This document shows, piece after piece, positions 1 through 64,000 of a DNA stretch of 64,000 bases. Location: the sequence record OM386653.1, one strand, 5' to 3'. The stretch is from Escherichia phage vB_EcoM_ESCO8. Both the position numbers and the translations under genes were made by a program. How positions within the stretch are numbered: position 1 is the first letter of the stretch; every line of letters begins with the position of its first letter. A model generated the notes under the pieces. That model did no database searches. It was given only the letters and a program-made list of their open reading frames with translations, and was not told the DNA's origin.

Positions 1-9085: not shown

Positions 9086-9167
9086 TGGCCGGGGTGACAG
9101 GATTCGAACCTGCATACTCCAATTACTCGGTTAACGCCTGATTAGAAGTCAGGTGAGATACACCCCG
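9086..9167 (-). tRNA. Atypical tRNA-like gene (UCU-type anticodon hairpin, no canonical D arm)
   Basis: Perfect 7-bp acceptor and canonical T-arm TTCGAAT; internal hairpin CCTGA-CTTCTAA-TCAGG. Confidence 0.35.
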
Positions 9168-9178
9168 TTTTCATAACG

Positions 9179-9208
9179 ACTATAACAAAAAAACTAAGTA
9201 AATGTCAA
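9179..9208 (-). promoter_or_regulatory. Sigma70-like promoter candidate for tRNA array (TTGACA-N18-TATAGT)
   Basis: Read on reverse complement; -10 ends ~12 nt upstream of the first tRNA-like gene. Confidence 0.35.
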
Positions 9209-9224
9209 GACATTTTTTAGGTGT

Positions 9225-9310
9225 TGGTGCAAGTGGAGGGATTCGAACCCTCAATCATTTAAGCGTTGCGTTTTAAGCACAATGTGTATCACCAATTCCA
9301 CCACACTTGC
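9225..9310 (-). tRNA. tRNA-Leu(UAA), type II
   Basis: Perfect acceptor, T-loop TTCGAAT, anticodon loop CTTAAAA. Confidence 0.6.
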
Positions 9311-9341
9311 ATATAGGAGATGCATAGCACCTCCTTTTAAA

Positions 9342-9417
9342 TGGTGGTTCCCCAGGGTTACAATCCCTGCCCTCGACACTTATGAGGTGTGCGCTCTCGT
9401 CAGTGAGCTATGGAACC
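9342..9417 (-). tRNA. tRNA with CAU anticodon, non-canonical T-loop
   Basis: D-arm GCTC/GAGC, anticodon loop CTCATAA, T-loop ATTGTAA. Confidence 0.45.
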
Positions 9418-9424
9418 TTGAATA

Positions 9425-9691
9425 TTAAGCATACTGGGTCATTTCACCAGCTTCGCGTTTCTCCAGAAGAACTGCAATCAAAGCAATAGCTGCTTCTTCT
9501 TCGTGAGGAAGCCCCATTTCATCCAGAAGAGCAAGGAAGTCAATTACCAAACTTTCTGTTTTAAGGCTAACGCTACCATTTTCATTTTCAGTAAGAACTG
9601 ATTCAGGATCAAAAATAAAGATTGCTCCACCTTTATTATCAATCAATACGTGCTTCTCAATCAATTCTTTACCATAAGTCTTTTCTGTCAT
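9425..9691 (-). CDS. Hypothetical protein (88 aa)
   Basis: ORF track; AAGGAGA RBS. Confidence 0.55.
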   Translation of the reverse strand: MTEKTYGKELIEKHVLIDNKGGAIFIFDPESVLTENENGSVSLKTESLVIDFLALLDEMGLPHEEEAAIALIAVLLEKREAGEMTQYA

Positions 9692-9746
9692 AGTTTTCTC
9701 CTTTTGTTTAACTTGTGCTTATCTTAGCAAATAACTAGCTATGTTG

Positions 9747-9857
9747 TCAACTAGTTTTTACAATATTTTTTCTTGATCTGTAACCTAGTGTATAACCACA
9801 TACAAAAGATACAATAGCAATAAAAACAGATAAGCCAAAAATAATTTCTGTAGACAT
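9747..9857 (-). CDS. Small membrane protein (36 aa, one TM helix)
   Basis: Hand translation MSTEIIFGLSVFIAIVSFVCGYTLGYRSRKNIVKTS; AAGGA RBS. Confidence 0.35.
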   Translation of the reverse strand: MSTEIIFGLSVFIAIVSFVCGYTLGYRSRKNIVKTS

Positions 9858-9870
9858 ACTGTTTCCTTAA

Positions 9871-10092
9871 TTATGTGAAATCTAATTCCTCCTCTGGTGC
9901 TGTGTAATTTAGAAGAAGATCAGTTACACTTTGATGTTGATAAACCCTTTCGGGACTGTCGTCGAATGCCAAACTTGTACAAATCGAGCATAGATCCGAC
10001 TCTTGAATATTACCATTCCTGTCTCTACGGGAATGATTAGTCAAGTGTCTGTTACAGGCTCGGCAACGAAAATAAAAATTATGTTGTTTCAT
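9871..10092 (-). CDS. Small zinc-ribbon-like protein (CxxC...CxxC)
   Basis: ORF track; Cys pairs; GAAGGA RBS. Confidence 0.5.
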   Translation of the reverse strand: MKQHNFYFRCRACNRHLTNHSRRDRNGNIQESDLCSICTSLAFDDSPERVYQHQSVTDLLLNYTAPEEELDFT

Positions 10093-10163
10093 AAATCCTT
10101 CGTGAAGCCCATCCAGGGCAGTTGCAGGCTCTCCTTACCTTAATCTTATCACGAAGTTTTTAT

Positions 10164-11897
10164 TTAGTCAACCTGGATGGTTCCCATAGTACGAAGAACC
10201 TCTACATCAACACGGTTACGGATATCAGTAAATGTTTCATCACGTCCTTCTACTTGTGGTGTAATAACCGTACCATCTCTGAAGATAACTTGTAACTCAT
10301 TGTCTTCATCTTGGATATCTTTAAAAGAAAGATTATCCACAAGAGAAAGTTTACCATTTGTATCCTTAACAACCTTAATAAAACCTTTTGCAGAGCGTTT
10401 ACCAGGGTCAGTTTTAGGCTCTTTACTTACCAAAATTTCGTGTTCACCGATGATACTACCTGTTGCTTTAACAGCAAAACCAAAAGTATCTCGTGTATTG
10501 AACTGATAAGTATAACTACCAACACCAAATACAATATTGGAAGCTGCAAAACCTTTCTTCTTCAGTCGGCGTAAGATCTCGTGTTCTCGTTCAACAGTAA
10601 TAGAATCACCATAAATCATACCGATGTGCTGATCAAGAACCTTGTAGCCTTTTCGGTTGATAGTACCACCAAACACTTCCCAAAGGATTTGAATAGAACC
10701 TACTGCTTCACAATAAGGAATCTCATAAGTTTCATCAATACAATCAGCAACACTGCAATCCTGAAGAACATTGTAATACTTATTAACATCAGCCAAATGA
10801 ACTACTTCAGTGGCTGTAGCAATACCATTATTTAAAAGGTCTTCATAGTTAGCAAAAGATTCAACATTGTATCCTGCAACAACTTTAACCGGATCTCCTG
10901 AATCTGGACGAATAACAAGACGACCATTTCGTGACATAATGGATTCTTTCAATTCTACCAGAATGCGAGTCAAGACAGCCCAGTAATCATAAGAATCTGC
11001 TACATATGAACAAAAACCTTCTGGAACAATTTCTTCAATATAGCGGCGAAGAAACTCTTTCTCTGCTACATAACGAAGCCCATCAACATCATCTTTAAGA
11101 TGTGGGAAATGTTTCTTCAGATCTTCAACAATAGCTCCAATGTTAGTCGTTGCTACTGAATGTTCTGTTGCAGGAATAGAACCTGCAACAAACTGGTCAT
11201 AATCAATACCATAATAATCATGCACAGTTTCAATAGCCAGAATATTATCTGTTCCTGTGAAAGATGCCAAATGAGCGATACCACTCTTATAACCATCTTC
11301 GATATTACTTAAACCACGTAGGCTAAAATCATGACACTGGAAGTTAACGTGATCAATATTATCACACGTTGCCATCGCATATGCCATAGCAATACGCTTA
11401 TACTGAAAAGCTGCTGTAGCATTAGTCATTGTCTTCCAAGTTTCATCTGACAATAGTGTTTCCACATAGTTAGTTAACCAAAAGAATTTTTCTAAAGTAT
11501 TATGCACAGTAAACACAGGAACACCAATAGGACACAAAACACCTTCTGGCAGAGATCGAACTTCCAGCGGAAGATAACCTAAATCGTGCAATTCTCCCCA
11601 ACATTCAGCAGAAGGAGCAGAAGCACCTAATGCATTTTTAGACATACGATAAAATTTATTTACTGCTGCACTACGAGACATTTTAAAGAAGCTATCCCAC
11701 ATAGTTACAAGAGCATCAGTAACTGCTCGACGAATACCTAAAACAATTACACCACGTGCTTCACGATCTGCATAGTGTGCAAAGTTTTTATCATTACGAG
11801 GAGTTAAATTAGAGAAAATGAGTTTTGTATTTTGGTTGTACATCTGCTTGTGACCAGGCTTATACCAATCAGTAGCAAAAGGTGCAAAAATATTCAT
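10164..11897 (-). CDS. Nicotinamide phosphoribosyltransferase family protein (NAMPT/NadV-like; possibly Namat-type)
   Basis: 577 aa, NAMPT-like N-terminus and length; AAGGAGA RBS. Confidence 0.75.
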   Translation of the reverse strand: MNIFAPFATDWYKPGHKQMYNQNTKLIFSNLTPRNDKNFAHYADREARGVIVLGIRRAVTDALVTMWDSFFKMSRSAAVNKFYRMSKNALGASAPSAECWGELHDLGYLPLEVRSLPEGVLCPIGVPVFTVHNTLEKFFWLTNYVETLLSDETWKTMTNATAAFQYKRIAMAYAMATCDNIDHVNFQCHDFSLRGLSNIEDGYKSGIAHLASFTGTDNILAIETVHDYYGIDYDQFVAGSIPATEHSVATTNIGAIVEDLKKHFPHLKDDVDGLRYVAEKEFLRRYIEEIVPEGFCSYVADSYDYWAVLTRILVELKESIMSRNGRLVIRPDSGDPVKVVAGYNVESFANYEDLLNNGIATATEVVHLADVNKYYNVLQDCSVADCIDETYEIPYCEAVGSIQILWEVFGGTINRKGYKVLDQHIGMIYGDSITVEREHEILRRLKKKGFAASNIVFGVGSYTYQFNTRDTFGFAVKATGSIIGEHEILVSKEPKTDPGKRSAKGFIKVVKDTNGKLSLVDNLSFKDIQDEDNELQVIFRDGTVITPQVEGRDETFTDIRNRVDVEVLRTMGTIQVD

Positions 11898-11968
11898 AGT
11901 TATGTCTCCTTGTTTGTTAGTGTGGGAGTATCTTACTAAGCATACTCCCTATTGTCAACACTTATTAT

Positions 11969-12862
11969 TTAAAAATTCCACACGTATGGAGATACAATTT
12001 GTTGTTGCAAATCTGACTGATTCTTAACAAGAACACAGGAATCTTCTTGGATGTTATCTTCCCACACATTAAGAGAATGAATGCAGTCAAAGTGCTCACT
12101 TAACTCTTTAAGACCTTTAGAAAAGATACCGTGTGTAACATATAACTCAATCTTACCTGCGTTACGAGCACGTAGCACTTTAGCCAATTCAATAAAAGTT
12201 CTACCTCCGTCACAGATATCATCTACGATCATCAGGTTACGCTTATTGAAATCCTGTACAGAAATGTCTGTACGAACAATAGCACCTGTTGCAGTATCTC
12301 TAACCTTCTCTGCACAGAACACATCTAAAGACATTTTCTTAGATAATTTAAATATTTTCTTAAGAGCACCACCATCAGGACTAACAAGAGCAAAATTCTC
12401 CATACGTAACTTCCACTTTAAAGTTTCGTAAGCAATCTCTTCTTGAGGTATTACACAGAGTCTGTCAAACACTGCTGGAGTAACATCGCTATGTGGATCA
12501 GCAACGATAACACGTGAGAAATTTAATGAATTAATTATAGAAGCAAATGCTTTAACTCCGAATGCTTCCCCAGGTTCACACACTCTGTCTTGTCGTGCAT
12601 ATGGCACATACAGCATGAGTAAATCAACACAATATGGTTTATGATATAGCATATTGTCCAATGCATTCTTAGTCATAACCAAAGTCATCAAGTCTTTAGC
12701 AGATCTTACTTCTAAAGAGAGTAAGATTCTGTCTGTAGCATGATTGAAACCTGATAGATTCGTATCTAGTTGAACATGTTGTTCTCCACCAGAGAATGTA
12801 AAGACTTTAACGTCTACATCAGTAACATAACAGTCAACACCATGTAGAATACTAACTTTCAT
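11969..12862 (-). CDS. Ribose-phosphate pyrophosphokinase family protein (Prs-like; possibly Adps-type)
   Basis: 297 aa; VADPHS and DDICDGGRT motifs typical of PRPP synthetase; AAGGAGA RBS. Confidence 0.75.
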   Translation of the reverse strand: MKVSILHGVDCYVTDVDVKVFTFSGGEQHVQLDTNLSGFNHATDRILLSLEVRSAKDLMTLVMTKNALDNMLYHKPYCVDLLMLYVPYARQDRVCEPGEAFGVKAFASIINSLNFSRVIVADPHSDVTPAVFDRLCVIPQEEIAYETLKWKLRMENFALVSPDGGALKKIFKLSKKMSLDVFCAEKVRDTATGAIVRTDISVQDFNKRNLMIVDDICDGGRTFIELAKVLRARNAGKIELYVTHGIFSKGLKELSEHFDCIHSLNVWEDNIQEDSCVLVKNQSDLQQQIVSPYVWNF

Positions 12863-13271
12863 TGTTTATCTCCTTAGTTGAGTTAGGACTTTATGTTCTC
12901 TACTCTACATACAGATAGATCTAAAGTCAATAGATATTTATTATTTAATTAATAATAAAATTAATAAAGAATCTATTGTTAGTATAGAGTATGTATGTTA
13001 GTATTATAGACATAACATAGTGCTATATGTAGACTACTCAGTTGTCTGTTAGATCATGTATCACAAGATTAGATAACACCCCCTCGCTGCGCTCGGCGTT
13101 TTTCGGGGGTTAGGGTAGCATACTTTTTTGCGTTTGTCAACACCTTTTTGGATTATTTTTAAGTACAACCTAAACCTCCTAAAAACGATTGTAACGAGTT
13201 TTACTGTGAGGTAAGGTGATTGCATATCTTAAAGGCCATTAGCTCGTTACAGAGCCGTACAGGAGGGAATA

Positions 13272-13640
13272 ATGAGGGTCACACGTTACGTTAGAAGTGA
13301 AACAATAGATGGAGGCATAATGTATGCTTTCTACGATGATAAAACTTTTTGTTCTGCATTCTATGAAGAAGACTTGTCTACGGAATGGCAACAAATCATC
13401 TTCTTACTTGACATTTTGAAAAGAAGAGATAACTTTGAAGGTATTGAGTGGACAGTGGGAAGCAAAGTTATCATTCCAGGCTTAAGCAAACATGAGTTGC
13501 TTGACTTAGATTGCAAACTTTGTAATTATCAATTCTCAAAACGTTTACCATTAGAAAGACAGTTAGGAGTTGAGATTCATGTTGACTTGGGCGATGGAGT
13601 ATCCTATACTCTCAACAATCATAGTGCTGACGTTAATTAG
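13272..13640 (+). CDS. Hypothetical protein
   Basis: ORF track; AGGAGGG RBS. Confidence 0.5.
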   Translation: MRVTRYVRSETIDGGIMYAFYDDKTFCSAFYEEDLSTEWQQIIFLLDILKRRDNFEGIEWTVGSKVIIPGLSKHELLDLDCKLCNYQFSKRLPLERQLGVEIHVDLGDGVSYTLNNHSADVN

Positions 13641-13706
13641 TGGGATCACAAAGTGCGTCACAAGCATTTGCGATTGTTTAACACATTTTAAACAAAGGAA
13701 AAATAA

Positions 13707-13904
13707 ATGAATCAAACTATGCAAACAATCTATAGAGTAATTCTTGGTGAGTTCCATGTTGTTAAGTCAACATTGAATTATGAAGAAGCTAAAGAGAATT
13801 TCTTACTTTGGGTTGAAGCATTCTCTGAAGTTGAAAAGGTGAGTTACAATTGTGTAACTTTAACTGCTGATCACGTACCTGTATTGGAGTTTATTAAGAA
13901 ATGA
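13707..13904 (+). CDS. Hypothetical protein
   Basis: ORF track; RBS present. Confidence 0.45.
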   Translation: MNQTMQTIYRVILGEFHVVKSTLNYEEAKENFLLWVEAFSEVEKVSYNCVTLTADHVPVLEFIKK

Positions 13905-14140
13905 AAAAAGAAATTTTAACTGATGTAACATATTCTTGTATTAGCAAAGGCGGTTTATATCGTGTAGTTGGCTTCCCTAAACCAGCAGGTGTATCTAAAG
14001 TATTTGATCCTGTTGTGATCTACGAAGATGTAAGGACTGGTCAACAGTATTGGCGATTCCAGCAAGATTTCTTACACCGCATGGAGGTTGTTGATGGCGA
14101 AAACACCGAAGAAGCGATCCGTAACAAAGCACGCATCTAA
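13901..14140 (+). CDS. Hypothetical protein
   Basis: ORF track; start overlaps upstream stop. Confidence 0.45.
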   Translation: MKKEILTDVTYSCISKGGLYRVVGFPKPAGVSKVFDPVVIYEDVRTGQQYWRFQQDFLHRMEVVDGENTEEAIRNKARI

Positions 14141-14429
14141 AGATGGGGCGGCAAAAGCCGCTCCTAAGAAACAAAAATTTGACACAGAGGCTTTTGTCTT
14201 TGATACCCCAATAGAAAAGATAGAAGAAGCTCTTGCTAAATTTGAAGAACGTGATGCAGATCCTATGGCAGATCCTTTTACAGAGGATGAATTGTACTGG
14301 TTTGGCTGGTGGGTTTTGAATCTACCAGAAGCTAAAAAACGAGGAATGAAGTCAGTTCCTATTTGTGCAAAAGAATCGGCTGTGTTAGGTTTATACGAGA
14401 AGCCTAAAAGAAGGAGCAAAAAGAAATGA
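14094..14429 (+). CDS. Hypothetical basic protein
   Basis: ORF track 14088..14429 adjusted to ATG with GGAGG RBS. Confidence 0.45.
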   Translation: MAKTPKKRSVTKHASKDGAAKAAPKKQKFDTEAFVFDTPIEKIEEALAKFEERDADPMADPFTEDELYWFGWWVLNLPEAKKRGMKSVPICAKESAVLGLYEKPKRRSKKK

Positions 14430-14704
14430 GAAAAACTTATCTGAAGTGTTTGTCTGTTGTGCAAAATGAATGGTATTCAGGTTTGCTGACAGCAGGTAAG
14501 AAATATGAAGTGCTCAATAAACCAGGGGCAAGATTTTCATTAATTAAGAACGACGAAGGCACTGAAATGCTTATTTCAGTTGCAGATTCTGTGTATGGTA
14601 CTTTTGAGTTGGTCTATGAATATGTACCAATTATTCTTGAATACAGCGGTACAAACAAACCTTACACAGCTTTAGATGTGATCAACAACAAAAGGAATAA
14701 GTAA
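14426..14704 (+). CDS. Hypothetical protein
   Basis: ORF track; coupled start. Confidence 0.45.
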   Translation: MRKTYLKCLSVVQNEWYSGLLTAGKKYEVLNKPGARFSLIKNDEGTEMLISVADSVYGTFELVYEYVPIILEYSGTNKPYTALDVINNKRNK

Positions 14705-14898
14705 TGTTTCTTATTTATTCAGGTAAAGCCAAATACATGCAAGGTGTAAAGCGTGTAGAAGTAGCAGATACTGTAACTATAGGAAAATCCTTTATTCTTT
14801 ATTTGTTTTATATCAATGGAGAAAGATTTGCTGTTTCTAAGAAGTTGGTAGATAATGGTAAAACTTGGAAAGAAGAGAAACAGGAAGGGGGTAGATAG
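14704..14898 (+). CDS. Hypothetical protein
   Basis: ORF track. Confidence 0.4.
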   Translation: MFLIYSGKAKYMQGVKRVEVADTVTIGKSFILYLFYINGERFAVSKKLVDNGKTWKEEKQEGGR

Positions 14899-15239
14899 TG
14901 GCTAAAATTCTTTGGTTAGACGATTTAAGAGATCCTAAAGATTATGGTTATGAGGATGCCATTTGGTTAAAATCTTTTGAGGATTGGTTATCTTTTGTTT
15001 CAGATGAAGATAATTTCAATAATATCTCAGAGATACACTTCGATAATGATCTTGGAGAAGATCAAGAAGGATATCATGCGTTCTTAGACGTAGAATGTAT
15101 GTTGTACGCGGGTGAATGGGATGCTCTTAAAACTATCTATGTTCATACATCAAATCCTTCTGCTGCTGGTAAATATATGTTAGCTAAGGAAAATTTTATT
15201 TCATCCTATGGTGTTGAAATTAAACGTGTTAACTATTAA
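14898..15239 (+). CDS. Hypothetical protein (GTG start)
   Basis: ORF track. Confidence 0.45.
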   Translation: MAKILWLDDLRDPKDYGYEDAIWLKSFEDWLSFVSDEDNFNNISEIHFDNDLGEDQEGYHAFLDVECMLYAGEWDALKTIYVHTSNPSAAGKYMLAKENFISSYGVEIKRVNY

Positions 15240-15394
15240 GTAGGTATTATGCATTACTCAGTTTGGTCAGAGTAAGAAGAGGATGAAGGGCGTTTTATCT
15301 ATAAAGAGGAAGAAAACTGTAACGATATGAGTAATGATCTTTTACTTCCTGATTACAGTTTTTTCGCTGATAGATTAAAAGAGTACGGAGAAAA

Positions 15395-15757
15395 TTGATG
15401 TGCGCTACTAATCAACATGATATTTGTTACCAACCTCTTACTTGGATTGGTGAGGATCACTATGCTCAACGTGTTATAGTATGCGCTGCGAATAAGTATA
15501 TTCTTAACAATGGCGAAGAGTTAATTATTCCTTGTGTTAGGCATGCAAATCCTGTACTATCTGCACAACTTAATGTTTTAAAAGATGCAGGATTGATCGA
15601 TAAACTGTTTTGCTTACCTGATAATCAAGGGTTTATTGATCAGTATTATAACTGGTGGAGTCGCAAAGATGCTTATATCATTGCAGATAACGCCAAACAA
15701 ATTAACTACGAAAGAAATGGTCACAACAGTGAACTATTCAGCGAGGGATTATACTAA
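15395..15757 (+). CDS. Hypothetical protein
   Basis: ORF track; RBS present. Confidence 0.5.
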   Translation: MMCATNQHDICYQPLTWIGEDHYAQRVIVCAANKYILNNGEELIIPCVRHANPVLSAQLNVLKDAGLIDKLFCLPDNQGFIDQYYNWWSRKDAYIIADNAKQINYERNGHNSELFSEGLY

Positions 15758-16308
15758 TGTTTATTACAAGTGATTTGCATTTTATGCACAAACGTATCCG
15801 AGAGTTTGCTCCTGAATATCGCCCGTGGGAAGATATGGAGCATATGACAGAAGCACTGATCGAAGCATGGAATAAATGTGCCACAACACCAGGAGTAAAG
15901 ATGTACCATCTTGGGGACTTCTGTTTCGGGACTGAAGAAGATACCCGTAAGATTGCTTCCCGTCTCCAAGGAGATATTACTTACTGTGTTGGGAACCATG
16001 ATTACAGTAAACACAGAAAAGTGCTTGCAGAGTATGGAGAAGTGGTTTATTATGACGAAGTGAAATATCAGAAGCTGTTTTTCGTCTTAAGCCATTACCC
16101 TATGGCTGCCTGGAATAAACAAGGGCATGGATCAATCATGCTACACGGACACTCTCACGGATCATTCCCTGATCATTTGTATGGGAAAATGTTGGATGTT
16201 GGTTGGGACGCACACGGGAAAATCTTGCATTTTGACGAAATCATCTCTATTATGGATAAGCGTGATATTGTTGTTGTAGATCATCATAAGATAATCAAAG
16301 GAGATTAA
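15757..16308 (+). CDS. Calcineurin-like metallophosphoesterase
   Basis: Motifs DLHFMH, GDFCFG, GNHD, HGHSH. Confidence 0.7.
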   Translation: MFITSDLHFMHKRIREFAPEYRPWEDMEHMTEALIEAWNKCATTPGVKMYHLGDFCFGTEEDTRKIASRLQGDITYCVGNHDYSKHRKVLAEYGEVVYYDEVKYQKLFFVLSHYPMAAWNKQGHGSIMLHGHSHGSFPDHLYGKMLDVGWDAHGKILHFDEIISIMDKRDIVVVDHHKIIKGD

Positions 16309-16309
16309 G

Positions 16310-17242
16310 GTGGCTAAGTTCAATTGTGATGACCTGATTGCAAAAGGTTTAGTGCATAAAAAAGAAGTTAAATCTGGAGAGTATGCTGGTCTTGCTGTAC
16401 TTAAATACAAAAACAATGTATTCTGGGATAACTTGTGGAACGTTGACAAACGACTTCTAGATTGTCGTGGGTTGGTTGTTGACTCAGAAGACAATGTTGT
16501 TATTTGGCCTTTTACTAAAATCTTTAATCGTTTTGAGAATGGTACAGATCTTCCAGCAGACCAACTTGTAGATGCTGTCCGTAAAGTAAACGGTTTTATG
16601 GCATCTGTAGGTGTGTACAAAGGGAAACTTGTTGTATCAACAACAGGGAGCCTAGAATCAGATTTTGCAATTATGGCAAAGAACCGTATTGTTTCCGAGT
16701 GTGACGACATAGAGTATTTCATTAAGTGGACAGAAAGTGCAAAAGCAACTTTTCTTTTTGAAATCTGTGATCCTTCTGATCCACATATTGTCGAAGAAGA
16801 ACCAGGCGCATACTTAATTGGAGCAAGAATTCAAAATCTTGATGGGACAAGTTTCATGTTACCTGAAGGTGTTCTTGATGGGATTGCATCTGTTACAAAG
16901 TTTAAACGTCCTGAAGTTTATCCGATGATTAAATTTTCAGATGTTGTTGAAATGTCTAAACATTGTAGACACGAAGGCTTTGTTGTTCGTGAAACAAACT
17001 ACCCGTTTAACTTACTCTTAAAGATTAAGTCACCATACTATCTTGCTAAGAAGTTCCTTATGCGTGGTGGCAATAAGAAGTGGGATATGATTTGGGACAA
17101 CCCAAAAAATGCTAAAGAAATTGTTGACGAAGAATATTATACTTTGCTAGAATGGCTTCGAAATAATTTTACGAAGGTTCAGTGGGCTGCTCTAGATCCA
17201 CAAGAGCGACGTAAAGAAATAGAAAACTTCTTTGGAGGCTAA
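16310..17242 (+). CDS. RNA-ligase-like nucleotidyltransferase (GTG start)
   Basis: KxNG motif (RKVNGF); position between phosphoesterase and kinase. Confidence 0.55.
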   Translation: MAKFNCDDLIAKGLVHKKEVKSGEYAGLAVLKYKNNVFWDNLWNVDKRLLDCRGLVVDSEDNVVIWPFTKIFNRFENGTDLPADQLVDAVRKVNGFMASVGVYKGKLVVSTTGSLESDFAIMAKNRIVSECDDIEYFIKWTESAKATFLFEICDPSDPHIVEEEPGAYLIGARIQNLDGTSFMLPEGVLDGIASVTKFKRPEVYPMIKFSDVVEMSKHCRHEGFVVRETNYPFNLLLKIKSPYYLAKKFLMRGGNKKWDMIWDNPKNAKEIVDEEYYTLLEWLRNNFTKVQWAALDPQERRKEIENFFGG

Positions 17243-17647
17243 ATGAAACAACTTATCATTTTACGTGGTGTTTCAGGCGCAGGTAAATCTACAGTAGCAG
17301 AAATTATTTCTGAAGGTTATTGGCCTATCTGTGAGGCAGATCAATATCATTACACAGAAAACGGTGTTTACGATTGGAAGCCAGAAAATGTAGGTAAAGC
17401 ACACGCATGGTGTCAGAGTATTGTTCGTGATGCTATGGCATCTAATATTAAAAAGATTATTGTCTCTAACACTTCAACCACAGAGAAAGAACTTAAACCT
17501 TATTTTACTATTGCTGAAGAGTTTGGTTATCAAGTTATCTCTTTAGTTGTTGAAAATAGGCACGGTAACGACTCAATTCATGAGGTTCCACAACATATTC
17601 GTGATCAGCAAGAGAAACGTCTTCGCAGTTCACTTAAGCTACAATAA
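17243..17647 (+). CDS. P-loop polynucleotide-kinase-like protein
   Basis: Walker A GVSGAGKST near N-terminus; 134 aa. Confidence 0.65.
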   Translation: MKQLIILRGVSGAGKSTVAEIISEGYWPICEADQYHYTENGVYDWKPENVGKAHAWCQSIVRDAMASNIKKIIVSNTSTTEKELKPYFTIAEEFGYQVISLVVENRHGNDSIHEVPQHIRDQQEKRLRSSLKLQ

Positions 17648-17656
17648 GGAGAGTGT

Positions 17657-17977
17657 ATGGAAATTTATTCTGGTGAAGGTAAGTATTTTACAGTAGTCGA
17701 TAATGGTGAAATTATTATTTATCGCTACGGAAGTGAGTGGAGGAACGAGACAGGAGACGGCTATATCTTATCTTTGCTCAGTTTGATTAATGATCTTACG
17801 GAAGAACTTGAAGAAACAAAACGTTCATATGATGATCAAGTAGATTCATTAGAAAACATTATTTCAGATCTAAATGAAGAAGTTTCTTGTTTGAATGAAC
17901 AAGTTTCAGAGTTAACACTGGAATGTGAAGATTTAAATGATGTTATTGCAGATTTAAATGAACGTCTTAAGGATTAA
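17657..17977 (+). CDS. Hypothetical coiled-coil protein
   Basis: ORF track; heptad-like repeats. Confidence 0.45.
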   Translation: MEIYSGEGKYFTVVDNGEIIIYRYGSEWRNETGDGYILSLLSLINDLTEELEETKRSYDDQVDSLENIISDLNEEVSCLNEQVSELTLECEDLNDVIADLNERLKD

Positions 17978-17980
17978 TAT

Positions 17981-18205
17981 ATGAGCACAGCTATCTATGT
18001 TAAAGGTGTAAGCGAAGATCAACAAATGTTATTTTCATTTGGTGAGAATACTGAAATGGAAGATATGTTTAATGATATCCTTGATGCCCTTTCTTCGGAA
18101 GGGTTCACAATGATTACATACTTTATGGCAACATCTTCTGAATATGTTGATACAGATCTTGAAGATTTGATGGAAGAAATTCAAACTCTTGTGTATAATT
18201 GGTAA
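17981..18205 (+). CDS. Hypothetical acidic protein
   Basis: ORF track. Confidence 0.4.
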   Translation: MSTAIYVKGVSEDQQMLFSFGENTEMEDMFNDILDALSSEGFTMITYFMATSSEYVDTDLEDLMEEIQTLVYNW

Positions 18206-18402
18206 GGTTAACTATGACATTTATTGAAGAACTAACGAGAATTGCAAACGCGCCTAACAGTAGTGAAGATCCTTACTTTATGGTGGATGATTACACTGGT
18301 GGTAATATTGAGGATGCCTATGAACTAGGCAGACTACACGGTGAAATTGAAATGGCTAAATGGGTTCTTTCGCAACTGGAGGTTAAAGATGAAACAAACT
18401 AA
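18199..18402 (+). CDS. Hypothetical protein
   Basis: ORF track. Confidence 0.4.
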   Translation: MVRLTMTFIEELTRIANAPNSSEDPYFMVDDYTGGNIEDAYELGRLHGEIEMAKWVLSQLEVKDETN

Positions 18403-19504
18403 TCCTACATTATATGGTAAAACTTCTACAGGTAAAATTAGACAGTGGTCAGTCTATACCGAAGGTAGTGTTGTAACTGTTGCTCATGGTCAATTAGGTG
18501 GAAAGATCACTAGCAAATCTTATACGGCAGAACCTAAAAATATTGGTCGCTCAAATGAAACAACAGCAGAAGAACAAGCTGAAATAGAAGCTCTTGCCAA
18601 ATGGACAAAGCAAATTAAGAATGGGTATTATAAAACAAAAGAGGAAGCTGAAAACCATGTTCCTTCTACACCCATGAAATGTCAGGATTATAAAGATTAT
18701 GCTGATCGTGTTTTGTTCCCAGGTTATGCACAATATAAATTGAATGGTCTACGTTCAATGATTAACATGCAAGGTGAATGTTTATCTAAAGCTGGAGAGG
18801 TATATAAACTCCCACCTCACTGGGAAGAAATTCCAACCTTCATTAAAGAAGTAGTTGGTCATCCTCTTGACGGTGAAGTTTTTGCTGGTTTGGGTATCCT
18901 TAGCCTTCAACAAATTAATAGTGCGTGGAAAAAGCATAATGCTAACACTCCGCTTCTTAAATACTATGTATATGATGTTCCCGTGCCATCTGTACCATTT
19001 GAGAAGAGGGTTCAAGTTTTGGCTGCTCTCAAAGAAGTTGTTGAAGATAAAGGTTTAGATGAACTCATTTGTGTAGTACATACAGAGTACATTGAAAACC
19101 AAGAGCAGTTTGATGCTTTCTATGCAAAAGCTCTACGTGAGAAAGCGGAAGGTGTGGTGTATCGTAACGCACAAGGTGTTTACGAGTTTGATAAACGTTC
19201 TTATGATGTTATTAAACGTAAACCACGGCAGACGCTTGAAGTTAAAGTGGTAAGTGCAAAGCGTGATAAAAATGGTGACGGGGTATTGACAGGCGAGATG
19301 GAAAATGGTAAAGTAGTCGAATTCCTGATGCGTAAGGATTCAGATGAAACCATTAACTATCGTAAAGCAGAAAATGCCGAAATGTTAATTGGTAAATTTG
19401 TTGAGATTGAGTATGAAGAGTTTTCCGATGGTGGAATACCTACGAAACCAACAGGTGTCCGTTTACGGGAAATGGTGGAGGGAACATGGGAGCCAAGAGA
19501 GTAG
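18390..19504 (+). CDS. ATP-dependent DNA ligase (probable)
   Basis: Motif I KLNGLR; ~370 aa; start at ATG after GAGGT RBS. Confidence 0.6.
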
Positions 19505-20115
19505 ACCTTGTAGGTAAGAAATGCGGTTGTTATACTGTCTTAGAAGAGATTGAAAGGGACAAACATGGCAAAAGACGTTTTACTTGTTCTTGTGATTGTG
19601 GTAATATTTGCACGGTAACTATGGAAACACTTAGGAAGAGTAGAAGTTCTTATTGTTCCAAGTGTAGACCGAAAACAACACAAACAGGAGCATACAAATC
19701 GTGGGAAGCTATGTTAGGGAGATGCTATAACAAAAACAATACTCACTTTGAATACTACGGTGGTCGTGGTATTAAGGTTTGTGATGCTTGGAGAAATTCA
19801 TTCTCTGCATTCTTTGAGGATATGGGAGATAGACCTAAAGGTTTATCTCTTGACAGAATAGACTCGGAAAAAGATTACAGTAAAGAAAATTGTCGCTGGG
19901 CTACAAGGTCTGTCCAGTCATACAATACACGAAAACAGAAAAATAACACTTCTGGTAAAACAGGTGTTGTGTGGAGCGAGAAAGAAAAAAGATGGATTGC
20001 TCGTATATCCTATCAAGGAAAAGATATCCGTCTTGGAGCATTTATTGATATTGAAGATGCTATATCAGCAAGACAGGAAGCTGAAGTATTGTATTTTGGT
20101 AAGATTAAAACATAA
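19486..20115 (+). CDS. AP2-domain/zinc-finger endonuclease-like protein (possible homing endonuclease)
   Basis: N-terminal Cys cluster; C-terminal AP2-like VVWSEKEKRWIARISYQGKDIRLGAF. Confidence 0.55.
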   Translation: MGAKRVDLVGKKCGCYTVLEEIERDKHGKRRFTCSCDCGNICTVTMETLRKSRSSYCSKCRPKTTQTGAYKSWEAMLGRCYNKNNTHFEYYGGRGIKVCDAWRNSFSAFFEDMGDRPKGLSLDRIDSEKDYSKENCRWATRSVQSYNTRKQKNNTSGKTGVVWSEKEKRWIARISYQGKDIRLGAFIDIEDAISARQEAEVLYFGKIKT

Positions 20116-20126
20116 AGGAGGTTGCA

Positions 20127-20318
20127 ATGAACATTGAAGTTATTTTGATTCTTGTGTTGCTTTCTCTTGTTGCTTGTGGTATAATTTTCGCATCAACTTT
20201 CCCTCACCCAACATGGTGGCAGAAGGTTAGTCTGATGATTGTCTACGGTGCAGCAGGTGTACAAATGGGTGCAGTTGTTGTATATCTGGTGGAATTTACA
20301 AAACAATATTTTAAATAA
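20127..20318 (+). CDS. Small membrane protein (2 TM)
   Basis: ORF track; hydrophobic helices. Confidence 0.5.
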   Translation: MNIEVILILVLLSLVACGIIFASTFPHPTWWQKVSLMIVYGAAGVQMGAVVVYLVEFTKQYFK

Positions 20319-20327
20319 GGAGAAACA

Positions 20328-21050
20328 ATGATTGAGAATTTTTTTAAACAAGTAAAAGTGGACAATAGCTTCTTTATCAAAGCTGCCGATCAAATTGTTG
20401 CTTGGAATGCTAAGGCACGTGGTGGAGTAACTCCAGAATTTACTCAAGAGATGTTTGAAGCTCAACTTTCTTTTGTACGCGAAGAACTAAAAGAGTTTCA
20501 AGCAGCAGCACAGGAAAATGATCACGTTGAATTACTTGATGCAGCAGCAGATATTTTTGTGGTAGCCTCCTACCTGGCGTTTATGTTCTTTGGTAAAGAA
20601 GGTGTTGATAAAGCTCTGGAAATGCCAACAGGAGATGTTCTGGCAGAGAACATTTACGATGTTATCATTGAATTTGATAAAATGGTAGAAAATGACTTGC
20701 AATTTGCCTTAATGTCTCTTACACTTACCCGTATGGCACGAGATACTTTGGTGCGTTCTGTTTATAACGAGAAGAAGGTTATGCGTGAAGTGTTGAATAG
20801 CAATGAGTCCAAGTATCCTACCAAGAAGCAACTCCTGGCTATTTGGGAAACTAAGGATATTATTGAAGCTCTTGAAAAAGAGTGCGATGCTATCGAGATG
20901 CGAAGCAAAGATCGTGCAGAAGGTTCTTATACTGGGGTACATGCTGTATATAACGAAGTTCAAAAGGTGTACGTATTCTTTGATGACAAAGGTAAAATTA
21001 TGAAACCATCTACCTTTGTTAAACCTAATATCGCAGCAATCATTGCTTAA
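20328..21050 (+). CDS. MazG-like nucleoside triphosphate pyrophosphohydrolase (possible dNTPase)
   Basis: All-alpha acidic motifs (EELKEF, ELLDAAADI). Confidence 0.5.
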   Translation: MIENFFKQVKVDNSFFIKAADQIVAWNAKARGGVTPEFTQEMFEAQLSFVREELKEFQAAAQENDHVELLDAAADIFVVASYLAFMFFGKEGVDKALEMPTGDVLAENIYDVIIEFDKMVENDLQFALMSLTLTRMARDTLVRSVYNEKKVMREVLNSNESKYPTKKQLLAIWETKDIIEALEKECDAIEMRSKDRAEGSYTGVHAVYNEVQKVYVFFDDKGKIMKPSTFVKPNIAAIIA

Positions 21051-21056
21051 GAAATA

Positions 21057-21078
21057 AAGCCCCTTCGGGGGCTTATTG
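21057..21078 (+). terminator. Stem-loop terminator (AAGCCCC-TTCG-GGGGCTT)
   Basis: GC stem, short T-rich tail. Confidence 0.45.
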
Positions 21079-21086
21079 GAGGTATT

Positions 21087-21365
21087 ATGTTAACAGCAGA
21101 AGATATCTTTAAACACGGTTTGCGTCAGGTAATCAAATCCTTGAAGAATGCAGGTATTGAAGATATCACACAGGAAATTGTTGGTTTAGAAAAAGAAGGT
21201 AAGAGAACAGAATTTAAGTTTTACACAGAAGAACAGTGGCTGAGTAATCCGCAAAACAAAGCTAATGAGGCTGTTAGTCTGTTTGGTAAATCTTATAAAG
21301 GATTTAAATATCCTGATCATATTGTCGAATATGATGGTGTAAAATATTTTGTAGTTATTATTTGA
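21087..21365 (+). CDS. Hypothetical protein
   Basis: ORF track. Confidence 0.45.
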   Translation: MLTAEDIFKHGLRQVIKSLKNAGIEDITQEIVGLEKEGKRTEFKFYTEEQWLSNPQNKANEAVSLFGKSYKGFKYPDHIVEYDGVKYFVVII

Positions 21366-21375
21366 GGAGAAAACT

Positions 21376-22260
21376 ATGTTTGCTAAAAATTTCAAATCTT
21401 GCGTAACCCTGATTTCTGGTGATGGTCTGTCTATTTCCGCACTGAACACAGTAACAGACAAACCGCTGGATTTTGTTGTGGCACAGGGTCAACAAGCACA
21501 TACCATTGGTCTTGTTCGTTTTGAAGATGATGGTTCCTATGTAAAAGTGTTCTCTGGTTTAGAGGTTATTAAAGTAGGGCAATCTGTTAAGAAAGTTAAC
21601 AAGAAAAAAGTTAAACGCATTCTTAATGAAAAACTCCAAGAGATGGAACAAGAGTTTATTGCTGCAAATCCTACTAAAGAATTCTTCTTGGACAAAGAAA
21701 GTAAAAAAGCAATTGAGGCTGATATCGTGTTTTCTCTGCTCCCAGAAACAGAGGCAGATGATTTCTATAACTATGTTGTTGTAGACACTGAAAACAGTAT
21801 TACCTACGTTCTTAATGGTACTAAGAAAATTAGTGAAGATATTGCTGTGTTTCTTCGTGAGGTGTTGGGTACTTTCCCAGTCCTGCCGTTTAGTGTACAC
21901 GAAGAGGCCATTATTAAAGGTTTTGATACCATCTTAGAAGAACATGAGGCTGAACGACTGACCCTTGGTAATTATATTAAACTTGAAGATTCTGAAGGTG
22001 TGGTTGTATGGAGTAAAGAATCCCTTTATGAATCTCGTGCAGTAGAACTTATGGAAGATGGTAAGCACGTTGTTGCCATTGGCCTGGAATATGACGGTTT
22101 CGTTAACTTTATTGTTGATAAAGAATTTAAGTTGAGTGGTATTAAATTCCCTAAATACTTTAACGATGAAGAAGGATCTTTTGAAGCATCTGTCCTTCTG
22201 TGCTTTAATGAAATCCGTGGTATTATGCAAGACCTTATTAAGTCAACTATTCAAAAATAA
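21376..22260 (+). CDS. Hypothetical protein (294 aa)
   Basis: ORF track; RBS GAGGAGAA. Confidence 0.5.
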   Translation: MFAKNFKSCVTLISGDGLSISALNTVTDKPLDFVVAQGQQAHTIGLVRFEDDGSYVKVFSGLEVIKVGQSVKKVNKKKVKRILNEKLQEMEQEFIAANPTKEFFLDKESKKAIEADIVFSLLPETEADDFYNYVVVDTENSITYVLNGTKKISEDIAVFLREVLGTFPVLPFSVHEEAIIKGFDTILEEHEAERLTLGNYIKLEDSEGVVVWSKESLYESRAVELMEDGKHVVAIGLEYDGFVNFIVDKEFKLSGIKFPKYFNDEEGSFEASVLLCFNEIRGIMQDLIKSTIQK

Positions 22261-22263
22261 TAC

Positions 22264-22293
22264 TTGACTTACTAATTTAATATGTGTTAATAT
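22264..22293 (+). promoter_or_regulatory. Sigma70-like promoter candidate (TTGACT-N18-TAATAT)
   Basis: Hexamers upstream of 22336. Confidence 0.35.
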
Positions 22294-22335
22294 GCCTACC
22301 TACTTAGTTAGGTGGGCTTTTAAGGAGACACACCA

Positions 22336-22548
22336 ATGAAAAAACTTCTTGTCGGTTTACTTTTAGTAATCAGTTCTTATTCTTATGCTGGTCAAATAAC
22401 TTTAATTAATTCTGGAGAACAAGTTTCTGGAAGTACAAAATACTGTTTTTACTCTAACGGTATGTACGACAAGGTTATAGAGGTTTCTGCAAGTCGTCAG
22501 TGTCCCTACACACGAACATTCTCAACAGAGAGTTCAGATGATGAATAG
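22336..22548 (+). CDS. Small secreted protein (signal peptide)
   Basis: N-terminal MKKLLVGLLLVISSYSYA. Confidence 0.5.
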   Translation: MKKLLVGLLLVISSYSYAGQITLINSGEQVSGSTKYCFYSNGMYDKVIEVSASRQCPYTRTFSTESSDDE

Positions 22549-22640
22549 GAGGTAATATTAGCGGTTACATTTTAATCCAACCGGAAGACCTGCACAAATA
22601 TGTTGACGAGAACACAATTCTTGCAATAGACTACGATCAA

Positions 22641-23675
22641 GTGGCGTTCCAAGCATCTTCAGCTTTAGAACAAAGAAAAATCCACGCTGTACACAAGGCT
22701 TCCGGTAATGTAAAAGAGTTTGAAACAAGAACAGATTTTTGGGGTAAATCTTCAAAAAATATTGGAGGATGGTTAGGAGCACTTAACGCGCAACGCGAAG
22801 CTGCTGGTAAGAAGTTGTTCTCCAAGGAAGATTTTGAAATAAAAGATGTTCAAATAGTCCCAGAGAATATTTCTTTTACGTTTCAAGCTGCAAAGACAAA
22901 AATAACCCAGATGGTGGATCACCTAAAACTTCAAAAGTATTGCGGTGTCATCGGGGTAGGAAAAACCTTCCGGCATTCTTTCAAAATGCCAAAAGAATAT
23001 AAATCAGAACGATCAGATTTAAGACCAATCCAATTATCAGATACTAAAGATTATCTAGTTGAAAAACATAACGGTGACGTTGTTACTGGTATTGAGGCAG
23101 ATGATGCTTTAGAAATCTATGGATATGCAGGGTATAAAGCCTACAAGGAAACTGGTAAGTTTTCTCATATTGTAGCATCTATCGACAAAGATAGCTTACA
23201 CACACCAAGTTTACTCTTTAACTTTTATAAAGAGGATGGTGTTTATAAAAATCCTTGTGTTATTCTGATTGATGAATCTATCGGTGATATCTGGATCGTA
23301 GAAAAAGGTAAGAAAAAAGAAGTTAAGGGTTGGGGTAGTTACTGGTTAGCTTATCAAATGCTAATGGGCGATAAGACAGATAGTATTCGACCTTACCAAG
23401 ATTTCGATGTTAAGTTTGGAGATATTACTTGCTTTAATCTTATTTCCAAATGTAAAACACAGGCTGAACTTTTTCAGACAGTTAAAGATCAGTATTATGA
23501 ATGGTTCCCAGATGGCGTTAAATTTACTTCTTGGGATGGTGAAGAAGTAGAAATGACAACTGATGAATGGATAGAGACAATTTTTCAGTTGGTATATATG
23601 AAACGTTGGGCGAATGATGAAACAACTTTTGAAAGTATGCTACAAGCATATATTTCAGAGCAGGAGGAACATTGA
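22641..23675 (+). CDS. Hypothetical protein with EADD motif (possible nuclease); start uncertain
   Basis: ORF track (GTG start); GIEADDALE motif. Confidence 0.4.
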   Translation: MAFQASSALEQRKIHAVHKASGNVKEFETRTDFWGKSSKNIGGWLGALNAQREAAGKKLFSKEDFEIKDVQIVPENISFTFQAAKTKITQMVDHLKLQKYCGVIGVGKTFRHSFKMPKEYKSERSDLRPIQLSDTKDYLVEKHNGDVVTGIEADDALEIYGYAGYKAYKETGKFSHIVASIDKDSLHTPSLLFNFYKEDGVYKNPCVILIDESIGDIWIVEKGKKKEVKGWGSYWLAYQMLMGDKTDSIRPYQDFDVKFGDITCFNLISKCKTQAELFQTVKDQYYEWFPDGVKFTSWDGEEVEMTTDEWIETIFQLVYMKRWANDETTFESMLQAYISEQEEH

Positions 23676-24634
23676 GTAAATTAACAGACGAACAGAAAGC
23701 CTTGATTGTATCTATGAAAGCACAAGGTTATTCTTCGCGTAAGATTGCACAAGAGGTGTTGGGAAGTTCTACTAAGAAGAGCACAGTAAATGATTACTTA
23801 GCTCGTGTAAATTCACCACATCGTGGTGCTCCGCAAGATAAAGGTGGGCCAGTAATTAAAATTATTGACGTAGAGACAGCACCGGAGATTGTGTATAGCT
23901 TCTCACGTTTCAAAGCCTTTATTGCACCTGAACAAGTTATTCGTCGAGGTTACTTGCTTTCCTATTCCTCTGCTGATTTAGAAACAGGGGAAGTAGAAGG
24001 TAAGAACCTTAGCAATTACCCTTTGTTTGACATAGATCATACAGATGATTGGGAATTATGTCAAGATCTCTGGCACTTACTTGACGATGCAGATATTGTG
24101 ATCGCGCACAATGGTATTAAGTTTGATAAGGCTTATATTAACCAACGTTTTGCTTTTCACGGTATGGAGCCACCATCGCATTATGTTGTAATTGATACAC
24201 TCAAGGCAGCTAAGAAGCAGTTTGCACTACCTTCTAATGCGCTTAAAGAAATGTGTTTGTATTTTGATACAGAAAACTTTAAACTTGATAATGAAGGTTT
24301 TCCTTTGTGGAAAGCATGTTGTGAAGGAGATAGACATGCCTTCTTCCGTATGCAAACATACAACGATGGTGATGTTGTTTCTCTTAGAGATCTTTACATC
24401 AAACTTCGTGCATGGATTCCACAACATCCTAACGTATCTGCATTCTATGACGATGAAAAACTTCGTTGTCCTCGTTGCGGTAAAGAGCACCTTGAAGTTG
24501 TTCCTGGTAAGGTTTACACAACAGCGGTTAGTACATTCCAAGTGCTAAGATGCACATCATGTAATAGCCTGTCTCGTGGACGTGTTAATTTGCGTAGCAA
24601 AGAGAAGCGTGTAAACACTGTTATTGGAATTTAA
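23672..24634 (+). CDS. DnaQ-like 3'-5' exonuclease with N-terminal HTH and C-terminal zinc ribbon
   Basis: Motifs IIDVETA, IAHNGIKFD, YNDGDVV; CPRCG...CTSC. Confidence 0.6.
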   Translation: MSKLTDEQKALIVSMKAQGYSSRKIAQEVLGSSTKKSTVNDYLARVNSPHRGAPQDKGGPVIKIIDVETAPEIVYSFSRFKAFIAPEQVIRRGYLLSYSSADLETGEVEGKNLSNYPLFDIDHTDDWELCQDLWHLLDDADIVIAHNGIKFDKAYINQRFAFHGMEPPSHYVVIDTLKAAKKQFALPSNALKEMCLYFDTENFKLDNEGFPLWKACCEGDRHAFFRMQTYNDGDVVSLRDLYIKLRAWIPQHPNVSAFYDDEKLRCPRCGKEHLEVVPGKVYTTAVSTFQVLRCTSCNSLSRGRVNLRSKEKRVNTVIGI

Positions 24635-24635
24635 T

Positions 24636-24665
24636 AAAAAGGGGCGAAAGCCCCTTTATTTTTGG
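24636..24665 (+). terminator. Rho-independent terminator (GGGGC-GAAA-GCCCC + T-run)
   Basis: Stem-loop followed by TTTATTTTT. Confidence 0.7.
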
Positions 24666-24672
24666 AGGATTT

Positions 24673-25074
24673 ATGACTACAGCACTGGATATTCAAATTG
24701 ATGGTGATCACTACAAACGTATGCGTATGCAACCTTTGGAACTTGCATATCTAATTGGTGCAACTCCTTGTTTCACTAAGTTAGCTAAGTATGCTTGTCG
24801 AAACAAAGGTGATCGTGTGATCAACCTAAACAAAGCGATTCACGTTATTCATATTGAAAAAGAATTAAGTGATAAGTATTACAATATGTTGTATGAAGCC
24901 TACCCTAACTTAAAAAATCCTGTAAAAATTGAGTTAGCTAATCAGCTAATTGATTTATACACAGATGATGATCTTGTTCGTAAGGCTTTAAAAGCAATGT
25001 ACAAAGGTAAATATATTGAAGCAGCAGATGCTATTGAAACATTGAAGGAGAGTGTAGATGGCTTCTCACGGTAA
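24673..25074 (+). CDS. Hypothetical protein
   Basis: ORF track; GGAGG RBS. Confidence 0.5.
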   Translation: MTTALDIQIDGDHYKRMRMQPLELAYLIGATPCFTKLAKYACRNKGDRVINLNKAIHVIHIEKELSDKYYNMLYEAYPNLKNPVKIELANQLIDLYTDDDLVRKALKAMYKGKYIEAADAIETLKESVDGFSR

Positions 25075-25252
25075 ACAATACGGAGAGGGTGAAGTATATA
25101 AAATATACAATAAACGTGGAGATAAACTCTTATATACAATCACAATCCCAGAAAACATGTGTAAGGCTGGTTTAGACCGTATGCTTTTCTTTAAATATAA
25201 CATTCCACCTGGAGATTATGTAGCTAAAAAGGTGAGCACTATTGGAAAATAA
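25058..25252 (+). CDS. Hypothetical protein
   Basis: ORF track. Confidence 0.4.
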   Translation: MASHGKQYGEGEVYKIYNKRGDKLLYTITIPENMCKAGLDRMLFFKYNIPPGDYVAKKVSTIGK

Positions 25253-25817
25253 AGAACCTAAAGTTATTTGGGGAGATGGAACACCTTGGAAAACTCAAGC
25301 AGCCTTTTATACATATTTAAGGGGTTGCTTAAGGAAAGCATGGGTGAGACACCCGAATAAGATAAAAAAGATCCAATCTGTACGATTTAAAGCTGATAGA
25401 TTGGATAAAGATGGAAATATAGTCTTAGATAAGAAAACAGGCAAACCGAAACAGGTTTGGAATTGTAAGTGTGAATTGTGTGGACATACAGGAGGTATGA
25501 AAGACTTTCAAGTAGACCATATTAATGCAGCAGGTACATTAACCTGTTATGAAGATATCCCAAGTTTTGTTTTACGCCTATTGTACGTAACAGAAGACGA
25601 CCTGCGTGTAGTTTGTAAGCAGTGTAACGCTATCCTGGCTTACGCTGACAAGCACGATATGACATTCAGGGAAGCAAAAGCGGAGAAGGAAGCGATAGCT
25701 TTATGCCAGTCTAAAAAGGATAAAAATTGGCTAACGAAGCGCGGAATTTCACCAGAAAGTACAGTAAGTAAGAGAAGAAAACAAATAGTAAAAATTCTTC
25801 TTGACGAAGAGAAATAA
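25242..25817 (+). CDS. HNH endonuclease (possible homing endonuclease)
   Basis: CKCELCGH...QVDHINAAG...CKQCN motif. Confidence 0.6.
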   Translation: MENKEPKVIWGDGTPWKTQAAFYTYLRGCLRKAWVRHPNKIKKIQSVRFKADRLDKDGNIVLDKKTGKPKQVWNCKCELCGHTGGMKDFQVDHINAAGTLTCYEDIPSFVLRLLYVTEDDLRVVCKQCNAILAYADKHDMTFREAKAEKEAIALCQSKKDKNWLTKRGISPESTVSKRRKQIVKILLDEEK

Positions 25818-25828
25818 TAAAGTATTAT

Positions 25829-25850
25829 CGCTCCCACAAATGGGAGCGTT
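25829..25850 (+). terminator. 8-bp hairpin (CGCTCCCA-CAAA-TGGGAGCG), weak terminator or RNA structure
   Basis: Perfect inverted repeat; poor T-tail. Confidence 0.35.
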
Positions 25851-25862
25851 AGAGGAGAAAAT

Positions 25863-26426
25863 ATGGCTAAACTTTATTTCCGATATAGTCCGATGAACAG
25901 TGGTAAAAGCACACATCTGCTACAAACAGCTTGGAACTATAAAGAAAGAAATATGAAAGTTCTTCTTTTAACTTCAGCTTTAGATACCAGATCTGGTTGT
26001 GCTATTGCTTCTAGGATAGGTATTAAAGAGGAAGCAAAACCAGTTAAAACAAAAGAAGATATGCTGGAAATTTATACACAACTTAAAGAAAATCCAGTCG
26101 ATGCAGTATTTGTGGACGAATCACAATTCCTAACTAAAGATATGGTTGACATTCTTGGAGATGTGGTAGATAATTACGATATTCCTGTATTCTGTTATGG
26201 GCTTAAAACAGATTTTGCTACAGAATTGTTTGAAGGTTCTGAACGGTTATTAGCCATAGCAGATTCAATTACAGAATTGAAAAGCATTTGTAAATGTGGA
26301 AGAAAAGCTATTTTCAATGCTAGACTTATCGACTCTAAAGAACAGATTGTTATTGGAGGAGAAGACATTTACGAAACAATGTGTAGAAAATGTTATAACA
26401 GGAGAAATAATGCGTCTAGTATGTGA
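25863..26426 (+). CDS. tdk: Thymidine kinase
   Basis: P-loop SPMNSGKST; C-terminal CxxC zinc motifs; 187 aa. Confidence 0.8.
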   Translation: MAKLYFRYSPMNSGKSTHLLQTAWNYKERNMKVLLLTSALDTRSGCAIASRIGIKEEAKPVKTKEDMLEIYTQLKENPVDAVFVDESQFLTKDMVDILGDVVDNYDIPVFCYGLKTDFATELFEGSERLLAIADSITELKSICKCGRKAIFNARLIDSKEQIVIGGEDIYETMCRKCYNRRNNASSM

Positions 26427-27000
26427 TTGGGATTTAGTAATAGCTCCTGCCGATATAGAATGGTTGAGTTGGTTAAATGCGGTAAGTAGATCTAATATCA
26501 AGTTTGATAAGACACAAAAGACTGTGCATTATGATATTACGAAATATTTTCCTGATTTTAAAAAGCAATTTGGTGTAGATCCTTACTCTTTTTGGGATAA
26601 CCAACATCTATATGATACTATGGGAGTAGTACCTAATAGTACAGATGTTGTTCATCGTATAATTGCAAATGGAGCTAATATATCTATAGCAAGCCACACT
26701 AAGGGTGGACACCTTAGTTCTAAATATAGACACGTAACACGATCTTTAGATAAAGTGGACTTTAGTAGAACATCTGGTAATGGCTTTTTCGCAACAAAAG
26801 AAAAATACTTATTACCTTGCGACGTAACTATTGACGATAGGGCTGAAAATCTTGTCCTATTTCCAGATGAAACGTTGAAAATATATTTCAACACTATTTA
26901 CGAAGATCCATACTTGGAAGAGTTAAAGAAACTTCCTAATGTAATTATCACTGGTTTAGATAATCAGTGGGAAGAAATTGAAAGTATTTTACTACCTTAA
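26410..27000 (+). CDS. 5'(3')-deoxyribonucleotidase, HAD family (probable)
   Basis: ORF track 26296..27000 trimmed to ATG after AGGAGA RBS; DWDLV HAD motif I. Confidence 0.55.
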   Translation: MRLVCDWDLVIAPADIEWLSWLNAVSRSNIKFDKTQKTVHYDITKYFPDFKKQFGVDPYSFWDNQHLYDTMGVVPNSTDVVHRIIANGANISIASHTKGGHLSSKYRHVTRSLDKVDFSRTSGNGFFATKEKYLLPCDVTIDDRAENLVLFPDETLKIYFNTIYEDPYLEELKKLPNVIITGLDNQWEEIESILLP

Positions 27001-27009
27001 GGAGAAATA

Positions 27010-27981
27010 ATGACAAACTCTATTTCAGCAAAAATTATTGCACACTCTCAAACATCTGAAGGTAAGGATATTGTTACCTTTGAACTTGAATATCCTCGAA
27101 TCATTCACTCTGAATTGATGACGCATCGTTTGTTTTCTCGTAATGCCGCATCAAGTCGAGCTATCCCTGTTAAAACTCTAATTGAAATGGTACGGCAATC
27201 TCCAGCACGTCCTTATCGTTTTGGTGCTAACCAACCAGGTATGCAAGATAAAGGCACAGATCACGATGCCCTGATTGATGCAGGTTACACTGCAAAAGAA
27301 TGGTGGGACTTGGCTGCGCTAAGTGCTGCACGTTTTGCAGAAGAGTTTGCCCTTGCTGGTTATCATAAACAGGTTGCAAACCGCCTACTAGAACCATTCC
27401 AGCGTATGAAGACTGTAGTAACCACTACAGAGCTAGAAAACTTCTTGTGGTTGCGCGTAGATGCTGATGCAGATCCTACTATTGAGGCTCTTGCTAAAGA
27501 AATTAAAAAACTGTATGAATCTTCTGAACCATATCTTCTTTTCCCAGGGGAATGGCATACACCTTACGTTAATCGTGATCGAGATCCAGAAACTGGTATG
27601 ATCCGTTATTTCTTGGGTGAAACCTTCTCCAACGAGAAAATGTTGACAGAAGAGGAAGCAAAAGCTATTTCAGCTTCTTGTTGCGCTCAGGTAAGTTATC
27701 GTAAATTGAATGATACTAAAGATAAAGCATTGGATATCTATTCTCGTTTGCTGTCTGGACAAAAGGTACATGCATCTCCGTTTGAACACCAGGCAACGCC
27801 AATGAAAGAAATGGATTTGTCAGGATTAAAACAACAGAAAGGTGGTATTAATATTCCTCCGTTCCCTACTTCTTGGGAAGAAGGTATTACACATATGGAT
27901 CGTAAACATCGTTTGTGGAGTGGAAACTTCTGTGGTTGGATTCAACATCGTCAACTTTTGACTAACCATACAAAATGGTAA
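27010..27981 (+). CDS. thyX: Flavin-dependent thymidylate synthase
   Basis: ThyX signature HRxFSRNxxSSR. Confidence 0.75.
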   Translation: MTNSISAKIIAHSQTSEGKDIVTFELEYPRIIHSELMTHRLFSRNAASSRAIPVKTLIEMVRQSPARPYRFGANQPGMQDKGTDHDALIDAGYTAKEWWDLAALSAARFAEEFALAGYHKQVANRLLEPFQRMKTVVTTTELENFLWLRVDADADPTIEALAKEIKKLYESSEPYLLFPGEWHTPYVNRDRDPETGMIRYFLGETFSNEKMLTEEEAKAISASCCAQVSYRKLNDTKDKALDIYSRLLSGQKVHASPFEHQATPMKEMDLSGLKQQKGGINIPPFPTSWEEGITHMDRKHRLWSGNFCGWIQHRQLLTNHTKW

Positions 27982-27998
27982 TCAACTTAAAATTATAG

Positions 27999-28027
27999 TT
28001 GACTTTTAATTGAGATTCGTGTAGTAT
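27999..28027 (+). promoter_or_regulatory. Sigma70-like promoter candidate (TTGACT-N17-TAGTAT)
   Basis: Hexamers upstream of 28079. Confidence 0.35.
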
Positions 28028-28078
28028 AGGCTAACGTTAGGAGAGCTATGCTCTCCTTAAAAGAGAGAAGGAGAATTT

Positions 28079-28489
28079 ATGTCACTAATTAATACAACCA
28101 TTTGGGCGACCGTAAGTATGTCTACCATTAAGGCTACACCGATCTGGAAAGAAATGGCTAAAAAGCACGGAGGAAAAATTCCTCACGAGTATCATAACAC
28201 TACATTGCGAGCAGCATTAGTAATGCTTGGTATGTCTACCGATGGACATTATACAGTAGAACGTGGTGTTAATATTCGTAGTAACAACAATCGACGTGTG
28301 GTGTTTGCAAATACTACATTGTATACTTTCCCAGTTCGACAAGACTATAAATATAAGCGAATCTATCAAGGTGTAGATATTTTGCACTTTGGAGAAGAAG
28401 ATTTTACAGGTTGGGGTAGCTCTCATATCAAAATGGAAGACTTCGGAAATGAACATGATCCATCACGAGATGATGATTCTGAATTCTAA
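28079..28489 (+). CDS. Hypothetical protein
   Basis: ORF track; RBS. Confidence 0.5.
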   Translation: MSLINTTIWATVSMSTIKATPIWKEMAKKHGGKIPHEYHNTTLRAALVMLGMSTDGHYTVERGVNIRSNNNRRVVFANTTLYTFPVRQDYKYKRIYQGVDILHFGEEDFTGWGSSHIKMEDFGNEHDPSRDDDSEF

Positions 28490-28750
28490 TTGAGAGGCCA
28501 AATGACAGAAAGTAATAAATATGAAGGCTGTGAAATTGAAGTCTATTTTGATGAAACATTAGGTTGCAATGTAACAGTTATCCTTGATACATCTAAAAGA
28601 TTATCACCAAAAAGACAAGAAGCAGACCGCAAAGCAAAGGCAAAAGGTTTTGAAGGTATAGATCATTTTGAAGGTTTTCTATACGCAAATGGCTTATATA
28701 ACGAGATGCGTGGCGGTTATGATGTAGATGTTCTAAACATGCACAATTAA
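28490..28750 (+). CDS. Hypothetical protein
   Basis: ORF track. Confidence 0.45.
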   Translation: MRGQMTESNKYEGCEIEVYFDETLGCNVTVILDTSKRLSPKRQEADRKAKAKGFEGIDHFEGFLYANGLYNEMRGGYDVDVLNMHN

Positions 28751-28761
28751 TAGGAGAGGAA

Positions 28762-31023
28762 GTGACTCAGTATCTAAGCAAATCTATCCGTTATGTAACA
28801 AAAACAAACGGCAAGAAAGAAGAATTTAATCCAGAAAAACTTCGTAAATGGTCAGAGTTTGCTGCTGGTAAATTAAATTGGTCTGAAATTGAACTTGAAG
28901 CTGTTAAACGTTGTTACGACGGTGTGCCTACTCGTGATTTACATAAAGCTATGATAGCAGCATGTATTGATAAGAAAGATCAGGCATATAGTGATATGGC
29001 AGGTCGGTTACTTCTTGGTATGATTTATAAACAGGCTCATGGGGGATATCACAATATCCCCTCCCTCCTGGATTTCTACAATATGTCTGTAAGTAAAGGC
29101 TATTGGGGAAAAATGGATTATACAGAAGAAGAAATTATTGAGATTGGTAAAATTGTCAATCACGATAAAAACCTAACTTATGGTTATTCCGTACTGCGCC
29201 AGATGGTTGATAAGTATCTTGTGAAAGATGCGATCAATGATGTGGTTTTTGAATCACCACAATTTTTATTCATTGGTGTAGCAATGAAGGTAATGGAAAT
29301 CCAACCAAAAGATCGCAGAGTAGAAGACATTAAACGTCTATATACCTACGTAAGTGATCTTAAGATTAATTTACCATCACCTTATTTAACAACTTTGCGT
29401 ACTAAGATTAAAGGTAGTGCTTCTTGTTGTCTGTTTAGAGCAGATGATACAGCAGAATCTTTAGCAATTGCTAACTATCTTGCTCATGAATATACATTGA
29501 ATAATGCAGGTATTGGTGTTAACCTCCAAACCCGTGCTACAGGACAAGGTGTTAAGAACAACCGTATCGTTCACGGTGGTCTTTTACCATATCTGAAATG
29601 GATGGAGACAAGTGTTGGAGCATCAAAACAAGCAAGCCGTGGTGGAAGTGCAACAGTAACGTTTACAATATTAGAACCTGATTTTGAAGATCTGGTACGT
29701 TTGAAAAACCCAACTACTGTTAGTGAAAAACGAGTAGATAAACTTGATTACTCTATTGTAGTAAACAATGCTTTCCTGCGACGTGCAGCAAAAGGTAAAG
29801 ATTGGATGCTAGTCAGTTATGACGAAGCACCAGAACTCTATGAGGCGCTTTATAAAAGCGAGGAAGAGTTTGAAGAAGTATATGAAAAAGTTAGTCGCAA
29901 ACGAATTAAGAAGAAGTTTGTAAAAGCACGAGATCTTCTGGCAGAAATTATTACACAAAGAGCAGAAACAGGACGTATTTATATGTTCTTTGCGGATAAT
30001 GCTAATAAGCATACTCCGTTTAAGGATGTTATTTACCAGTCAAACTTGTGCCAAGAAATTTTCTTACCTACGAAAGCATTTCACAATATGACTGATCTTT
30101 TCACAGGTGAGAATACAGAAGACCAAGAATTGGCATTATGCTTCCTGTCTTCTATTGTAGCTGGTCGTGTTACACCAGAAGAATATGAAGATGTTGCATA
30201 TTATACCGTTCTAACTATTGATAATGTGATTGAAACAATGCAGTATCCGTTTAAACATAACGAAATCACTGCTAAAGCACGTAGGTCTATCGGTGTAGGT
30301 ATTACAAACCTTGCACATTATCTGGCAAGTAATTTTGTTACTTATTCAGATCCTTACGGCAAAAAACTAATTCACGAATTAGCAGAAAGACATTATTATT
30401 GGTTAGCAAGAGCTTCTCTTCGTTTGGCAAAAGAGAAAGGTAATGCAGAATGGATGCATAAAACCAAATGGCCTGAAGGATGGTTGCCTATTGACACCTA
30501 CGCTAAAGCTGTAGATGATATTGGCAATTTTAAACTTAAAATGGATTGGGAAGGTTTACGACAAGATATCATTGCACAAGGCGGTATCCGAAATAGTGTA
30601 TTAGCAGCTATTGCTCCGAATGAGTCCAGTAGTCTTGTAAGTAATACGACTAACTCTGTGTATCCTGTACGTGATACTATAGTTTATAAACAAAGCCAAA
30701 AAGGTAATGTTCTGTTTATTGTGCCAGATTACGATAAACTAAAAGATATTTACCAATCGGCTTGGGATACGCCAGATAAAGATATGGCTGAAGCATATGG
30801 ACTGTTGACTAAATTCTTAGATCAAGGTGCATCATGTGATAAGTGGATTGACTATTCTAAGATGGAAGGTGGTCGTTTATCCATTAAATCAGAAATGCAA
30901 TATATCCTTCAGTTTGCAAAACTTGGTGGTAAATCTTTGTACTACCTAAACAGCAGAACAAAATCGGCAACCTCACTCGCTCAAGAGGATGAAGAATCCG
31001 GTTGTGAGGCTTGTAAGATGTAA
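28762..31023 (+). CDS. nrdA: Ribonucleotide reductase class Ia large subunit
   Basis: 753 aa; C-terminal CxxC redox pair; adjacent nrdB. Confidence 0.8.
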   Translation: MTQYLSKSIRYVTKTNGKKEEFNPEKLRKWSEFAAGKLNWSEIELEAVKRCYDGVPTRDLHKAMIAACIDKKDQAYSDMAGRLLLGMIYKQAHGGYHNIPSLLDFYNMSVSKGYWGKMDYTEEEIIEIGKIVNHDKNLTYGYSVLRQMVDKYLVKDAINDVVFESPQFLFIGVAMKVMEIQPKDRRVEDIKRLYTYVSDLKINLPSPYLTTLRTKIKGSASCCLFRADDTAESLAIANYLAHEYTLNNAGIGVNLQTRATGQGVKNNRIVHGGLLPYLKWMETSVGASKQASRGGSATVTFTILEPDFEDLVRLKNPTTVSEKRVDKLDYSIVVNNAFLRRAAKGKDWMLVSYDEAPELYEALYKSEEEFEEVYEKVSRKRIKKKFVKARDLLAEIITQRAETGRIYMFFADNANKHTPFKDVIYQSNLCQEIFLPTKAFHNMTDLFTGENTEDQELALCFLSSIVAGRVTPEEYEDVAYYTVLTIDNVIETMQYPFKHNEITAKARRSIGVGITNLAHYLASNFVTYSDPYGKKLIHELAERHYYWLARASLRLAKEKGNAEWMHKTKWPEGWLPIDTYAKAVDDIGNFKLKMDWEGLRQDIIAQGGIRNSVLAAIAPNESSSLVSNTTNSVYPVRDTIVYKQSQKGNVLFIVPDYDKLKDIYQSAWDTPDKDMAEAYGLLTKFLDQGASCDKWIDYSKMEGGRLSIKSEMQYILQFAKLGGKSLYYLNSRTKSATSLAQEDEESGCEACKM

Positions 31024-31029
31024 TGAAAC

Positions 31030-31053
31030 TAGGGGGCTTTGTCCCCCTTTCTT
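31030..31053 (+). terminator. Rho-independent terminator (GGGGG-CTTTGT-CCCCC + TTTCTT)
   Basis: Stem-loop just after nrdA stop. Confidence 0.6.
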
Positions 31054-31063
31054 AAGGAGGAAT

Positions 31064-31399
31064 ATGCCTACATTAGTTGTATTACCTGGAGCAACACCAC
31101 AAAGACGCTGGGGAAATTATACACTGGTAGATAGTAAAGATTTTACATTCGATTGGTGTTGTCATTATATTGCAGGTTTTCAATTTTCCAGTGTTGAAAT
31201 ATGGGCTTCCAATGATCCCGAAGCTACCTGGTATGCTTTAACCAGGGCAAGATATGAGGGAGAAGTTACTGTACTACTCACAAAGAGTGTATGGAACGCA
31301 TTAGAGAAGGCTTACATAGAGAATGGTATGGAGAGAGAACACATTGATACAATAAAAGCAATGTGTGATATTGTGGAGGATTTAAATGGCAGCAATTAA
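31064..31399 (+). CDS. Hypothetical protein between nrdA and nrdB
   Basis: ORF track 30989..31399 trimmed to ATG after AAGGAGG RBS. Confidence 0.45.
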   Translation: MPTLVVLPGATPQRRWGNYTLVDSKDFTFDWCCHYIAGFQFSSVEIWASNDPEATWYALTRARYEGEVTVLLTKSVWNALEKAYIENGMEREHIDTIKAMCDIVEDLNGSN

Positions 31400-32471
31400 T
31401 TTATACAACGACACTTACAAAGAAGGTTTCTACCCTGTATTTTTGGGAGAACAGTTAGGTATTTTTGATTCTATTAACGTAACATACCCAGAAATGCATC
31501 GTCTGTACAAACTACAAAAACAGCAAGATTGGGATGAAAACGAAGTAAACTTAGATCAGACACGAAAAGATTTCGTAGCTTGTTCTAAAAGCAACTATGA
31601 TGTTATGATCAAAAACCTATCTTTCCAATGGGAAAATGATTCACTTGCTAAATCAATCATCACTTTGTTTGCACCATTTTTAAGCAACAACGAAGCATGT
31701 GCAATGATGATGAAGCAATCAGAAATGGAAGTTTTACACGCTTTGACATATTCTGAAATTATTCGTCAGTGTATCCCTAATCCAAATGAAGTTATCGATC
31801 AGATCATGGAGAATGAAAGAATCTTCCAGAGGATGGGTATAGTTGAAGAGATAATGAGTGATCTGGCAGAGGCAGGACATAAATATGCTCTAGGTCTGAT
31901 TGAGAAGGATGATAACCTTCGTCTACTGATCCTGAAAGGAATGATTGCACTTATCGGTCTGGAAGGTATTCAGTTCATCTCCTCTTTTGCTGCAACATTT
32001 GCCTTAGCAGAGCAGCAATTGTTTGTAGGTGCAGCTAAACTCATTCAAAAAATTATGTTGGATGAACTATTGCACGTTAAAATGGATTATGCTATTATTG
32101 ATGCACTGCTGAAAGATCCTGTTTGGAGAAAAGTATACGAAGACAATATCGACGTTCTGACAGAAATTCTTGATACGGTAGTTGGACAAGAGGAAGATTG
32201 GTGTGACTATCTGTTTAGTGAAGGAAGGGTTATCGTTGGTGGTAACGCAGAGTTGTTCAAACTTTGGGTTTACTTCAATGCCGCGCCTATCTATCGCAGA
32301 CTGAAAATGAAACACAAATTCCGTGCACCGAAGAAAAGTCCACTGCCTTGGATGGATGTTTGGTTAAATCCAGATCAAATTCAAGCAGCAGCACAGGAGA
32401 TCCAAATTACAGCTTACAAACTGAATTCAGCAAATAAAGATGTAAGTGACGACGAGGAGTTAGATTTTTAA
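31386..32471 (+). CDS. nrdB: Ribonucleotide reductase class Ia small subunit
   Basis: 361 aa; Glu/His helix motifs typical of the di-iron site. Confidence 0.8.
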   Translation: MAAINLYNDTYKEGFYPVFLGEQLGIFDSINVTYPEMHRLYKLQKQQDWDENEVNLDQTRKDFVACSKSNYDVMIKNLSFQWENDSLAKSIITLFAPFLSNNEACAMMMKQSEMEVLHALTYSEIIRQCIPNPNEVIDQIMENERIFQRMGIVEEIMSDLAEAGHKYALGLIEKDDNLRLLILKGMIALIGLEGIQFISSFAATFALAEQQLFVGAAKLIQKIMLDELLHVKMDYAIIDALLKDPVWRKVYEDNIDVLTEILDTVVGQEEDWCDYLFSEGRVIVGGNAELFKLWVYFNAAPIYRRLKMKHKFRAPKKSPLPWMDVWLNPDQIQAAAQEIQITAYKLNSANKDVSDDEELDF

Positions 32472-32689
32472 TGAAACTACTTTGTGTTGGATTAATTTCT
32501 GACTTCAAAGACGTTTTCGAAAAGGGAGCCTCTTACGAGGCTTCCGAATTGCAGAATGGTTTCTGTGATGTTTACGGTAAACGTTTAAAAAAGAATGGTG
32601 ATCATTGGCTAGGAGTTCTGTCTTGCGGTCATATTATAGTTAATGGTGTAGCCAAGTTTGAAATTATCAAAGGAGAAAAAGATGATTGA
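32471..32689 (+). CDS. Hypothetical protein
   Basis: ORF track. Confidence 0.4.
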   Translation: MKLLCVGLISDFKDVFEKGASYEASELQNGFCDVYGKRLKKNGDHWLGVLSCGHIIVNGVAKFEIIKGEKDD

Positions 32690-32864
32690 TTTTGTTGATG
32701 TAGATATTAATTCTGACTTAACAGAAGATGAAGGTGGCGCTTTTGTGTGTTCAGATGGGGAAAAATGTTTTACTCTGATGGTAGAAACTTATGATGGTAT
32801 CACAGAAATTCTGTTAACAGAGAATGAGTTAAAACAGATGTTAGAAAAGATTGAGGAGCTTTAA
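32658..32864 (+). CDS. Hypothetical acidic protein
   Basis: ORF track. Confidence 0.4.
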   Translation: MKLSKEKKMIDFVDVDINSDLTEDEGGAFVCSDGEKCFTLMVETYDGITEILLTENELKQMLEKIEEL

Positions 32865-33002
32865 TAATGGATGATGTAAGTATTTGTCCTATCTGCGGGG
32901 GTACTGGGAATTTTATTGTTAGTATGGAACAATTTATTCCTTGTTGGAATTGTAACGGCTTAGGTTTCGTTCATACAGAAGAAAAAGAAGAGGAGGAAGA
33001 TA

Positions 33003-33329
33003 GTGGGGGTTGATATTGCATGGCGTATGTTACAGGGTGCACCTTTTAATAAATGGGAAGAGGCTGTAGGAGAAGATCCTAGAATTGAAGAAGAATTTGA
33101 TGGAGATTTTAATTGGTTCTTACAAGAAGGTCTTGATTTAAGCCGTATCTCTCCTTTCTATGATGCTGATGAATCTTATTGCATATATGGCATTTATTTA
33201 GAAGGTGGCGAAGGAAGTATAGCTGTAGATCTTGAGCAACTAAATAAGAATGCAAAAGAAGCCTACGCACAACTTCTTGAAAAATATAACATTGAAACGG
33301 AAACTATTATTTCTCAACACGTTTGGTAA
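33003..33329 (+). CDS. Hypothetical protein (GTG start)
   Basis: ORF track. Confidence 0.4.
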   Translation: MGVDIAWRMLQGAPFNKWEEAVGEDPRIEEEFDGDFNWFLQEGLDLSRISPFYDADESYCIYGIYLEGGEGSIAVDLEQLNKNAKEAYAQLLEKYNIETETIISQHVW

Positions 33330-33342
33330 GGAGGATAGTAGA

Positions 33343-33540
33343 ATGATGCTAGATCAACTGATCAATACTCCTCGCGTAACAGTAAGTCCAAAAACATTTG
33401 CATCACTTTTAGAAGATGCTAGAGAGGTTTATAACTTTACTGAAGAAGAGATTCCTGTTCCTGTTGAAAAAGGTTCCAGATGGTTGTTTTATGAAGGTAT
33501 TATTTTTACTGAAGGGAATAATTGGAAGGAGACTAAATGA
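33343..33540 (+). CDS. Hypothetical protein
   Basis: ORF track 33250..33540 trimmed to ATG after AGGAGG RBS. Confidence 0.4.
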   Translation: MMLDQLINTPRVTVSPKTFASLLEDAREVYNFTEEEIPVPVEKGSRWLFYEGIIFTEGNNWKETK

Positions 33541-34526
33541 AATACTTAGTAACAGGTGGTTTAGGCTTTATTGGAAGTGCAGTAGTTCGTTTCCTGGCTA
33601 AAAATACTAAGAATGATATTTACGTTATAGATAAATGGGGTTACGCTTCAGACCCTAGAAATTTATCAGAAACACCTAATGTAAAGTTTTGTCGTGTTGA
33701 CTTGACAAATGCGCAGTTAACTGCTAAGATTGTGGCAGATGTTAATCCAGATTATATAATGCATCTTGCAGCAGAGAGTCACGTAGATAATTCAATAGCA
33801 TCACCGAGTGTTTTTATAAATTCAAATATTGTTGGAACATTTAATCTTCTAGAGGCTGTTCGTTTAATGGGAGATAAATCAAATCTTAAAATGTTCCATC
33901 ATATTTCAACAGATGAAGTGTATGGTGATATGGAAGAAGGGGATTATCCGTTTACAGAACAGAATCCTTATAAACCAAGTAGTCCATATGCTGCATCTAA
34001 AGCTGCAAGCGATCATTTGGTAAGAGCATGGCATCGTACTTATGGTATTCCGACAGTTATAACAAATTGTTCAAATAATTTTGGAGCATATCATCATCCA
34101 GAAAAACTAATACCTAAAACGATAACAAATATCTTGATGCATAAACCAATCCCTGTTTATGGCAATGGTCTTCAAGTAAGAGATTGGTTATACGTTGACG
34201 ATCACGCAGAAGCATTACACCTAGTAGTAACTAAAGGCAAATCTGGAGAAACATATAATATTGGGAGCAGAAACCCTAGAACTAATATTGATGTAATCTA
34301 TATGATTTGTGATTATATGGATGCGGTGTATCCATCTGAAACAGATGCTTGTAGCCTCATTGAAATGGTTACAGATAGACCTGGACATGATTTAAGATAC
34401 GAAGTGAATCCTTATAAGATTGAAAAGGAATTAGGGTGGAAAGCTAAAGGCATATTTGAAGAAAAACTTTATTCAACCATTGATTGGTATGTAGATAACA
34501 AAGAGTGGTGGGAAAATAAAGTTTAA
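33537..34526 (+). CDS. rfbB: dTDP-glucose 4,6-dehydratase
   Basis: N-terminal TGGLGFIGS Rossmann motif; 329 aa. Confidence 0.75.
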
Positions 34527-34534
34527 GGAGGAGT

Positions 34535-35404
34535 ATGAAAGGTATTATCTTAGCAGGTGGTAGTGGAACAAGACTTTACCCAGTTACTAAAGGGGTTAGT
34601 AAACAACTATTACCAATTTATGATAAGCCTATGATTTATTATCCACTCTCTGTCCTAATGCTTTCTGGAATTAGGGAAATACTAATAATTACAACACCAG
34701 AAGATCAAATTAATTTTGTAAATCTTCTAGGTGATGGTTCTTCTTTTGGTATTTCCCTACAGTATGCAATACAGGATAGCCCAAGAGGTTTAGCAGAAGC
34801 GTTTATTATTGGTGAGAACTTTATTGGTGAAGATTCTGTAGCACTTGTGCTAGGTGATAATTTATTCTTTGGTCAGAGTTTTGGTAGCATTTTAGATTCT
34901 GCTAAAGAACATATTGAAAAGAATGGTGGAGCTAATATTTTTGGGTATCACGTAAATGATCCTGAAAGATTTGGTGTTGTTGAGTTTGATTCTGAAGGTA
35001 CAGTGGTGAGTATTGAAGAAAAACCAAAAGCACCAAAAAGCAACTATGCAATCACAGGCTTGTACTTTTACGATAATTCTGTTGTACAGAAAGCTAAAAG
35101 CGTTAAACCTTCTGCTAGAGGGGAGTTAGAGATTACAGATATAAATGAGATGTACTGGAAAGAAAAGGCTTTACGTGTCTGTAAACTAGGAAGAGGTTTC
35201 ACTTGGCTGGATACAGGAACACATGAAAGTCTTATGGAAGCATCTCAATTTGTTCATGCAATAGAAAAGCAACAAGGTATGAAGGTTGCATGCCTGGAAG
35301 AGATTGCTTTTAAAAATGAATGGATTACTTTAGACTCTGTAAAAAGTTCTGGAGAGGTTTTAAGTAAAACAGACTACGGTAAGTATTTACTTAAATTAAA
35401 ATAA
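34535..35404 (+). CDS. rfbA: Glucose-1-phosphate thymidylyltransferase
   Basis: N-terminal [14 protein letters not shown]. Confidence 0.8.
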
Positions 35405-35416
35405 AGGGGGAATTAA

Positions 35417-35971
35417 ATGATTCAAGCAACAAAAATCGAAGATTTGTTGATCATTCAACCTGACGTTTACGGAGATGAACGTGGTTTTTTCTTAGAAAGT
35501 TTTAATCAGGCTTTATATGATCAATACATAGGTAAACAAAACTTTGTCCAAGATAACCATTCACGTTCTATTCGAGGAGTTCTACGTGGGCTTCATTTTC
35601 AAAAGAAAAACCCACAAGGGAAGTTAGTACGTTGTGTTCGTGGTGAAGTTTATGATGTTGCTGTAGATATTAGGGTTGGTAGTCCAACATTTGGAGAATG
35701 GGTAGGTGTTCTCTTATCTGAAAAGAATAAAACACAATTTTGGATTCCTCCTGGTTTCGCTCATGGCTTTGTTGTGATTAGTGACATTGCTGATTTTGAA
35801 TATAAATGTACAGAATATTACGATCCGACTTCAGAGTGTAGTCTTGCGTGGAATGATCCAGATATCAATATTGATTGGGGTTTTGATTTAATCTTTAATG
35901 ATATTAATTTTAAACCTATCTTGTCACAAAAAGATCAGCAAGCCAAAACACTAAAGGAGATCATATTTTGA
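35417..35971 (+). CDS. rfbC: dTDP-4-dehydrorhamnose 3,5-epimerase
   Basis: Cupin motifs; 184 aa. Confidence 0.7.
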   Translation: MIQATKIEDLLIIQPDVYGDERGFFLESFNQALYDQYIGKQNFVQDNHSRSIRGVLRGLHFQKKNPQGKLVRCVRGEVYDVAVDIRVGSPTFGEWVGVLLSEKNKTQFWIPPGFAHGFVVISDIADFEYKCTEYYDPTSECSLAWNDPDINIDWGFDLIFNDINFKPILSQKDQQAKTLKEIIF

Positions 35972-36798
35972 CAAAATTTTTAATCTTTGGTTCAAAAGGT
36001 CAATTAGGACAGTCTTTGGCAAAAGTTGCGCCCGAAGATGTTATTTTGATTGAAGCAAGTGATGTAGACATTACCAACTTTAAAGATGTTATGAATAGTC
36101 TTGTACAGCATGTGCCTGATGTTGTTGTGAATTGTGCGGCTTACACGGCAGTAGATAAAGCTGAAGAAGATGTTAACACCTGTATAAATGTTAATGCATA
36201 CGGTGCAACAAACATTGCCAAAGCATGTAATGATTTACTGATACAGTTTGTACATATTTCAACAGACTATGTTTTTGATGGGCATGTTGCTGGCACAGAA
36301 GATAGTAAAACAAACCCCTTGAACACCTACGGTTACAGTAAACAATTAGGTGAAACTTTAGTACAAACAGTTTGTCCTACAGCACTTATTATCAGAACAG
36401 CTTCTGTTTATAGTGAATTTGGACATAACTTTTTGAAAACTATGTTGGAACGCTACAACGGTGGTCAAAAAGAATTTAATGTAGTATGTGATCATTTGTC
36501 ATGTCCTACTTATGCACCTGATCTTGCAGAAACAATTTTTAAACTTGTAAAAGATGGTGTAAATAGTAAAGTTGTACACTATGCAGGTGCAGATTATATT
36601 TCTTGGTATGATTTTGCACGAAAGATATTTCTTGTTATAGATTTATCTGTTACAGTTAATCCTGTATCTGCTTCAACCTATAATTCCAAAGCAGTCAGAC
36701 CAGCAACATCTTATTTAAAAACAGATCCTACTTTAAATCCGCGAAGTGTTGATAGCGGTATTGTAAGAACTTTAACTATACTTTTAAACAAGGAGTGA
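35968..36798 (+). CDS. rfbD: dTDP-4-dehydrorhamnose reductase
   Basis: N-terminal IFGSKGQLG Rossmann motif; 276 aa; follows rfbC. Confidence 0.7.
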   Translation: MTKFLIFGSKGQLGQSLAKVAPEDVILIEASDVDITNFKDVMNSLVQHVPDVVVNCAAYTAVDKAEEDVNTCINVNAYGATNIAKACNDLLIQFVHISTDYVFDGHVAGTEDSKTNPLNTYGYSKQLGETLVQTVCPTALIIRTASVYSEFGHNFLKTMLERYNGGQKEFNVVCDHLSCPTYAPDLAETIFKLVKDGVNSKVVHYAGADYISWYDFARKIFLVIDLSVTVNPVSASTYNSKAVRPATSYLKTDPTLNPRSVDSGIVRTLTILLNKE

Positions 36799-37061
36799 AA
36801 ATGAATTTTATTATCTACGGTAAACCAAATTGTCCTTTCTGCACTAACGCTAAGATTCTACTAGAACAGCGTGAACAGGATTTTAAATATCTTACCTTAG
36901 ATGAAGACTATTCTTTAGATCAGATTCAGAATCTGGTTTTAGAGAAAACAGGTGTTCTACCACGCACATTTCCTCAGATTTTTGTGGAAGATGGTGAACA
37001 GCTAACCCACGTAGGAGGTTTTTCTGAACTACGTGAATTCATGGCTCAGATTGCGGAGTAA
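36795..37061 (+). CDS. Glutaredoxin-like protein
   Basis: CPFC active site near N-terminus. Confidence 0.7.
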   Translation: MKMNFIIYGKPNCPFCTNAKILLEQREQDFKYLTLDEDYSLDQIQNLVLEKTGVLPRTFPQIFVEDGEQLTHVGGFSELREFMAQIAE

Positions 37062-37065
37062 CAAT

Positions 37066-37209
37066 ATGAAAGGTAAACAGAAACGTAAGATCTTTTCTCG
37101 TGCTTTGGCAACAGAGCTTAAGTCCCAAACTAAAAAGACGAAGCCTAAACGTGAAATGTCTCCTGAACACCTACTGTTTCAAGAGCTAGATCATGGGGAG
37201 GGCGACTGA
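37066..37209 (+). CDS. Small basic hypothetical protein (47 aa)
   Basis: Hand translation; lysine-rich. Confidence 0.3.
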   Translation: MKGKQKRKIFSRALATELKSQTKKTKPKREMSPEHLLFQELDHGEGD

Positions 37210-37221
37210 TATAAGGAAAAC

Positions 37222-37722
37222 ATGGCTAAAGTAGTTGATGTGTTTGATATGTTACGTTTTGATGAAGGACTAAAGCTAACTGTATATCCTGATACCGAAG
37301 GGTATTGGACAGTTGGTATTGGACACCTTCTGACAAAACTCAAAGATAAAGCAGAAGCTATACGCATTCTTGATAACTTAGTAGGTAGAAAAACCAATGG
37401 AGTTATTACTGAAGCGGAAGCTAGAAAAATCTTTGAGAGTGACGTAAAGAAAGCGATACAACAAATCCATTCAAGTACCATACTATCTCCTATTTACGAT
37501 AAAGTAAGTCCTAATCGTAAAATGGCTATTATTAATATGGTATTTCAAATGGGGTTGAAAGGTGCAGAATCTTTCAAAAATAGCTTGACTTTAGTGAGTA
37601 ATTCATATTATACTCAAGCCTCTATAAATTTACGTAAAAGTAAATGGTATCGCCAAACGCCTAATCGCGCAGAGCGTGTAATTCAGGTACTTAAAACTGG
37701 AACATTAGACGCTTATAACTAA
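37222..37722 (+). CDS. Endolysin, T4-lysozyme-like
   Basis: Close match to T4 lysozyme along its length. Confidence 0.85.
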   Translation: MAKVVDVFDMLRFDEGLKLTVYPDTEGYWTVGIGHLLTKLKDKAEAIRILDNLVGRKTNGVITEAEARKIFESDVKKAIQQIHSSTILSPIYDKVSPNRKMAIINMVFQMGLKGAESFKNSLTLVSNSYYTQASINLRKSKWYRQTPNRAERVIQVLKTGTLDAYN

Positions 37723-37748
37723 ACAAAGGGGCGAAAGCCCCTTTTATA
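37723..37748 (+). terminator. Rho-independent terminator (GGGGC-GAAA-GCCCC + TTTTAT)
   Basis: Stem-loop after endolysin stop. Confidence 0.7.
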
Positions 37749-37760
37749 AGGAGTGCAAAC

Positions 37761-38513
37761 ATGGGAAACAAAACCGCAAAGGCTCGTCGTCAATCAGCAG
37801 CCAATGATGACAAACGTGCCAGTCGTTATGCGGCTAAAGCAGTAGGAAATGATGATTACCGTCTTGATGAATTTACCCCTGTTGGGAATCAAGAAGCTAT
37901 TGTAAGAAGCATGGTTTGGAATGATTTAACCATTGTTAATGCCCCAGCAGGAACAGGAAAAACGACAACAGCACTATGGAAAGCATTGCAAATGCTTAAA
38001 GCTGGTGACTTCAGAAAGTTGATTTTCCTTAAAAACCCGACAGAAGTAGGTGATGATCAAATTGGTTTCTTATCTGGAGATAAGACTGATAAACTAGCAG
38101 CACACTACGAATCAACTAAAAGAATTTTCCAACAGTTTATGACTGCAAATAAATTGGAAAACGATATTGCAAGTGGCAAAATTGAACTTAATATTCCAAA
38201 CTATGCACTAGGTGCTACGTGGGATAACAGCATTATTCTTATTGATGAAGTTCAACTTATGTCACCAAATACAGTAAAACTTCTCCTTGAGCGAGCAGGT
38301 CTTAATACACGTATTGTCATTATGGGTGATGTTAATCAAACATATGCAATTAAACGAAGAGCTAACGGGTTAGGTGATTTGTTAGATCGTGTTGTTCCTA
38401 TTAATGAAGAAGGAGAAAGGGAAGCTATTGTGGATTTTATTGGTTATGTTGAAATGACAACTGCTGATAACCAACGTTCCCGTTTGTCTCAGTTCATCAC
38501 GGAAGTATATTAA
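37761..38513 (+). CDS. phoH: PhoH-like ATPase
   Basis: Walker A NAPAGTGKTT; 250 aa. Confidence 0.7.
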   Translation: MGNKTAKARRQSAANDDKRASRYAAKAVGNDDYRLDEFTPVGNQEAIVRSMVWNDLTIVNAPAGTGKTTTALWKALQMLKAGDFRKLIFLKNPTEVGDDQIGFLSGDKTDKLAAHYESTKRIFQQFMTANKLENDIASGKIELNIPNYALGATWDNSIILIDEVQLMSPNTVKLLLERAGLNTRIVIMGDVNQTYAIKRRANGLGDLLDRVVPINEEGEREAIVDFIGYVEMTTADNQRSRLSQFITEVY

Positions 38514-38549
38514 TAATTACAAGGCAAGGATGCCTGTTATGGAGGTTAA

Positions 38550-39044
38550 ATGACGCTAATTGAGATTGATCGCAATGGTATTGATGAATGCTATCAAGCT
38601 GGCTTAGTTAAGCCGAATGAGTTTAGACAGATTTATATTGACAAGATTGAAAAAGAAATATCTCTTCGTTTAGAGAACATGACAACTTTGCAAAAAGTTC
38701 AGATGTTTTTTAGTTGGTTAAAAGGCGAGGATTGGCTAACTAAATATTACCAGGAATTATCTGATAGTCAAGAAGGCTTGTTTGAGTGTATAATAAATAT
38801 AGCTGGGTCTAATTCAGAATTACTCCTGATTGATGAAGAAGATTCTAAACTTCTTTTTCTTAGCAGTATCTTTCACAAGAAATCTATGTTAGTAAGAAAT
38901 TGCAGTGATTTACTAAATCATCCACTAACAAGAACTAATAAAATTCTTGTGGATAAAGAAACACTAAGAGCTATTGATTACCTCCGTAAATATGTAAGCG
39001 GTGGTAAAGCAGTCCTTAAAACACTACAGGAGGAAGTACAATGA
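38550..39044 (+). CDS. Hypothetical protein
   Basis: ORF track. Confidence 0.45.
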   Translation: MTLIEIDRNGIDECYQAGLVKPNEFRQIYIDKIEKEISLRLENMTTLQKVQMFFSWLKGEDWLTKYYQELSDSQEGLFECIINIAGSNSELLLIDEEDSKLLFLSSIFHKKSMLVRNCSDLLNHPLTRTNKILVDKETLRAIDYLRKYVSGGKAVLKTLQEEVQ

Positions 39045-39694
39045 CAACAATTATTGCAACACGTAACAAAATTCTGTCTGACGGTAAAGTAACAGTAGGT
39101 AGTCGTGTAGACACTTTAAATTTCAAGAAAGTGCGTAAAATTGGGGATTACCTTGTTGGTGGTGCAGGACGTCTGTCTTCTATCTTGACTTTCTTTTCTT
39201 GGTTCGAACAAAACTTACAATGCCAAGCAGCACAAGAGACAATCCCAGGTTTGGTGATCCAGTCAGATCCTGATAAAGAAGATGAAGAGTTTGTGGCATT
39301 GGTTGTTCACCCAGACGGTAAAATTTATATGCACGAGGGTAATAATCCAACACGAGCATATCCTTTAACTGAAGATTATTATGCTGTTGGTAGTGGGGCA
39401 GATTTTGCTTTAGCAGCTTTAGATGCAGGGGCAACTCCAGAAGAAGCGATGGAAGTTGCAAAACTACGAGATGCTTTTTCCGGTGGTGAAACTTTTGTCG
39501 AAGAGATCGAAGAACAACTGGAGCTAACAGCGGAAGATATTCTGAACTTCAGCAAGGAGCAACTAATTAGTATGCTGTTGACTGGTGATCCTGATAGTGA
39601 TGAAGCTGAAAGTATTTTAGCAGAAATGAAAGAATCACAAGAAAAAGTATTGACAGTCTCTGAAAAACTTGATAAAGTGTCCTCTGATAATTAA
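39041..39694 (+). CDS. HslV-like N-terminal-nucleophile peptidase with acidic C-terminal extension
   Basis: MTTIIA (Thr at position 2) and HslV-like block KKVRKIGDYLVGGAGR. Confidence 0.55.
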   Translation: MTTIIATRNKILSDGKVTVGSRVDTLNFKKVRKIGDYLVGGAGRLSSILTFFSWFEQNLQCQAAQETIPGLVIQSDPDKEDEEFVALVVHPDGKIYMHEGNNPTRAYPLTEDYYAVGSGADFALAALDAGATPEEAMEVAKLRDAFSGGETFVEEIEEQLELTAEDILNFSKEQLISMLLTGDPDSDEAESILAEMKESQEKVLTVSEKLDKVSSDN

Positions 39695-39705
39695 TCTAGT
39701 ATAAA

Positions 39706-39727
39706 CCCCCCTTTAAGGGGGTTATTA
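39706..39727 (+). terminator. Stem-loop terminator (CCCCCC-TTTAA-GGGGG + TTATT)
   Basis: GC stem, short T-rich tail. Confidence 0.5.
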
Positions 39728-39736
39728 GGAGGAGAT

Positions 39737-40165
39737 ATGTTACCAGTACCTGTAACCTTTGTAGAAAAAGCCTACTACTCTTTAGAACAAAACTGTAAAA
39801 GAGCTAAAAATTTTATTGAAAGTTTAGCAGAACAGCGTTACACTGTATCTAAAAAGGGATGGTTCAGAACTTCACAATATTTAGTCAACCCTTTCGGAGA
39901 AGTTCGTGTGTTGTATGGCAACACAGAAAATATCTTAGAAAGAATGTTAGAACTAGATAGGATCTCCTCCTGTGATTATCAACTGTTGAAATTTTACGAT
40001 GTGTCAGAAAGCGTTAAAAACTTTCTTGACGACTTATGTAAACGAAAAACAGAAGAAGATACAATACCAGTATCTATGGAAGAATTAACATTCTTAAGAG
40101 ATATTATGGTTTTTGAAGAAGACCCTGAAATCACAAAAGAGGAGATTTTAAGTAGTGGCAAATAA
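39737..40165 (+). CDS. Hypothetical protein
   Basis: ORF track; GGAGG RBS. Confidence 0.5.
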   Translation: MLPVPVTFVEKAYYSLEQNCKRAKNFIESLAEQRYTVSKKGWFRTSQYLVNPFGEVRVLYGNTENILERMLELDRISSCDYQLLKFYDVSESVKNFLDDLCKRKTEEDTIPVSMEELTFLRDIMVFEEDPEITKEEILSSGK

Positions 40166-40664
40166 GTATGATCGTCCACCAACTGATTACTATCCTACTC
40201 CACAAAAATGTATAAATGCATTATTTAGTGTAATAGATTTTAATAACCTTAAAGAAGAAGGTTTTATTTTTGCAGAACCGTGTAAAGGCGCTGCTGCTGC
40301 AATTTATCAACATTTTCCAGAAGGATCAGAATATTGTGAGTTAGAAGAAGGGAAAGATTATTTTAACCACGAATGGCATACTAAGCCGGATATTATAATC
40401 ACAAATCCCCCATTCAAACTTGCACTTGAGTTCTTGCAAAAGAGCTTAAAAGAAGCAGACGTTTGCATATACTTGTTGCGTCTTGGGTTCCTAGAGTCTA
40501 TTAAACGAAGGGAATTCCATAAACAGAATCCACCAACAAACTTGATTGTTCTTTCTGAACGACCATCTTTTGTTGCAGGTGGTACTGATAAGACAGCATA
40601 TGCTTGGTACGTCTACGACCCAAAAAACAGGCTGGGTTTAACTCAACCTTTCTATTTTGTTTAA
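40155..40664 (+). CDS. Small N6-adenine DNA methyltransferase (probable)
   Basis: Catalytic motif IITNPPF; ~169 aa. Confidence 0.55.
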   Translation: MANKYDRPPTDYYPTPQKCINALFSVIDFNNLKEEGFIFAEPCKGAAAAIYQHFPEGSEYCELEEGKDYFNHEWHTKPDIIITNPPFKLALEFLQKSLKEADVCIYLLRLGFLESIKRREFHKQNPPTNLIVLSERPSFVAGGTDKTAYAWYVYDPKNRLGLTQPFYFV

Positions 40665-40677
40665 GAGGAGCATTTTT

Positions 40678-40908
40678 ATGACCGAGAAATTTACTGTTAC
40701 TATGGAACTCACCTTTGATGAAGAAGATTTTGATCTTCATGTATCAACTAAAGCAGATAACATTCACACAACACAGAGTGTTGCAATCGCTATGTTCTTT
40801 AAACAAGCTATTGCAAAACAAGCTGAAGTATGTGCTGGTTTAGCTGTAGAGTATGCAGAAGTTGTCAAGGTTCTTGAAAGTGCTCGTAACGGCGATTGGG
40901 ATGAATAA
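40678..40908 (+). CDS. Hypothetical protein
   Basis: ORF track 40657..40908 trimmed to ATG after AAGAGGAG RBS. Confidence 0.45.
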   Translation: MTEKFTVTMELTFDEEDFDLHVSTKADNIHTTQSVAIAMFFKQAIAKQAEVCAGLAVEYAEVVKVLESARNGDWDE

Positions 40909-41111
40909 TGGCATACAATTACTATCTGGTATATTTTAACGAAACTAAGAAAAAAGACACAGGAACTAATGTTTATGCGGAATCCGAAGAACACGCAAAA
41001 GCTATTGGTTCCGTGCTTCTTTCTAGAATAGCAGGTGAAGAAATTCCTGTAGAGGCTATTTTTGCAGAAGTTGACCCTGGTATTCAAGAGGATGATATTA
41101 CCACTACTTAA
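40908..41111 (+). CDS. Hypothetical protein
   Basis: ORF track. Confidence 0.4.
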   Translation: MAYNYYLVYFNETKKKDTGTNVYAESEEHAKAIGSVLLSRIAGEEIPVEAIFAEVDPGIQEDDITTT

Positions 41112-41114
41112 CTG

Positions 41115-41143
41115 TTGACTTTAACATTAAGGTAGTGCATACT
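41115..41143 (+). promoter_or_regulatory. Sigma70-like promoter candidate (TTGACT-N17-CATACT)
   Basis: Hexamers upstream of recombinase gene. Confidence 0.3.
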
Positions 41144-41168
41144 TCCTGTAACAGAACAGGAGGGTATT

Positions 41169-41831
41169 ATGAAGTTTGTACTGTATCATCGACTTTCTAA
41201 GAAGAAACAACAAGGCAACCAGTATGGTATAGAATCACAGGAAGCAGATATTCAACGCTTCCTGGATTCACAAGAAAATTATACTATTGTAGGTAGCTTT
41301 GCAGAGTTTTATTCGGGTAAAGGCGATTGGAAGCAACGTAGAGAGCTTGTAAAAGCTGTTAATCTTTGTAAAGAAACAGGTGCTACACTTGTTGTTGCTA
41401 AGGTTGACCGTCTTGGACGTAACACAGCCTCTGTTGCAACCTTATTAGAGATGATTAATGTACGAATAGCAACTATGCCCTCCGCTGAAAATATGATAAT
41501 AAATATTTTAGCAGTTCTGGCAGAAGAAGAGGCTCGTGCAATATCTGATCGTGTTAAGAAGAGCCTTAAGGTAGCAAAAGCGAAGGGAACGCTTCTTGGT
41601 GCAGCAAACCCTAAATACAAAAGAACAGATTATACGAAAACGGAAGAAGCAAAACGCTCAAAAGAGTTTGCGCTTTCTTTAAAAGATTCTTTAGTTGCAT
41701 ACAGAGCTTGTAAAACGCCATATATGACGATTGCAAAGCATCTGAATGAATCAGGAAAGAGAACTATTCGTGGGAGTTTGTTCGATGCCAAAGCGGTACA
41801 ACGTCTTTGTGCAAAATTGAATATTAAATAA
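41169..41831 (+). CDS. Small serine recombinase (resolvase/invertase family)
   Basis: N-terminal YHRLS; VAKVDRLGRN motif; 220 aa. Confidence 0.6.
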   Translation: MKFVLYHRLSKKKQQGNQYGIESQEADIQRFLDSQENYTIVGSFAEFYSGKGDWKQRRELVKAVNLCKETGATLVVAKVDRLGRNTASVATLLEMINVRIATMPSAENMIINILAVLAEEEARAISDRVKKSLKVAKAKGTLLGAANPKYKRTDYTKTEEAKRSKEFALSLKDSLVAYRACKTPYMTIAKHLNESGKRTIRGSLFDAKAVQRLCAKLNIK

Positions 41832-41840
41832 GGAGGAAAC

Positions 41841-42044
41841 ATGGTAGTTCAATCTTTTGAGGAGACTGTTAAAAAACAATTCCTATCGAAGCGAGCGATG
41901 GTTGAATTTTTGCATTTTCTCGAAGTAGATAGGGTACTTATTGAGACTACACCAGATGGTAACTGGCAAGTCTCGTATATTGCCACCAGGCATATCGTAG
42001 ACAGTACGAAAGAAGAAAGTTCGGAAGTTACGGTTGCTAGTTAA
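41841..42044 (+). CDS. Hypothetical protein
   Basis: ORF track. Confidence 0.4.
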   Translation: MVVQSFEETVKKQFLSKRAMVEFLHFLEVDRVLIETTPDGNWQVSYIATRHIVDSTKEESSEVTVAS

Positions 42045-42055
42045 AGGAGTTAAAT

Positions 42056-42628
42056 ATGCGTTTAGCTTTTAACGGGAAGATAAGCACAGCAAACATATTA
42101 TCAGCCATAGGATTATTAGGTAAAAAATTCACACCTTTCAGTTTACCTGTTTGTGTAGATTTTGATCATGTATTTGATATTAATAATCCTTCACGTTGTA
42201 TCGCCAGAAGTAATATTGATAACCCAAGTGAAAATCTGTTTTATATTACTAAACCATCCCAGGCAATTTTGAATCAATGGGAAGCAGGTCTGATTAAACC
42301 AGGTAAATATTTTGCATTACTACCTTGTAAATCATTGGCTATAGAGGACAGTCTAAACTATGCAAACAATCTTGTTGTTACAGCATTCATTGTCTCAGAA
42401 AAAGAAGAAACTGCGGCACTTGCAAACACTGTTAAATCTTTGTATGATGCTTTGGGTGTTACTTACACTACCTTCGTTTGTGAAGATATTCCACATTGCG
42501 TTGAATTCGTGGTGAATGGTGTAACTGTATGTCGTGTAGAAACAACTCAAGACGAAGACGTTTTTATTACTGTAGCCGATGTAATATCTGAACCTGTGTT
42601 TAGCTACGCAGTTTCATTAACACATTAA
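42056..42628 (+). CDS. Hypothetical protein
   Basis: ORF track. Confidence 0.45.
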   Translation: MRLAFNGKISTANILSAIGLLGKKFTPFSLPVCVDFDHVFDINNPSRCIARSNIDNPSENLFYITKPSQAILNQWEAGLIKPGKYFALLPCKSLAIEDSLNYANNLVVTAFIVSEKEETAALANTVKSLYDALGVTYTTFVCEDIPHCVEFVVNGVTVCRVETTQDEDVFITVADVISEPVFSYAVSLTH

Positions 42629-42638
42629 GGAGAAGGGG

Positions 42639-42965
42639 ATGAAAATAACGACAGAACAGGCTTTAATAGACAAAGGAAGGGAAATCTTAGAAAGTCATTT
42701 GGAGGATATTCAAAGGACTCCAGGGTATCTCGGCTGGCGTATACAAGAAGCCGTCGATTTTCTACCCCGTAAAAATAAAGAGATTGAAGTAAGATCTCTA
42801 TTCCTCCTTGTTAAAGTAGATGGTGACGCTATATACAAAGATGTAGCGTCTCACATTGAACAAATAGAAGAAAAAGCCTACAAAGAATTTGCAGATCTTG
42901 TTGTAGAACATAATATAGAAGGTAAAGTTAATATCTTTATACTTATGGATTTTGAGGAGAGTTGA
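42639..42965 (+). CDS. Hypothetical protein
   Basis: ORF track. Confidence 0.45.
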   Translation: MKITTEQALIDKGREILESHLEDIQRTPGYLGWRIQEAVDFLPRKNKEIEVRSLFLLVKVDGDAIYKDVASHIEQIEEKAYKEFADLVVEHNIEGKVNIFILMDFEES

Positions 42966-43708
42966 TGCTAGTATATCAAGAAATTAGTGTAAAAGATGAT
43001 CAAGACCTGTTTATTATTGGTGATTTACATGGTTGCTTTGATTTGTACCAGAAAGGTGTTAATACTTTAGGTATCCGAGATCAAGATGTTGTTGTATCTT
43101 TAGGAGATCTTACAGATCGCGGCAAGCAGAATTTTCGTTGTGTTGTTGAATTCACCAGAAAGCTAAATCGTTATGGTATTCGTGGAAATCATGAAGATAT
43201 GATGATTAAAGGGTTGCTAGAAGGTGATAGACGATATTACGAATGTTGGTTTCAGAACGGAGGCCATACAGTTCTAGACGAGTGTGGAGAAGAGGGTGCA
43301 ACTGCTCTTGCTTTGATGCTAGAAGATTTACCTGTTGTACTTGTTGTCAATTATCGTAATATGAAACTAGGCTTTATTCACGGTGGGTATCCTTCAGTTT
43401 TGGAACATTTACCAGTGACAGAAGTTTTGCCATTTTGTTTGAATATGAATAAAGAGCAAGTTTCTCGATTCACAGAATCTTTAATGTGGGATCGTGATAT
43501 GATAGATTGCGCACTTGAAGGGATTCTTCTTCCTAGAGTTTCAGGAGTAGATTATGTATTTCACGGGCATTCTTATGTTCCTAAACCTGTGATTAGCAGT
43601 AATAGGGTATATATGGACACAGGATCTTGCTTCAATGGTAATTTAACCTTTGCATATTTTGATGATTCAAATACGTTACAATTTTATTCTACTTTAGAGG
43701 AGGACTAA
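42962..43708 (+). CDS. Ser/Thr protein phosphatase, PP-lambda-like
   Basis: Motifs GDLHG, GDLTDRG, GNHE. Confidence 0.7.
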   Translation: MMLVYQEISVKDDQDLFIIGDLHGCFDLYQKGVNTLGIRDQDVVVSLGDLTDRGKQNFRCVVEFTRKLNRYGIRGNHEDMMIKGLLEGDRRYYECWFQNGGHTVLDECGEEGATALALMLEDLPVVLVVNYRNMKLGFIHGGYPSVLEHLPVTEVLPFCLNMNKEQVSRFTESLMWDRDMIDCALEGILLPRVSGVDYVFHGHSYVPKPVISSNRVYMDTGSCFNGNLTFAYFDDSNTLQFYSTLEED

Positions 43709-44028
43709 TGTATAAAATCACAATTAAAGAAACAGTAGGAGAACTTACGAAAGAAACTACTATTGAGACGGAAGATGTTGAGTTAGTCAAAGAGCTTTTA
43801 TTTCCAAAACCAGAAATAAAAGATAATGATGAACAGTTGGATGAAGATAATGAGACAGCAAGGGATAAATGGAAGAAACAACTAGCGGAGATTTGGAAAA
43901 AGCCTGAAGTAACTCCTCCATTTGATCCTCGTAGACCTTATAATCCTTGGGAAATTGGAAGCCCTTGGTTTACGTACCCTATCACTCCAATTGTTAATCC
44001 AATTGTTACTCCCAATATTACTTGTTAA
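43708..44028 (+). CDS. Hypothetical protein
   Basis: ORF track. Confidence 0.45.
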   Translation: MYKITIKETVGELTKETTIETEDVELVKELLFPKPEIKDNDEQLDEDNETARDKWKKQLAEIWKKPEVTPPFDPRRPYNPWEIGSPWFTYPITPIVNPIVTPNITC

Positions 44029-44038
44029 GGAGAAAACC

Positions 44039-44617
44039 ATGAGCGATTTATTCTACACAGGTGTTGGTAGCAGAGATATTACAGACGAAGAATGGGATAC
44101 TATGGTATCTGTTGCAAAATGGCTATCTACATGGTTCATTTTGCGATCTGGTAAAGCAGAAGGTGCAGATTCCGCATTTGAATGCGGGGTATATGATAGT
44201 GGGAACAATACAAAGAAAGAAATATACATCCCTTGGCTCTCGTTTAAAGGTAATGAAATAGAGGGAGAGGTTATTGTTCTTGACAGACCAGATAGTGTAA
44301 ACTATGCTTTAACCTTGCAATATGCAAAAGAATTGCATCCAGCTTGGGACAGATTATCTCAAGGTGCTAAAAAATTACATCAAAGAAATATCCACCAAGT
44401 TCTTGGAAGAGATCTTGAGAATCCAAAACCATCTTGTTTTCTTTTAGCTTGTGCAAATACAGATAAAAATGGAGATCCTTTAGGTGGTACAAGAACAGCT
44501 TGGATGTTGGCTAAAAAGTTTAATGTTCCTTGTTTTAATATTCGAGGTAAAAGTAAAAAACAAATTTTCGAATTTATTAAGCCTATTTTAGAGGAGAATG
44601 GTCTTGTCCAGAAATAA
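44039..44617 (+). CDS. DprA/Smf-like Rossmann-fold protein (putative)
   Basis: ORF track 43922..44617 trimmed to ATG after AAGGAGAA; motifs GVGSRD and SGKAEGADSAFE. Confidence 0.4.
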   Translation: MSDLFYTGVGSRDITDEEWDTMVSVAKWLSTWFILRSGKAEGADSAFECGVYDSGNNTKKEIYIPWLSFKGNEIEGEVIVLDRPDSVNYALTLQYAKELHPAWDRLSQGAKKLHQRNIHQVLGRDLENPKPSCFLLACANTDKNGDPLGGTRTAWMLAKKFNVPCFNIRGKSKKQIFEFIKPILEENGLVQK

Positions 44618-45122
44618 TATAAGCGTCATTAAAGATAGCTTTATTGATGTAACAAACGATATTGTACCTACAATACAATATATAGTTGAGGCACAAGGTT
44701 TAAACTTTATACGTGATAAAGTTAAGATTGTTTTTCATAACACTCCAGGTTTTGTAACAGTGGGTTCAACAAAAACGCCGTGCTCTACAGATCTGATTAC
44801 TTTAGACAAAAACTTAACACAAGAAGAAGTAGAAATTCTTAACCTCTATTGGTTAGGTTTTAAAAGATACGAGGATACAGCTTTATCCAGAATGTCAACT
44901 ATTTTAGCTAATATTCTGGTTCGGAAAATTTCTAAAATATGGGATGAAGAAAACCCAGATGAAATAGTTTTACACTTTGCTAAACCGGAAGACGGGGCAT
45001 ATGATATAGACACATCTGAAATGGCTTATGGATTTATTATTTCTGGTAATGTATTACAGATGGAATCTTTATTGTATGTTGAGACAGTAAAACACAATAA
45101 CAACTACGAGGAGGTTGTATGA
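44598..45122 (+). CDS. Hypothetical protein
   Basis: ORF track. Confidence 0.4.
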   Translation: MVLSRNNISVIKDSFIDVTNDIVPTIQYIVEAQGLNFIRDKVKIVFHNTPGFVTVGSTKTPCSTDLITLDKNLTQEEVEILNLYWLGFKRYEDTALSRMSTILANILVRKISKIWDEENPDEIVLHFAKPEDGAYDIDTSEMAYGFIISGNVLQMESLLYVETVKHNNNYEEVV

Positions 45123-45376
45123 AAGGTTTAGAGTTTAACTTTGTAGATGCGTGGGAAGGATGGGATGAACTAGGAGTAGGGGATTTATGTTTTTATGATG
45201 TTACCTTGAAGGAAGAATACAAACATCTAGCTCCTAGTGAAGATTGCGATGTGATTCTATCTATTCTGTTAAGTCAGTCTATAGTGCAATTCGATTTCTT
45301 AAAAGGTAGTGAATGTATTGAAAGTAAAGCATTCCGTTTAGAAGTTTCTCTTGGTGAAGAAGTTCCTGTAGAATAA
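45119..45376 (+). CDS. Hypothetical protein
   Basis: ORF track. Confidence 0.4.
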   Translation: MKGLEFNFVDAWEGWDELGVGDLCFYDVTLKEEYKHLAPSEDCDVILSILLSQSIVQFDFLKGSECIESKAFRLEVSLGEEVPVE

Positions 45377-45379
45377 TAT

Positions 45380-45404
45380 AAACCCGCTTCGGCGGGTTTT
45401 TTGT
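45380..45404 (+). terminator. Rho-independent terminator (ACCCGC-TTCG-GCGGGT + TTTTTG)
   Basis: Canonical stem-loop and T-run. Confidence 0.75.
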
Positions 45405-45432
45405 TGACAACACTAGTTTTTTCGAATAAACT
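45404..45432 (+). promoter_or_regulatory. Sigma70-like promoter (TTGACA-N17-TAAACT)
   Basis: Directly after terminator, upstream of 45459. Confidence 0.45.
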
Positions 45433-45458
45433 ACAGAAAAACAGAAGAGGAGTTTAGC

Positions 45459-45869
45459 ATGTATTATAGTGATTATTTTGTAAACCCAACAAAAGAACAA
45501 CTTCAATCAGCAGTGGATAAGATGCAGATTGTAGTTAAAGAATGTGAGAAAATAAGAAAACAACTACAAGAGGAGACTGTTGTTGTTAATAAATGGTTTG
45601 GTCTTAAGAAGAAAGTTGTTAGTAAACACAATATCATCCTTGAAAAAGCAAAAACGACAGGAACTAGTTACGCCTTACAAGCCTTGTTACTAAATTACAT
45701 TGATATAGAACAACATTCTCTTCTGCACTGTTGGCTTAACAGCCCTGGTATTGAGGATCTCTTGTTCTGGTTATCGTGTGAATCTGTACTTTTAAATGAG
45801 AATGAGGCTTACCGTTTAAACTTCTGCCTCAAGGCAGAATTACCAGCTAGTGTTAAGGAGAAGAAGTAA
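45459..45869 (+). CDS. Hypothetical protein
   Basis: ORF track; GAGGAG RBS. Confidence 0.5.
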   Translation: MYYSDYFVNPTKEQLQSAVDKMQIVVKECEKIRKQLQEETVVVNKWFGLKKKVVSKHNIILEKAKTTGTSYALQALLLNYIDIEQHSLLHCWLNSPGIEDLLFWLSCESVLLNENEAYRLNFCLKAELPASVKEKK

Positions 45870-45871
45870 TA

Positions 45872-46861
45872 ATGAAAGTTTTAAGTCTTTTTGATGGTAT
45901 GTCAGGAGGAATGCTTGCGCTAAAAAGTGCAGGTATTGAAGTAGATACATATTACGCTTCAGAATTAGACAAATTTGCCGTAGCTGAAAGCCAAGCAAAT
46001 TTTCCAGATATTATTCAGTTAGGTGATGTTACAAAATGGAGAGAATGGGATATCCCGTGGGGAGAAATTGATCTTTTGTTAGGTGGTAGTCCGTGTCAAG
46101 GCTTCTCTTCTTCTGGTAAGGGTTTGAACTTTCAAGATCCGCGATCTAAGCTATTCTTCGAATATGTTGAAATTCTTGAACATATTAAAAAGTTTAATCC
46201 TAATGTTAAGTTCATGCTTGAAAACGTTAAGATGAAAGCGGAGTGGGAAAACGTGATCACAAGTTACTTAGGTGTTGATCCCGTATTCATTAACTCCGCA
46301 GATTTCACGGCACAGAATAGACAACGTTTATACTGGTGCAACTGGGAAATAAAACCCTGGGAGATTACCAATGAAGTGTTGCAAGATATCATTGAAGATG
46401 ATAGTATTGTAGACAGAGATAAGGCTTATTGCATAGATGCAAATTATGCCAAAGGTGGTAATATAGAACAGTATTTTGAAAAGAGTCGCAGACAACTGGT
46501 TTTTTATCCGGCAGCAATATATGGGCGTAGAATTAATGAAAATGGCAAACGTAGTACATCTAAAACTGATCGTTTGGTACATTGTTTGGAAGTTCAGGAC
46601 AGTGGAAAAACTCGTTGCCTCACAACTGTGCCTAAAGACGTACTATTAGCTTATATTCCACCTGGAAGATATCTAGATGCCTTTGAAAAATTAAGTGAAG
46701 GCGTACATTATAGAAAGTTAACGGTTAAAGAGTGTTGCCGCTTGCAAGGTGTGCCAGATGACTACTTTAAAGTGAGTAGTAACACACAAGCATATAAGAT
46801 GTTAGGCAATGGTTGGACTATACCTGTCATTGCACATATTCTTAAATGTATGGAGGAATAA
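45872..46861 (+). CDS. DNA (cytosine-5)-methyltransferase
   Basis: Motif I FDGMSGG, motif IV GGSPCQGFS, motif VI ENV. Confidence 0.75.
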   Translation: MKVLSLFDGMSGGMLALKSAGIEVDTYYASELDKFAVAESQANFPDIIQLGDVTKWREWDIPWGEIDLLLGGSPCQGFSSSGKGLNFQDPRSKLFFEYVEILEHIKKFNPNVKFMLENVKMKAEWENVITSYLGVDPVFINSADFTAQNRQRLYWCNWEIKPWEITNEVLQDIIEDDSIVDRDKAYCIDANYAKGGNIEQYFEKSRRQLVFYPAAIYGRRINENGKRSTSKTDRLVHCLEVQDSGKTRCLTTVPKDVLLAYIPPGRYLDAFEKLSEGVHYRKLTVKECCRLQGVPDDYFKVSSNTQAYKMLGNGWTIPVIAHILKCMEE

Positions 46862-46983
46862 TGGAAACATTGTGGAAAGGCTGGAAGACTGCTGTGATAG
46901 CTTTTATAATTCCATTAACTTTTCTTGGTTGGTGTTTTTGGGAATTTATCTTTTGGTTAATTTCCCATATACATTGGGGGTAA
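46861..46983 (+). CDS. Small membrane protein (40 aa)
   Basis: Hand translation; ATG overlaps upstream stop; GGAGG RBS. Confidence 0.4.
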   Translation: METLWKGWKTAVIAFIIPLTFLGWCFWEFIFWLISHIHWG

Positions 46984-46984
46984 T

Positions 46985-47593
46985 ATGACTCAAAAAGTTG
47001 CATATCAAGTAGATCGTGAAGATGGTGAAGGTAGTGTTGTAGTTTTTGATACACATGGTCTTGCAGCAAGACGCAAAGGTGCTTGTCTACTGGACATTGG
47101 TGGTGAAGATGAATACTGCACTGTACGTAGAGTAAAAGAATTTGATCAATATGCTGAAAAAGGTTTTGTACCCGTGAAAGCACTATTAGAAGCTGGATGG
47201 TGGATACCTAGTGCACATGATTATGATATTTTGGAAGATACAGATGAATTCAACAGTGAAGATTTTGTTTTTTCTCTGGATGAAAAATGTGTTTGGAAAA
47301 ACTGGGATGAAATGGAACGCCATGCTTATTTTATAAACGAAGCATTAGATCGTAAAACTTGGTTTGAAAATACAGTTAAAGCAGCGTATCCTCAATTTAC
47401 TTTTACACAGTTTTGGGGTGGCCCACATCATATTACTCATACAGCATATTTCGAGTTCCCAGGTTCACGTTATAAAGGTACTGTTTATTGGGATTGGGAC
47501 GAGAACAAAGAACCTTCTGCTCAAGATTTCCGTTGCTATGTTTGTCAAGGTGATCAAGAAGCCCTTGACAAGTACCTTAAAAGTCTGGTATAA
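46985..47593 (+). CDS. Hypothetical protein
   Basis: ORF track. Confidence 0.5.
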   Translation: MTQKVAYQVDREDGEGSVVVFDTHGLAARRKGACLLDIGGEDEYCTVRRVKEFDQYAEKGFVPVKALLEAGWWIPSAHDYDILEDTDEFNSEDFVFSLDEKCVWKNWDEMERHAYFINEALDRKTWFENTVKAAYPQFTFTQFWGGPHHITHTAYFEFPGSRYKGTVYWDWDENKEPSAQDFRCYVCQGDQEALDKYLKSLV

Positions 47594-47610
47594 TCCGTAA
47601 AACTTAACCA

Positions 47611-47636
47611 AAGCCCCAATCAGGGGCTTTATTTGT
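47611..47636 (+). terminator. Rho-independent terminator (GCCCC-AATCA-GGGGC + TTTATTT)
   Basis: Stem-loop and T-run. Confidence 0.6.
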
Positions 47637-47647
47637 GTGGAGGATAT

Positions 47648-48178
47648 ATGGGTTTTGATGATATGTTATTATATGAGGAGGCTTGTGTGAAAGAAGCTAT
47701 GGCTTTACCAGTTTTATCTATTGATATTACAACAGTAGACACTTTTTCAGATTGTGAAACGTGTGGATCGTATTCGTCTATTGTACATGAAGTTAGTGGG
47801 GATTTAGGCACTTACGAAGATGGAGATTATGCAAGTTGTTTAGGTGATAATCGAGATGGTGAAGTGGCGAATGTTGCAAACTGGATTGCTTCTAAGTTAA
47901 AAGAAAGAAATCGTCCGTTCCCTAATCTTCTTACACCAGAAGCTATGCTTAAAGCTGAACAAGAGATGTATGATTATGGTTATAAAGTAGATTATGACTA
48001 TAATGATCCTAAATATAAAAAATTGAGTGACAAGTATTGGGAACTAGCTAATGCTTATGATAAATACTACTCTACAGAAAACATTGTTAAATTGTTTTTA
48101 GATTTTGGAGTAGAAATTAATTGGGATTTCGAAGAGGAAGAGCGTTACGACGCATCTTCTTGGGATGATGATTACTAA
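47648..48178 (+). CDS. Hypothetical acidic protein
   Basis: ORF track 47633..48178 adjusted to ATG after GGAGG RBS. Confidence 0.45.
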   Translation: MGFDDMLLYEEACVKEAMALPVLSIDITTVDTFSDCETCGSYSSIVHEVSGDLGTYEDGDYASCLGDNRDGEVANVANWIASKLKERNRPFPNLLTPEAMLKAEQEMYDYGYKVDYDYNDPKYKKLSDKYWELANAYDKYYSTENIVKLFLDFGVEINWDFEEEERYDASSWDDDY

Positions 48179-48189
48179 GAGGATATTGA

Positions 48190-49002
48190 ATGCGAAGAGT
48201 AATTTTTGTTAGTGGCGCAGGTTTAAGTGCAGACAGTGGGATTCGAACGTTCCGAACAGACACAGATAGTGGTCGTGCCTTATGGGAAGAATATGACTTA
48301 GAAGAGGTCTGCGATATTGGAGCTTTCCAAGCAGGTTATCGTGTGAGAACATCTCCAGATCTTCCAGTGGTCGGTGGTGTAGACGAGAACGGTATGGACT
48401 TGTATGCCAAAACACACGAATTTTATAACAAAAGACGTGTTGAGCTTAAAGATGTACAACCTAATGCTGCACATATTCAAATAGCAAAGTGGTTTAAGGA
48501 ATATCCTAACCAAGTAGTAAACTTGACAACAAACGTCGATGATCTACTAGAGCGAGCAGGTGTGGACAGGGATTCTGTTATTCACGTGCACGGGTATCTC
48601 CCTGAAGTAGTTTACCGTATGCATCCTGGAGATTACAAAACACTGGTAGACATTGGTTACAATAGTATAAACATAGATGATTATAACTGGGTGAAGCCTA
48701 ATGTTGTATTTTTTGGTGAGGCTGCACCTTTGTATGCAGATATGGCTCACTTGTTTGATACTTTGACCATGCAAGATTTGGTTGTTGTAGTAGGATGTTC
48801 AAACCAAGTTATCAATTTTAATTGGGAATTATTCCCTGCACTTAATATGGGTACAAAAATGATTGTTGTTAACCCAGGAATTAATTACGAAGAAACTCTT
48901 CTTTACGAAGATAGAGGAGTCTTTGTTTACAGAGAAAAGGCAGCAGATGCTTTTAGCAATCCTGCTTTCATAAAAATGATAGAAGATCATTTGACTAAGT
49001 AA
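48190..49002 (+). CDS. Sir2-family (sirtuin-like) NAD-dependent protein, no zinc ribbon
   Basis: Motifs GAGLSADSGIRTFR, TTNVDDL, HVHG. Confidence 0.65.
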   Translation: MRRVIFVSGAGLSADSGIRTFRTDTDSGRALWEEYDLEEVCDIGAFQAGYRVRTSPDLPVVGGVDENGMDLYAKTHEFYNKRRVELKDVQPNAAHIQIAKWFKEYPNQVVNLTTNVDDLLERAGVDRDSVIHVHGYLPEVVYRMHPGDYKTLVDIGYNSINIDDYNWVKPNVVFFGEAAPLYADMAHLFDTLTMQDLVVVVGCSNQVINFNWELFPALNMGTKMIVVNPGINYEETLLYEDRGVFVYREKAADAFSNPAFIKMIEDHLTK

Positions 49003-49008
49003 CTTGAC

Positions 49009-49033
49009 CAAGGGGCGAAAGCCCCTTTTCTTA
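49009..49033 (+). terminator. Rho-independent terminator (GGGGC-GAAA-GCCCC + TTTTCTT)
   Basis: Stem-loop and T-run. Confidence 0.7.
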
Positions 49034-49045
49034 TAGGAGAATATT

Positions 49046-49303
49046 ATGACCACAGAACAAATCGTTAAAGACCATTTTATGATGCACTACGTTTATTACT
49101 TCAATAATAATCAACAGAAAGGTGAGGGATTTTGTTATCTATCCGCACAACAAGGTTTTGGTATCCGTCAAGCAGATATTAACGGGGCAGTGGCTGGAAT
49201 TACAAAAGGCTTGGTTGCAAACCTTAAAGATAATGTTGTTGTTGTCCCAACGTGCATCTCTTATCTCTCAACCTGCCCTGAAGAAGATTTTATGCATTCT
49301 TAA
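49046..49303 (+). CDS. Hypothetical protein
   Basis: ORF track; last plus-strand gene before strand switch. Confidence 0.45.
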   Translation: MTTEQIVKDHFMMHYVYYFNNNQQKGEGFCYLSAQQGFGIRQADINGAVAGITKGLVANLKDNVVVVPTCISYLSTCPEEDFMHS

Positions 49304-49367
49304 AACCTCCTGTAACGCATTCTAACGCACTTTTTATTTTAGTAATACGTTTCCCTATCTAATGCAA

Positions 49368-49406
49368 ACAAAAGCCCCTAGAAGCGATTCTAGGGGCTTT
49401 ATTTTA
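49368..49406. terminator. Bidirectional terminator at convergent junction (GCCCCTAG-loop-CTAGGGGC)
   Basis: 8-bp perfect stem flanked by A-run and T-run. Confidence 0.7.
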
Positions 49407-49478
49407 GTCTTCTGTAAAATATCCTATGACAACAATGATAAAGATGATTAACACTACGATACTCTCTAATAAAGTCAT

Positions 49479-49700
49479 CTACAGATCTCGTTCATATAGT
49501 TCAATTATCAATTCATCCTCTGCTGTTATCGTACCAATTTGCCAAGTGTGAAGATAAACCTCTGTATAAGAGTGTATCTTACTATCTAACAAGCACAACC
49601 ACGTATTGTTGCTTACCTTTTCTTGAATATGAACCTTAACCACGAAAGGGTGAGGGTTATCTACTAAGAAACCAATACTACCTTCTACAACTACAGACAT
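49479..49700 (-). CDS. Hypothetical protein
   Basis: ORF track. Confidence 0.4.
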   Translation of the reverse strand: MSVVVEGSIGFLVDNPHPFVVKVHIQEKVSNNTWLCLLDSKIHSYTEVYLHTWQIGTITAEDELIIELYERDL

Positions 49701-49740
49701 AATACCTCCTATTGTTTATGCTAAGACAAATAAAAACACA

Positions 49741-49769
49741 CATACAAGAAAACCCGCCGGAGCGGGTTT
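49741..49769 (-). terminator. Rho-independent terminator on minus strand (AACCCGC-CGGA-GCGGGTT)
   Basis: Stem-loop followed by T-run on minus strand. Confidence 0.6.
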
Positions 49770-49774
49770 AGCTG

Positions 49775-50098
49775 TTATACAATGTGTTTTGTTTTAACGT
49801 GCGAAGATTTAAAAATCTTATTATGTAATGAAATACAACTATCACGGAACACATAGTAGTTAACAACATCTGGTTTATCAACACAGAGTGTAGCCACAAC
49901 TTTCATAGGTATAGATACATTCTCACGAAGAGTAATACTACCTTTCAAACGTTCAGATGAAATGTGAATCAAACCTTCTTTTTCATCAATGATAACTTCT
50001 TTAACATTTTTGAAATTATAACAAGAGTTGTCAACATAAGATACCCTTGCTTTTGTTTGCTTCTGTTTAGGACGAGAACCAGTGTTTATTTTTTGCAT
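49775..50098 (-). CDS. Hypothetical protein
   Basis: ORF track. Confidence 0.45.
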   Translation of the reverse strand: MQKINTGSRPKQKQTKARVSYVDNSCYNFKNVKEVIIDEKEGLIHISSERLKGSITLRENVSIPMKVVATLCVDKPDVVNYYVFRDSCISLHNKIFKSSHVKTKHIV

Positions 50099-50106
50099 AG
50101 TTTTCC

Positions 50107-50394
50107 TTATTTGCTTTCACGAGCAAAATAATAATTTTCATATTCATTACGTGTAACGATTTCTGGATGATCAGGTTCACCGTAACTAAGTTTAATTTCA
50201 GGATACACTTTGGTGTTGAATAGACACGTAACACCTCTCATATAATATCCTGTAGGACTTAAGACAACATCATCTTCACTTACACTTGAGAATTTTATTT
50301 CACCATTAGTATCTTTGACGACAATAAGAGCATGTTCAGGCCAATCAAGATTCTCTTCTTTCAGTTTTTCATAAACTTCTTGCACTAGTTCCAT
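50107..50394 (-). CDS. Hypothetical protein
   Basis: ORF track. Confidence 0.45.
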   Translation of the reverse strand: MELVQEVYEKLKEENLDWPEHALIVVKDTNGEIKFSSVSEDDVVLSPTGYYMRGVTCLFNTKVYPEIKLSYGEPDHPEIVTRNEYENYYFARESK

Positions 50395-50403
50395 ATTGCC
50401 TCC

Positions 50404-50577
50404 TCAGATTACAAATTTTTCTTCTTCTGGTTTCTCGTAGTTGGGAGAATAAACGTGGGATGGATTAAAACCTTTAAAGCTACCCCGCCCTTTTCGTGGA
50501 CAATTGAATGTTTTAGCTTTGTGATCACCAAAAGATTTACCACAATGTACACATTTATAATTGGTATCTTTGAACAT
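50404..50577 (-). CDS. Small zinc-finger-like protein (57 aa)
   Basis: Hand translation MFKDTNYKCVHCGKSF...; AAAGGAGAG RBS; preferred over overlapping track ORF 50409..50606. Confidence 0.45.
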   Translation of the reverse strand: MFKDTNYKCVHCGKSFGDHKAKTFNCPRKGRGSFKGFNPSHVYSPNYEKPEEEKFVI

Positions 50578-50733
50578 TTTACTCTCCTTTGAAAGATAGG
50601 CTGCACAGCAGTACAGCCTTTTAAAAAATTAGTGTTTAAATTTTTCGATTACTTCGTCAACTTTAGCGATGATAACATCCTGGTACTTGTGACCAAAATA
50701 ACCAACAACAACACCAACAATAAACGTCATCAT

Positions 50734-51333
50734 TTACTTCTCCTTTTTAACTATAATGGCTTCTTCATTCAGAGTAAACAGCAAGGAAGATGTATCACCA
50801 ACACACCTTGCACCTGGAATGAGTTCTAAAATTTTAGAGGATATAGCAATAGTATCTTCATCCAGTACATATTCTCCAGGTAACAATCTTAATGTTATTG
50901 GAAAATCTACGGATGCCAAACCAGAGAACATCCCATCATTAAGAAGAACAACTTCTAAACCGTTGCCTTCTTGTTGTGCATTATGCACTTTTTCCGGTAA
51001 GAAGTCAATACATTGATTTAAAATTTCCACATTTAATTCTACACCAGTCCGAGCTTTATAAACTCTAGCCAAATCTATGATCCGAGGATCAATACTGGCG
51101 TAAGGAGATTCTAGGTGTTTTGGGTCAATAGGAGCAACGCGCAATTTACCATCGAGAGATATCCACGTTACAATCCACATTTCACCAACCCCAGGTTGAT
51201 CTCGCGCAGTAAGGAATTCTACTAATGCTCCAGGATTAGGCATTATGTAATCTTGTGTGATCAACATGTTCTTCACTCGCAAAAGCATTCCTGGCTTCAG
51301 TAAGCCCTTCTCACCACTCCAATATTCTTTCAT
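50734..51333 (-). CDS. Hypothetical protein (start at MKEYW with AGGAG RBS)
   Basis: ORF track 50734..51378 trimmed. Confidence 0.5.
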   Translation of the reverse strand: MKEYWSGEKGLLKPGMLLRVKNMLITQDYIMPNPGALVEFLTARDQPGVGEMWIVTWISLDGKLRVAPIDPKHLESPYASIDPRIIDLARVYKARTGVELNVEILNQCIDFLPEKVHNAQQEGNGLEVVLLNDGMFSGLASVDFPITLRLLPGEYVLDEDTIAISSKILELIPGARCVGDTSSLLFTLNEEAIIVKKEK

Positions 51334-51346
51334 TTTTACTCCTGAT

Positions 51347-51619
51347 TTAATGTCGTAGTTCACTAAACTTACAAACAAAGTGAACGTTAAGAAAAGTTAG
51401 TTTTCGATCTGGTGTAAACTCTGTTACTGTTTTATACACCTGTGCAATACCGAACCTGTTGACAGCAGGTACTGATAGTTGGCTTATACATTTCATAGCT
51501 GATAGTTTTGCCTCTTCTTCAGATGCAAAATAAGTAAACATACCTTCTTCGTCAACTATAATTTCTTGTGTAACACAATCTACAAAACAAAAGAAAACAT
51601 TAGGTAATTTTTCCGACAT
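51347..51619 (-). CDS. Hypothetical protein
   Basis: ORF track. Confidence 0.4.
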   Translation of the reverse strand: MSEKLPNVFFCFVDCVTQEIIVDEEGMFTYFASEEEAKLSAMKCISQLSVPAVNRFGIAQVYKTVTEFTPDRKLTFLNVHFVCKFSELRH

Positions 51620-51620
51620 A

Positions 51621-51833
51621 TTAGTTGTTCCTGTACTTAGAGAACAAGGTATTGACTAACCAGTCAGCAAACAGTAATCCAAGTGTACCAATACCGTAAC
51701 CGATAAGCATAATGTAAGGCACTGCCTTATTTTCATTACCTGTCATTACTTCAGGAAAAATCAAAAATACAATACCGTTACCAACGATAATCCAGAACAT
51801 AAGAAACACAAACATACGAAGCAACATTGTCAT
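51621..51833 (-). CDS. Small membrane protein (2 TM)
   Basis: ORF track; hydrophobic. Confidence 0.45.
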   Translation of the reverse strand: MTMLLRMFVFLMFWIIVGNGIVFLIFPEVMTGNENKAVPYIMLIGYGIGTLGLLFADWLVNTLFSKYRNN

Positions 51834-51834
51834 A

Positions 51835-52017
51835 TTATTCTTCCTCCTTCACTTCTTCAACTTTACGAAGCATACGTTTATCAAATGTAGCTTTCTGTAG
51901 TTGTTCATTAACATCAAACCATACCACTTCGCAAGTATCATAAGTAGATACCATTACAGTCATTAACATTTCTTCACTGGCAAGACGTACAATATCACCT
52001 GTTTTAATATTTACCAT
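51835..52017 (-). CDS. Hypothetical protein
   Basis: ORF track. Confidence 0.4.
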   Translation of the reverse strand: MVNIKTGDIVRLASEEMLMTVMVSTYDTCEVVWFDVNEQLQKATFDKRMLRKVEEVKEEE

Positions 52018-52421
52018 AACTCCTCCAGAAGTTTACCAAGTTTAGTTTTAAATTCATTATCCCACGCTATACGAACTATGTCAAGATCACCTTGTGCATT
52101 ACGTTTTGTATCTAAGTAGTAACCACCATGCTCATAGCGGTGTTTTATATGCTCGATCAGACGTTCTTTACCACTCTTGGATAAATAGTCATCAAATTCC
52201 CCATTGAAAAGGTCTAAGATTGTTTGTCTATTATCTCCTAGTTGGGTGATTCTAAAACTAATCAAAGATCCCTGTAAACCTATATCTGTTTGTTTAAGAG
52301 AAAACCCATGACCAAAGCCGCCTGTAACTATAACAAGCGGTTTTCCTGTGATAGAGCTTTTAATAACATCTTGCTTAGGTTCTGCCAAAGATGTTAGAAA
52401 CTCTTTTAACCATTTGAACAT
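52011..52421 (-). CDS. Hypothetical protein
   Basis: ORF track. Confidence 0.5.
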   Translation of the reverse strand: MFKWLKEFLTSLAEPKQDVIKSSITGKPLVIVTGGFGHGFSLKQTDIGLQGSLISFRITQLGDNRQTILDLFNGEFDDYLSKSGKERLIEHIKHRYEHGGYYLDTKRNAQGDLDIVRIAWDNEFKTKLGKLLEELW

Positions 52422-52526
52422 AAACTCTCCTGTGTGGCGTGGCTTTGCCTAAGCGCCGAAGGCGCGGATCAAATATAAGCTGAATTTATTACGCCCAGGT
52501 AGCCAGGGCGCATAAATATCAGAAAT

Positions 52527-52775
52527 TTACCATCGAATAACTATTCGAGTAAAGTTTTCATCGTAATGAGATGTTTCTGTATCAATAAAAGTTAAAAAAC
52601 CTTCAGCATCCAAGCTAACTTTTACGAAAGTTGGATAAAGCGTGTATATAGCAGCTTCTCTGTCTCCATCTTTAGCTGCTCTTTCAATATACGCGTAGAT
52701 GTTTTGTAAACTCTCCTTTGCTTTGTTAAGTTCTGCGTTTTCTGCCAGTTCTCTCATTTTATCTGCTACAGTCAT
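52527..52775 (-). CDS. Hypothetical protein
   Basis: ORF track. Confidence 0.45.
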   Translation of the reverse strand: MTVADKMRELAENAELNKAKESLQNIYAYIERAAKDGDREAAIYTLYPTFVKVSLDAEGFLTFIDTETSHYDENFTRIVIRW

Positions 52776-53044
52776 TTGTCAGTATCCTTTTCAATAAAGC
52801 CTGTGGTTTTACAAGGTACACATTCATACATTTGTCCAACATCTGCAACCACCCAACCCATTCCATTGCAATAAGGACAGATTGTTTTGTTCTCTTTAGC
52901 ATACACAGCCAGAAGTCTTTCTTCTAGCTTGTTGTAATCAGCAAGAAGAACATAGTCTCCTTCTGGATCTGGTACAATATCACATTGACCAGCAGCACCT
53001 TGGCTGTACACCTCTAAACCATATCGTGTAACCATTATCCCCAC
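52772..53044 (-). CDS. Small Cys-containing protein (CDIVxDPxG family)
   Basis: ORF track; paralog of 57550..57774. Confidence 0.45.
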   Translation of the reverse strand: MGIMVTRYGLEVYSQGAAGQCDIVPDPEGDYVLLADYNKLEERLLAVYAKENKTICPYCNGMGWVVADVGQMYECVPCKTTGFIEKDTDK

Positions 53045-53253
53045 TCCGCAATCAGTTTTGGATTTTCTGCACGAGAATAGAATGTTGTAATGTCACCGTA
53101 AGTGTACTCTTGTTCCGACAGTTTTACAAGAGAGATCATTTCACGATCTGGAGTACCAGGAATCCAGTCAAATACAGCAACGCCACGTGGTGTTACATAG
53201 AAACCAGATGTATTACCCGTAAACTTATCTTTTCCTTTATATAATTTGTACAC
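53035..53253 (-). CDS. Hypothetical protein
   Basis: ORF track. Confidence 0.45.
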   Translation of the reverse strand: MYKLYKGKDKFTGNTSGFYVTPRGVAVFDWIPGTPDREMISLVKLSEQEYTYGDITTFYSRAENPKLIAEWG

Positions 53254-53460
53254 TTTCTACTCCTCATAGATAGAATCTATTAAAAACCTGCTATCAATCG
53301 GTATAAACAGTTTTACTTTTCGTAAAAAACATGCTACCCTAATCTTATATACCGAGCGATAGCGAGGTAGAGAATATTCCATGTTATACATGGAAAGAGT
53401 ATATGTAATGTTACTAACTCTATAACTAACTATATACTCTTTATACCTTACTTACTACTC

Positions 53461-53724
53461 TTATTGAAGTTCAAAGATATCCCCATCTCCATCATATCCA
53501 TACTCTAACTCTCCTGTATCATATAATACAATAAAGTCTGTATCATCTTCAATAAAAGATTTAGCATAGTCTACTAACTCTTCATTATCTTCATACCCTT
53601 CCAGGTACTCAATACGACCATTGATACATTTAGCTGCAACAACTCCTGGGCCATTGCTTGGAGTCCACTCACTGTATACTCGCATACCTAATTCTTTAAT
53701 CATTGTTTGTCTCCTCATAATCAA
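53461..53724 (-). CDS. Hypothetical protein
   Basis: ORF track. Confidence 0.45.
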   Translation of the reverse strand: MIMRRQTMIKELGMRVYSEWTPSNGPGVVAAKCINGRIEYLEGYEDNEELVDYAKSFIEDDTDFIVLYDTGELEYGYDGDGDIFELQ

Positions 53725-53920
53725 TGTAGTTGTAACACTTATTCTTTAAGAAATCTTCTGCTTGTTTATTGTGTTTTAGAATGATGCACTTCTCTTTGTT
53801 CTGTTCTACATCATTATGTAGATTGTACAAGTTAGATGCACCATACAGAATACCAATTAACAAAAGCAAAGAGATTGCTGTTGATAACAAAAATTGTTGC
53901 AACTTGTTTACAGACTTCAT
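53696..53920 (-). CDS. Small membrane-anchored protein (KExCIxxKH family)
   Basis: ORF track; paralog of 57784..58032. Confidence 0.45.
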   Translation of the reverse strand: MKSVNKLQQFLLSTAISLLLLIGILYGASNLYNLHNDVEQNKEKCIILKHNKQAEDFLKNKCYNYIDYEETNND

Positions 53921-54143
53921 AAACCCTCCTTATCGTTAGTACACATTGATACTAACAAGAAGTTAAGATCGTGTCAACATCTTTGTGTTAATTTTATCCA
54001 CTGTTCACATTCTTCTTTTGTGTCGTACTCTACAGGCTTTCCTGTATCATTTCCACAACCATCTCCGAACGTAGCCCACCAGGAGAATAGAAAACAAGTT
54101 TCTCTTACTCTCCACTTATTGGCATAAGGTACAACATAATAAC

Positions 54144-54395
54144 TCATAAGATTGTGATCCTTAGTTCATTTTCTAAGGTGTGTCTCACACATTCTTTGAA
54201 ATTGTTATCAACATAAACCACACGTACCCCATGAGGTGTTTCTTTACATTCAAACACATTATATACAGTGTCAGATAAGACATGTTGTACGTTTACTTGT
54301 CCAACACCATCTTTAACCACAACCATTACTTTCAGTAAACTTGTATGGTTTTTAACTTCATCTTCTACGTATGCTACAACATCTTTGATATTCAT
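54144..54395 (-). CDS. Hypothetical protein
   Basis: ORF track. Confidence 0.45.
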   Translation of the reverse strand: MNIKDVVAYVEDEVKNHTSLLKVMVVVKDGVGQVNVQHVLSDTVYNVFECKETPHGVRVVYVDNNFKECVRHTLENELRITIL

Positions 54396-54691
54396 CGTTT
54401 CTCCTGTTTAAGTACGATATAAGATTGACGAGATTTCCATCGTCCCATCTTAACAAGGCAAATAACGCCTCTCTTTAACAGATATTTCATATCTTCGTCA
54501 TAAGCTGTTTGCAATTGCCACTTACTGTTAACAGGAAGAGAACCATGTACCCTTAAGTGAGCTAACAGATACTTTCTTCGCTCCTTCCCATAAGGCAGAT
54601 ATTGCCATTCTTTCTTTGATACAGGTTCGTGTACTTTACGATGCCAGTAAGTAAGGTGTCTTCTTTTATGTAAACCCCTATTCCTTACCAT
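54392..54691 (-). CDS. Hypothetical basic protein
   Basis: ORF track. Confidence 0.45.
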   Translation of the reverse strand: MVRNRGLHKRRHLTYWHRKVHEPVSKKEWQYLPYGKERRKYLLAHLRVHGSLPVNSKWQLQTAYDEDMKYLLKRGVICLVKMGRWKSRQSYIVLKQEKR

Positions 54692-54930
54692 TATACCTCT
54701 ACCTCCGTTACCCCAGGATCTCTAGTCCAGGTATAGTAGAGCATACCATCTTCTTTCAGTGCAATGCGATCACTTTCGTCTCGAAGATATAGGTCACATA
54801 CTACGCGCAGTTGCGGATCTGATCCGAGTAGTTCTGAAACAATAAGGTCATCACCGCTCATACGAGCAACAATCACTGCATATTGACCAGTATCTGCATC
54901 AAAAATTGGTTGTCCGATGTTTAATTGCAT
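54691..54930 (-). CDS. Hypothetical protein
   Basis: ORF track. Confidence 0.45.
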   Translation of the reverse strand: MQLNIGQPIFDADTGQYAVIVARMSGDDLIVSELLGSDPQLRVVCDLYLRDESDRIALKEDGMLYYTWTRDPGVTEVEV

Positions 54931-55115
54931 TGTGTTGTCTCCTTATTCAGTACATTGTTTTGTGCTGCGCGCCAGCACTCATAAAAACCTTGGGTTAATG
55001 GCATAGTGTAATTTCCAGAAGGATCTCTTTCGAGATCCCCATCTGCATAACAACCACTACCTAAAAACCATTTTTCAAAATCGGATAAATCATCCCAATC
55101 TACACTATTTTCCAT
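54921..55115 (-). CDS. Hypothetical protein
   Basis: ORF track. Confidence 0.4.
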   Translation of the reverse strand: MENSVDWDDLSDFEKWFLGSGCYADGDLERDPSGNYTMPLTQGFYECWRAAQNNVLNKETTQCN

Positions 55116-55116
55116 A

Positions 55117-55608
55117 TTATACTGTCTTATACCCTACAATAGCAACCTGATTCGTAGGCTTCCAACGACCAATAATCTCACCAGAAATCTCTGTGCTACC
55201 ATTTATGTATTGGTAATGGGTATCATCATGATTAACCCACGCCATAACGTCAAGAGTAGGGGTTTTGACGTGTACCAGTAGTGTAGCCCATTCTGGGGCT
55301 TCTTTAATATCTACAGAATCTTGCCAATCTTCTTCGATGTGCCAAGTAGGTTCACCATCAACATCTGTAACGAAGAAACGAGCTTTCATACGTTTAAAGA
55401 ACATTGGTGTATACCCATGATCGCACTCTGGGGTAAAATCATCCATCGTCTCGTCATAGGTGAAATATTGTCCATCTTTGTAATGAAAAGATGCGCAAAA
55501 TAGTTCATTACGAGCAGGAACATGCCATACAGCTACAAAACTACGACCATGTGGATAATGTTTAACCTCTTGCATAGTTTCCTCCTTATTTTTATTCAAA
55601 AGAATCAA
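55117..55608 (-). CDS. Hypothetical protein
   Basis: ORF track. Confidence 0.5.
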   Translation of the reverse strand: MILLNKNKEETMQEVKHYPHGRSFVAVWHVPARNELFCASFHYKDGQYFTYDETMDDFTPECDHGYTPMFFKRMKARFFVTDVDGEPTWHIEEDWQDSVDIKEAPEWATLLVHVKTPTLDVMAWVNHDDTHYQYINGSTEISGEIIGRWKPTNQVAIVGYKTV

Positions 55609-55936
55609 TTCGATTTTGTTCTATGTCAATTGCAGCATCTAAGATAAGTTTTAATGCTTCGAATTGCAAGTCTTCCTCTAAAGAGAAGACATATAAAACA
55701 ACGGATTCCAAGTAAGACAGCACTCCAAGACTAAGCGTTGCAATTTCTACTCCTGCATCGGAGAAGCCTGTTTGCAAAATTTCTTTGAAGAAACGCTGTT
55801 TATCAACAATAGCAGATAAAATAAGCGTTTTACGCTCGTCTGCTGATCGCACTGTGCAGTATATGTTGCTAAAAGAATCTAGCCACATTTTGATCATACC
55901 TTGTCGGTACATAAGGATTTCAATATCAGCTAACAT
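55592..55936 (-). CDS. Hypothetical protein (start at MLADIEI with AGGAGA RBS)
   Basis: ORF track 55592..56035 trimmed to remove overlap with upstream ORF. Confidence 0.45.
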   Translation of the reverse strand: MLADIEILMYRQGMIKMWLDSFSNIYCTVRSADERKTLILSAIVDKQRFFKEILQTGFSDAGVEIATLSLGVLSYLESVVLYVFSLEEDLQFEALKLILDAAIDIEQNRIDSFE

Positions 55937-55937
55937 A

Positions 55938-56105
55938 TTATTTCTCCTCTGGAGAAAGGTTTGCATTAACTTGATAGTAAAAATCAAAATCTTTGTGTTG
56001 ATCGCACCATTCTTGAGCGTCTTTAAATGACGCAAATTGCATAGTGAATGTTGCCATCCACGTGTTCATACTTTTATTGAACTTGTCGATAAAAAATGTT
56101 TGCAT
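55938..56105 (-). CDS. Hypothetical protein
   Basis: ORF track 55938..56126 trimmed to ATG after GGAGG RBS. Confidence 0.4.
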   Translation of the reverse strand: MQTFFIDKFNKSMNTWMATFTMQFASFKDAQEWCDQHKDFDFYYQVNANLSPEEK

Positions 56106-56338
56106 TATTCCTCCCATTTTATCCAAAGGCAGTATTCTGGAACATAAACCTCCTTCCCTTTGTTATTTACAAAGGTGTACTCCACAAATTCTGCTTTATA
56201 TGTTTTGTTATATTCCTGTGCTGCTGGCACAGGACATTTTGTAATGCGCGTTTCAGTCCAACGGCGGTGTATAACCGCCTTGTTCTTTGGATCAAACGGA
56301 TGTATAAAGTGTGTTTTACTCATGCGCCATTTCCACAA
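56105..56338 (-). CDS. Hypothetical protein
   Basis: ORF track. Confidence 0.4.
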   Translation of the reverse strand: MWKWRMSKTHFIHPFDPKNKAVIHRRWTETRITKCPVPAAQEYNKTYKAEFVEYTFVNNKGKEVYVPEYCLWIKWEE

Positions 56339-56720
56339 GATTTTTAATCATAGTTTCTCGACAGAGATTCCACATGTCCGAAGCAACCATAGAGGCATAT
56401 TCATCGGGGTTGGATTCTGGTAAAATCTCTTTAACTGCTTCTGGTGTCGGGTTGCACATAGCAGGTAGTGCTTTAAGTGCATCTTCAATAGAGAGCTTCT
56501 TACCTTCACTGTAAATAACTTCGTAAGCATAGTCATTTACATCTTCTGGAATATCTTGATCCAGGTAACGCACAGTAGAGTTATGCATTTTGTTCATAGC
56601 TTCACTAACACCAGCGCCACAAAGCTGTGCAACTTCTTTAGAGATACAGTCACAAATAACAACTTCATAAGGTTGTCCACCATAATACTGTGCATTATAT
56701 TTGATTTTAACAGACCACAT
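56316..56720 (-). CDS. Hypothetical protein
   Basis: ORF track. Confidence 0.45.
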   Translation of the reverse strand: MWSVKIKYNAQYYGGQPYEVVICDCISKEVAQLCGAGVSEAMNKMHNSTVRYLDQDIPEDVNDYAYEVIYSEGKKLSIEDALKALPAMCNPTPEAVKEILPESNPDEYASMVASDMWNLCRETMIKNLVEMAHE

Positions 56721-56786
56721 CTTACTCTCCTTATTTAACGTGTTTTAGCAATTCAATGCGATGCCCTTCAAACATAATCTCTTTCA

Positions 56787-57371
56787 TTACACATCCTCCA
56801 TTTGGAACATCTTCTTGTGGTTAGAATAGATCTGTTTGAAAATCTTGTCAAGGCGTTCATATGATTCTTTATGCTCTTGTTTCCATCCGTGATTTCGGAT
56901 TTTATCTGCTAGGTCATACGCCTCGCATAAAACTTTGGCAAAGTTGGTATTATCTATAGCACAAGCCTCAAAACCTTGAACTAAACCCTCTACATCATAC
57001 CACGTATAGTCAGAGTCACTAGGAGGCTTTCCTGCATCGGCTAAACGTTGCCTCACCCATTCGATACGTTTTTCATTCAAATGGCACTTACCTTCTCTAC
57101 ACTCTTGTTCTAATTCTTCTTTAGATTCATTGAATGGGTGAAGGACAGGTAGCTCTGCTTTTTGCAATTGCTCCAGATATTCTCCTACAATACGCATAGC
57201 TTCACTGTGTGTACACTTTCTACCTGTGTGCCAGTAACGGAAGATACTTTCTGTTAAACAGATGTTTTTACTAAACATCGCATTGTCTTTAACATTCACT
57301 CTATTAGCCCAGTCTAAATAATATACATAAAACTGCAATAATTCATAACTGCTTGGTATAATTTTACTCAT
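56787..57371 (-). CDS. Paralog-family protein A (LLQFY / LHPFN / CHxN / WVxxR motifs)
   Basis: ORF track; shares motifs with 57995..58363, 60287..60661, 60802..61218. Confidence 0.5.
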   Translation of the reverse strand: MSKIIPSSYELLQFYVYYLDWANRVNVKDNAMFSKNICLTESIFRYWHTGRKCTHSEAMRIVGEYLEQLQKAELPVLHPFNESKEELEQECREGKCHLNEKRIEWVRQRLADAGKPPSDSDYTWYDVEGLVQGFEACAIDNTNFAKVLCEAYDLADKIRNHGWKQEHKESYERLDKIFKQIYSNHKKMFQMEDV

Positions 57372-57549
57372 AGCCTCTCCTTAATTGTGAAAAATGTTAT
57401 CAATCAATATGACTAGTAATACAAGGATAGAAGGGAGTAGGAACAGAAATCTTAACATTATGTGATGCGTGTGAGAAGCGGCTTTAGCGCCAGCCGCCAG
57501 TAAGCCTACTAATCCTACAATAAAGAGCAGTTGTTCAGGGACACCCATA

Positions 57550-57774
57550 TTATGGAACACTTGGATACTCCGTAAGTTCGGCTAACAATTGGATATGTGG
57601 ACACGTGAATTGTTGTCCTGGATAGCGTGAGCTAATATCATCCAGCAAAGCAATCACAGCATTGTGCAATGCTTCGTAATCTTCATAATACACCATCTCT
57701 CCATTAGGATCTTCAACAATATCACAGTGACAAGCGTGAGCAGTACACGCATCCCATTCCAGACGTTTTACCAT
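57550..57774 (-). CDS. Small Cys-containing protein (CDIVxDPxG family)
   Basis: ORF track; paralog of 52772..53044. Confidence 0.45.
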   Translation of the reverse strand: MVKRLEWDACTAHACHCDIVEDPNGEMVYYEDYEALHNAVIALLDDISSRYPGQQFTCPHIQLLAELTEYPSVP

Positions 57775-57783
57775 AAACCCTCC

Positions 57784-58032
57784 TTACTCATACATTTGAT
57801 AAGATACATAACGATTGCAATCAAGTGCGAGAAACTTTTCAGCATTTCTTTGATGCTTGAACACAATACACTGTTCTTTTTTAGCTGCACTTTCACGAGC
57901 TTCTCTTGCCATATACTCACCTAAACGAACGATACCAGAGAATAACACGTATGCAAGAATAAGACAAACAGTGATTGCACAGAAAGTTTTAAACTTAACC
58001 ATTGTATTCCTCCATATCACGAATACGATCAA
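57784..58032 (-). CDS. Small membrane-anchored protein (KExCIxxKH family)
   Basis: ORF track; paralog of 53696..53920. Confidence 0.45.
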   Translation of the reverse strand: MIVFVIWRNTMVKFKTFCAITVCLILAYVLFSGIVRLGEYMAREARESAAKKEQCIVFKHQRNAEKFLALDCNRYVSYQMYE

Positions 58033-58363
58033 TCACCCATTGTACACGTTCTTTATTAAGGTGTGCAATGCCTAGCTCTGTTTCCGTAAAGTAGTGCGAG
58101 AAATCCGTATTAAACGGATGTAAATGGTTCAAACCCGCTTTCTTAAATTGTTCCTTCATTTCCTCTCGTACAGAGGATTGGAGCTTTGATACATTCTCAA
58201 CATCTTTTATCCAAGCAATATTGTATAAGAAGTCTACAAGACACGTGCAAAGACCATAATGCTTTTTGCTAAAGTTTGTATCTTCTTGTTCTAACCACCA
58301 TTCATAAAATTGTAGCAAATAGGGGCTGCTTTTCATGTTACACACTTTATTATTTTCTTGCAT
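57995..58363 (-). CDS. Paralog-family protein B
   Basis: ORF track; motifs LLQFYEWW, GLCTCL, LHPFN, RVQWVIDRI. Confidence 0.5.
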   Translation of the reverse strand: MQENNKVCNMKSSPYLLQFYEWWLEQEDTNFSKKHYGLCTCLVDFLYNIAWIKDVENVSKLQSSVREEMKEQFKKAGLNHLHPFNTDFSHYFTETELGIAHLNKERVQWVIDRIRDMEEYNG

Positions 58364-58372
58364 GGTTTCTCC

Positions 58373-58672
58373 TTAATGCCAATCTACGATCACTGAATCT
58401 ACAAAACCCTCTTTGGTGTTTAAAGCATACACCTTACTAAGCCCACGCTCTCGTAGTGTTTCCATAGCAAGATCAATCAAATCAACTTGTCGTTTCTTTG
58501 CTTGTTCATTTTTTGGATAGTCATCCAAACCGAAAACAGACGGTTTAAATGCTTTGGAGTATTTGCCAGTCTTAGCCTGATCATAACAGTCCTGAATAAT
58601 TTCCTCAATAGGAAACCATAAACCTTCTCCACTTTGCTTTGCAATACAACGCAGTTTTTCTGTAACAGTCAT
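58373..58672 (-). CDS. Hypothetical protein
   Basis: ORF track. Confidence 0.45.
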   Translation of the reverse strand: MTVTEKLRCIAKQSGEGLWFPIEEIIQDCYDQAKTGKYSKAFKPSVFGLDDYPKNEQAKKRQVDLIDLAMETLRERGLSKVYALNTKEGFVDSVIVDWH

Positions 58673-58881
58673 TCTTCCTCTCCTTTCAATTTACACTCAA
58701 AGATACCATTCTTAATGTTATCTGTCAAATAAAGACTATCTTCTATCTCTTCTTTTGTATACACATAAGCCTCCTTTTCCACGTCTGTCAGACCTTGCAT
58801 CGGAGCTAGTAGCCACCAGCTCCGCCAGTCAAACATAGGAGACTTATCAGATACACGAAGAATGTATCTGTCATTACACAT
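58669..58881 (-). CDS. Hypothetical protein
   Basis: ORF track. Confidence 0.45.
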   Translation of the reverse strand: MCNDRYILRVSDKSPMFDWRSWWLLAPMQGLTDVEKEAYVYTKEEIEDSLYLTDNIKNGIFECKLKGEEE

Positions 58882-58884
58882 ATA

Positions 58885-59337
58885 TTATACGATGTTCACA
58901 CTAATATCTGCAACACCAACAAGAGAATAGATTTCAACTACACTCTGTGTACGATCCAGCTTGTAACGTTTCGCCTCTTTTTCAACTTCCTCATGGGAGA
59001 TGGTTTCCATGATCGGAACTCCATCCACTACAAGCAGGTATTTCTCTTCGTGTTTACTTTTTGGTGCTTCCTCTAAGACTTCTACAAAATACTCAAACTC
59101 ACTTTTTGCAAGCAACGTGTAACACTGAAGAAAGTCTCCTTCATTTTGAGCGATAATTTCTTGTTCTCCTGCTAAGGATTGCAAAGCAGTGACACCATAC
59201 CAATCATCCACATCTAATACACGAAAATAGGAATCACCTAAAAAAGAAGCAATCCTACTATTGCACTCAGACACATTAGCAAACTTACGGATATAAGATG
59301 CGTTCTTAAAACGATACACTTTACCAATTTCAAACAT
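58885..59337 (-). CDS. Hypothetical protein
   Basis: ORF track. Confidence 0.5.
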   Translation of the reverse strand: MFEIGKVYRFKNASYIRKFANVSECNSRIASFLGDSYFRVLDVDDWYGVTALQSLAGEQEIIAQNEGDFLQCYTLLAKSEFEYFVEVLEEAPKSKHEEKYLLVVDGVPIMETISHEEVEKEAKRYKLDRTQSVVEIYSLVGVADISVNIV

Positions 59338-59539
59338 TACACAACTCCTTATTGTTCAAGGGTAAAAGGAATGATTTCACCATAGCTGTATTGCATGGCA
59401 TTCACTTCTGCTTCTGCACGTTGTGCTAGTTCTAGTGTTGCACAGATTTTGTAAGGTACAGTGCTGCATTGGCTCCAGCCTGGGGTATTCTTTGTTACTA
59501 AGTACACAGTAGTTTGTTTATCCATCTTCTTTTCCTCTT

Positions 59540-59797
59540 TTAAACAGTATATTCGTGTGGAAGGAAAACATAGTCTTCTCCTTCAACAACATCAACTACT
59601 TTCCACTTCCAGCCAGGTACTTGGCTCATTGTCTTGAATGACACATAAGCAACTCCGCTGTAAGCGATATCGGCATCTAATATAAGAGGGAAAGCAACGT
59701 GTGTCAACCCCAGATAACCACAATTATTTTCAATACACACCTGAATGCTTTTCATGTTATGCTCCATTAAAGACGGGGCGCGTAGCGTTACGTTCAT
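59540..59797 (-). CDS. Hypothetical protein
   Basis: ORF track. Confidence 0.4.
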   Translation of the reverse strand: MNVTLRAPSLMEHNMKSIQVCIENNCGYLGLTHVAFPLILDADIAYSGVAYVSFKTMSQVPGWKWKVVDVVEGEDYVFLPHEYTV

Positions 59798-60215
59798 CGT
59801 TCACTGTAATAAGGTTTTTCATAACCATAACACCCTGAATATAGCCTAGCCAACGATGGCGTTTGGTTTCAGACATACCATTACACCCATTCTGAATTTC
59901 ATTCAACATCCACAGTAAGTGGGAAACACCTGTTTCACTGGTATCTGGATCTTCTACAGAACTAAGAATAGTTTCATAGCGTTCACAAATTTCTGGGTAG
60001 AATTCATAATCCTGTTGTACATCTCGCATTTCTCGAATGAAGTGACGAGCAATAGGCTTCCCACGAAAATATTCATTGATGAAATCAATAACACACATCT
60101 CACTGCCTGTCACCACGGAAGGCGTTCCTATGTTAAATTGAACACTCACACCGCATTCTTTTACAAGATTATGTACACGCTCCGTGTTAGCAAGATACAA
60201 AGATACAGTTTTCAT
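59757..60215 (-). CDS. Hypothetical protein
   Basis: ORF track. Confidence 0.5.
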   Translation of the reverse strand: MKTVSLYLANTERVHNLVKECGVSVQFNIGTPSVVTGSEMCVIDFINEYFRGKPIARHFIREMRDVQQDYEFYPEICERYETILSSVEDPDTSETGVSHLLWMLNEIQNGCNGMSETKRHRWLGYIQGVMVMKNLITVNDERNATRPVFNGA

Positions 60216-60286
60216 TTACACCTCTCATTAGTAGTTTTGTTATGCGCGATATTGCATATTTTATGGAACACAGTGTACAGGCATTT

Positions 60287-60661
60287 CTATTCAATGCAAG
60301 CATTATTTGCATCTTCGATTCTGTCTTTCACCCATTGAAGACGTAACGTGTTGGTATGACACGCCAAGTCTATACACTCTGAAAGGTAATCCATGCAATC
60401 TGCATTGAACGGAAGATTGTAGTCCAGTCCTGCACATGTAAATTGTTTCCTCATTTCGTATTTCAAACTATCCAACAAACGATCACGCCATCTTTTATCT
60501 TCTTCTCTAGTTACCTCACCAACAAAATCATCTACATAATCTACCAGACAACCACATAAGCCACTCGTTGTGCGATTCATTGCAGGATGGTTGGCAATCC
60601 ATGCTTTATAGAATCGTATTAAAGCTGCACTACTCAACGGAATATTACTTTTCATGATCAC
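60287..60661 (-). CDS. Paralog-family protein C
   Basis: ORF track; motifs LIRFYKAW, GLCGCL, LPFN, RLQWVKDRI. Confidence 0.5.
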   Translation of the reverse strand: MIMKSNIPLSSAALIRFYKAWIANHPAMNRTTSGLCGCLVDYVDDFVGEVTREEDKRWRDRLLDSLKYEMRKQFTCAGLDYNLPFNADCMDYLSECIDLACHTNTLRLQWVKDRIEDANNACIE

Positions 60662-60827
60662 CTCCTAACTTAAGTATTCTACCTAGCAGATAAAAGAATG
60701 CCTGTATTGCACTAAGGAACATACACAAAATAATAAGAAGTCCGAAACCGACAAAACCTGCTTTTATCATTAACCAAACTATTCCAACCAATTCCCACAT
60801 TCTACACACCCTTACATGAATCGGCAA
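60645..60827 (-). CDS. Small membrane protein
   Basis: ORF track; hydrophobic; start uncertain. Confidence 0.35.
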   Translation of the reverse strand: MPIHVRVCRMWELVGIVWLMIKAGFVGFGLLIILCMFLSAIQAFFYLLGRILKLGGDHEK

Positions 60828-61218
60828 TACGATCTTTCACCCACTGCAATCTCCCTGGGTTCGTATGGCAAGAATGTTTCTTACCTTCATCTTCATAACA
60901 CAGAAGATCATCATTAAAGGGCAGGAAGGAGGATAGCCCAGCACACGTGAATTGCAATTTCATCTCTTCCAGCGTTTTGCTACGAACCATTTTGAAATGT
61001 TCTATATCTTCTTGCGTAGGCTTTTTCTTTGACATAGCGGATGCCAGATAATCCATAAGGCAAATACACAAACCAACATTCTCACGATGCATTGAGGAAT
61101 GATCTTCCATCCATGCTTTGTAGAATTCTAACAGCAGTGGACTGCTAAGAGGAACACACATATCAGACTCCTTTATAAGATTACGTTTCATGCCACACAT
61201 CATATAGCATCTTTTCAT
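60802..61218 (-). CDS. Paralog-family protein D
   Basis: ORF track; motifs LLEFYKAW, GLCICL, LPFN, RLQWVKDRI. Confidence 0.5.
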   Translation of the reverse strand: MKRCYMMCGMKRNLIKESDMCVPLSSPLLLEFYKAWMEDHSSMHRENVGLCICLMDYLASAMSKKKPTQEDIEHFKMVRSKTLEEMKLQFTCAGLSSFLPFNDDLLCYEDEGKKHSCHTNPGRLQWVKDRIADSCKGV

Positions 61219-62840
61219 CTGTTACAAGAACAGCAACATAGGAACATCATTAATGAAGGATTTAGTATAGGATTTCCCTATCAATTATTCTATATATACC
61301 TATTATTTTTAACACACCCCTTTGTACATAATATAGACAAATAAATATCTATGCCACAAAAATTTTCCGGTATACCCGATTTATTTCGACACACCCCCTT
61401 TTCATAAACGTAAAGTCAATAATATCAATAACTTGCCGCAAAATACTGCTCGCTTGCGAGAGGTGCTTAACGCGATTTTCAGCGCCCCCCGATTTCTGCC
61501 GACCGTCCCCCTCAAATATCAATGAGAATTATTATCATTTGCATTATCATTCAATGACTTATAAGACTTTTGATTATTTTCTGAGCAAGAAAGGCACTAC
61601 TCACAACAAAACAGATAAATTCTAAGTAAATCAATGGCTTGGCATTTCTAAACATCTATATACACCTTGCCAAATGAAATGATCTGGCGTGAAATAGTGC
61701 CACCCGTGGAAGATAGCTGATAATGATTCTCATTTGCATACTTTCTGTACTATAAAACCGACTAAAAATCAAGATAATTCTATTTTATTGCGCTTTTAAG
61801 AAAGTAGGCTCAACAAATGGTAAGTTATATTGCAACAAATAGGGATAGTTATGCCCGACAAATAACAACAATAGTATGAAAAATCATCTATTCGGATGTA
61901 AATAATTTTGCGCAATAGCACTGTGTTCCCATAGCGCCCCCTGGAGGGTGGCGCATTATGATCATCAATGTCATTATTCACCATGTTTATTATTGCATAG
62001 CTTATATTATAGCCAATGTTCTAAACATTAGCTAATAATAACGCACCGCAACAATGTAAGGGAATACAATATACCATGTATATTGTTGCGCTTGCAATTG
62101 TTGCAAGCTACATAAGCACAGATAATAACTATCGGTGATGGTTATTATGTGGGGTGTGTAGTTGCGTTATTATTAGCCGCCTATGTGTCCGGCATAGGCT
62201 GCTAATGATACGCTTGCGAATTATATTTCTTGTTATAGTTATTGTATGGAATGATTACTGTATGAAATGATTATTTAGGTAATAGATAGGAAGGTAAAGA
62301 TTAGATCATAAATAGATAGGATATTAATTATTTAGTAATGTTACTAACAATTTAATAGTTACTTTGTGCAACAATTCGATAGATTATAGTTATAGTTTTA
62401 AAGGTTAGATAGATTATATTTAGCTTAGTAATGATTTATATTGGTTATTGTTGTTTAATATAAGGTTATCAATGAGATAGTAACAGTAAGTTATAAATAA
62501 AGGTGAGATAATTAGTTTTAATTTAGTTAGATAACTTATTATTTTATAGGTTAGATGGTCATAAGTTAAGAATGATTATCATTATTGCATTATGCAGTTT
62601 ATTGCATAAATAATCAGCTATAAATAAGAATGATTATCATTTAAGAGGAAAGACAAGAAAAAGGCTGTTTTTTCCCGATAGTTACATTGAGAAATTAAAA
62701 ATAAGCGGTCTAAAACACGCTGTAAGCGCCTTATGATCTTCATGGTATGGTTGTTCATCTGCTCCTTGATTAGCTCGATACCGCGATCTATTCACTTTTT
62801 TCGGTGAACGTTTTTGATAGGTAAAAGCTATCATATTTAT

Positions 62841-62872
62841 TTAGGTAAAAAGAAAGGGCGCTTTGTGCGCCC
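62841..62872 (-). terminator. Rho-independent terminator on minus strand (GGGCGC-TTTGT-GCGCCC + T-run)
   Basis: GC stem then TTTCTTTTT on minus strand, immediately downstream of 62889..63272. Confidence 0.6.
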
Positions 62873-62888
62873 TGGTATGAAATGTTAT

Positions 62889-63272
62889 TTACTGATAAGC
62901 AGGATCGTTTGTTATATCAATCCAATGAGCTAAATTAATTTTATTTTTTGCTTTCATTTTCTCGATCAAACGTTCGGCTAATGTCTCGGAACGAATATAA
63001 ACATAATCGCTAAAATCTTGCCCCGTTTCTTCGTCGATCATTTCCCTGTATTCAACCTTGCCGATAAACGCATGATTCAGCGCATAAGTTTTACCCGTGT
63101 ACCAGTTGTGTAAATGAATCTCGCATTTATAATCGTCGCTATAACCTTCGGTTGTTCTAACTTCAACCAAGTCACCTTTAAACACTGATAAGCACCACAT
63201 AGGATCACGATCTACAGCGCCGTTAAAATCTTTACCGTTTACAGTCGCTGCCAGGTTGATGATATTGCTCAT
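62889..63272 (-). CDS. Hypothetical protein (GC-richer accessory gene)
   Basis: ORF track; composition differs from phage core. Confidence 0.45.
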   Translation of the reverse strand: MSNIINLAATVNGKDFNGAVDRDPMWCLSVFKGDLVEVRTTEGYSDDYKCEIHLHNWYTGKTYALNHAFIGKVEYREMIDEETGQDFSDYVYIRSETLAERLIEKMKAKNKINLAHWIDITNDPAYQ

Positions 63273-63347
63273 GGTGATTCCTCGTTTACCGTTTAAAATT
63301 GTTTGCCCTACACGATAACTATAAATTAACAGAGGCTATAAAGCAAG

Positions 63348-63656
63348 TTATTTTTCATAGAATTTTTCTACTGTGATATTCTTCCCAGTGGGATTAGCTA
63401 CTTTCAAAATTTTATCATGTACTGGACGCCCAAAAGAATAAGATCCGTATACAGTAAACCAATAATCACCGTCAGGCTGTACTATCACCGCTGCATAGGG
63501 TACGCCTTTTTCGTTATTGCTGACATAATAGATCACATTGCCGTTAATAGCCTCAGCGCGTTTAATTTGTTCGATCATGATATGATTCCTATATTGAGCG
63601 GGAAACCATTTCCCGCCTACGTGATAAATAATAATGTAAGCGTGATCCGGTGTCAA
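63348..63656 (-). CDS. Hypothetical protein (GC-richer accessory gene)
   Basis: ORF track. Confidence 0.45.
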   Translation of the reverse strand: MTPDHAYIIIYHVGGKWFPAQYRNHIMIEQIKRAEAINGNVIYYVSNNEKGVPYAAVIVQPDGDYWFTVYGSYSFGRPVHDKILKVANPTGKNITVEKFYEK

Positions 63657-63669
63657 TAGATAAAGTTAA

Positions 63670-63906
63670 TTATTTTGCATAATCAATAACAGCGCAGATT
63701 TTATCATTTACATCTTGTAAATCAAAGGCATAGGCGATCTTGCCTTGCAATTTTCCACGGGTGAAACAGATACGATAAACGCCGTTTTTACTATCCTCTT
63801 CTGATTTTAGTATTTTTGCAACCGTTGCAATTAACAGATCATCAGAGTAAGCGATAAAGCCACCACGTAAAATAGGTGATTTTTTGAGGATCATGACTTC
63901 TTTCAT
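63670..63906 (-). CDS. Hypothetical protein (GC-richer accessory gene)
   Basis: ORF track. Confidence 0.45.
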   Translation of the reverse strand: MKEVMILKKSPILRGGFIAYSDDLLIATVAKILKSEEDSKNGVYRICFTRGKLQGKIAYAFDLQDVNDKICAVIDYAK

Positions 63907-64000
63907 TTTCTTTTTCCTGTTTTCGTTTTGGGTATGTTCTACCCTCTAAAAACAATATTAAACTGTTGTGATTTATCGGTCAATAGATGAGATTGTAAAG

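Follow-up and report, generated by a model that had tools for sequence, protein, structure and literature searches.

The 105 nt gap between two small minus-strand genes of this phi92-like myovirus (Justusliebigvirus, Stephanstirmvirinae) is a real, conserved, genus-specific and single-copy structured spacer. Its intercistronic hairpins are of a sort familiar from early operons of phages, and it has been unannotated until now. The reading that we prefer, at a probability of roughly one in three, is that the folded spacer serves as intercistronic mRNA punctuation in a polycistronic early transcript.

The spacer lies at positions 52422-52526 of the window, the 64 000-nucleotide stretch of DNA that was analysed, and is read on the minus strand. 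It is flanked exactly, as the earlier note had described, by two small minus-strand genes; these are the open reading frames of a phi92 gp026 homologue upstream (82 residues; 52527-52775, minus strand) and of a gp027 homologue (136 residues; 52011-52421, minus strand), the first cistron past the element. The 1.4 kb around the spacer is 97-99.7% identical to 55 phi92-like records. The closest relative by locus match is Escherichia phage vB-Eco-KMB37, in which the locus is found about 8 kb into an 11 kb one-strand block of about 40 small early genes; a strong terminator at 49750-49769 of the window closes the early block. In transcribed-strand order the sequence runs TAA-AUUU-[CUGAUAUUUAUGCGCCCUGGCUACCUGGGCGUAAUAAAUUCAG]-CUUAUAUUUGAUCC-[GCGCCUUCGGCGC]-UUAGGCAAAGCCACGCCACAC-AGGAG-AGUUU-AUG. 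In the richly annotated phi92 record the sole annotation inside the gap is the ribosome-binding site of gp027, the Shine-Dalgarno sequence AGGAG (52427-52431, minus strand). The spacer is GC-rich relative to its surroundings, as had been remarked earlier (49% G+C against about 37% for the window), and of the 59 gaps in the window that measure 35 nt or more it has the highest G+C content.

Both of the GC-rich hairpins called in the earlier note are present, on the plus strand as GCGCC-GAA-GGCGC at 52453-52465 and CGCCC-AGGTAGCCA-GGGCG at 52492-52510. The second of these, hairpin 1 in the direction of transcription, had been called correctly at its core but too short. The GC-rich core GCGCCC-U-GG-CUA-CC-U-GGGCGU (52491-52511, minus strand; -11.9 kcal/mol, z = -2.39 alone) tops an imperfect 43 nt hairpin (52480-52522, minus strand) with an AU-rich lower stem and a GC-rich upper stem, which begins 4 nt after the gp026 TAA stop codon. 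This extended hairpin 1 is closed by a CUA loop, and its 18 bp are interrupted by two 1 nt bulges and one internal loop, U.U. Its predicted energy of -18.6 kcal/mol (z = -4.57) was equalled by none of 200 shuffled sequences, and its pair probabilities are 0.84-1.0, with a single pair at 0.49. Hairpin 2, GCGCC-UUC-GGCGC (52453-52465, minus strand), is a 5 bp all-GC stem closed by a triloop (about -7 to -8.5 kcal/mol, z = -2.64, pair probabilities 0.985-0.999) and ends 31 nt before the gp027 AUG. Between the two hairpins is an AU-rich linker of 14 nt, CUUAUAUUUGAUCC (52466-52479, minus strand), that is predicted to be single-stranded (unpaired probability 0.55-0.97), and between hairpin 2 and the Shine-Dalgarno sequence is a mostly unpaired C/A-rich segment, UUAGGCAAAGCCACGCCACAC (52432-52452, minus strand). 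When folded in a context of 405 nt both hairpins keep pair probabilities above 0.85-0.99.

In the comparison of the folding with shuffled controls that the earlier note had proposed, hairpin 1 is clearly more stable than the shuffles (z = -4.6 when rounded), while the result for the spacer as a unit is borderline (z = -1.9). Measured against its own composition the whole spacer is marginal (z = -1.86, with six of 200 shuffles as good), and the structure of its 3' half taken as a whole is not unusual (z = -0.73); its energy is in the best 0.6% of all 105 nt windows of the sequence. All-GC stems of at least 5 bp are far commoner in the 64 kb than first-order Markov simulations predict (0.43 expected); 18 hits were counted, which represent about 16 distinct hairpins. 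Most of the all-GC hairpins in the window are flanked by a T-run on one or both sides, but the pair in the spacer, 27 nt apart, has none on either strand.

The spacer is present in all 55 of the 55 Justusliebigvirus genomes, at one place in each, and is 97-100% identical to the copy described here. Its variation was assessed in an alignment of the window with 12 relatives picked for maximal divergence (13 sequences) and amounts to five substituted columns and one 1 nt insertion. The substituted columns make up 5/105 positions of the spacer (4.8%) compared with 70/346 third codon positions of the flanking genes (20.2%), which is about fourfold less variation (binomial p = 6e-6); codon positions 1 and 2, at 4.0%, vary at a rate equal to that of the spacer. 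Counting from 52526, none of the 33 positions 62-94, which cover hairpin 2 and the C/A-rich segment, is variable, compared with the 20% of third codon positions (p = 6e-4). Hairpin 2 is unchanged in the 13 sequences, and the C/A-rich segment is invariant but for its last base, 52432 (C/T). An A>G variant at 52426 extends the Shine-Dalgarno sequence to AGGAGG.

All six variable positions are neutral with respect to the structure. Five are in a bulge, the linker or the Shine-Dalgarno region and one converts a G.U pair to A-U in extended hairpin 1, the other 17 of whose 18 pairs are invariant; by our estimate, random placement would give this pattern with a chance of roughly 5%. Across the 13 sequences 22 of the 23 pairs never vary and there is no compensatory change, as the element is confined to one closely related genus. 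The structure therefore rests on thermodynamics and constraint rather than on covariation. Conservation to the same degree is seen in two further intergenic gaps of the block, so that it is a mark of constraint and not proof of this particular function.

Neither stem forms a canonical intrinsic terminator. The spacer was not among the sites listed by the terminator scan, and neither stem is followed by a U-tract, for which at least five U were required in the 8 nt immediately 3' of the stem. The tails 3' of the stems are UAAUAAAUUC, which flanks the hairpin 1 core, and UUAGGCAAAG, with CAUAAAUAUC and GGAUCAAAUA as their plus-strand equivalents, and none of them is a U-tract; only the tail beyond the extended, AU-based stem, CUUAUAUU, reaches five U in eight. 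The candidate was rejected with a stable GC stem in place and no U-tract behind the core stems. The earlier note had set the hairpins apart from the GGGGC-GAAA-GCCCC terminators used elsewhere, and these, at 24641, 37728 and 49012, are indeed each followed by a T-run. The stems of the spacer share with the phage's own terminators (GGGGC-GAAA-GCCCC and CCCGC-TTCG-GCGGG) a GC-clamped stem right after a stop codon, and hairpin 2 resembles the C(UUCG)G terminator type with one base missing, but they differ from these terminators in having no T-run after either stem on either strand.

A leaky transcriptional attenuator or pause is a possible, if unlikely, explanation of the same features. Hairpin 1 together with the A/U stretch would halt some polymerases or make them pause, so that expression of gp027 onward would be weaker, or would come later, than that of gp024-gp026. 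The GC-rich stem directly after the stop codon would suit such a device, as would the nine nucleotides past the core stem, all of them A/U (UAAUAAAUU), the five U in eight of the extended-stem tail and the canonical terminator-like hairpin found at the same position in a sister lineage. In addition, stem-loops of the T4-type promoter-early stem-loop (PeSL) cassettes terminate efficiently in reporter assays (PMC2839356). However, the terminator scan passed over the spacer, the terminators that this phage does use all show clear T-runs, and the extended stem has an AU-rich base, which does not favour release driven by a hairpin. An attenuator would also leave hairpin 2 and the invariant segment downstream of it unexplained.

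A σ70 promoter was ruled out, there being no -35/-10 pair. None of the 50 listed sites falls within 52422-52526 when -35 and -10 hexamers 16-18 bp apart with at least nine of 12 matches are required. The linker contains a lone -10-like TATATT (5/6 matches), and the ACCTGG at the corresponding -35 position matches at 0/6. Sites for σ54 and boxA-like motifs were checked by eye and dismissed on both spacing and sequence.

The spacer folds equally stably on the plus strand, so a role at the level of the DNA is conceivable. An early phage protein might bind the imperfect palindrome GCGCCCTGG-CTA-CCTGGGCGT, or the hairpins, as a DNA or RNA operator and regulate transcription or translation of gp027. 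The half-sites of the palindrome are symmetric at seven of nine positions with 3 bp between them, both strands fold equally well, and the -10-like TATATT would make the first base of hairpin 2 the transcription start. Neighbouring genes are moreover labelled 'potential transcription regulator' in the phi92 and BASEL records. These labels find no support from Pfam, PHROG or the gp027 fold search: gp026 has no significant Pfam match and belongs to a PHROG family of unknown function, and gp027 gives a confident AF2 model with no fold match. We regard an operator as doubtful.

No known RNA or gene was recognized in the spacer. A search of Rfam 15 at E <= 10 gave a sole overlap, with Acido-Lenti-1, which scores 13.7 bits where the gathering threshold is 37 (E = 9.3). 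The 16 tRNA genes found by ARAGORN, which include three tRNA-Met, two tRNA-Ser and two tRNA-Leu, all lie at 6630-9417 on the minus strand and none is near 52.4 kb. There is no sense-strand open reading frame of at least 20 residues in the spacer, and a 14-codon frame from the ATG of TTATGCGCC was discarded on account of an ATG to ATA change in SD2 and PHB05.

The idea of a repeat of foreign origin, also raised earlier, is not supported: the spacer is found at one place per record in 55 genomes and has no match in E. coli. Mismatch-tolerant searches gave no second copy in the window. In the 148.5 kb reconstructed genome of KMB37 no other k-mer of at least 14 nt is shared with the spacer, the longest being 13 nt, which is about chance, and a blastn comparison of the spacer with 5,426 E. 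coli genomes gave no match. Across 596 Gb of prokaryotic genomes there are just four occurrences of the hairpin 1 20-mer, all in high-GC organisms that are unrelated, a number close to chance expectation, and exact scans of genome and viral collections returned only the Justusliebigvirus locus plus chance 20-mers. A REP- or MITE-like repeated extragenic palindrome is ruled out by the single copy in the phage and none in the E. coli genomes searched. A restriction- or Dcm-site oddity was also rejected; hairpin 1 does contain two CCWGG sites, but the genome does not avoid CCWGG (201 sites versus 171 expected). The spacer is a single-copy element without a canonical terminator, a σ70 promoter or the identity of a known RNA.

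The two flanking genes differ in their distribution. For the gp026 protein no homologue turned up beyond the 55 Justusliebigvirus records; homologues of gp027 occur at 41-51% identity in Phapecoctavirus and related contigs. These homologues were used as the anchor of a search for diverged copies of the spacer that took in phages, IMG/VR, metagenomes and a 5.8-billion protein set with contig look-ups. The spacers upstream of gp027 homologues outside the genus are all unrelated to the 105 nt element. The spacer at this position is 17 nt long in ESCO13 and 8 nt in Citrobacter phage Tr1, a Klebsiella phage has a divergent junction and one metagenomic contig has an unrelated 84 nt spacer with a hairpin of its own. 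In the phiWec188/phiWec181 type the gp027 orthologue is preceded by TTGACA-[ACACCCUC-UUCG-GAGGGUGU]-UAUUGU, a terminator-like hairpin between promoter hexamers (TTGACA-17-TATTGT around the hairpin). As DNA this spacer reads TTGACA-CCCTCTTCGGAGGGTGT-TATTGT and is a PeSL-like composite with an 8 bp UUCG hairpin and a U-rich tail; it was located in four sequences (at 1140-1200, 1140-1200, 1439-1500 and 78-139).

In Phapecoctavirus of the ESCO13 type the gp027 homologue is followed by those of gp024 and gp025 (2199-2807 in ESCO13); in the window these two lie upstream of gp027, at 52772-53253. With the order swapped in this way, the spacer is a gene-order breakpoint, and since the phiWec188-type sister lineage carries its composite here, the breakpoint coincides with an explicit transcript boundary in that lineage. 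The spacer could be the decayed or remodelled remnant of a PeSL-like terminator-promoter cassette at a recombination junction, one through which the gp027 module was shuffled, with little function now beyond the ribosome-binding site. Consistent with this are the synteny breakpoint at the spacer beside the genus-specific gp026, the position of the gp024/gp025 homologues downstream of the gp027 homologue in ESCO13-type phages, the at least four different upstream contexts among gp027 homologues and the lone TATATT located 6 nt before hairpin 2. The succession of TTGATC, a GC hairpin with a TTCGG loop and T is about 58% identical by eye to the phiWec188-type TTGACA-hairpin(TTCGG)-TATTGT, but this resemblance is too short for homology. 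A decaying sequence is also difficult to reconcile with fourfold less variation than at synonymous sites, with 33 consecutive invariant bases and with the lack of any stem-breaking variant, and we consider this history improbable.

A long-range structure was modelled as well, in which the end of gp026 (52568-52585) pairs with the Shine-Dalgarno sequence and AUG of gp027 (52414-52429) in a three-way junction that gp026 ribosomes would open, coupling the translation of the two genes. The helix has a probability of 0.84-0.93 in contexts of 225-455 nt and two natural variants still pair through G.U, but in longer contexts the probability falls to 0.1-0.3 and the variant 52569 T>C breaks one pair. 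When each gene start in the window was paired with its own upstream 200 nt, the energy of this helix (-11.7 kcal/mol) proved to be average (mean -12.2, s.d. 2.7, rank 62 of 127). A long-range helix that sequesters the Shine-Dalgarno sequence was rejected as being no better than that of an average gene start, and translational coupling of this kind is scarcely credible.

The earlier note had offered a regulatory RNA element or a processing site as possible identities, and these keep their footing in the structure, in constraint stronger than that on synonymous sites and in the freedom from terminator and promoter marks, although not in covariation. Punctuation of the early message, the reading that we prefer, combines the two, and each nuclease or mRNA-stability step in it is one that we infer. 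The terminator-like composite that the phiWec188 type has at this position, and the comparable places of hairpin 2 and the hairpins of the early cassettes before their AUGs, count in its favour. Hairpin 1 has no U-tract and would thus be a poor release site for RNA polymerase. In the message, extended hairpin 1 would then block 3'-to-5' exonucleases and so shield the upstream gp024-gp026 message, and with its approximately 18 bp it may itself be a site for the host RNase III, in the manner of the early intercistronic hairpins of T7. By the yardstick of about 20 bp or more of mostly regular helix for RNase III, its 18 bp with two bulges and a 1x1 loop are borderline. The AU-rich linker would stay unpaired and offer RNase E-type cleavage at AU|AUU. 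After cleavage, hairpin 2 would be close to the 5' end newly made on the gp027 message, where it might slow 5'-end-dependent decay, a stabilizing role that we likewise infer for the GC hairpins found behind consensus early promoters elsewhere in this phage. In this way the upstream and downstream cistrons would no longer be tied to each other in amount and lifetime. The AUAUU of the linker (spacer positions 51-55; 52472-52476) is predicted to be unpaired at 0.78-0.97 and matches RN|WUU, a match of which about 0.3 are expected by chance in 14 nt. RN|WUU in a single-stranded AU-rich context is the core motif of RNase E (Chao et al., 2017; PMC5222698). A literature search found no transcript map or RNA-end, cleavage or stability data for any phi92-like phage or Justusliebigvirus.

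The early mRNA of T7 contains several intercistronic RNase III hairpins (R0.3-R1.3), and once these are processed the upstream message ends in a 3' hairpin that protects it. The present spacer is like these in placing an approximately 20 bp bulged or looped hairpin without a U-tract between early cistrons. It differs in having no sequence similarity to them, in being one such element compared with several in T7, and in the second short hairpin and conserved C/A-rich leader that come after. The 5'-terminal stabilizing stem-loops of the ompA type, reported by Emory, Bouvet and Belasco in 1992, are a further parallel. Like these, and like the post-promoter hairpins of this phage, hairpin 2 is a GC stem that is short but very stable and that precedes the Shine-Dalgarno sequence; unlike the ompA-type stem-loops, it would be 5'-proximal only after the putative cleavage and would then have about 9 unpaired nucleotides ahead of it.

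RNase E sites flanked by stem-loops are known from T4, for example the -71 site of gene 32 (reviewed in PMC3014915). The likeness here is an AU-rich single-stranded AU|AUU between stable hairpins ahead of a translation start; the difference is that the site in the spacer is a motif match only, which chance could give. The PeSL cassettes of T4-type phages (Arbiol et al., 2010; PMC2839356) also offer a comparison. As in these, a GC-rich intergenic stem-loop stands by the Shine-Dalgarno sequence of a small early gene at a gene-order or module boundary, but the spacer has neither a σ70 promoter nor repetition, the two features that define PeSL.

A cis-regulatory RNA of a kind new to this phage group would go further than punctuation, and we think it quite improbable. 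Such an element could be a put- or nut-like antiterminator, a two-hairpin module that alters RNA polymerase at terminators further down the block, or a site at which an early protein times the passage from gp024-gp026 to gp027-gp041; in either version the long hairpin might also be set free as a stable small RNA. Punctuation of the message, if true, would mean that a post-transcriptional control point has been missed by annotation in the early region of the phi92-like phages, members of which belong to therapeutic and BASEL-type collections. It would also be a compact natural module, made up of a 3' barrier, a cleavage site and a 5' stabilizer, that sets the expression ratio of neighbouring cistrons. 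It would say nothing fundamentally new about RNA biology, as intercistronic hairpins like these are familiar from T7 and T4 onward. Of more use may be two by-products of the analysis, namely the gene-order breakpoint exactly at the spacer and a family of PeSL-like cassettes outside the T4-like phages.

In a scan of the full KMB37 genome the GC hairpins fall into two classes, canonical terminators and a repeated early cassette. The cassette begins with TTGACA-17-TAnnAT, continues after about 12 nt with a GC hairpin (GCGGGAAAUGGUUUCCCGC and variants) and reaches the AUG after about 23 nt more. At least 12 copies are present in KMB37, in the other early block at 135.9-145.1 kb, with GCGGGAAATGGTTTCCCGC as the hairpin and GCGGCAATAGTGCCGC and GCGGGAACTATTCCCGC as variants. 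One copy lies in the window on the minus strand (TTGACA at 63651-63656, TATTAT at 63628-63633, hairpin at 63598-63616 and ATG at 63576-63578). These TTGACA-17-TAnnAT cassettes resemble the T4-type PeSL, and the phiWec188 type has one at the position of the spacer; no description of PeSL cassettes outside the T4-like myoviruses was found in the literature. The position of hairpin 2, 31 nt before its AUG, is comparable to that of the cassette hairpins (about 23 nt), but there is no promoter ahead of it.

The same grammar of a promoter plus a 5' hairpin recurs in the middle-gene block on the plus strand. At 22261-22335 a TTGACT-17-TAATAT-like promoter is followed by the leader hairpin CCTACCTACTTAGTTAGGTGGG and a Shine-Dalgarno sequence, and at 27982-28078 a TTGACT-17-TAGTAT promoter is followed by the leader hairpin AGGAGAGC-TAT-GCTCTCCT and a Shine-Dalgarno sequence. 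A perfect 13 bp bidirectional terminator, AAAGCCCCTAGAA-GCGA-TTCTAGGGGCTTT, with T-runs on both strands, is found at 49371-49400, where the plus-strand block and the minus-strand early block converge.

Several observations concern other parts of the DNA. Inside the 70-residue open reading frame at 58669-58881, the minus-strand segment 58740-58890 has a predicted energy of -48.8 kcal/mol for 151 nt (z = -4.24, none of 200 shuffles as good) and includes a 10 bp GGAGCUGGUG/CUACUAGCUCC hairpin. The most stable 105 nt windows of the whole sequence (-45.8 kcal/mol) are plus-strand windows in 62056-62265, around GCAGCCTATGCCGGACACATAGGCGGC, in the non-coding DNA that precedes the early block. The E. 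coli Fur-box consensus GATAATGATAATCATTATC is matched twice with three mismatches, at 61719-61737 and 62568-62586 on the minus strand, compared with 0.03 expected, a significance that the shuffle control may overstate because the region is very AT-rich. The two matches lie in the non-coding stretches 61523-61795 and 61985-62681, along with further GATAATCATT-like repeats, in the long AT-rich non-coding region that heads the early block. Finally, four records named 'UNVERIFIED Campylobacter phage' (MG065639, MG065645, MG065656 and MG065689) are classified as Justusliebigvirus and are about 98% identical over the locus, which suggests that their Campylobacter host label is probably wrong or due to contamination.

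Follow-up and report, generated by a model that had tools for sequence, protein, structure and literature searches.

Some small proteins that lytic phages make early and place in the membrane or periplasm, such as Imm and Sp of T4, Llp of T5 and gp15 of HK97, act on the envelope of the host cell. The two D proteins described here are also tiny, carry an N-terminal signal or anchor and lie among non-essential genes, a resemblance that would amount to functional analogy only; searches of Pfam, PHROG, NCBIfam and solved structures found no likeness of the D proteins to any of these. A second precedent is that of polymorphic toxins, in which a conserved N-terminal part and a junction motif are followed by variable tails. 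The family to which two further proteins, C1 and C2, belong by virtue of an N-terminal module (the head) is built alike, and four-combination tests of its members show recombination, but these are only 50-280 aa long, vary also in a loop inside the head and, unlike polymorphic toxins, show no sign of toxicity, secretion or immunity partners. A parallel can also be drawn with lambdoid phages and their mosaic nin/ea accessory regions, since head family proteins are encoded in the nin region of such prophages. Finally, the tail of C1 resembles the central cysteine-rich domain of DnaJ (PF00684) in motif type and spacing, with a second motif 16 residues later, although the first glycine is missing from that second repeat and C1 has no J domain. 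A Lar identity for C1 and C2 was considered and rejected, because the Lar_restr_allev model (PF14354) matches neither protein and phrog_3592 ('Lar-like restriction alleviation protein') matches only the head of C2, weakly and at its N-terminus (E 7.7e-4); matches of Lar_restr_allev to other head-bearing proteins are weak as well, falling in the tail in the one case for which a position is shown.

Genomic setting of the four genes

The window analyzed here comprises 64,000 nucleotides of Escherichia phage vB_EcoM_ESCO8 (OM386653.1) and is 98% identical to genomes of Justusliebigvirus (phi92-like E. coli myophages). C1, C2, D1 and D2 correspond respectively to phi92 gp025, gp008, gp022 and gp007, all of them minus-strand open reading frames in a block of early genes that is bounded at one end by the left terminal repeat and at the other by a strong terminator-like hairpin. 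In the direction of transcription the order is D2-C2, then, further on, D1, three unrelated genes and C1, and D2 is separated from C2 by 9 nt. The features referred to below are the following:

52772..53035, minus strand: C1 (Phi92_gp025), 87 aa, head plus CxxCxGxG-type tail; open reading frame, ribosome-binding site, phrog_22955
52898..53035, minus strand: head module of C1, residues 1-46, MVTRYGLEVYSQGAAGQCDIVPDPEGDYVLLADYNKLEERLLAVYA; leave-out HMM, BLASTP to C2
52772..52897, minus strand: putative zinc-finger tail of C1, CPYCNGMG...CVPCKTTG; weak Pfam matches, NCBIfam match, phrog_13972
53461..53703, minus strand: gp023 homologue, downstream neighbor of D1, joined to C2 in a natural deletion chimera (C2::gp023)
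53696..53920, minus strand: D1 (Phi92_gp022), 74 aa; open reading frame, ribosome-binding site, phrog_23204; Cys45, Cys62
57550..57774, minus strand: C2 (Phi92_gp008), 74 aa; open reading frame, strong ribosome-binding site, phrog_23083 at 7e-56
57784..58002, minus strand: D2 (Phi92_gp007), 72 aa; ribosome-binding site GGAGG, phrog_15662; Cys45, Cys62
57995..58363, minus strand: A2 (Phi92_gp006), member of a four-copy A family; all-vs-all BLASTP, phrog_2510

Two of these genes are probably shorter than in the sequence-only reading. The C1 frame is indeed open over 52772-53044, but its GTG at 53044 is probably unused and the true start is probably the ATG at 53035, which has a Shine-Dalgarno site and agrees with both the phi92 annotation and the PHROG profile (phrog_22955 matches at 8e-63, from residue 4 of the longer frame). 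Likewise, the D2 frame is open back to a TTG at 58032 but probably starts at the ATG at 58002, in agreement with the phi92 annotation and with phrog_15662, which aligns from residue 11 of the longer frame. Shine-Dalgarno sites precede the starts of all four genes, and their pN/pS ratios across eight genomes range from 0.04 to 0.39 (C2, 0.04; C1, 0.08; D1, 0.36; D2, 0.39). The two D values are the highest among 34 genes of the block, which could mean no more than that a membrane helix is under relaxed constraint. All four are real, conserved early or accessory genes under purifying selection, and from their genome position only we infer that they are expressed early. A literature search found no work on any of them. 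Whole small genes are often gained or lost within the block.

Strength of the two similarities

Both of the resemblances first read from the letters, a motif common to C1 and C2 and an N-terminal helix with a KE.CI core common to D1 and D2, lie far above chance by Smith-Waterman alignment, BLASTP and leave-out HMMs. The pairwise alignments with significance estimates proposed in that reading were carried out, and both pairs are significant against shuffled sequences. For C1 and C2, BLASTP returns 13/32 identities (E 8e-7) and the Smith-Waterman score is 67, compared with 24.4±4.5 for shuffles, none of 5000 of which reaches 67 (Gumbel p~3e-6); for D1 and D2 the corresponding figures are 20/71 identities (E 7e-10) and a score of 84 against 23.1±4.2. 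When all 666 pairings of block proteins are ranked, the C and D pairs come directly after the four-member A family, and the next pair scores 46. In the six-frame translation of the window, leave-out HMMs recover C1 (E 7e-8), C2 (E 5e-8) and D1 (E 9e-12) and nothing further, the best non-C match of the head HMM over 1010 six-frame segments being at E 2.9. Reciprocal PHROG cross-hits support both pairs. At the DNA level the matched stretches are no more than 52-56% identical, and conservation is greatest at second codon positions; the relationship within each pair is old and exists at the protein level.

The D proteins

D1 and D2 are alike in architecture, with an N-terminal signal or anchor helix followed by a conserved C-terminal core in which both carry K-E-x-C-I-x-x-K-H ... 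A-E-x-F-L ... C-x-x-Y-x-x-Y, the cysteines being 16 residues apart. In an alignment of 26 sequences, E, C45, K49, F57 and L58 are invariant, and K42, I46, H50, A54, C62 and Y68 nearly so. The best hydrophobic 19-mer has a mean Kyte-Doolittle value of 2.55 in D2 and 2.22 in D1, where the helix is flanked by charges of +2 on the N-terminal and -2 on the C-terminal side, and the phi92 record reports a SignalP score of 0.985 (an old call) for gp022. Hydrophobicity and flank charges fit an anchor with its N-terminus inside, but the C-terminal flank of D2 contains three K/R and the orientation of D2 is therefore less clear. An AF2 model of D2, a single long helix over residues 2-50, says little.

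Homologs of D1 were found in Justusliebigvirus only and those of D2 in Justusliebigvirus and Phapecoctavirus; no D-family match lies off contigs of 140-150 kb, and the family is confined to the Stephanstirmvirinae. Over 29 positions, D1 shares 13 identities with D2 and the same number (13/29) with the Phapecoctavirus D protein, while D2 shares 20/29 with the latter. Because D1 is no closer to D2 than to the copy in the sister genus, the duplication is old: either the two D genes separated no later than Justusliebigvirus and Phapecoctavirus did, or D1 has evolved fast. D1 and D2 are shown to be full-length paralogs that arose by an old gene duplication.

The shared head of C1 and C2

C1 and C2 had been described as a paralog pair as well. 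The homology of their heads bears this out, but the tails are unrelated and the proteins are not whole-gene duplicates: from the ATG starts, the likeness runs from Met1 (MVTRY in C1, MVKRL in C2) to about residue 45. The common part is a head of about 40 residues consisting of MVxRY, a variable loop and G-x-[FWY]-V-x-YEDY-x-x-LE. Both proteins present M-[VI]-x-R-[YL] at the initiator Met and, after a loop of 10-25 residues, the core G-x-[FWYM]-V-x-[YL]-[EA]-D-Y-x-x-L, which reads GEMVYYEDYEAL in C2 and GDYVLLADYNKL in C1, with two substitutions within YE; the head alignment shows little or no variation at G25, V28, D32, Y33 and L36. An HMM built from Kagunavirus-like heads only aligns both C1 and C2 from Met1. 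No Pfam or NCBIfam model matches the head, and the family is defined here through our profile A5. PHROGs 23083, 22955 and 29624, of which C2, C1 and Kagunavirus head proteins are respectively members, cross-hit one another exactly over the head; this resource splits the family by tail and assigns it no function.

At E<=1e-3 the head profile matches 871 clusters (50% identity), the match beginning at residues 1-7 in nearly all of the 150 clusters listed, in proteins of 43-280 aa. The head was seen in four phage settings: tandem genes of Kagunavirus, a 68-kb myophage, Phapecoctavirus and, in Salmonella, the nin region of lambdoid prophages. In 112 head-bearing proteins, a sample drawn mostly from Kagunavirus-like contigs of ~44 kb, we distinguished 19 types of loop and 15 of tail, and 45 four-way combinations are fully present. 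A natural C2::gp023 deletion chimera (P0003, contig L018) has a 16-nt overlap at its junction, which falls inside the YED motif; the gp023 homologue itself is not matched by the head HMM and lies outside the family. These results show the head to be a widespread module that recombination has joined to many different tails.

The tail of C1 contains a perfect CxxCxGxG motif (CPYCNGMG) and a CxxCxxxG motif (CVPCKTTG), together a putative zinc center, and gp025 is labeled 'predicted DnaJ-like zinc finger domain' in the phi92 record. Matches to curated models lie far below their cut-offs: 15.9 bits against 32.7 for DnaJ_CXXCXGXG (E 0.016), 14.9 against 32 for Anti-TRAP (PF15777; E 0.027) and 17.5 against 65 for the NCBIfam model RtpA (NF058604; E 0.0034). 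Phrog_13972 matches at 3e-9. C1 can be described as a head joined to a DnaJ/anti-TRAP-like putative zinc finger. By tblastn this tail is 60-69% identical to Phapecoctavirus sequences, in which head-less proteins of 65 aa carry the same type of finger; the syntenic gene gp126 of Phapecoctavirus ukendt, located after the 'LIAEW' genes, has the finger and no head. Given that the likeness to C2 ends at about residue 45 and that the tail is orthologous to a head-less syntenic gene, C1 is a sub-gene mosaic, which in a comparison of two genera fits either gain or loss of the head. The tail of C2 is found also in 148-aa proteins of Phapecoctavirus and in Kagunavirus gp021.

Origin of the pairs

The sequence-only reading had suggested repeated segmental duplication or recombination. 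The data uphold recombination and common ancestry but do not support repeated duplication of segments of the block. Only the D genes and the C heads match between the two neighborhoods, with neither collinear adjacent genes nor likeness of intergenic DNA: all-vs-all BLASTP of the block links the two by no other gene pair, and their sole DNA repeat, a 38-nt core that is 79% identical, lies within the motif common to the C genes. An old gene duplication for D, combined with module exchange by recombination for C, fits these observations better than a single segmental duplication, and we consider this account of the identity and history of the two families, which are unrelated to each other and differ in their past, to be probable.

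It is unlikely that D1, or the head of C1, was acquired horizontally from a different phage instead of arising through duplication in this lineage. The wide distribution of the head and its demonstrated shuffling among phages speak for such transfer, as does the position of D1 outside the group of D2 and the Phapecoctavirus D protein, yet no D homolog was found outside contigs of Stephanstirmvirinae size; transfer of the C1 head is compatible with the explanation favored here and inseparable from exchange within the genome. We find it somewhat harder still to accept a single duplication of a two-gene D-C unit, followed by divergence of the copies and insertion of unrelated genes between D1 and C1. 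Order and strand are alike in both copies, with D upstream of C, the short gap between D2 and C2 would suit such a unit, and indels of small genes are common in the block; with two families, however, a matching order is expected by chance in 50% of cases, and the two sites share no other genes or DNA repeats. Neither the end of the C likeness at about residue 45 nor the head-less syntenic ortholog of the C1 tail agrees with copying of a whole unit. Moreover, the adjacency of D2 and C2 is not fixed among relatives, since an extra gene splits them in EmilieFrey and VEcB, and D keeps as its conserved neighbor the A-family gene upstream of it rather than C: the end of A2 overlaps the start of D2, and in Phapecoctavirus ukendt A is again followed by D (gp096-gp097).

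It is very improbable that the C motif stems from an element in the DNA or RNA, for instance a site for regulation or recombination, rather than from protein function. The 79% identity of its 38-nt core and its use as the crossover point in chimeras would agree with such an element, but over the 96 matched nucleotides identity is 56%, with 23/32 second codon positions conserved against 15/32 third positions, the amino acids are kept across 871 divergent clusters, always in frame and N-terminal, and the pN/pS of the two genes is 0.04-0.08. Chance or composition, conceivable for short proteins whose D alignment is partly membrane helix, can be dismissed given the shuffle controls, leave-out HMMs and reciprocal PHROG hits, the location of the invariant D residues in the core outside the helix and the lack of such a likeness in the two other small membrane genes of the block (score of 26, against 25 for shuffles).

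Possible functions

Taken by themselves, the functional readings of the D and C proteins are tentative. D1 and D2 may be bitopic or secreted mini-proteins that enter the inner membrane through a positive N-terminus and a hydrophobic helix, N-terminus in, leaving a predicted periplasmic core of about 30 residues whose two invariant cysteines could, by forming a disulfide, staple a small hairpin of helices. Their most plausible role would be an early action on the cell envelope, for instance to exclude superinfecting phages or to modulate a host factor in the membrane or periplasm. The head, for its part, is probably a beta-hairpin that caps the following helix, often a coiled coil, and may serve as a shared oligomerization or docking unit, with target specificity carried by the variable loop and tail and with the conserved hairpin-helix junction doubling as the crossover point in cassette exchange. 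More speculative, and in our opinion doubtful, is the proposal that the head marks a large unnamed family of recombining accessory proteins that dock or oligomerize on one conserved hub through the hairpin-helix and swap loops and tails at YEDY-x-x-LE to change targets. If so, the family would be a phage analog of polymorphic effector systems, acting for instance in host takeover or counter-defense, and C1 and C2 would be two members fixed in phi92-like phages. Neither Foldseek nor sequence comparison with solved structures gave a match. In C2, where the head (residues 1 to ~40) has CxxHxCxC in its loop and is followed by a helix-loop-helix tail, AVIALLDDISSRYPGQQFTCPHIQLLAEL, AF2 places the head at low confidence (pLDDT 55-59) and helices at residues 30-50 and 59-67 at pLDDT 80-91; in this model short strands are followed by a confident helix beginning at the EDY motif.

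Two families of small proteins in the block

The block, a minus-strand run of small genes, is shown to hold two unrelated small-protein families, C and D, together with a four-copy family, A (phrog_2510 / phrog_27059; motif GLC.CL ... LPFN ... RLQWVKDRI; pairwise E-values from 6e-7 down to 7e-32):

52772-53035, minus strand, C1
53696-53920, minus strand, D1
56787-57371, minus strand, A-family gene
57550-57774, minus strand, C2
57784-58002, minus strand, D2
57995-58363, minus strand, A-family gene (A2)
60287-60661, minus strand, A-family gene (A3)
60802-61218, minus strand, A-family gene (A4)

The C and D genes are known ORFs, carried in the phi92 record as gp025 (C1), gp008 (C2), gp022 (D1) and gp007 (D2), all labelled hypothetical, and are already in PHROGs as 'unknown function'. 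The starts of two of them were corrected, to ATG 53035 in C1 (87 aa) and ATG 58002 in D2 (72 aa); a Shine-Dalgarno sequence is present, and both starts agree with those of the PHROG profiles and with the phi92 gene calls. Read from the ATG start, the similarity between C1 and C2 opens at Met1 (MVTRY... / MVKRL...).

The likeness within each pair, proposed by the sequence-only reading, withstands formal alignment. BLASTP aligns C1 and C2 with 13/32 identities (E 8e-7) and D1 and D2 with 20/71 (E 7e-10), and their Smith-Waterman scores of 67 (shuffles 24.4±4.5) and 84 (shuffles 23.1±4.2) were each reached by 0 of 5000 shuffles. Among all 666 protein pairs of the block, only the A family outscores them, the next pair standing at 46. 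PHROG cross-matches are reciprocal between the C1 and C2 families and likewise between those of D1 and D2. Among 1010 six-frame segments, an HMM built only from Kagunavirus-type versions of the N-terminal module of C1 and C2 recovers just C1 (E 7e-8) and C2 (E 5e-8), and D1 is retrieved (E 9e-12) when D2-type sequences and those of Phapecoctavirus make up the HMM. The matched stretches are 52-56% identical in DNA, conservation being highest at second codon positions, and the sole DNA repeat joining the loci is a 38-nt core of 79% identity. Sequence comparison thereby confirms both relationships as old ones, residing at the protein level. Furthermore, pN/pS, computed from the window together with seven further genomes of Justusliebigvirus, lies below 0.4 for every block gene, and by this measure purifying selection is shown to act on all four genes: C2 (0.04) and C1 (0.08) rank with the most constrained genes, and the values of D1 (0.36) and D2 (0.39) exceed those of all others among the 34 block genes.

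A head module common to many phage proteins, with loops and tails that reassort

The region common to C1 and C2 is a module of about 40 residues, here termed the head (MVxRY, a variable loop, then G-x-[FWY]-V-x-YEDY-x-x-LE), the remainder being the tail. The tail of C2 is common to 148-aa Phapecoctavirus proteins, 67-aa Kagunavirus proteins match C2 over its full length, and a protein of a 68-kb myophage matches residues 1-36 only. Two neighbouring Kagunavirus genes both start with MVQRY...G-x-F-V-x-YEDYAKLEA and then diverge. A word-indexed search that used just C2 yielded 4 proteins, and wider reach needed a profile: a head profile retrieves 114 small proteins, and a 37-column version matches at least 871 protein clusters at E<=1e-3 in a search of 1.84 billion representative proteins. 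Among the 150 matches listed, which are proteins of 43-280 aa, nearly all begin at residues 1-7. A few proteins from this last search (P0155-P0157, P0194, P0222 and P0245) carry two heads each with coiled-coil segments between, as if tandem genes had fused.

The tails vary greatly: coiled coils and zinc ribbons occur among them, and Ead_Ea22 and Lar are each matched once. The head itself is covered by no model in Pfam or NCBIfam, and neither collection yielded a match above threshold to any of the four proteins, to their neighbours or to 144 representatives that bear a head. The head spans several phage groups and prophage nin regions; a 196-aa head-bearing protein, for instance, is encoded between a DnaB-type replication gene and ninB in Salmonella lambdoid prophages (L016, 8001-8591), the slot in which lambda carries ren. 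The source names of the prophage proteins with heads all read 'hypothetical protein'.

Classification of 112 head-bearing proteins, mostly from Kagunavirus-like contigs of ~44 kb, gave 19 loop types and 15 tail types, and all four combinations are present in 45 two-by-two loop/tail tables. Hence, loops and tails reassort around the G-x-V-x-YEDY-x-x-LE junction. The syntenic counterpart of C1 in Phapecoctavirus, placed as here after two genes ending ...LIAEW, encodes a 65-aa protein with the zinc finger of C1 (CPYCGGAGYVMADVGQIYECNPCKTTGYIE) and an unrelated N-terminus. C1 is thus a head joined to a zinc finger, and the likeness of C1 to C2 is shown to be module sharing inside a large mosaic family. 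The phi92 annotation gives gp025 a 'predicted DnaJ-like zinc finger domain', and the finger might be a protein-binding unit of the DnaJ/anti-TRAP type, for which its Pfam and NCBIfam scores lie well under the curated cut-offs.

A metagenomic contig (L018, Logan SRR3713844) joins window 58624-57672 to 53595-52983 through a 16-nt overlap inside the YED codons, giving a fusion protein (P0003) in which the C2 head carries the tail of gp023, the downstream neighbour of D1, and deleting ~4.08 kb with ~15 genes, D1 included. It may be either a natural variant or a chimeric molecule.

The AF2 model of C2 (mean pLDDT 73.6) has short strands at 5-7, 19-21 and 27-28 (pLDDT 55-59), a confident helix from the EDY motif on (30-50) and a second helix at 59-67. 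Compared by Foldseek with BFVD and PDB, this model matched its own Phapecoctavirus homologue (E 5.8e-3) and otherwise only noise, and against solved structures neither sequence nor profile searches reached an E better than 0.74. It seems reasonable to postulate that the head is a hairpin-capped helix, which might serve as a shared oligomerisation or docking unit and might double as a recombination junction.

Old paralog families account for many of the small early genes of large lytic phages, and the small early paralogs as first described are an ordinary finding; the head module, and the export predicted below for the D proteins, exceed routine annotation. Our literature search found nothing on the four genes or on the head mosaic family, and to have recognised in the head a single, widely distributed N-terminal module, with loops and tails in varying combinations, is a modest new annotation point. 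The 37-column profile offers a concrete handle to group hundreds of orphan phage ORFs, and the family provides a testable idea on the diversification of small accessory proteins. The present value of these results lies in annotation and in the choice of experimental targets.

The D family as candidate exported proteins

D1 and D2 are shown to be whole-length paralogs in a family confined to one phage subfamily. By tblastn, D1 is seen only in Justusliebigvirus (55 records), and D2 in Justusliebigvirus and, at ~69% core identity, in Phapecoctavirus and some Klebsiella phages; a large protein search places the family on contigs of 140-150 kb only. Identities over the 29-residue core (13 for D1-D2, 13 for D1-Phapecoctavirus and 20 for D2-Phapecoctavirus) imply either that the D1/D2 split is at least as old as both genera or that D1 has evolved fast.

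In the alignment, a hydrophobic helix at the N-terminus is followed by the core K-E-x-C-I-x-L-K-H ... A-E-x-F-L ... C-x-x-Y-x-x-Y, in which two cysteines, invariant or nearly so, are spaced 16 residues apart. The hydrophobic 19-mers have mean Kyte-Doolittle hydropathies of 2.2-2.6 and are flanked by a charge of +2 on the N-terminal side and by neutral to negative charge on the C-terminal side, less clearly so in D2. This pattern points to either an N-in, C-out topology or a signal peptide that is cleaved, and the phi92 annotation reports a SignalP signal peptide for gp022 (0.985). The AF2 model of D2, consisting of a long and a short helix, is uninformative. The D proteins may be exported or anchored mini-proteins, possibly with a disulfide, that could act on the envelope early in infection; being the fastest-evolving in the block and predicted to be exported, they are reasonable candidates for envelope-directed functions.

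An A-family gene is the constant neighbour on the upstream side of D, whose start it overlaps (A2-D2 here, gp096-gp097 in the Phapecoctavirus ukendt), which suggests an A-D gene pair.

The 3' end of D2 (57784-57830) shows two C-termini across Justusliebigvirus genomes, ...ALDCNRYVSYQMYE here (72 aa) and ...EQDCGRYVNYN elsewhere (69 aa), the latter recurring on P0151, a protein whose N-terminus is of the Phapecoctavirus type. These sequences hint at a possible exchange of the D2 3' end.

Origin of the paired genes

The sequence-only reading had taken the interleaved pairs to suggest repeated segmental duplication or recombination. This is supported only in the general sense that the block was shaped by duplication and recombination. 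A single duplication of a D-C unit is unlikely, being argued against by the C tails, by the head-less orthologue of C1, by the lack of other genes common to both sites and by the variable adjacency of D2 and C2.

Further candidate paralogs were rejected. The gene gp023 (53461-53703), which as a head member would make D1-gp023 parallel to D2-C2, gave no HMM match; the small hydrophobic ORFs at 57381-57560 and 60645-60827 score 26 (shuffles 25±4.7); and the 'putative transcription factor' genes at 52527-52775 and 58373-58672 differ in PHROG and align with a BLASTP E of 0.48.

Genomic setting of the block

The 8 kb around the four ORFs are 97-98.5% identical to genomes of Justusliebigvirus, the phi92-like E. 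coli myophages of ~147 kb in the Stephanstirmvirinae. The block comprises ~37 small genes running from 61.2 to 49.8 kb, and the strongest terminator-like site of the region lies directly 3' of its last gene:

49750-49769, minus strand, terminator-like hairpin (8 pairs, 5 GC, then a T run)

Terminator-like sites are enriched overall (18 vs 6.4±2.8 in shuffles). The left direct terminal repeat of phi92 maps to window 61810-61468, so that the block begins at the physical genome end and, with the hairpin, adjoins the left end of the genome; from this position we infer an early/accessory region. Promoter-like sites show no enrichment over shuffles (52 vs 48±6.6). One candidate of this class, which is not enriched overall, lies at 53949-53977 (minus strand; TTGACA, 17-nt spacer, TG, TAGTAT), in the 53-nt gap directly upstream of D1.

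Whole-gene indel polymorphisms occur within Justusliebigvirus. About 910 bp of the window (60338-61247), comprising part of A3, a small hydrophobic ORF and A4, are absent from phi92; the window is without the 687-nt 'Eaa-like' gene of phi92 (gp011; site 56720-56787); and in EmilieFrey and VEcB an additional gene of 249 nt separates D2 from C2 (57774/57784). Outside the block, 16 tRNA genes, three of them tRNA-Met, are clustered at 6630-9417 (minus strand); such clusters are typical of this phage subfamily.

Follow-up and report, generated by a model that had tools for sequence, protein, structure and literature searches.

A repeatedly duplicated and fused phage protein domain is present in four diverged copies in a phi92-like coliphage

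Escherichia phage vB_EcoM_ESCO8 (OM386653.1) belongs to the phi92-like myoviruses of E. coli (Justusliebigvirus), and four genes in the 64-kb stretch of its genome analyzed here (hereafter the window) encode diverged members of one protein family. The corresponding PHROG entries were already catalogued, but with neither an assigned function nor a Pfam model or structure. The annotations and literature searched do not mention a recurrent pattern of amplification and fusion seen here, in which the family has been duplicated repeatedly and independently, lineage by lineage, to give either packed tandem genes or fused two- and three-domain proteins.

Results

Four homologous genes are clustered in the window

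The initial annotation had reported four ORFs that share an ordered set of motifs, at 56787–57371, 57995–58363, 60287–60661, and 60802–61218. All four are present, on the minus strand, and are called A, B, C, and D below. Pairwise BLASTP comparisons gave E values of 1e-11 (A–B), 2e-8 (A–C), 9e-9 (A–D), 4e-21 (B–C), 3e-26 (B–D), and 3e-33 (C–D), with 31–46% identity across aligned stretches of 48–115 columns; the A–C and A–D alignments were limited to the C-terminal ∼50 residues. A MAFFT alignment of the four proteins contained 23 invariant columns in conserved order. When every six-frame ORF of the window was scanned with all filters off, a family HMM picked out exactly these four (E values of 1.5e-38, 2e-44, 2.6e-63, and 6.9e-52 for A, B, C, and D, respectively), with the next best ORF at 0.43. 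Based on these results, the shared motifs reflect homology and not low-complexity coincidence, and the local paralog family is genuine (BLASTP E values on the order of 1e-8 to 3e-33). Two of the motifs had been drawn too broadly, since A reads KNICLTE at the GLCxCL position and B has AHLN in place of CHxN.

The reading that the motifs arose by chance, in ORFs that are unrelated or non-coding, was discarded as having no realistic probability. It is refuted by the BLASTP values (down to 3e-33), by the gap between the HMM values (at most 2e-38) and the next ORF, by the annotation of orthologs as CDSs across every relative, and by the confident fold prediction described below; nothing was found in its favor. 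The paralogs are 24–46% identical to one another and are old.

Gene models of the four paralogs

The counterparts of A–D in related phages are Phi92 gp010, Phi92 gp006, and phAPEC8 gp244-type genes. Paralog A is a 194-aa protein in which the family domain occupies amino acids 1–115 (57027–57371, minus strand; Phi92_gp010 ortholog, phrog_27059). The alignments show that its C-terminal extension of ∼80 aa (56787–57026, minus strand) is missing from B, C, and D. For this extension AlphaFold2 (AF2) gave three helices at low confidence (pLDDT 50–72), no homologs other than orthologs were found, and the PHROG matches were weak and only to families of unknown function. Paralog B (57995–58363, minus strand, 122 aa) is the Phi92_gp006 ortholog and is so annotated in phage PATM.

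The ORFs first listed for C and D exist, but they are the longest possible ones, and both genes most probably start further downstream. Paralog C (60287–60655, minus strand, 122 aa; phAPEC8 gp244 type) most probably begins at the ATG at 60655, which is preceded by AGGAGG, and not at the GTG at 60661. Likewise, the most probable start of paralog D (60802–61161, minus strand, 119 aa) is the ATG at 61161, preceded by AAGGAG, and not position 61218. The CDSs annotated in relatives, of 369 nt (C) and 360 nt (D), agree with these starts. Between D and C, a hydrophobic 51-aa ORF (60645–60800, minus strand) can be read directly from the sequence; it starts 1 nt past the D stop codon, shares 11 nt with the beginning of C, is found in just 3 of 10 relatives, and has no PHROG or Pfam matches.

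The paralogs head a leftward gene block

Small, almost wholly unannotated genes form a leftward block headed by A–D, in keeping with the earlier description of the region. The block begins at a 1.65-kb AT-rich non-coding region (61219–62880, minus strand) that lacks a sizeable ORF, and D, immediately downstream, is its first gene. This region is the probable promoter or regulatory region of the block. A repeat search detected four Fur-box-like 17-mers within it, and the GC skew changes sign near 62 kb. Sigma-70-like matches were not enriched over shuffled sequences in the 56–63-kb interval scanned, and an Rfam scan of 56–64 kb returned no RNA families. From position only (D as the first gene, and homologs in the early region of N4), we infer that A–D belong to the early (pre-replicative) class. 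In relatives, a gene annotated as Ead/Ea22-like adjoins paralog A, and a DUF551-annotated gene lies next beyond it; the neighboring 134-aa protein is annotated as DUF551 in phage JLBYU50, and its Pfam match here fell short of an E value of 0.01.

The family is widespread among phages

A–D are direct sequence members of PHROG families, with significant full-length matches in the test against profiles 2510, 27059, and 6418. Paralog A matched phrog_27059 (E = 1.6e-138) and phrog_2510 (6e-17), and phrog_2510 was also matched by B (1.4e-25), C (4e-24), and D (7e-21). In an alignment of 109 wider members, all 109 matched phrog_2510, 102 matched phrog_6418, and 91 matched phrog_27059. These three entries and PHROG 2176 are all labelled “unknown function.” Named members include Phi92_gp006, Phi92_gp010, phAPEC8 gp244, PTXU04 gp85–87, and N4 gp3, whose homolog was recovered with an E value of 1e-18, so that the domain of PHROGs 2510/27059/6418 could be called the “N4 gp3 / Phi92 gp006” family.

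An exhaustive HMMER search yielded 899 cluster representatives (E ≤ 1e-3), and tblastn with one member as the query found 626 places in 211 phage records, or ∼3 per genome. Only 1 of 72,556 plasmids was positive by tblastn, and the domain is nearly restricted to phages, where its members occur in phages of alpha-, beta-, and gamma-proteobacteria. In N4-like phages the homologs are in the early region, within the first 1.5 kb of the genome; elsewhere they occupy uniformly unannotated small-gene blocks and one lambdoid nin region. A search for related loci with a narrow alignment returned four loci.

Pfam and NCBIfam searches with A–D gave nothing past any curated gathering cut-off, none of the 109 family members matched Pfam at E ≤ 0.01, and neither the 4-sequence nor the 109-sequence profile matched a PDB sequence. 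The literature searched on phrog_2510 and N4 gp3 contained no functional statement.

The domain has been duplicated and fused repeatedly

Two to five family genes are present at 6 of 10 diverse loci. The closest relatives of paralogs were copies in the same genome, at 48–57% identity in PTXU04, 48% for C and D, and 40% for the two domains (d1 and d2) of the protein P0055, which points to independent duplications. PTXU04 gp85–87 are packed with an 11-nt overlap at each junction. Two or three domain copies, some of them partial, were found within single proteins in 12 of 146 representatives; when one two-domain fusion (P0035) was aligned, every single-domain sequence fell on its first half. The domain is also fused to DUF551 in Av-05-type proteins (P0074, DUF551 E = 2e-8), and it is contained in long mosaic proteins of the lambdoid nin region. 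When ten fusion proteins were searched against Pfam, the only match was to DUF551, in a single fusion partner. Across the ten diverse loci, there was no conserved partner gene besides the family itself. Neither the recurrent tandem amplification nor the domain fusions are mentioned in the annotations and literature searched.

The domain is predicted to have five helices and a conserved core

The model of C was confident (AF2 pLDDT 91.5, pTM 0.84) and contained five helices, and the same five helices were predicted for residues 11–110 of A (pLDDT 90–97). These models describe the domain as an all-alpha unit of ∼110 aa, for which no relative of known function was found by sequence or structure. 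Among the 109 aligned members, Tyr16 and Arg105 are invariant (109/109), and near-invariant positions include Cys34 at the N terminus of helix 2 (108/109), Trp108 (107/109), Gln71 (106/109), Glu67 (102/109), and Asn102 (99/109). The near-invariant polar residues are Tyr16, Glu67, Gln71, Asn84, Glu93, Asn102, Arg105, and Arg/His112. In helices 1, 2, 3, and 5, near-invariant positions are spaced i/i+3/i+4/i+7, and this spacing can be read as placing them toward the core. His100 is kept in only 78 of the 109 and Cys99 in 56, which leaves the family without an invariant Cys-His or metal site. Its members are mildly acidic (median pI 5.2, median net charge −4), with the net charge of the proteins in the window ranging from 0 to −5.

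Variation among close relatives is concentrated at the C/D locus

The initial annotation described the family as fast-diverging, which is only partly true because orthologs are 91–100% identical across the ten relatives compared. A and B, at 95–99% identity, are on par with neighboring genes and thus give no indication that an arms race is under way at these two loci; D is 91–99% identical. The description does fit the C/D locus, to which presence/absence polymorphism is confined, and the C-type alleles, which alone show an unusual spread in identity (63–99%). In 17 C-type alleles compared with the reference, mean identity was 57% at residues 42–62 and 71% at residues 86–104, and the ends of the proteins were 75–91% identical. 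C is missing from 3 of the 10 relatives, a loss that was counted toward an accessory character.

Discussion

A host-takeover or anti-defense role for A–D, as originally suggested, is plausible by analogy. The explanation that we favor, although tentatively and at somewhat less than even probability, is that the domain is a non-enzymatic protein-binding scaffold aimed at host or defense proteins early in infection. The scaffold would be cytoplasmic, its conserved residues would form the helical core, and recognition would reside in two variable patches, one made up of the loop between helices 2 and 3 plus the beginning of helix 3, the other of the helix 4 region. Each diverged copy would bind and neutralize its own host protein early in infection, with a defense or abortive-infection effector as the most plausible target. 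The copies may act in pairs, because they are packed as adjacent genes in some phages and fused as double or triple domains in others. In CRISPRi-ART knock-downs, PTXU04_00085, 00086, and 00087 were all “Not Fit” (PMC11879866 supplementary files 8 and 16), and annotation by the authors with HHpred and AlphaFold left them as “Unknown” (PMC11879866). The three PTXU04 copies are thus dispensable in this screen, which was counted toward an accessory character, although redundancy among the three could also give this result.

A point against a scaffold is that the near-invariant polar residues could equally make a ligand site or an active site. It is possible, if rather improbable, that the domain is a conserved-ligand binder or small enzyme whose near-invariant residues form a pocket that accepts a universal small molecule, such as an immune signaling nucleotide (a “sponge”) or another metabolite, and that the paralogs differ in their preferred ligand. 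The number of near-invariant polar and aromatic positions is large for a 110-aa protein and is maintained across phages of very different hosts, as this proposal would predict. Known sponges are likewise small early phage proteins. A fold shared with nucleotide-sponge families of solved structure (Acb2, Tad1, Tad2, and similar) was not found.

We assign a similarly low probability to an early regulator or adaptor that serves the phage by binding nucleic acid or the transcription or replication machinery (HTH-like, sigma- or RNA polymerase–binding), which would tune the early program rather than counter defenses. Every structural score in this direction falls short of significance, the family is mildly acidic, and the presence of 2–7 copies, loss between close relatives, and dispensability would all be unexpected for such a protein. 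The Crl profiles (PF07417 / NF008217) matched only B, in partial alignments of 13.1 and 15.5 bits, far under the curated cut-offs of 27 (Pfam) and 117 (NCBIfam), and gave no match to A, C, or D. The Crl likeness was rejected as chance because the score is below the cut-offs and confined to one paralog.

The position of D, first behind the non-coding region, and of the N4-like homologs, within the first 1.5 kb, would suit anti-restriction proteins of the Ocr or ArdA kind, which mimic DNA or inhibit restriction-modification systems and would be made first to shield the incoming genome. In T7, Ocr has the same position as the N4-like homologs. Published phenotypes largely refute this role, and we regard it as very unlikely: the BASEL study found Vequintavirinae and phi92-like phages to be “exceptionally susceptible” to restriction-modification and seemingly without effective protection (PMC8594841), yet these restriction-sensitive relatives carry 2–7 family copies. 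The sensitivity of phi92-like phages argues against a broad anti-restriction role. In addition, a net charge of only about −4 is far from that of a DNA mimic, and neither PADLOC, nor Pfam, nor the structure comparison linked A–D to Ocr, ArdA, or KlcA. More generally, PADLOC-DB assigned A–D to no known defense or anti-defense family; the sole match, to Cas12d at 12.6 bits, was spurious. Identity with Atd1, the one anti-defense gene reported for the phi92-like genus, was ruled out, because Atd1 is a MazG-like pyrophosphatase (10.1101/2022.06.09.495361), whereas A–D have no MazG Pfam match.

If the scaffold explanation is correct, one domain would lie behind a block of dark-matter genes that recurs, at ∼3 copies of the domain per genome in >200 sequenced phages. 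These include therapeutic-type phages of E. coli and Klebsiella (phi92-like, phAPEC8-like, rV5-like, and N4-like) and the model phage N4. The variable patches of this compact scaffold would then tell which host proteins phages must disarm. The family is a well-defined target for study, with a confident model, tractable members in BASEL (Bas60–62) and PTXU04, and natural C presence/absence variants. Even if the functional proposal fails, the true homology of A–D and the extent and boundaries of the family stand, and anti-restriction is removed as a likely role.

The domain can be compared with the lambdoid Ead/Ea22-like and DUF551 modules of the exo-xis and nin regions, since it is fused to DUF551 and also occurs in nin-region mosaic proteins. 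Ea22 proteins have been described as mosaics whose acidic C-terminal modules are exchangeable and have no known function (PMC10834534). A–D, in contrast, have no Ead_Ea22 or PF04448 match in Pfam, and their domain is predicted to be all-alpha, unlike the C-terminal domain of Ea22, whose solved structure is a dimer of mixed alpha-beta fold.

Another parallel lies in the poly-immunity arrays, as which small immunity or antitoxin-like proteins are encoded in tandem in bacterial conflict loci. Like these arrays, the family consists of putatively cytoplasmic proteins of ∼100–120 aa in arrays of diverged paralogs, with frequent head-to-tail fusions, an apparently conserved scaffold with variable patches, and a copy number that varies between close relatives. 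Unlike them, it has no member (0 of 109) that matches a Pfam immunity family, no adjoining toxin, and a location in the phage early region; we therefore treat the likeness as a functional analogy and not as membership. An extension of this analogy, which we consider less likely than the scaffold itself, is that the domain is a previously unrecognized modular inhibitor, amplified independently and fused in many phage lineages against several immune effectors or signals at once, as a viral counterpart of poly-immunity loci, with C and D as the first-made pair. Early phage inhibitors and sponges such as T4 AsiA and Acb2/Vs.4 are likewise small all-alpha proteins, and the A–D family would share their early expression and their dispensability on laboratory hosts.

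Four paralogues of a phage-restricted family

The four minus-strand ORFs reported in the initial annotation are present as described, and their products are referred to here as A (56787-57371), B (57995-58363), C (60287-60655), and D (60802-61161). C probably begins at ATG 60655 (122 aa) and D at ATG 61161 (119 aa); each start follows a good Shine-Dalgarno sequence and is consistent with the CDSs annotated in relatives. A has an additional C-terminal extension of ∼80 aa. The proposal that these proteins form a four-member paralogue family was borne out by pairwise BLASTP (E from 2e-8 for A and C to 3e-33 for C and D, with 31-46% identity over aligned stretches), by a MAFFT alignment, and by a family HMM that gave four matches among all six-frame ORFs of the window (E 3e-63 to 2e-38). 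With filters off, this HMM found no fifth member among these ORFs (next ORF, E 0.43). The ordered motifs are also shared, with 23 invariant columns whose order is kept, except that A does not have GLCxCL and the CHxN segment of B reads AHLN. A chance likeness of the four proteins is thus excluded.

All four proteins match PHROGs 2510, 27059, and 6418, each of unknown function, and none matches Pfam, NCBIfam, or PADLOC; Pfam likewise matches 0 of 109 aligned family members. When 1.84 billion cluster representatives were searched exhaustively with HMMER, 899 proteins, mostly 95-130 aa long, passed E ≤ 1e-3, and 227 of them passed E ≤ 1e-10. A tblastn search with one distant member as the query matched 626 places across 211 phage genomes, which sets lower bounds of 4-7 copies per genome in phAPEC8-like, 1-4 in phi92-like, and 2 in rV5-like phages. 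Copies were also matched in N4-like phages, in 42-61-kb phages of E. coli, Klebsiella, and Salmonella, in Achromobacter, Erwinia, and Rhizobium phages, and in the jumbo phage BcepSaruman, and a BFVD structure search added Pectobacterium, Burkholderia, and Delftia phages. The homologue of N4 gp3 clearly belongs to the family (E 1e-18), a lambdoid prophage carries the domain inside a 322-aa mosaic protein of its nin region, and among 72,556 plasmids only one has a copy. One 2115-aa protein from the searches (P0037) scored E 4e-25 solely from 23 weak repeats at profile positions 71-93 (each E ∼0.4-7) and is probably an unrelated repeat protein, a false positive.

Based on these results, the four genes are a real paralogue set; the family they belong to is large, restricted to phages, and catalogued but uncharacterised, and its modeled fold has no known relative.

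Recurrent amplification and rate of change

The most distinctive property of the family is its recurrent amplification, as 2-5 family genes are present at 6 of 10 diverse loci. Besides the four genes of the window, there are four genes, three of them in tandem and overlapping, in a phAPEC8-like contig, three genes with overlaps of 11 nt in phage PTXU04, and five genes within 4 kb in one metagenomic phage, at least two of which encode double-domain proteins. Two or three domain copies, some partial, occur in one polypeptide in 12 of 146 representatives. Since the nearest relatives of copies are those of their own genome (48-57% identity in PTXU04, 48% for C and D, and 40% for the two halves of P0055, a protein from the searches), the duplications appear, by sequence, to be largely independent. 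No second gene family common to the ten loci was found.

The family as a whole is old and diverged. Rapid divergence, as suggested for it, is seen only at the C/D locus and among the C-type alleles. Over ten relatives, A and B keep 95-99% identity, the same as flanking genes; D is 91-99% identical, and C is missing from 3 of the 10. A 51-aa hydrophobic ORF between D and C (60645-60800, minus strand) is present in only 3 relatives and missing from 7; the junctions in this run are a 1-nt gap or an 11-nt overlap.

When 17 close C-type alleles were compared with the window protein, mean identity was 57% at residues 42-62 and 71% at 86-104, as against 75-91% in the N- and C-terminal parts. The last 11 residues, RIEDANNACIE (window 60287-60330), are identical in many C-type alleles that otherwise differ (63-99% identity; P0002-P0024 from the searches), suggesting cassette-like swapping of the middle of the gene, with recombination bounded at a fixed point at its 3' end.

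Genomic context

The 6-kb stretch around the four genes shares 95-98% identity with >50 Escherichia phages in Justusliebigvirus (Stephanstirmvirinae), a genus of phi92-like myoviruses of ∼146 kb. Names in annotated relatives (Phi92_gp010, Phi92_gp006, phAPEC8 gp244-like protein, and "hypothetical protein") assign no function to any. Four "Campylobacter phage" records (MG065645, MG065689, MG065639, and MG065656; host Campylobacter jejuni) share 97% identity with this region over 98% query coverage; probably their host labels are wrong or the preparations were contaminated. Elsewhere in the window, 16 tRNA genes, including three tRNA-Met, two tRNA-Leu, and two tRNA-Ser, cluster at 6630-9417 (minus strand), as is usual in large myoviruses of this group.

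Judged from GC skew and the orientation of ORFs, the genes lie in a minus-strand block that spans ∼50-61.2 kb and has at its head a non-coding, AT-rich region of 1.65 kb (61.2-62.9 kb). Within this region, upstream of D, a 17-mer similar to the E. coli Fur box occurs four times (TAAGAATGATTATCATT and its variants; 61523-61539, 61718-61734, 62567-62583, and 62625-62641). Two of these sites differ from GATAATGATAATCATTATC by ≤3 mismatches, versus 0.03 expected by chance. The repeats may make the early block responsive to iron or Fur, or may be a phage operator that merely resembles a Fur box.

In addition to the ORF between D and C, small minus-strand ORFs with long hydrophobic stretches adjoin A (57381-57560, 59 aa) and B (57784-58002, 72 aa); two of the three have no PHROG match. 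Between A and B lies a gene (57550-57774, minus strand) for a 74-aa Cys/His-rich protein that weakly matches a "Lar-like restriction alleviation" PHROG (E 7.7e-4), and the N terminus of a 150-aa protein (58885-59337, minus strand) weakly matches a "goF mRNA metabolism modulator" PHROG (E 1.9e-6); both have far stronger matches to families of unknown function. The 687-nt gene Phi92_gp011, annotated "ead/Ea22-like" in JLBYU50, lies between a gp012-like gene and A in most relatives; it is absent from the window (site 56720-56787; compare 3732-4418 in L001, the locus of a relative), AMO3598, and EC.P2.

Proposed conserved core and possible function

Among 109 members, the near-invariant positions (numbered as in the 122-aa C protein) are Ser9, Leu12, Phe15, Tyr16, and Trp19 in helix 1; Gly32-Leu33-Cys34 and Leu37 at the start of helix 2; Glu67, Met68, Gln71, Phe72, and Ala75-Gly76-Leu77 in helix 3 and its end; Pro82-Phe83-Asn84 in a loop; Tyr90 and Glu93 in helix 4; and Asn102, Arg105, Trp108, Val109, and Arg/His112 in helix 5 and its cap. 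Their i/i+3/i+4/i+7 spacing within each helix, rather than coordinates, leads us to read them as a single core-facing stripe plus capping and salt-bridging residues. The many invariant polar and aromatic residues could instead point to a conserved-ligand binder or small enzyme, which we consider improbable; a Cys-His catalytic pair or zinc site is unlikely because His100 (78/109), Cys99 (56/109), and Cys36 (14/109) are not invariant. Residues 38-66 and 85-99 vary greatly in sequence and length. With a median pI of 5.2 and a net charge of -4, the proteins are mildly acidic.

A CRISPRi-ART study gave "Not Fit" scores to all three PTXU04 family members, PTXU04_00085, 00086, and 00087, which stayed "Unknown" when its authors annotated genes with HHpred and AlphaFold (PMC11879866, supplementary files 8 and 16). 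A broad anti-restriction role is highly unlikely, as Vequintavirinae and phi92-like phages, which carry several family copies, are reported to be exceptionally susceptible to restriction-modification (PMC8594841). The sole anti-defence gene reported for Justusliebigvirus, Atd1, encodes a MazG-like enzyme unrelated to the family.

The best fit, which we hold tentatively, is that the domain would be a non-enzymatic binding scaffold in which a conserved core presents two variable recognition patches; such proteins would be made early in infection, be dispensable on laboratory hosts, and have their genes duplicated and fused again and again. In kind, this paralogue set is not surprising because small early accessory genes are common; the family's tendency to amplify is notable, and the family, being well delimited, makes a good target for functional study. 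Family members are sometimes fused to Ea22/DUF551-type modules, and family genes in relatives adjoin genes annotated as Ea22-like or DUF551. Functionally, its closest analogues are arrays of small immunity or antitoxin-like proteins, together with the C-terminal modules that are exchanged among lambdoid Ea22 and DUF551 proteins (PMC10834534).

Follow-up and report, generated by a model that had tools for sequence, protein, structure and literature searches.

In the DNA analysed here (a window of 64,000 nucleotides), a gene-free stretch of 1.6 kb at positions 61,220-62,880, hereafter the island, very likely represents both the start and the end of the linear genome of a phi92-like Escherichia coli phage, that is, a terminal repeat and genome-end (concatemer-junction) region present as one collapsed copy in a permuted assembly. 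Judging from its best matches, which are Justusliebigvirus, the window is from a phi92-like myovirus of this genus, and 85 phage records match it at 80-97% identity. The 343-bp repeat itself is known, whereas the boundary motif, the conserved Fur-type boxes and the folded element described below are previously undescribed. Indeed, the phi92 and BME3 records annotate the repeat only, none of these three features is annotated or discussed in the records and papers examined, and a search of the available literature returned no paper that treats this gap, its transcription or a role of Fur in Stephanstirmvirinae.

An earlier note made from the sequence had described the island as poor in ORFs, and this description holds. 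The longest ORFs encode 57 and 62 aa, and for no ORF of the island was conservation or a match to a phage protein family seen. A protein-coding reading was rejected on two grounds: a PHROG search returned no match for any of the five longest island ORFs while both flanking genes did match, and candidate ORFs of 46 and 50 aa are not conserved in Phapecoctavirus, where the start is lost or in-frame stops are gained. Furthermore, a tRNA/tmRNA scan gave nothing inside the island, and a tandem-repeat finder run on it reported only three arrays, all short and of low score.

The annotation of phi92 (NC_023693) places 343-bp repeats, DTR-L and DTR-R, one at each end of the genome, and both map exactly to window positions 61468-61810 (phi92 nt 1-343 and 148270-148612, opposite strand). 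The left and right copies of phi92 are identical to each other over 343 bp and the window is 96.8% identical to them, which is the identity on which the proposed assignment of a direct terminal repeat (DTR) in this phage rests, the window showing a single copy of the repeat. In BME3 a DTR of 342 bp was determined by PhageTerm, with two-fold coverage and read-start peaks at the boundaries (PMC12210895), and Stephanstirmvirinae genomes are described as ending in DTRs (PMC12695924). The BME3 record starts with AACGCG... and its repeat ends in ...GTAGGCT, the WPEC1 record starts at AACGCGAATTTTC and the Schickermooser record ends in ...CGCGTTA. All four records (phi92, BME3, WPEC1 and Schickermooser), which represent two genera, end at one conserved site A, within 1 nt, and a site B is common to phi92 and BME3, the two with a mapped DTR. 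Given this homology to the mapped termini of four records, the island is read as a collapsed genome-end region. The earlier suggestion of a packaging region is thereby supported, with the DTR and both termini placed inside the island by homology, and the termini of this phage are accordingly predicted to be fixed and sequence-defined.

Both ends of the repeat carry the same motif. Boundary A (61455..61478, no strand assigned) reads GAGAGGTGCT followed by TAACGCGATTT, is cut after 61467 and before 61468, and corresponds, within 1 nt, to the right end of phi92 and Schickermooser and to the record start of BME3 and WPEC1; its AACGCGA is invariant in all lineages. Boundary B (61797..61818, no strand assigned) reads AAGAAAGTAGGCT followed by CAACAAAT, is cut between 61810 and 61811, shows 73-77% identity across genera and carries the motif in direct orientation relative to boundary A. 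The sequence AGA(A)G(G)TGCT/YAAC, in which the slash marks the cut, is found at both boundaries with an identical cut position and is common to A and B in four lineages; in Justusliebigvirus a 1-nt indel distinguishes the two copies. All lineages keep the boundary motif, and this conserved cut-site motif represents a concrete candidate for the terminase substrate.

To the left of the repeat, a unique left-end leader (61219..61467, - strand) separates the first early-type ORF (60802-61218, - strand) from the DTR. This leader is conserved in Justusliebigvirus and shows 45-57% identity to other genera. The direct repeats ACACACCCC(C)TTT noticed earlier are present there at 61312-61324 and 61389-61401 and are conserved in relatives, the motif being not over-represented window-wide when mismatches are allowed. 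On the - strand they read AAAGGGG(G)TGTGT, each after a weak sigma70-like -35/-10 such as GTGGCA(61357-61352)-18-TATTAT(61333-61328), and these sites are candidate tandem early promoters. Within the DTR, a further candidate sigma70 promoter on the - strand (61645..61673, TTGGCA-17-TAGAAA) would point toward the early genes; it was picked by eye, outside the list of the promoter scan, and its counterparts are TTGACA-17-TAGACT (phi92) and TTGGCA-17-TATTAA (Klebsiella phage phi1_175008). The sigma70 scan of the island showed no enrichment (16 sites found for 12.9 expected), and the promoters named in this work are weak-to-moderate consensus matches selected by eye. Close by, AATCAATGGCTTG (61629..61641, + strand) is nearly invariant across genera and fits the IHF consensus, WATCAANNNNTTR, which makes it a candidate IHF site.

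In the right-hand part of the island, folding and covariation delimit a conserved structured element of about 170 nt with five helices on the + strand (62031..62199). P1 (62031-62045/62163-62177) closes P2 (62047-62052/62085-62090), P3 (62091-62096/62102-62107) and P4a/P4 (62108-62113/62156-62161 and 62122-62133/62137-62148), while P5 (62179-62186/62192-62199) comes after P1 and is followed by an invariant TGCTAATGAT. P3 is the perfect hairpin GCTTGCAA-TTG-TTGCAAGC of the earlier note, found at 62090-62108, 4 nt from where it had been placed, and the longer palindrome reported with it is best placed at 62179-62199 (GCCTATGt-gtccg-gCATAGGC). The secondary structure is conserved with compensatory changes: 96.6% of cells are paired over 54 pairs (slid controls at most 55%), and 15 pairs have changed on both sides (0/500 shuffles). 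The element scores 150-178 bits with its covariance model in all core relatives, is marginal in the Vequintavirinae phage TH18 and is absent from Klebsiella phage FBKp34. No Rfam match was obtained for positions 58000-64000 on both strands at E <= 1. Two pattern scans of IMG/VR for the element retrieved the same four contigs, and a pattern scan of bacterial and archaeal genomes gave four matches, none of which fits the covariance model. By our own estimate, four such matches are about what chance would give.

The element is asymmetric between strands. The folding z-score is -8.4 on the + strand and -5.6 on the - strand, for folding energies of -81.4 and -64.3 kcal/mol respectively, and the paired cells include 46 G.U against 6 A.C, which designates the + strand, an asymmetry that single-stranded DNA would show as well. 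Action as an RNA rather than as single-stranded DNA seems to us slightly the likelier. The suggestion of a non-coding RNA locus can thus be retained for one component of the island, this element with its strong covariation and + strand G.U pairs, its expression as RNA being only putative; the sequence directly upstream holds no convincing conserved promoter and P5 has no following U-run. The covariation is sufficient to justify experiments on this element, a candidate either for a new RNA family or for a signal in single-stranded DNA. As a separate observation, the - strand fold is also a good one, and the element could act as single-stranded DNA.

Beyond the element, the island changes in composition, as had been noticed, since no other 300-nt stretch of the window is as depleted in C as 62240-62560. 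This AT-rich, C-poor block (62240..62560; + strand A 37%, C 4%, G 18%, T 41%) contains 11-13 C, where about 57 per 320 nt is the average, and carries short TAGATAG and TTAGTAATG repeats. Its composition is conserved across genera but not its sequence (30-38% identity). It is followed at 62650..62850 by a block that is conserved in primary sequence (no strand assigned) with no conserved ORF. A search for RNA structure in 62540-62890 showed no covariation there (term +1.5), and the conservation is therefore read as acting at the DNA level; within this block TACCGCGATCT (62779-62789) resembles boundary A. An intrinsic terminator on the - strand (62855..62873), with an invariant stem, then ends the gp248 (Gp30.8-like) operon; it carries a terminator annotation in PATM and Paula and is the sole terminator from a scan of the island.

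Motifs over-represented in the island resemble binding sites of the host regulator Fur. The four GATAATGATnnTCATT-type copies of the earlier note were located at 61518-61548, 61719-61737, 62568-62586 and 62626-62644. The core 13-mer AATGATWATCATT occurs four times in the 64-kb window with at most one mismatch, every time in the island, for 0.02 expected from 1000 dinucleotide shuffles of the island region. With at most five mismatches to the 19-bp Fur consensus, the island, which is 2.6% of the window length, holds 8 of the window's 22 matches, far above the background of 0.32 expected from these shuffles, none of which reached 8. Array 1 (61518..61548) consists of three to four overlapping head-to-tail hexamers of the ATTATC type; its best 19-mer has 4 mismatches, 2 in phiWec190, and the array keeps 76-86% identity across genera against 31-46% in the adjacent DTR spacer. 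Box 2 (61719..61737) has 3 mismatches, 2 in most Justusliebigvirus. It covers part of a weak candidate promoter on the + strand (TTCTCA(61727-61732)-18-TATAAA(61751-61756)), overlapping its -35, and transcription from this promoter would leave the DTR in the direction of the structured element. Boxes 3 and 4 (62568-62586 and 62626-62644, together 62568..62644) are 58 bp apart and flank the palindrome TTATGCA(62590-62596)...TGCATAA(62603-62609); a weak promoter-like site, TTGCAT-16-TAAATA, adjoins box 3, and a box pair 60 bp apart is retained in TH18. No strand was assigned to these boxes. Four to five Fur-like boxes stand at conserved positions across genera.

The boxes show 3, 3, 4 and 5 mismatches to the Fur consensus and the Fur-regulated regions of the E. 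coli ent cluster 3-6, and in this respect the boxes appear comparable with genuine E. coli Fur operators. Thus, from the proposal of a Fur-box-like, iron-regulated promoter, the boxes stand, being significant, positionally conserved and close to the consensus, while promoter-like sites are not enriched and iron regulation is plausible only. Whether host Fur binds these candidate boxes seems to us a nearly even question, leaning slightly to the negative. Phages of this type are isolated and propagated on E. coli in what we assume to be ordinary iron-replete medium, in which Fur is active, and Fur would consequently be no tight repressor of essential early genes; the host fields of the matching records indicate routine isolation and propagation on laboratory E. 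coli.

The same palindromes could instead be sites for a phage protein, such as the small terminase subunit or, among early regulators, one of the type of phi92 gp005 ('predicted transcription regulator'), and serve packaging or end recognition. Their resemblance to Fur boxes would then be convergent, as an AT-rich 6-1-6 palindrome is common to both. The distances of boxes 1 and 2 from the two DTR boundaries, on the inner side, are 50-80 bp and 73-91 bp, a further pair is found in the right-end region, a place expected to hold packaging signals, most boxes have no overlapping good promoter, and the boxes are kept in Klebsiella and Citrobacter phages and in Vequintavirinae, all of which this explanation would accommodate. 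However, the central 13 bp are the core of the Fur consensus, 19-mer matches reach 17/19 in several relatives, the head-to-tail hexamers of box 1 are typical of Fur operators, and the hosts are all Enterobacteriaceae, which are expected to share one Fur consensus. A phage protein is a possibility to which we give about one-third of our credence. In contrast, it is hardly credible that the island is horizontally acquired or junk DNA in which the motifs are by-products of an AT-rich composition. It does lack genes and its G+C is lower (0.30-0.36 against about 0.37), but the gap and its internal order are kept in 139 phage records, as seen in the comparison with relatives that had been recommended, and a Vequintavirinae phage has a comparable gene-free gap, equal in size, whose right-hand block is homologous. 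Moreover, identity across genera is 66-86% in the boxes, boundaries, structured element and right block and 18-55% in the spacers, which points to purifying selection on discrete blocks with fast-evolving spacers between them; the motif counts are far beyond those of dinucleotide-preserving shuffles and the structured element carries compensatory substitutions. The earlier hint of horizontal transfer was dismissed on this conservation across relatives.

Two further explanations concern the right-hand part. The C-poor block, taken on the - strand, may be a G-depleted, unstructured Rho-loading tract that backs up the terminator at 62855-62873 and keeps late transcription from crossing the concatemer junction into the early genes, the downstream hairpins being pause sites. 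The - strand is the sense strand of all flanking genes, its C/G ratio there (58/13 = 4.5 over 321 nt) is the most extreme value of the window, the block is directly downstream of the conserved terminator, and composition rather than sequence is conserved, as expected of a rut site. We nevertheless find this unlikely, given that the - strand has no more than the genome average of C there (18%), which makes the tract G-poor and not C-rich, and that the G.U pattern puts the fold of the hairpin cluster on the other strand. Still a little less probable is a phage replication origin made of the structured element, the AT-rich C-poor block and the palindromic boxes, with the boxes as iterons, the 78% A+T block as unwinding element and the folded + strand as a primer RNA, an R-loop or a single-strand initiation signal. 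The stretch beside the repeated palindromes does exceed the rest of the window in both A+T content and strand skew, the multi-hairpin element folds on one strand, and G exceeds C downstream of it on the same strand. Yet the boxes are few, at 58 and 195 bp from one another, and form no tight iteron array, the AT-rich block lacks sequence conservation, there is no adjacent initiator gene, and by our own reading the G residues are dispersed, unlike the clustered G of known R-loop origins. The turning points of the cumulative GC skew, at about 13 kb and about 49 kb, follow gene orientation and do not fall at the island, and an origin located by GC skew was rejected.

Under the preferred reading, a genome-end region, virion DNA would carry the DTR (61468-61810) at both ends. 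The sequence to its left, from 61467 down to 61219, would be the leader of the left-end early genes, and that to its right (61811-62880) about 1.07 kb of non-coding right-end DNA downstream of the terminator of the last gene. The terminase would recognise the repeated boundary motif and nick or cut at both copies, and the repeat would then be duplicated through 3' extension, as in short-DTR phages of the T7 type; DTR formation by staggered nicks and 3' extension is a general model (PMC5557969). Of the divergent DTR promoters, one would fire leftward into the early genes and the other, with its -35 buried in box 2, rightward across boundary B, giving an antisense non-coding RNA that includes the structured element. 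Host Fur may bind the Fur-like boxes, which would then be operators or else an array with an architectural or titrating role, and the C-poor AT-rich block may insulate the genome end from read-through or serve as an unwinding element.

The repeats and concatemer junctions of the T7/T3 type are similar in that a non-coding repeat of a few hundred bp has a fixed position and defined ends, carries promoters (here candidates), is flanked by short repeats and, by the same general model, is made from a single junction copy. They differ in that here the genome is that of a 146-kb myovirus which, as far as known, has no junction driven by a phage RNA polymerase, the same motif of about 14 bp is present at both boundaries and cut at the same position, Fur-consensus palindromes lie in the repeat, and the right end is bordered by conserved non-coding DNA of about 1 kb. 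The repeats of phi92 and BME3 are orthologous, with 96.8% identity over 343 bp and identical boundaries. Lambda cos likewise combines a cut site (cosN), repeated protein-binding elements (the R sites of cosB) and a site for a host architectural protein (the IHF site I1); both are packaging regions of combined elements, but lambda has cohesive ends and not repeats, and there is no sequence similarity. With enterobacterial Fur boxes (GATAATGATAATCATTATC; fepA-fes, fepD-entS and fepB-entC regions) the boxes share an identical 13-bp core, 14-17/19 matches, within the mismatch range of ent-cluster sites, and head-to-tail hexamer arrays, whereas here they are candidate sites by sequence in a virulent phage, in and beside a terminal repeat and mostly off convincing promoters. 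Finally, ColE1 RNA II, the R-loops of T4 oriF/oriG and G4-type ssi also place a multi-hairpin element on one strand beside an easily melted region, with no sequence or Rfam relationship to the one described here.

Phages of the phi92-like and phAPEC8-like groups are widely isolated and used in therapy collections, and in many GenBank records the gap is filled with 8-11 spurious 'hypothetical proteins' or the genome is opened at arbitrary points. Recognition of the gap as a genome end with a conserved cut-site motif would allow these genomes to be oriented and annotated consistently. Through the conserved Fur-consensus boxes, a possible connection of a virulent phage with the iron status of its host becomes open to direct test. 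It would be a new kind of genome-end control module, joined with the cut-site motif, if a coliphage lineage kept candidate high-affinity Fur boxes across at least two subfamilies and used host Fur as a switch or as an architectural or titrated factor, an outcome that we consider improbable. As a switch, Fur would be the iron sensor for a DTR-borne promoter driving a new structured antisense RNA of about 170 nt; by titration, Fur could be drawn away from the iron regulon of the host, since each virion genome would bring about seven boxes and replication would multiply them.

Between boundary B and the structured element, the variable spacer (61811..62027, no strand assigned) has 18-29% identity across genera. 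CAACAAATRG repeats are found in it at 61811 and 61833, with a copy number of 1-4 in relatives; neither CAACAAATRG nor ACACACCCCYTTT is over-represented window-wide with mismatches allowed, and their significance comes from position and conservation only. The window does not have a segment of about 37 bp that occurs in the spacer of other Justusliebigvirus. The spacer also contains a GC-rich hairpin (61934-61954) and, at 61954-61978, a fifth, weak Fur-like site.

The 2.3 kb around the ORF-poor island (~61220-62880) matched 85 phage records with identities of 80-97%; the top matches were Escherichia phages of the phi92-like genus Justusliebigvirus (EmilieFrey, 95.7%). All island-flanking genes lie on the - strand. 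Since a homolog of phi92 gp248 (Gp30.8-like, PHROG 1507; 62889-63272) stands to the right and small early-type ORFs (60802-61218 and others) to the left, the gap falls between the last and the first gene in phi92 numbering. The earlier note's description of the island held as a whole, with coordinates off by a few bases. Indeed, neither the longest ORFs inside it (57 and 62 aa) nor three others had a PHROG match, and ORFs of 46 and 50 aa near 62700 have lost the start or gained stops in Phapecoctavirus. Curated records annotate no genes inside the gap; those of VivaForever, KMB37, Tr1, FKP3 and WPEC1 place ~6-10 'hypothetical proteins' of ~30-100 aa (mostly 30-60) there, very likely through gene-finder over-calling in non-coding DNA. 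Adjoining the island is a paralogous pair of small - strand ORFs (60287-60661 and 60802-61218, PHROG 2510) with the common motifs ...FYKAW...H...M... and a C-terminal LQWVKDRI; phi92 has neither, its leader running straight into gp001 (window 59757-60215).

In the RefSeq entry for phi92, a direct terminal repeat (DTR) of 343 bp is annotated at each end, left and right. By BLAST, its right end falls at window 61468 and its repeat corresponds exactly to 61468-61810, on the opposite strand and at 96.8% identity. For BME3, a 342-bp DTR was called with PhageTerm (PMC12210895); its record begins AACGCGATTTTC and the repeat finishes ...GTAGGCT, both boundaries agreeing with the window within 1 nt. 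Two members of another lineage are concordant, WPEC1 starting with AACGCGAATTTTC and Schickermooser ending in ...CGCGTTA, and genomes of the subfamily Stephanstirmvirinae terminate in DTRs (PMC12695924). Given these mapped ends, the assembly that forms the window is permuted, with the repeat collapsed into one copy, and, as judged from sequence comparison, the island represents the predicted concatemer junction with its flanks. This core identity, a phi92-like packaging region with its terminal repeat, had been established before in orthologous genomes. Among the options proposed earlier, a packaging region was right, and horizontal acquisition of the island was not supported. Four + strand runs of C4-C6, which are G-runs when read on the - strand, straddle the DTR boundary at 61467/61468 within ~190 bp (61486-61507, 61394-61398, 61317-61320) and are not conserved in Phapecoctavirus.

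Boundary A (cut 61467/61468) and boundary B (cut 61810/61811) share a motif in direct orientation, and the mapped end falls at the identical position in both copies. With the cut marked by a slash, it reads GAGAGGTGCT/TAAC at A and AAAGTAGGCT/CAAC at B in Justusliebigvirus, AGAAGTGCT/TAAC and AGAAGATGCT/CAAC in tuntematon, and GAGAGGTGCT/TAAC and GAGAAGGTGCT/CAAC in Klebsiella phage phi1_175008. CAACAAATRG is repeated directly outside boundary B (61811 and 61833), its copy number varying in relatives, and the boundary-A-like TACCGCGATCT recurs at 62779; within the window, TAMCGCGATYT has exact matches at boundary A and 62779 only. We infer that the terminase would recognise the shared motif at both edges of a single junction copy, after which extension from staggered nicks would yield the second copy of the repeat, following the model generally applied to phages with DTRs (PMC5557969).

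The gap was aligned across 13 genomes of four lineages and identity was computed per segment. It is gene-free in all 13 (~1.6 kb; ~2 kb in the Klebsiella phage), and a Vequintavirinae phage also has such a gap of ~1.6 kb. Most of it can hardly be aligned between genera (18-55% identity), but 66-86% identity is found at both DTR boundaries, box 1 and the box 3/4 pair of a motif resembling the binding site of the host iron regulator Fur, a structured element, the right-hand block and the terminator. A ~37-bp segment (TTAATATTTTTCTTGACAAGAAAGATTTCTTTG), which contains TTGACA and the palindrome TTTCTTG-A-CAAGAAA and is present in every other aligned Justusliebigvirus, is missing from the window at ~61920 (between 61919 and 61921) and is therefore dispensable.

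The repeated Fur-like motif was recovered as a 13-bp palindromic core, AATGATWATCATT, which with at most one mismatch occurs four times in the 64 kb, each time within the island (expectation 0.02 from 1000 dinucleotide shuffles of the region). Its likeness to the Fur consensus was also borne out, with eight 19-bp matches at ≤5 mismatches against 0.32 expected. Two of the boxes are within the DTR, each 50-90 bp in from one edge: box 1 (61518-61548), made up of arrayed ATTATC-type hexamers, and box 2 (61719-61737). Boxes 3 and 4 (62568-62586 and 62626-62644, spacing 58 bp) are near the island's right end, and 61954-61978 contains a fifth, weaker site. Box positions are conserved across lineages but flanking sequence is not, and Vequintavirinae phage TH18 keeps the pair at a spacing of 60 bp. 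A 17/19 consensus match is reached by box 2 in most Justusliebigvirus and by box 1 in phiWec190. For calibration, the enterobactin cluster of E. coli has three divergent promoter regions that are classic cases of Fur regulation; their best matches show 3-6 mismatches, and the phage boxes have 3, 3, 4 and 5. On sequence grounds the boxes qualify as putative Fur operators, to be bound either by Fur or by a protein of the phage. Laboratory E. coli strains routinely serve to propagate these phages, and the ordinary media used are presumably iron-replete, which means that Fur cannot act as an off-switch for early genes that are essential. More likely, the boxes control a transcript that the phage can do without, have an architectural function at the genome ends or titrate Fur.

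The perfect hairpin and the second hairpin noticed previously are present at 62090-62108 and 62179-62199, within a five-helix structured element (62031-62199, + strand). Its outer stem, formed by a perfect 15-bp inverted repeat (62031-62045 / 62163-62177), surrounds three hairpin domains, and the fifth helix is a hairpin that comes after this stem. Its folding energy is -81.4 kcal/mol (z = -8.4) on the + strand and -64.3 kcal/mol (z = -5.6) on the - strand. Covariation was tested on 16 distinct homologs with slid partners and 500 shuffles as controls. Canonical pairs fill 96.6% of pair cells compared to ≤55% with partners slid, both sides have changed in 15 pairs, and none of the 500 shuffles reaches the observed values for paired percentage, for changes on both sides or for the covariation score; in the number of further pair types, the element did not differ from shuffles (236/500). 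Five mutually compensated versions exist of the outer stem alone. Moreover, G.U cells outnumber A.C cells (46 vs 6) and G.U is valid on the + strand only, hence the folded strand is antisense to every neighbouring gene. A covariance model scored 150-178 bits in all core Stephanstirmvirinae to which it was applied and marginally in TH18, with no match in FBKp34 or in chance pattern hits from bacterial genomes, and Rfam contained nothing similar. The element may act as RNA or as a signal in single-stranded DNA. Immediately upstream there is no convincing promoter, and its last helix, P5 (62179-62186 / 62192-62199), has no U-tail; a candidate + strand promoter (TTCTCA-18-TATAAA; TTATCA in relatives), with its -35 inside box 2, would direct transcription from the DTR past boundary B and into the element. 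This covarying element, the motif common to boundaries A and B and the positionally conserved Fur-consensus boxes are neither annotated nor discussed in the records and papers examined, and are the parts worth experiments. The tip (62130-62140) of hairpin P4 (62122-62133 / 62137-62148) is inverted between lineages, ATCGGTGAT in the window and its exact reverse complement ATCACCGAT in arall and Phapecoctavirus, the pattern that inversion by template switching leaves at a DNA hairpin.

From 62240 to 62560 there are 13 C per 321 nt, the window's extreme; in other genera this block differs in sequence and keeps the G>C skew and T-richness. Read in the sense (- strand) direction, it lies just beyond the conserved terminator and is unstructured and depleted in G, as would suit an insulator that loads Rho. 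On the + strand the same block resembles a skewed, easily melted region downstream of the structured element, as would suit an origin.

A sigma70-like promoter is predicted in the DTR, directed toward the early genes (TTGGCA-17-TAGAAA; TTGACA-17-TAGACT in phi92), and the Klebsiella phage has the same architecture. Beside it is a nearly invariant AATCAATGGCTTG, which we take to fit the IHF consensus. The direct repeats at 61312 and 61389 are likewise present; on the - strand they read AAAGGGG(G)TGTGT, each after a weak -35/-10, and may mark two tandem early promoters.

Elsewhere in the window, a cluster of 16 tRNA genes (6630-9417, - strand) includes three tRNA-Met, two tRNA-Leu and two tRNA-Ser, and cumulative GC skew turns sharply at ~13000 and ~49000, where gene blocks switch between the - and + strands. 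Four records labelled 'Campylobacter phage' with C. jejuni as host (MG065639, MG065645, MG065656 and MG065689) are 96% identical to this E. coli phi92-like phage over the region and are probably mislabelled or contaminant genomes.
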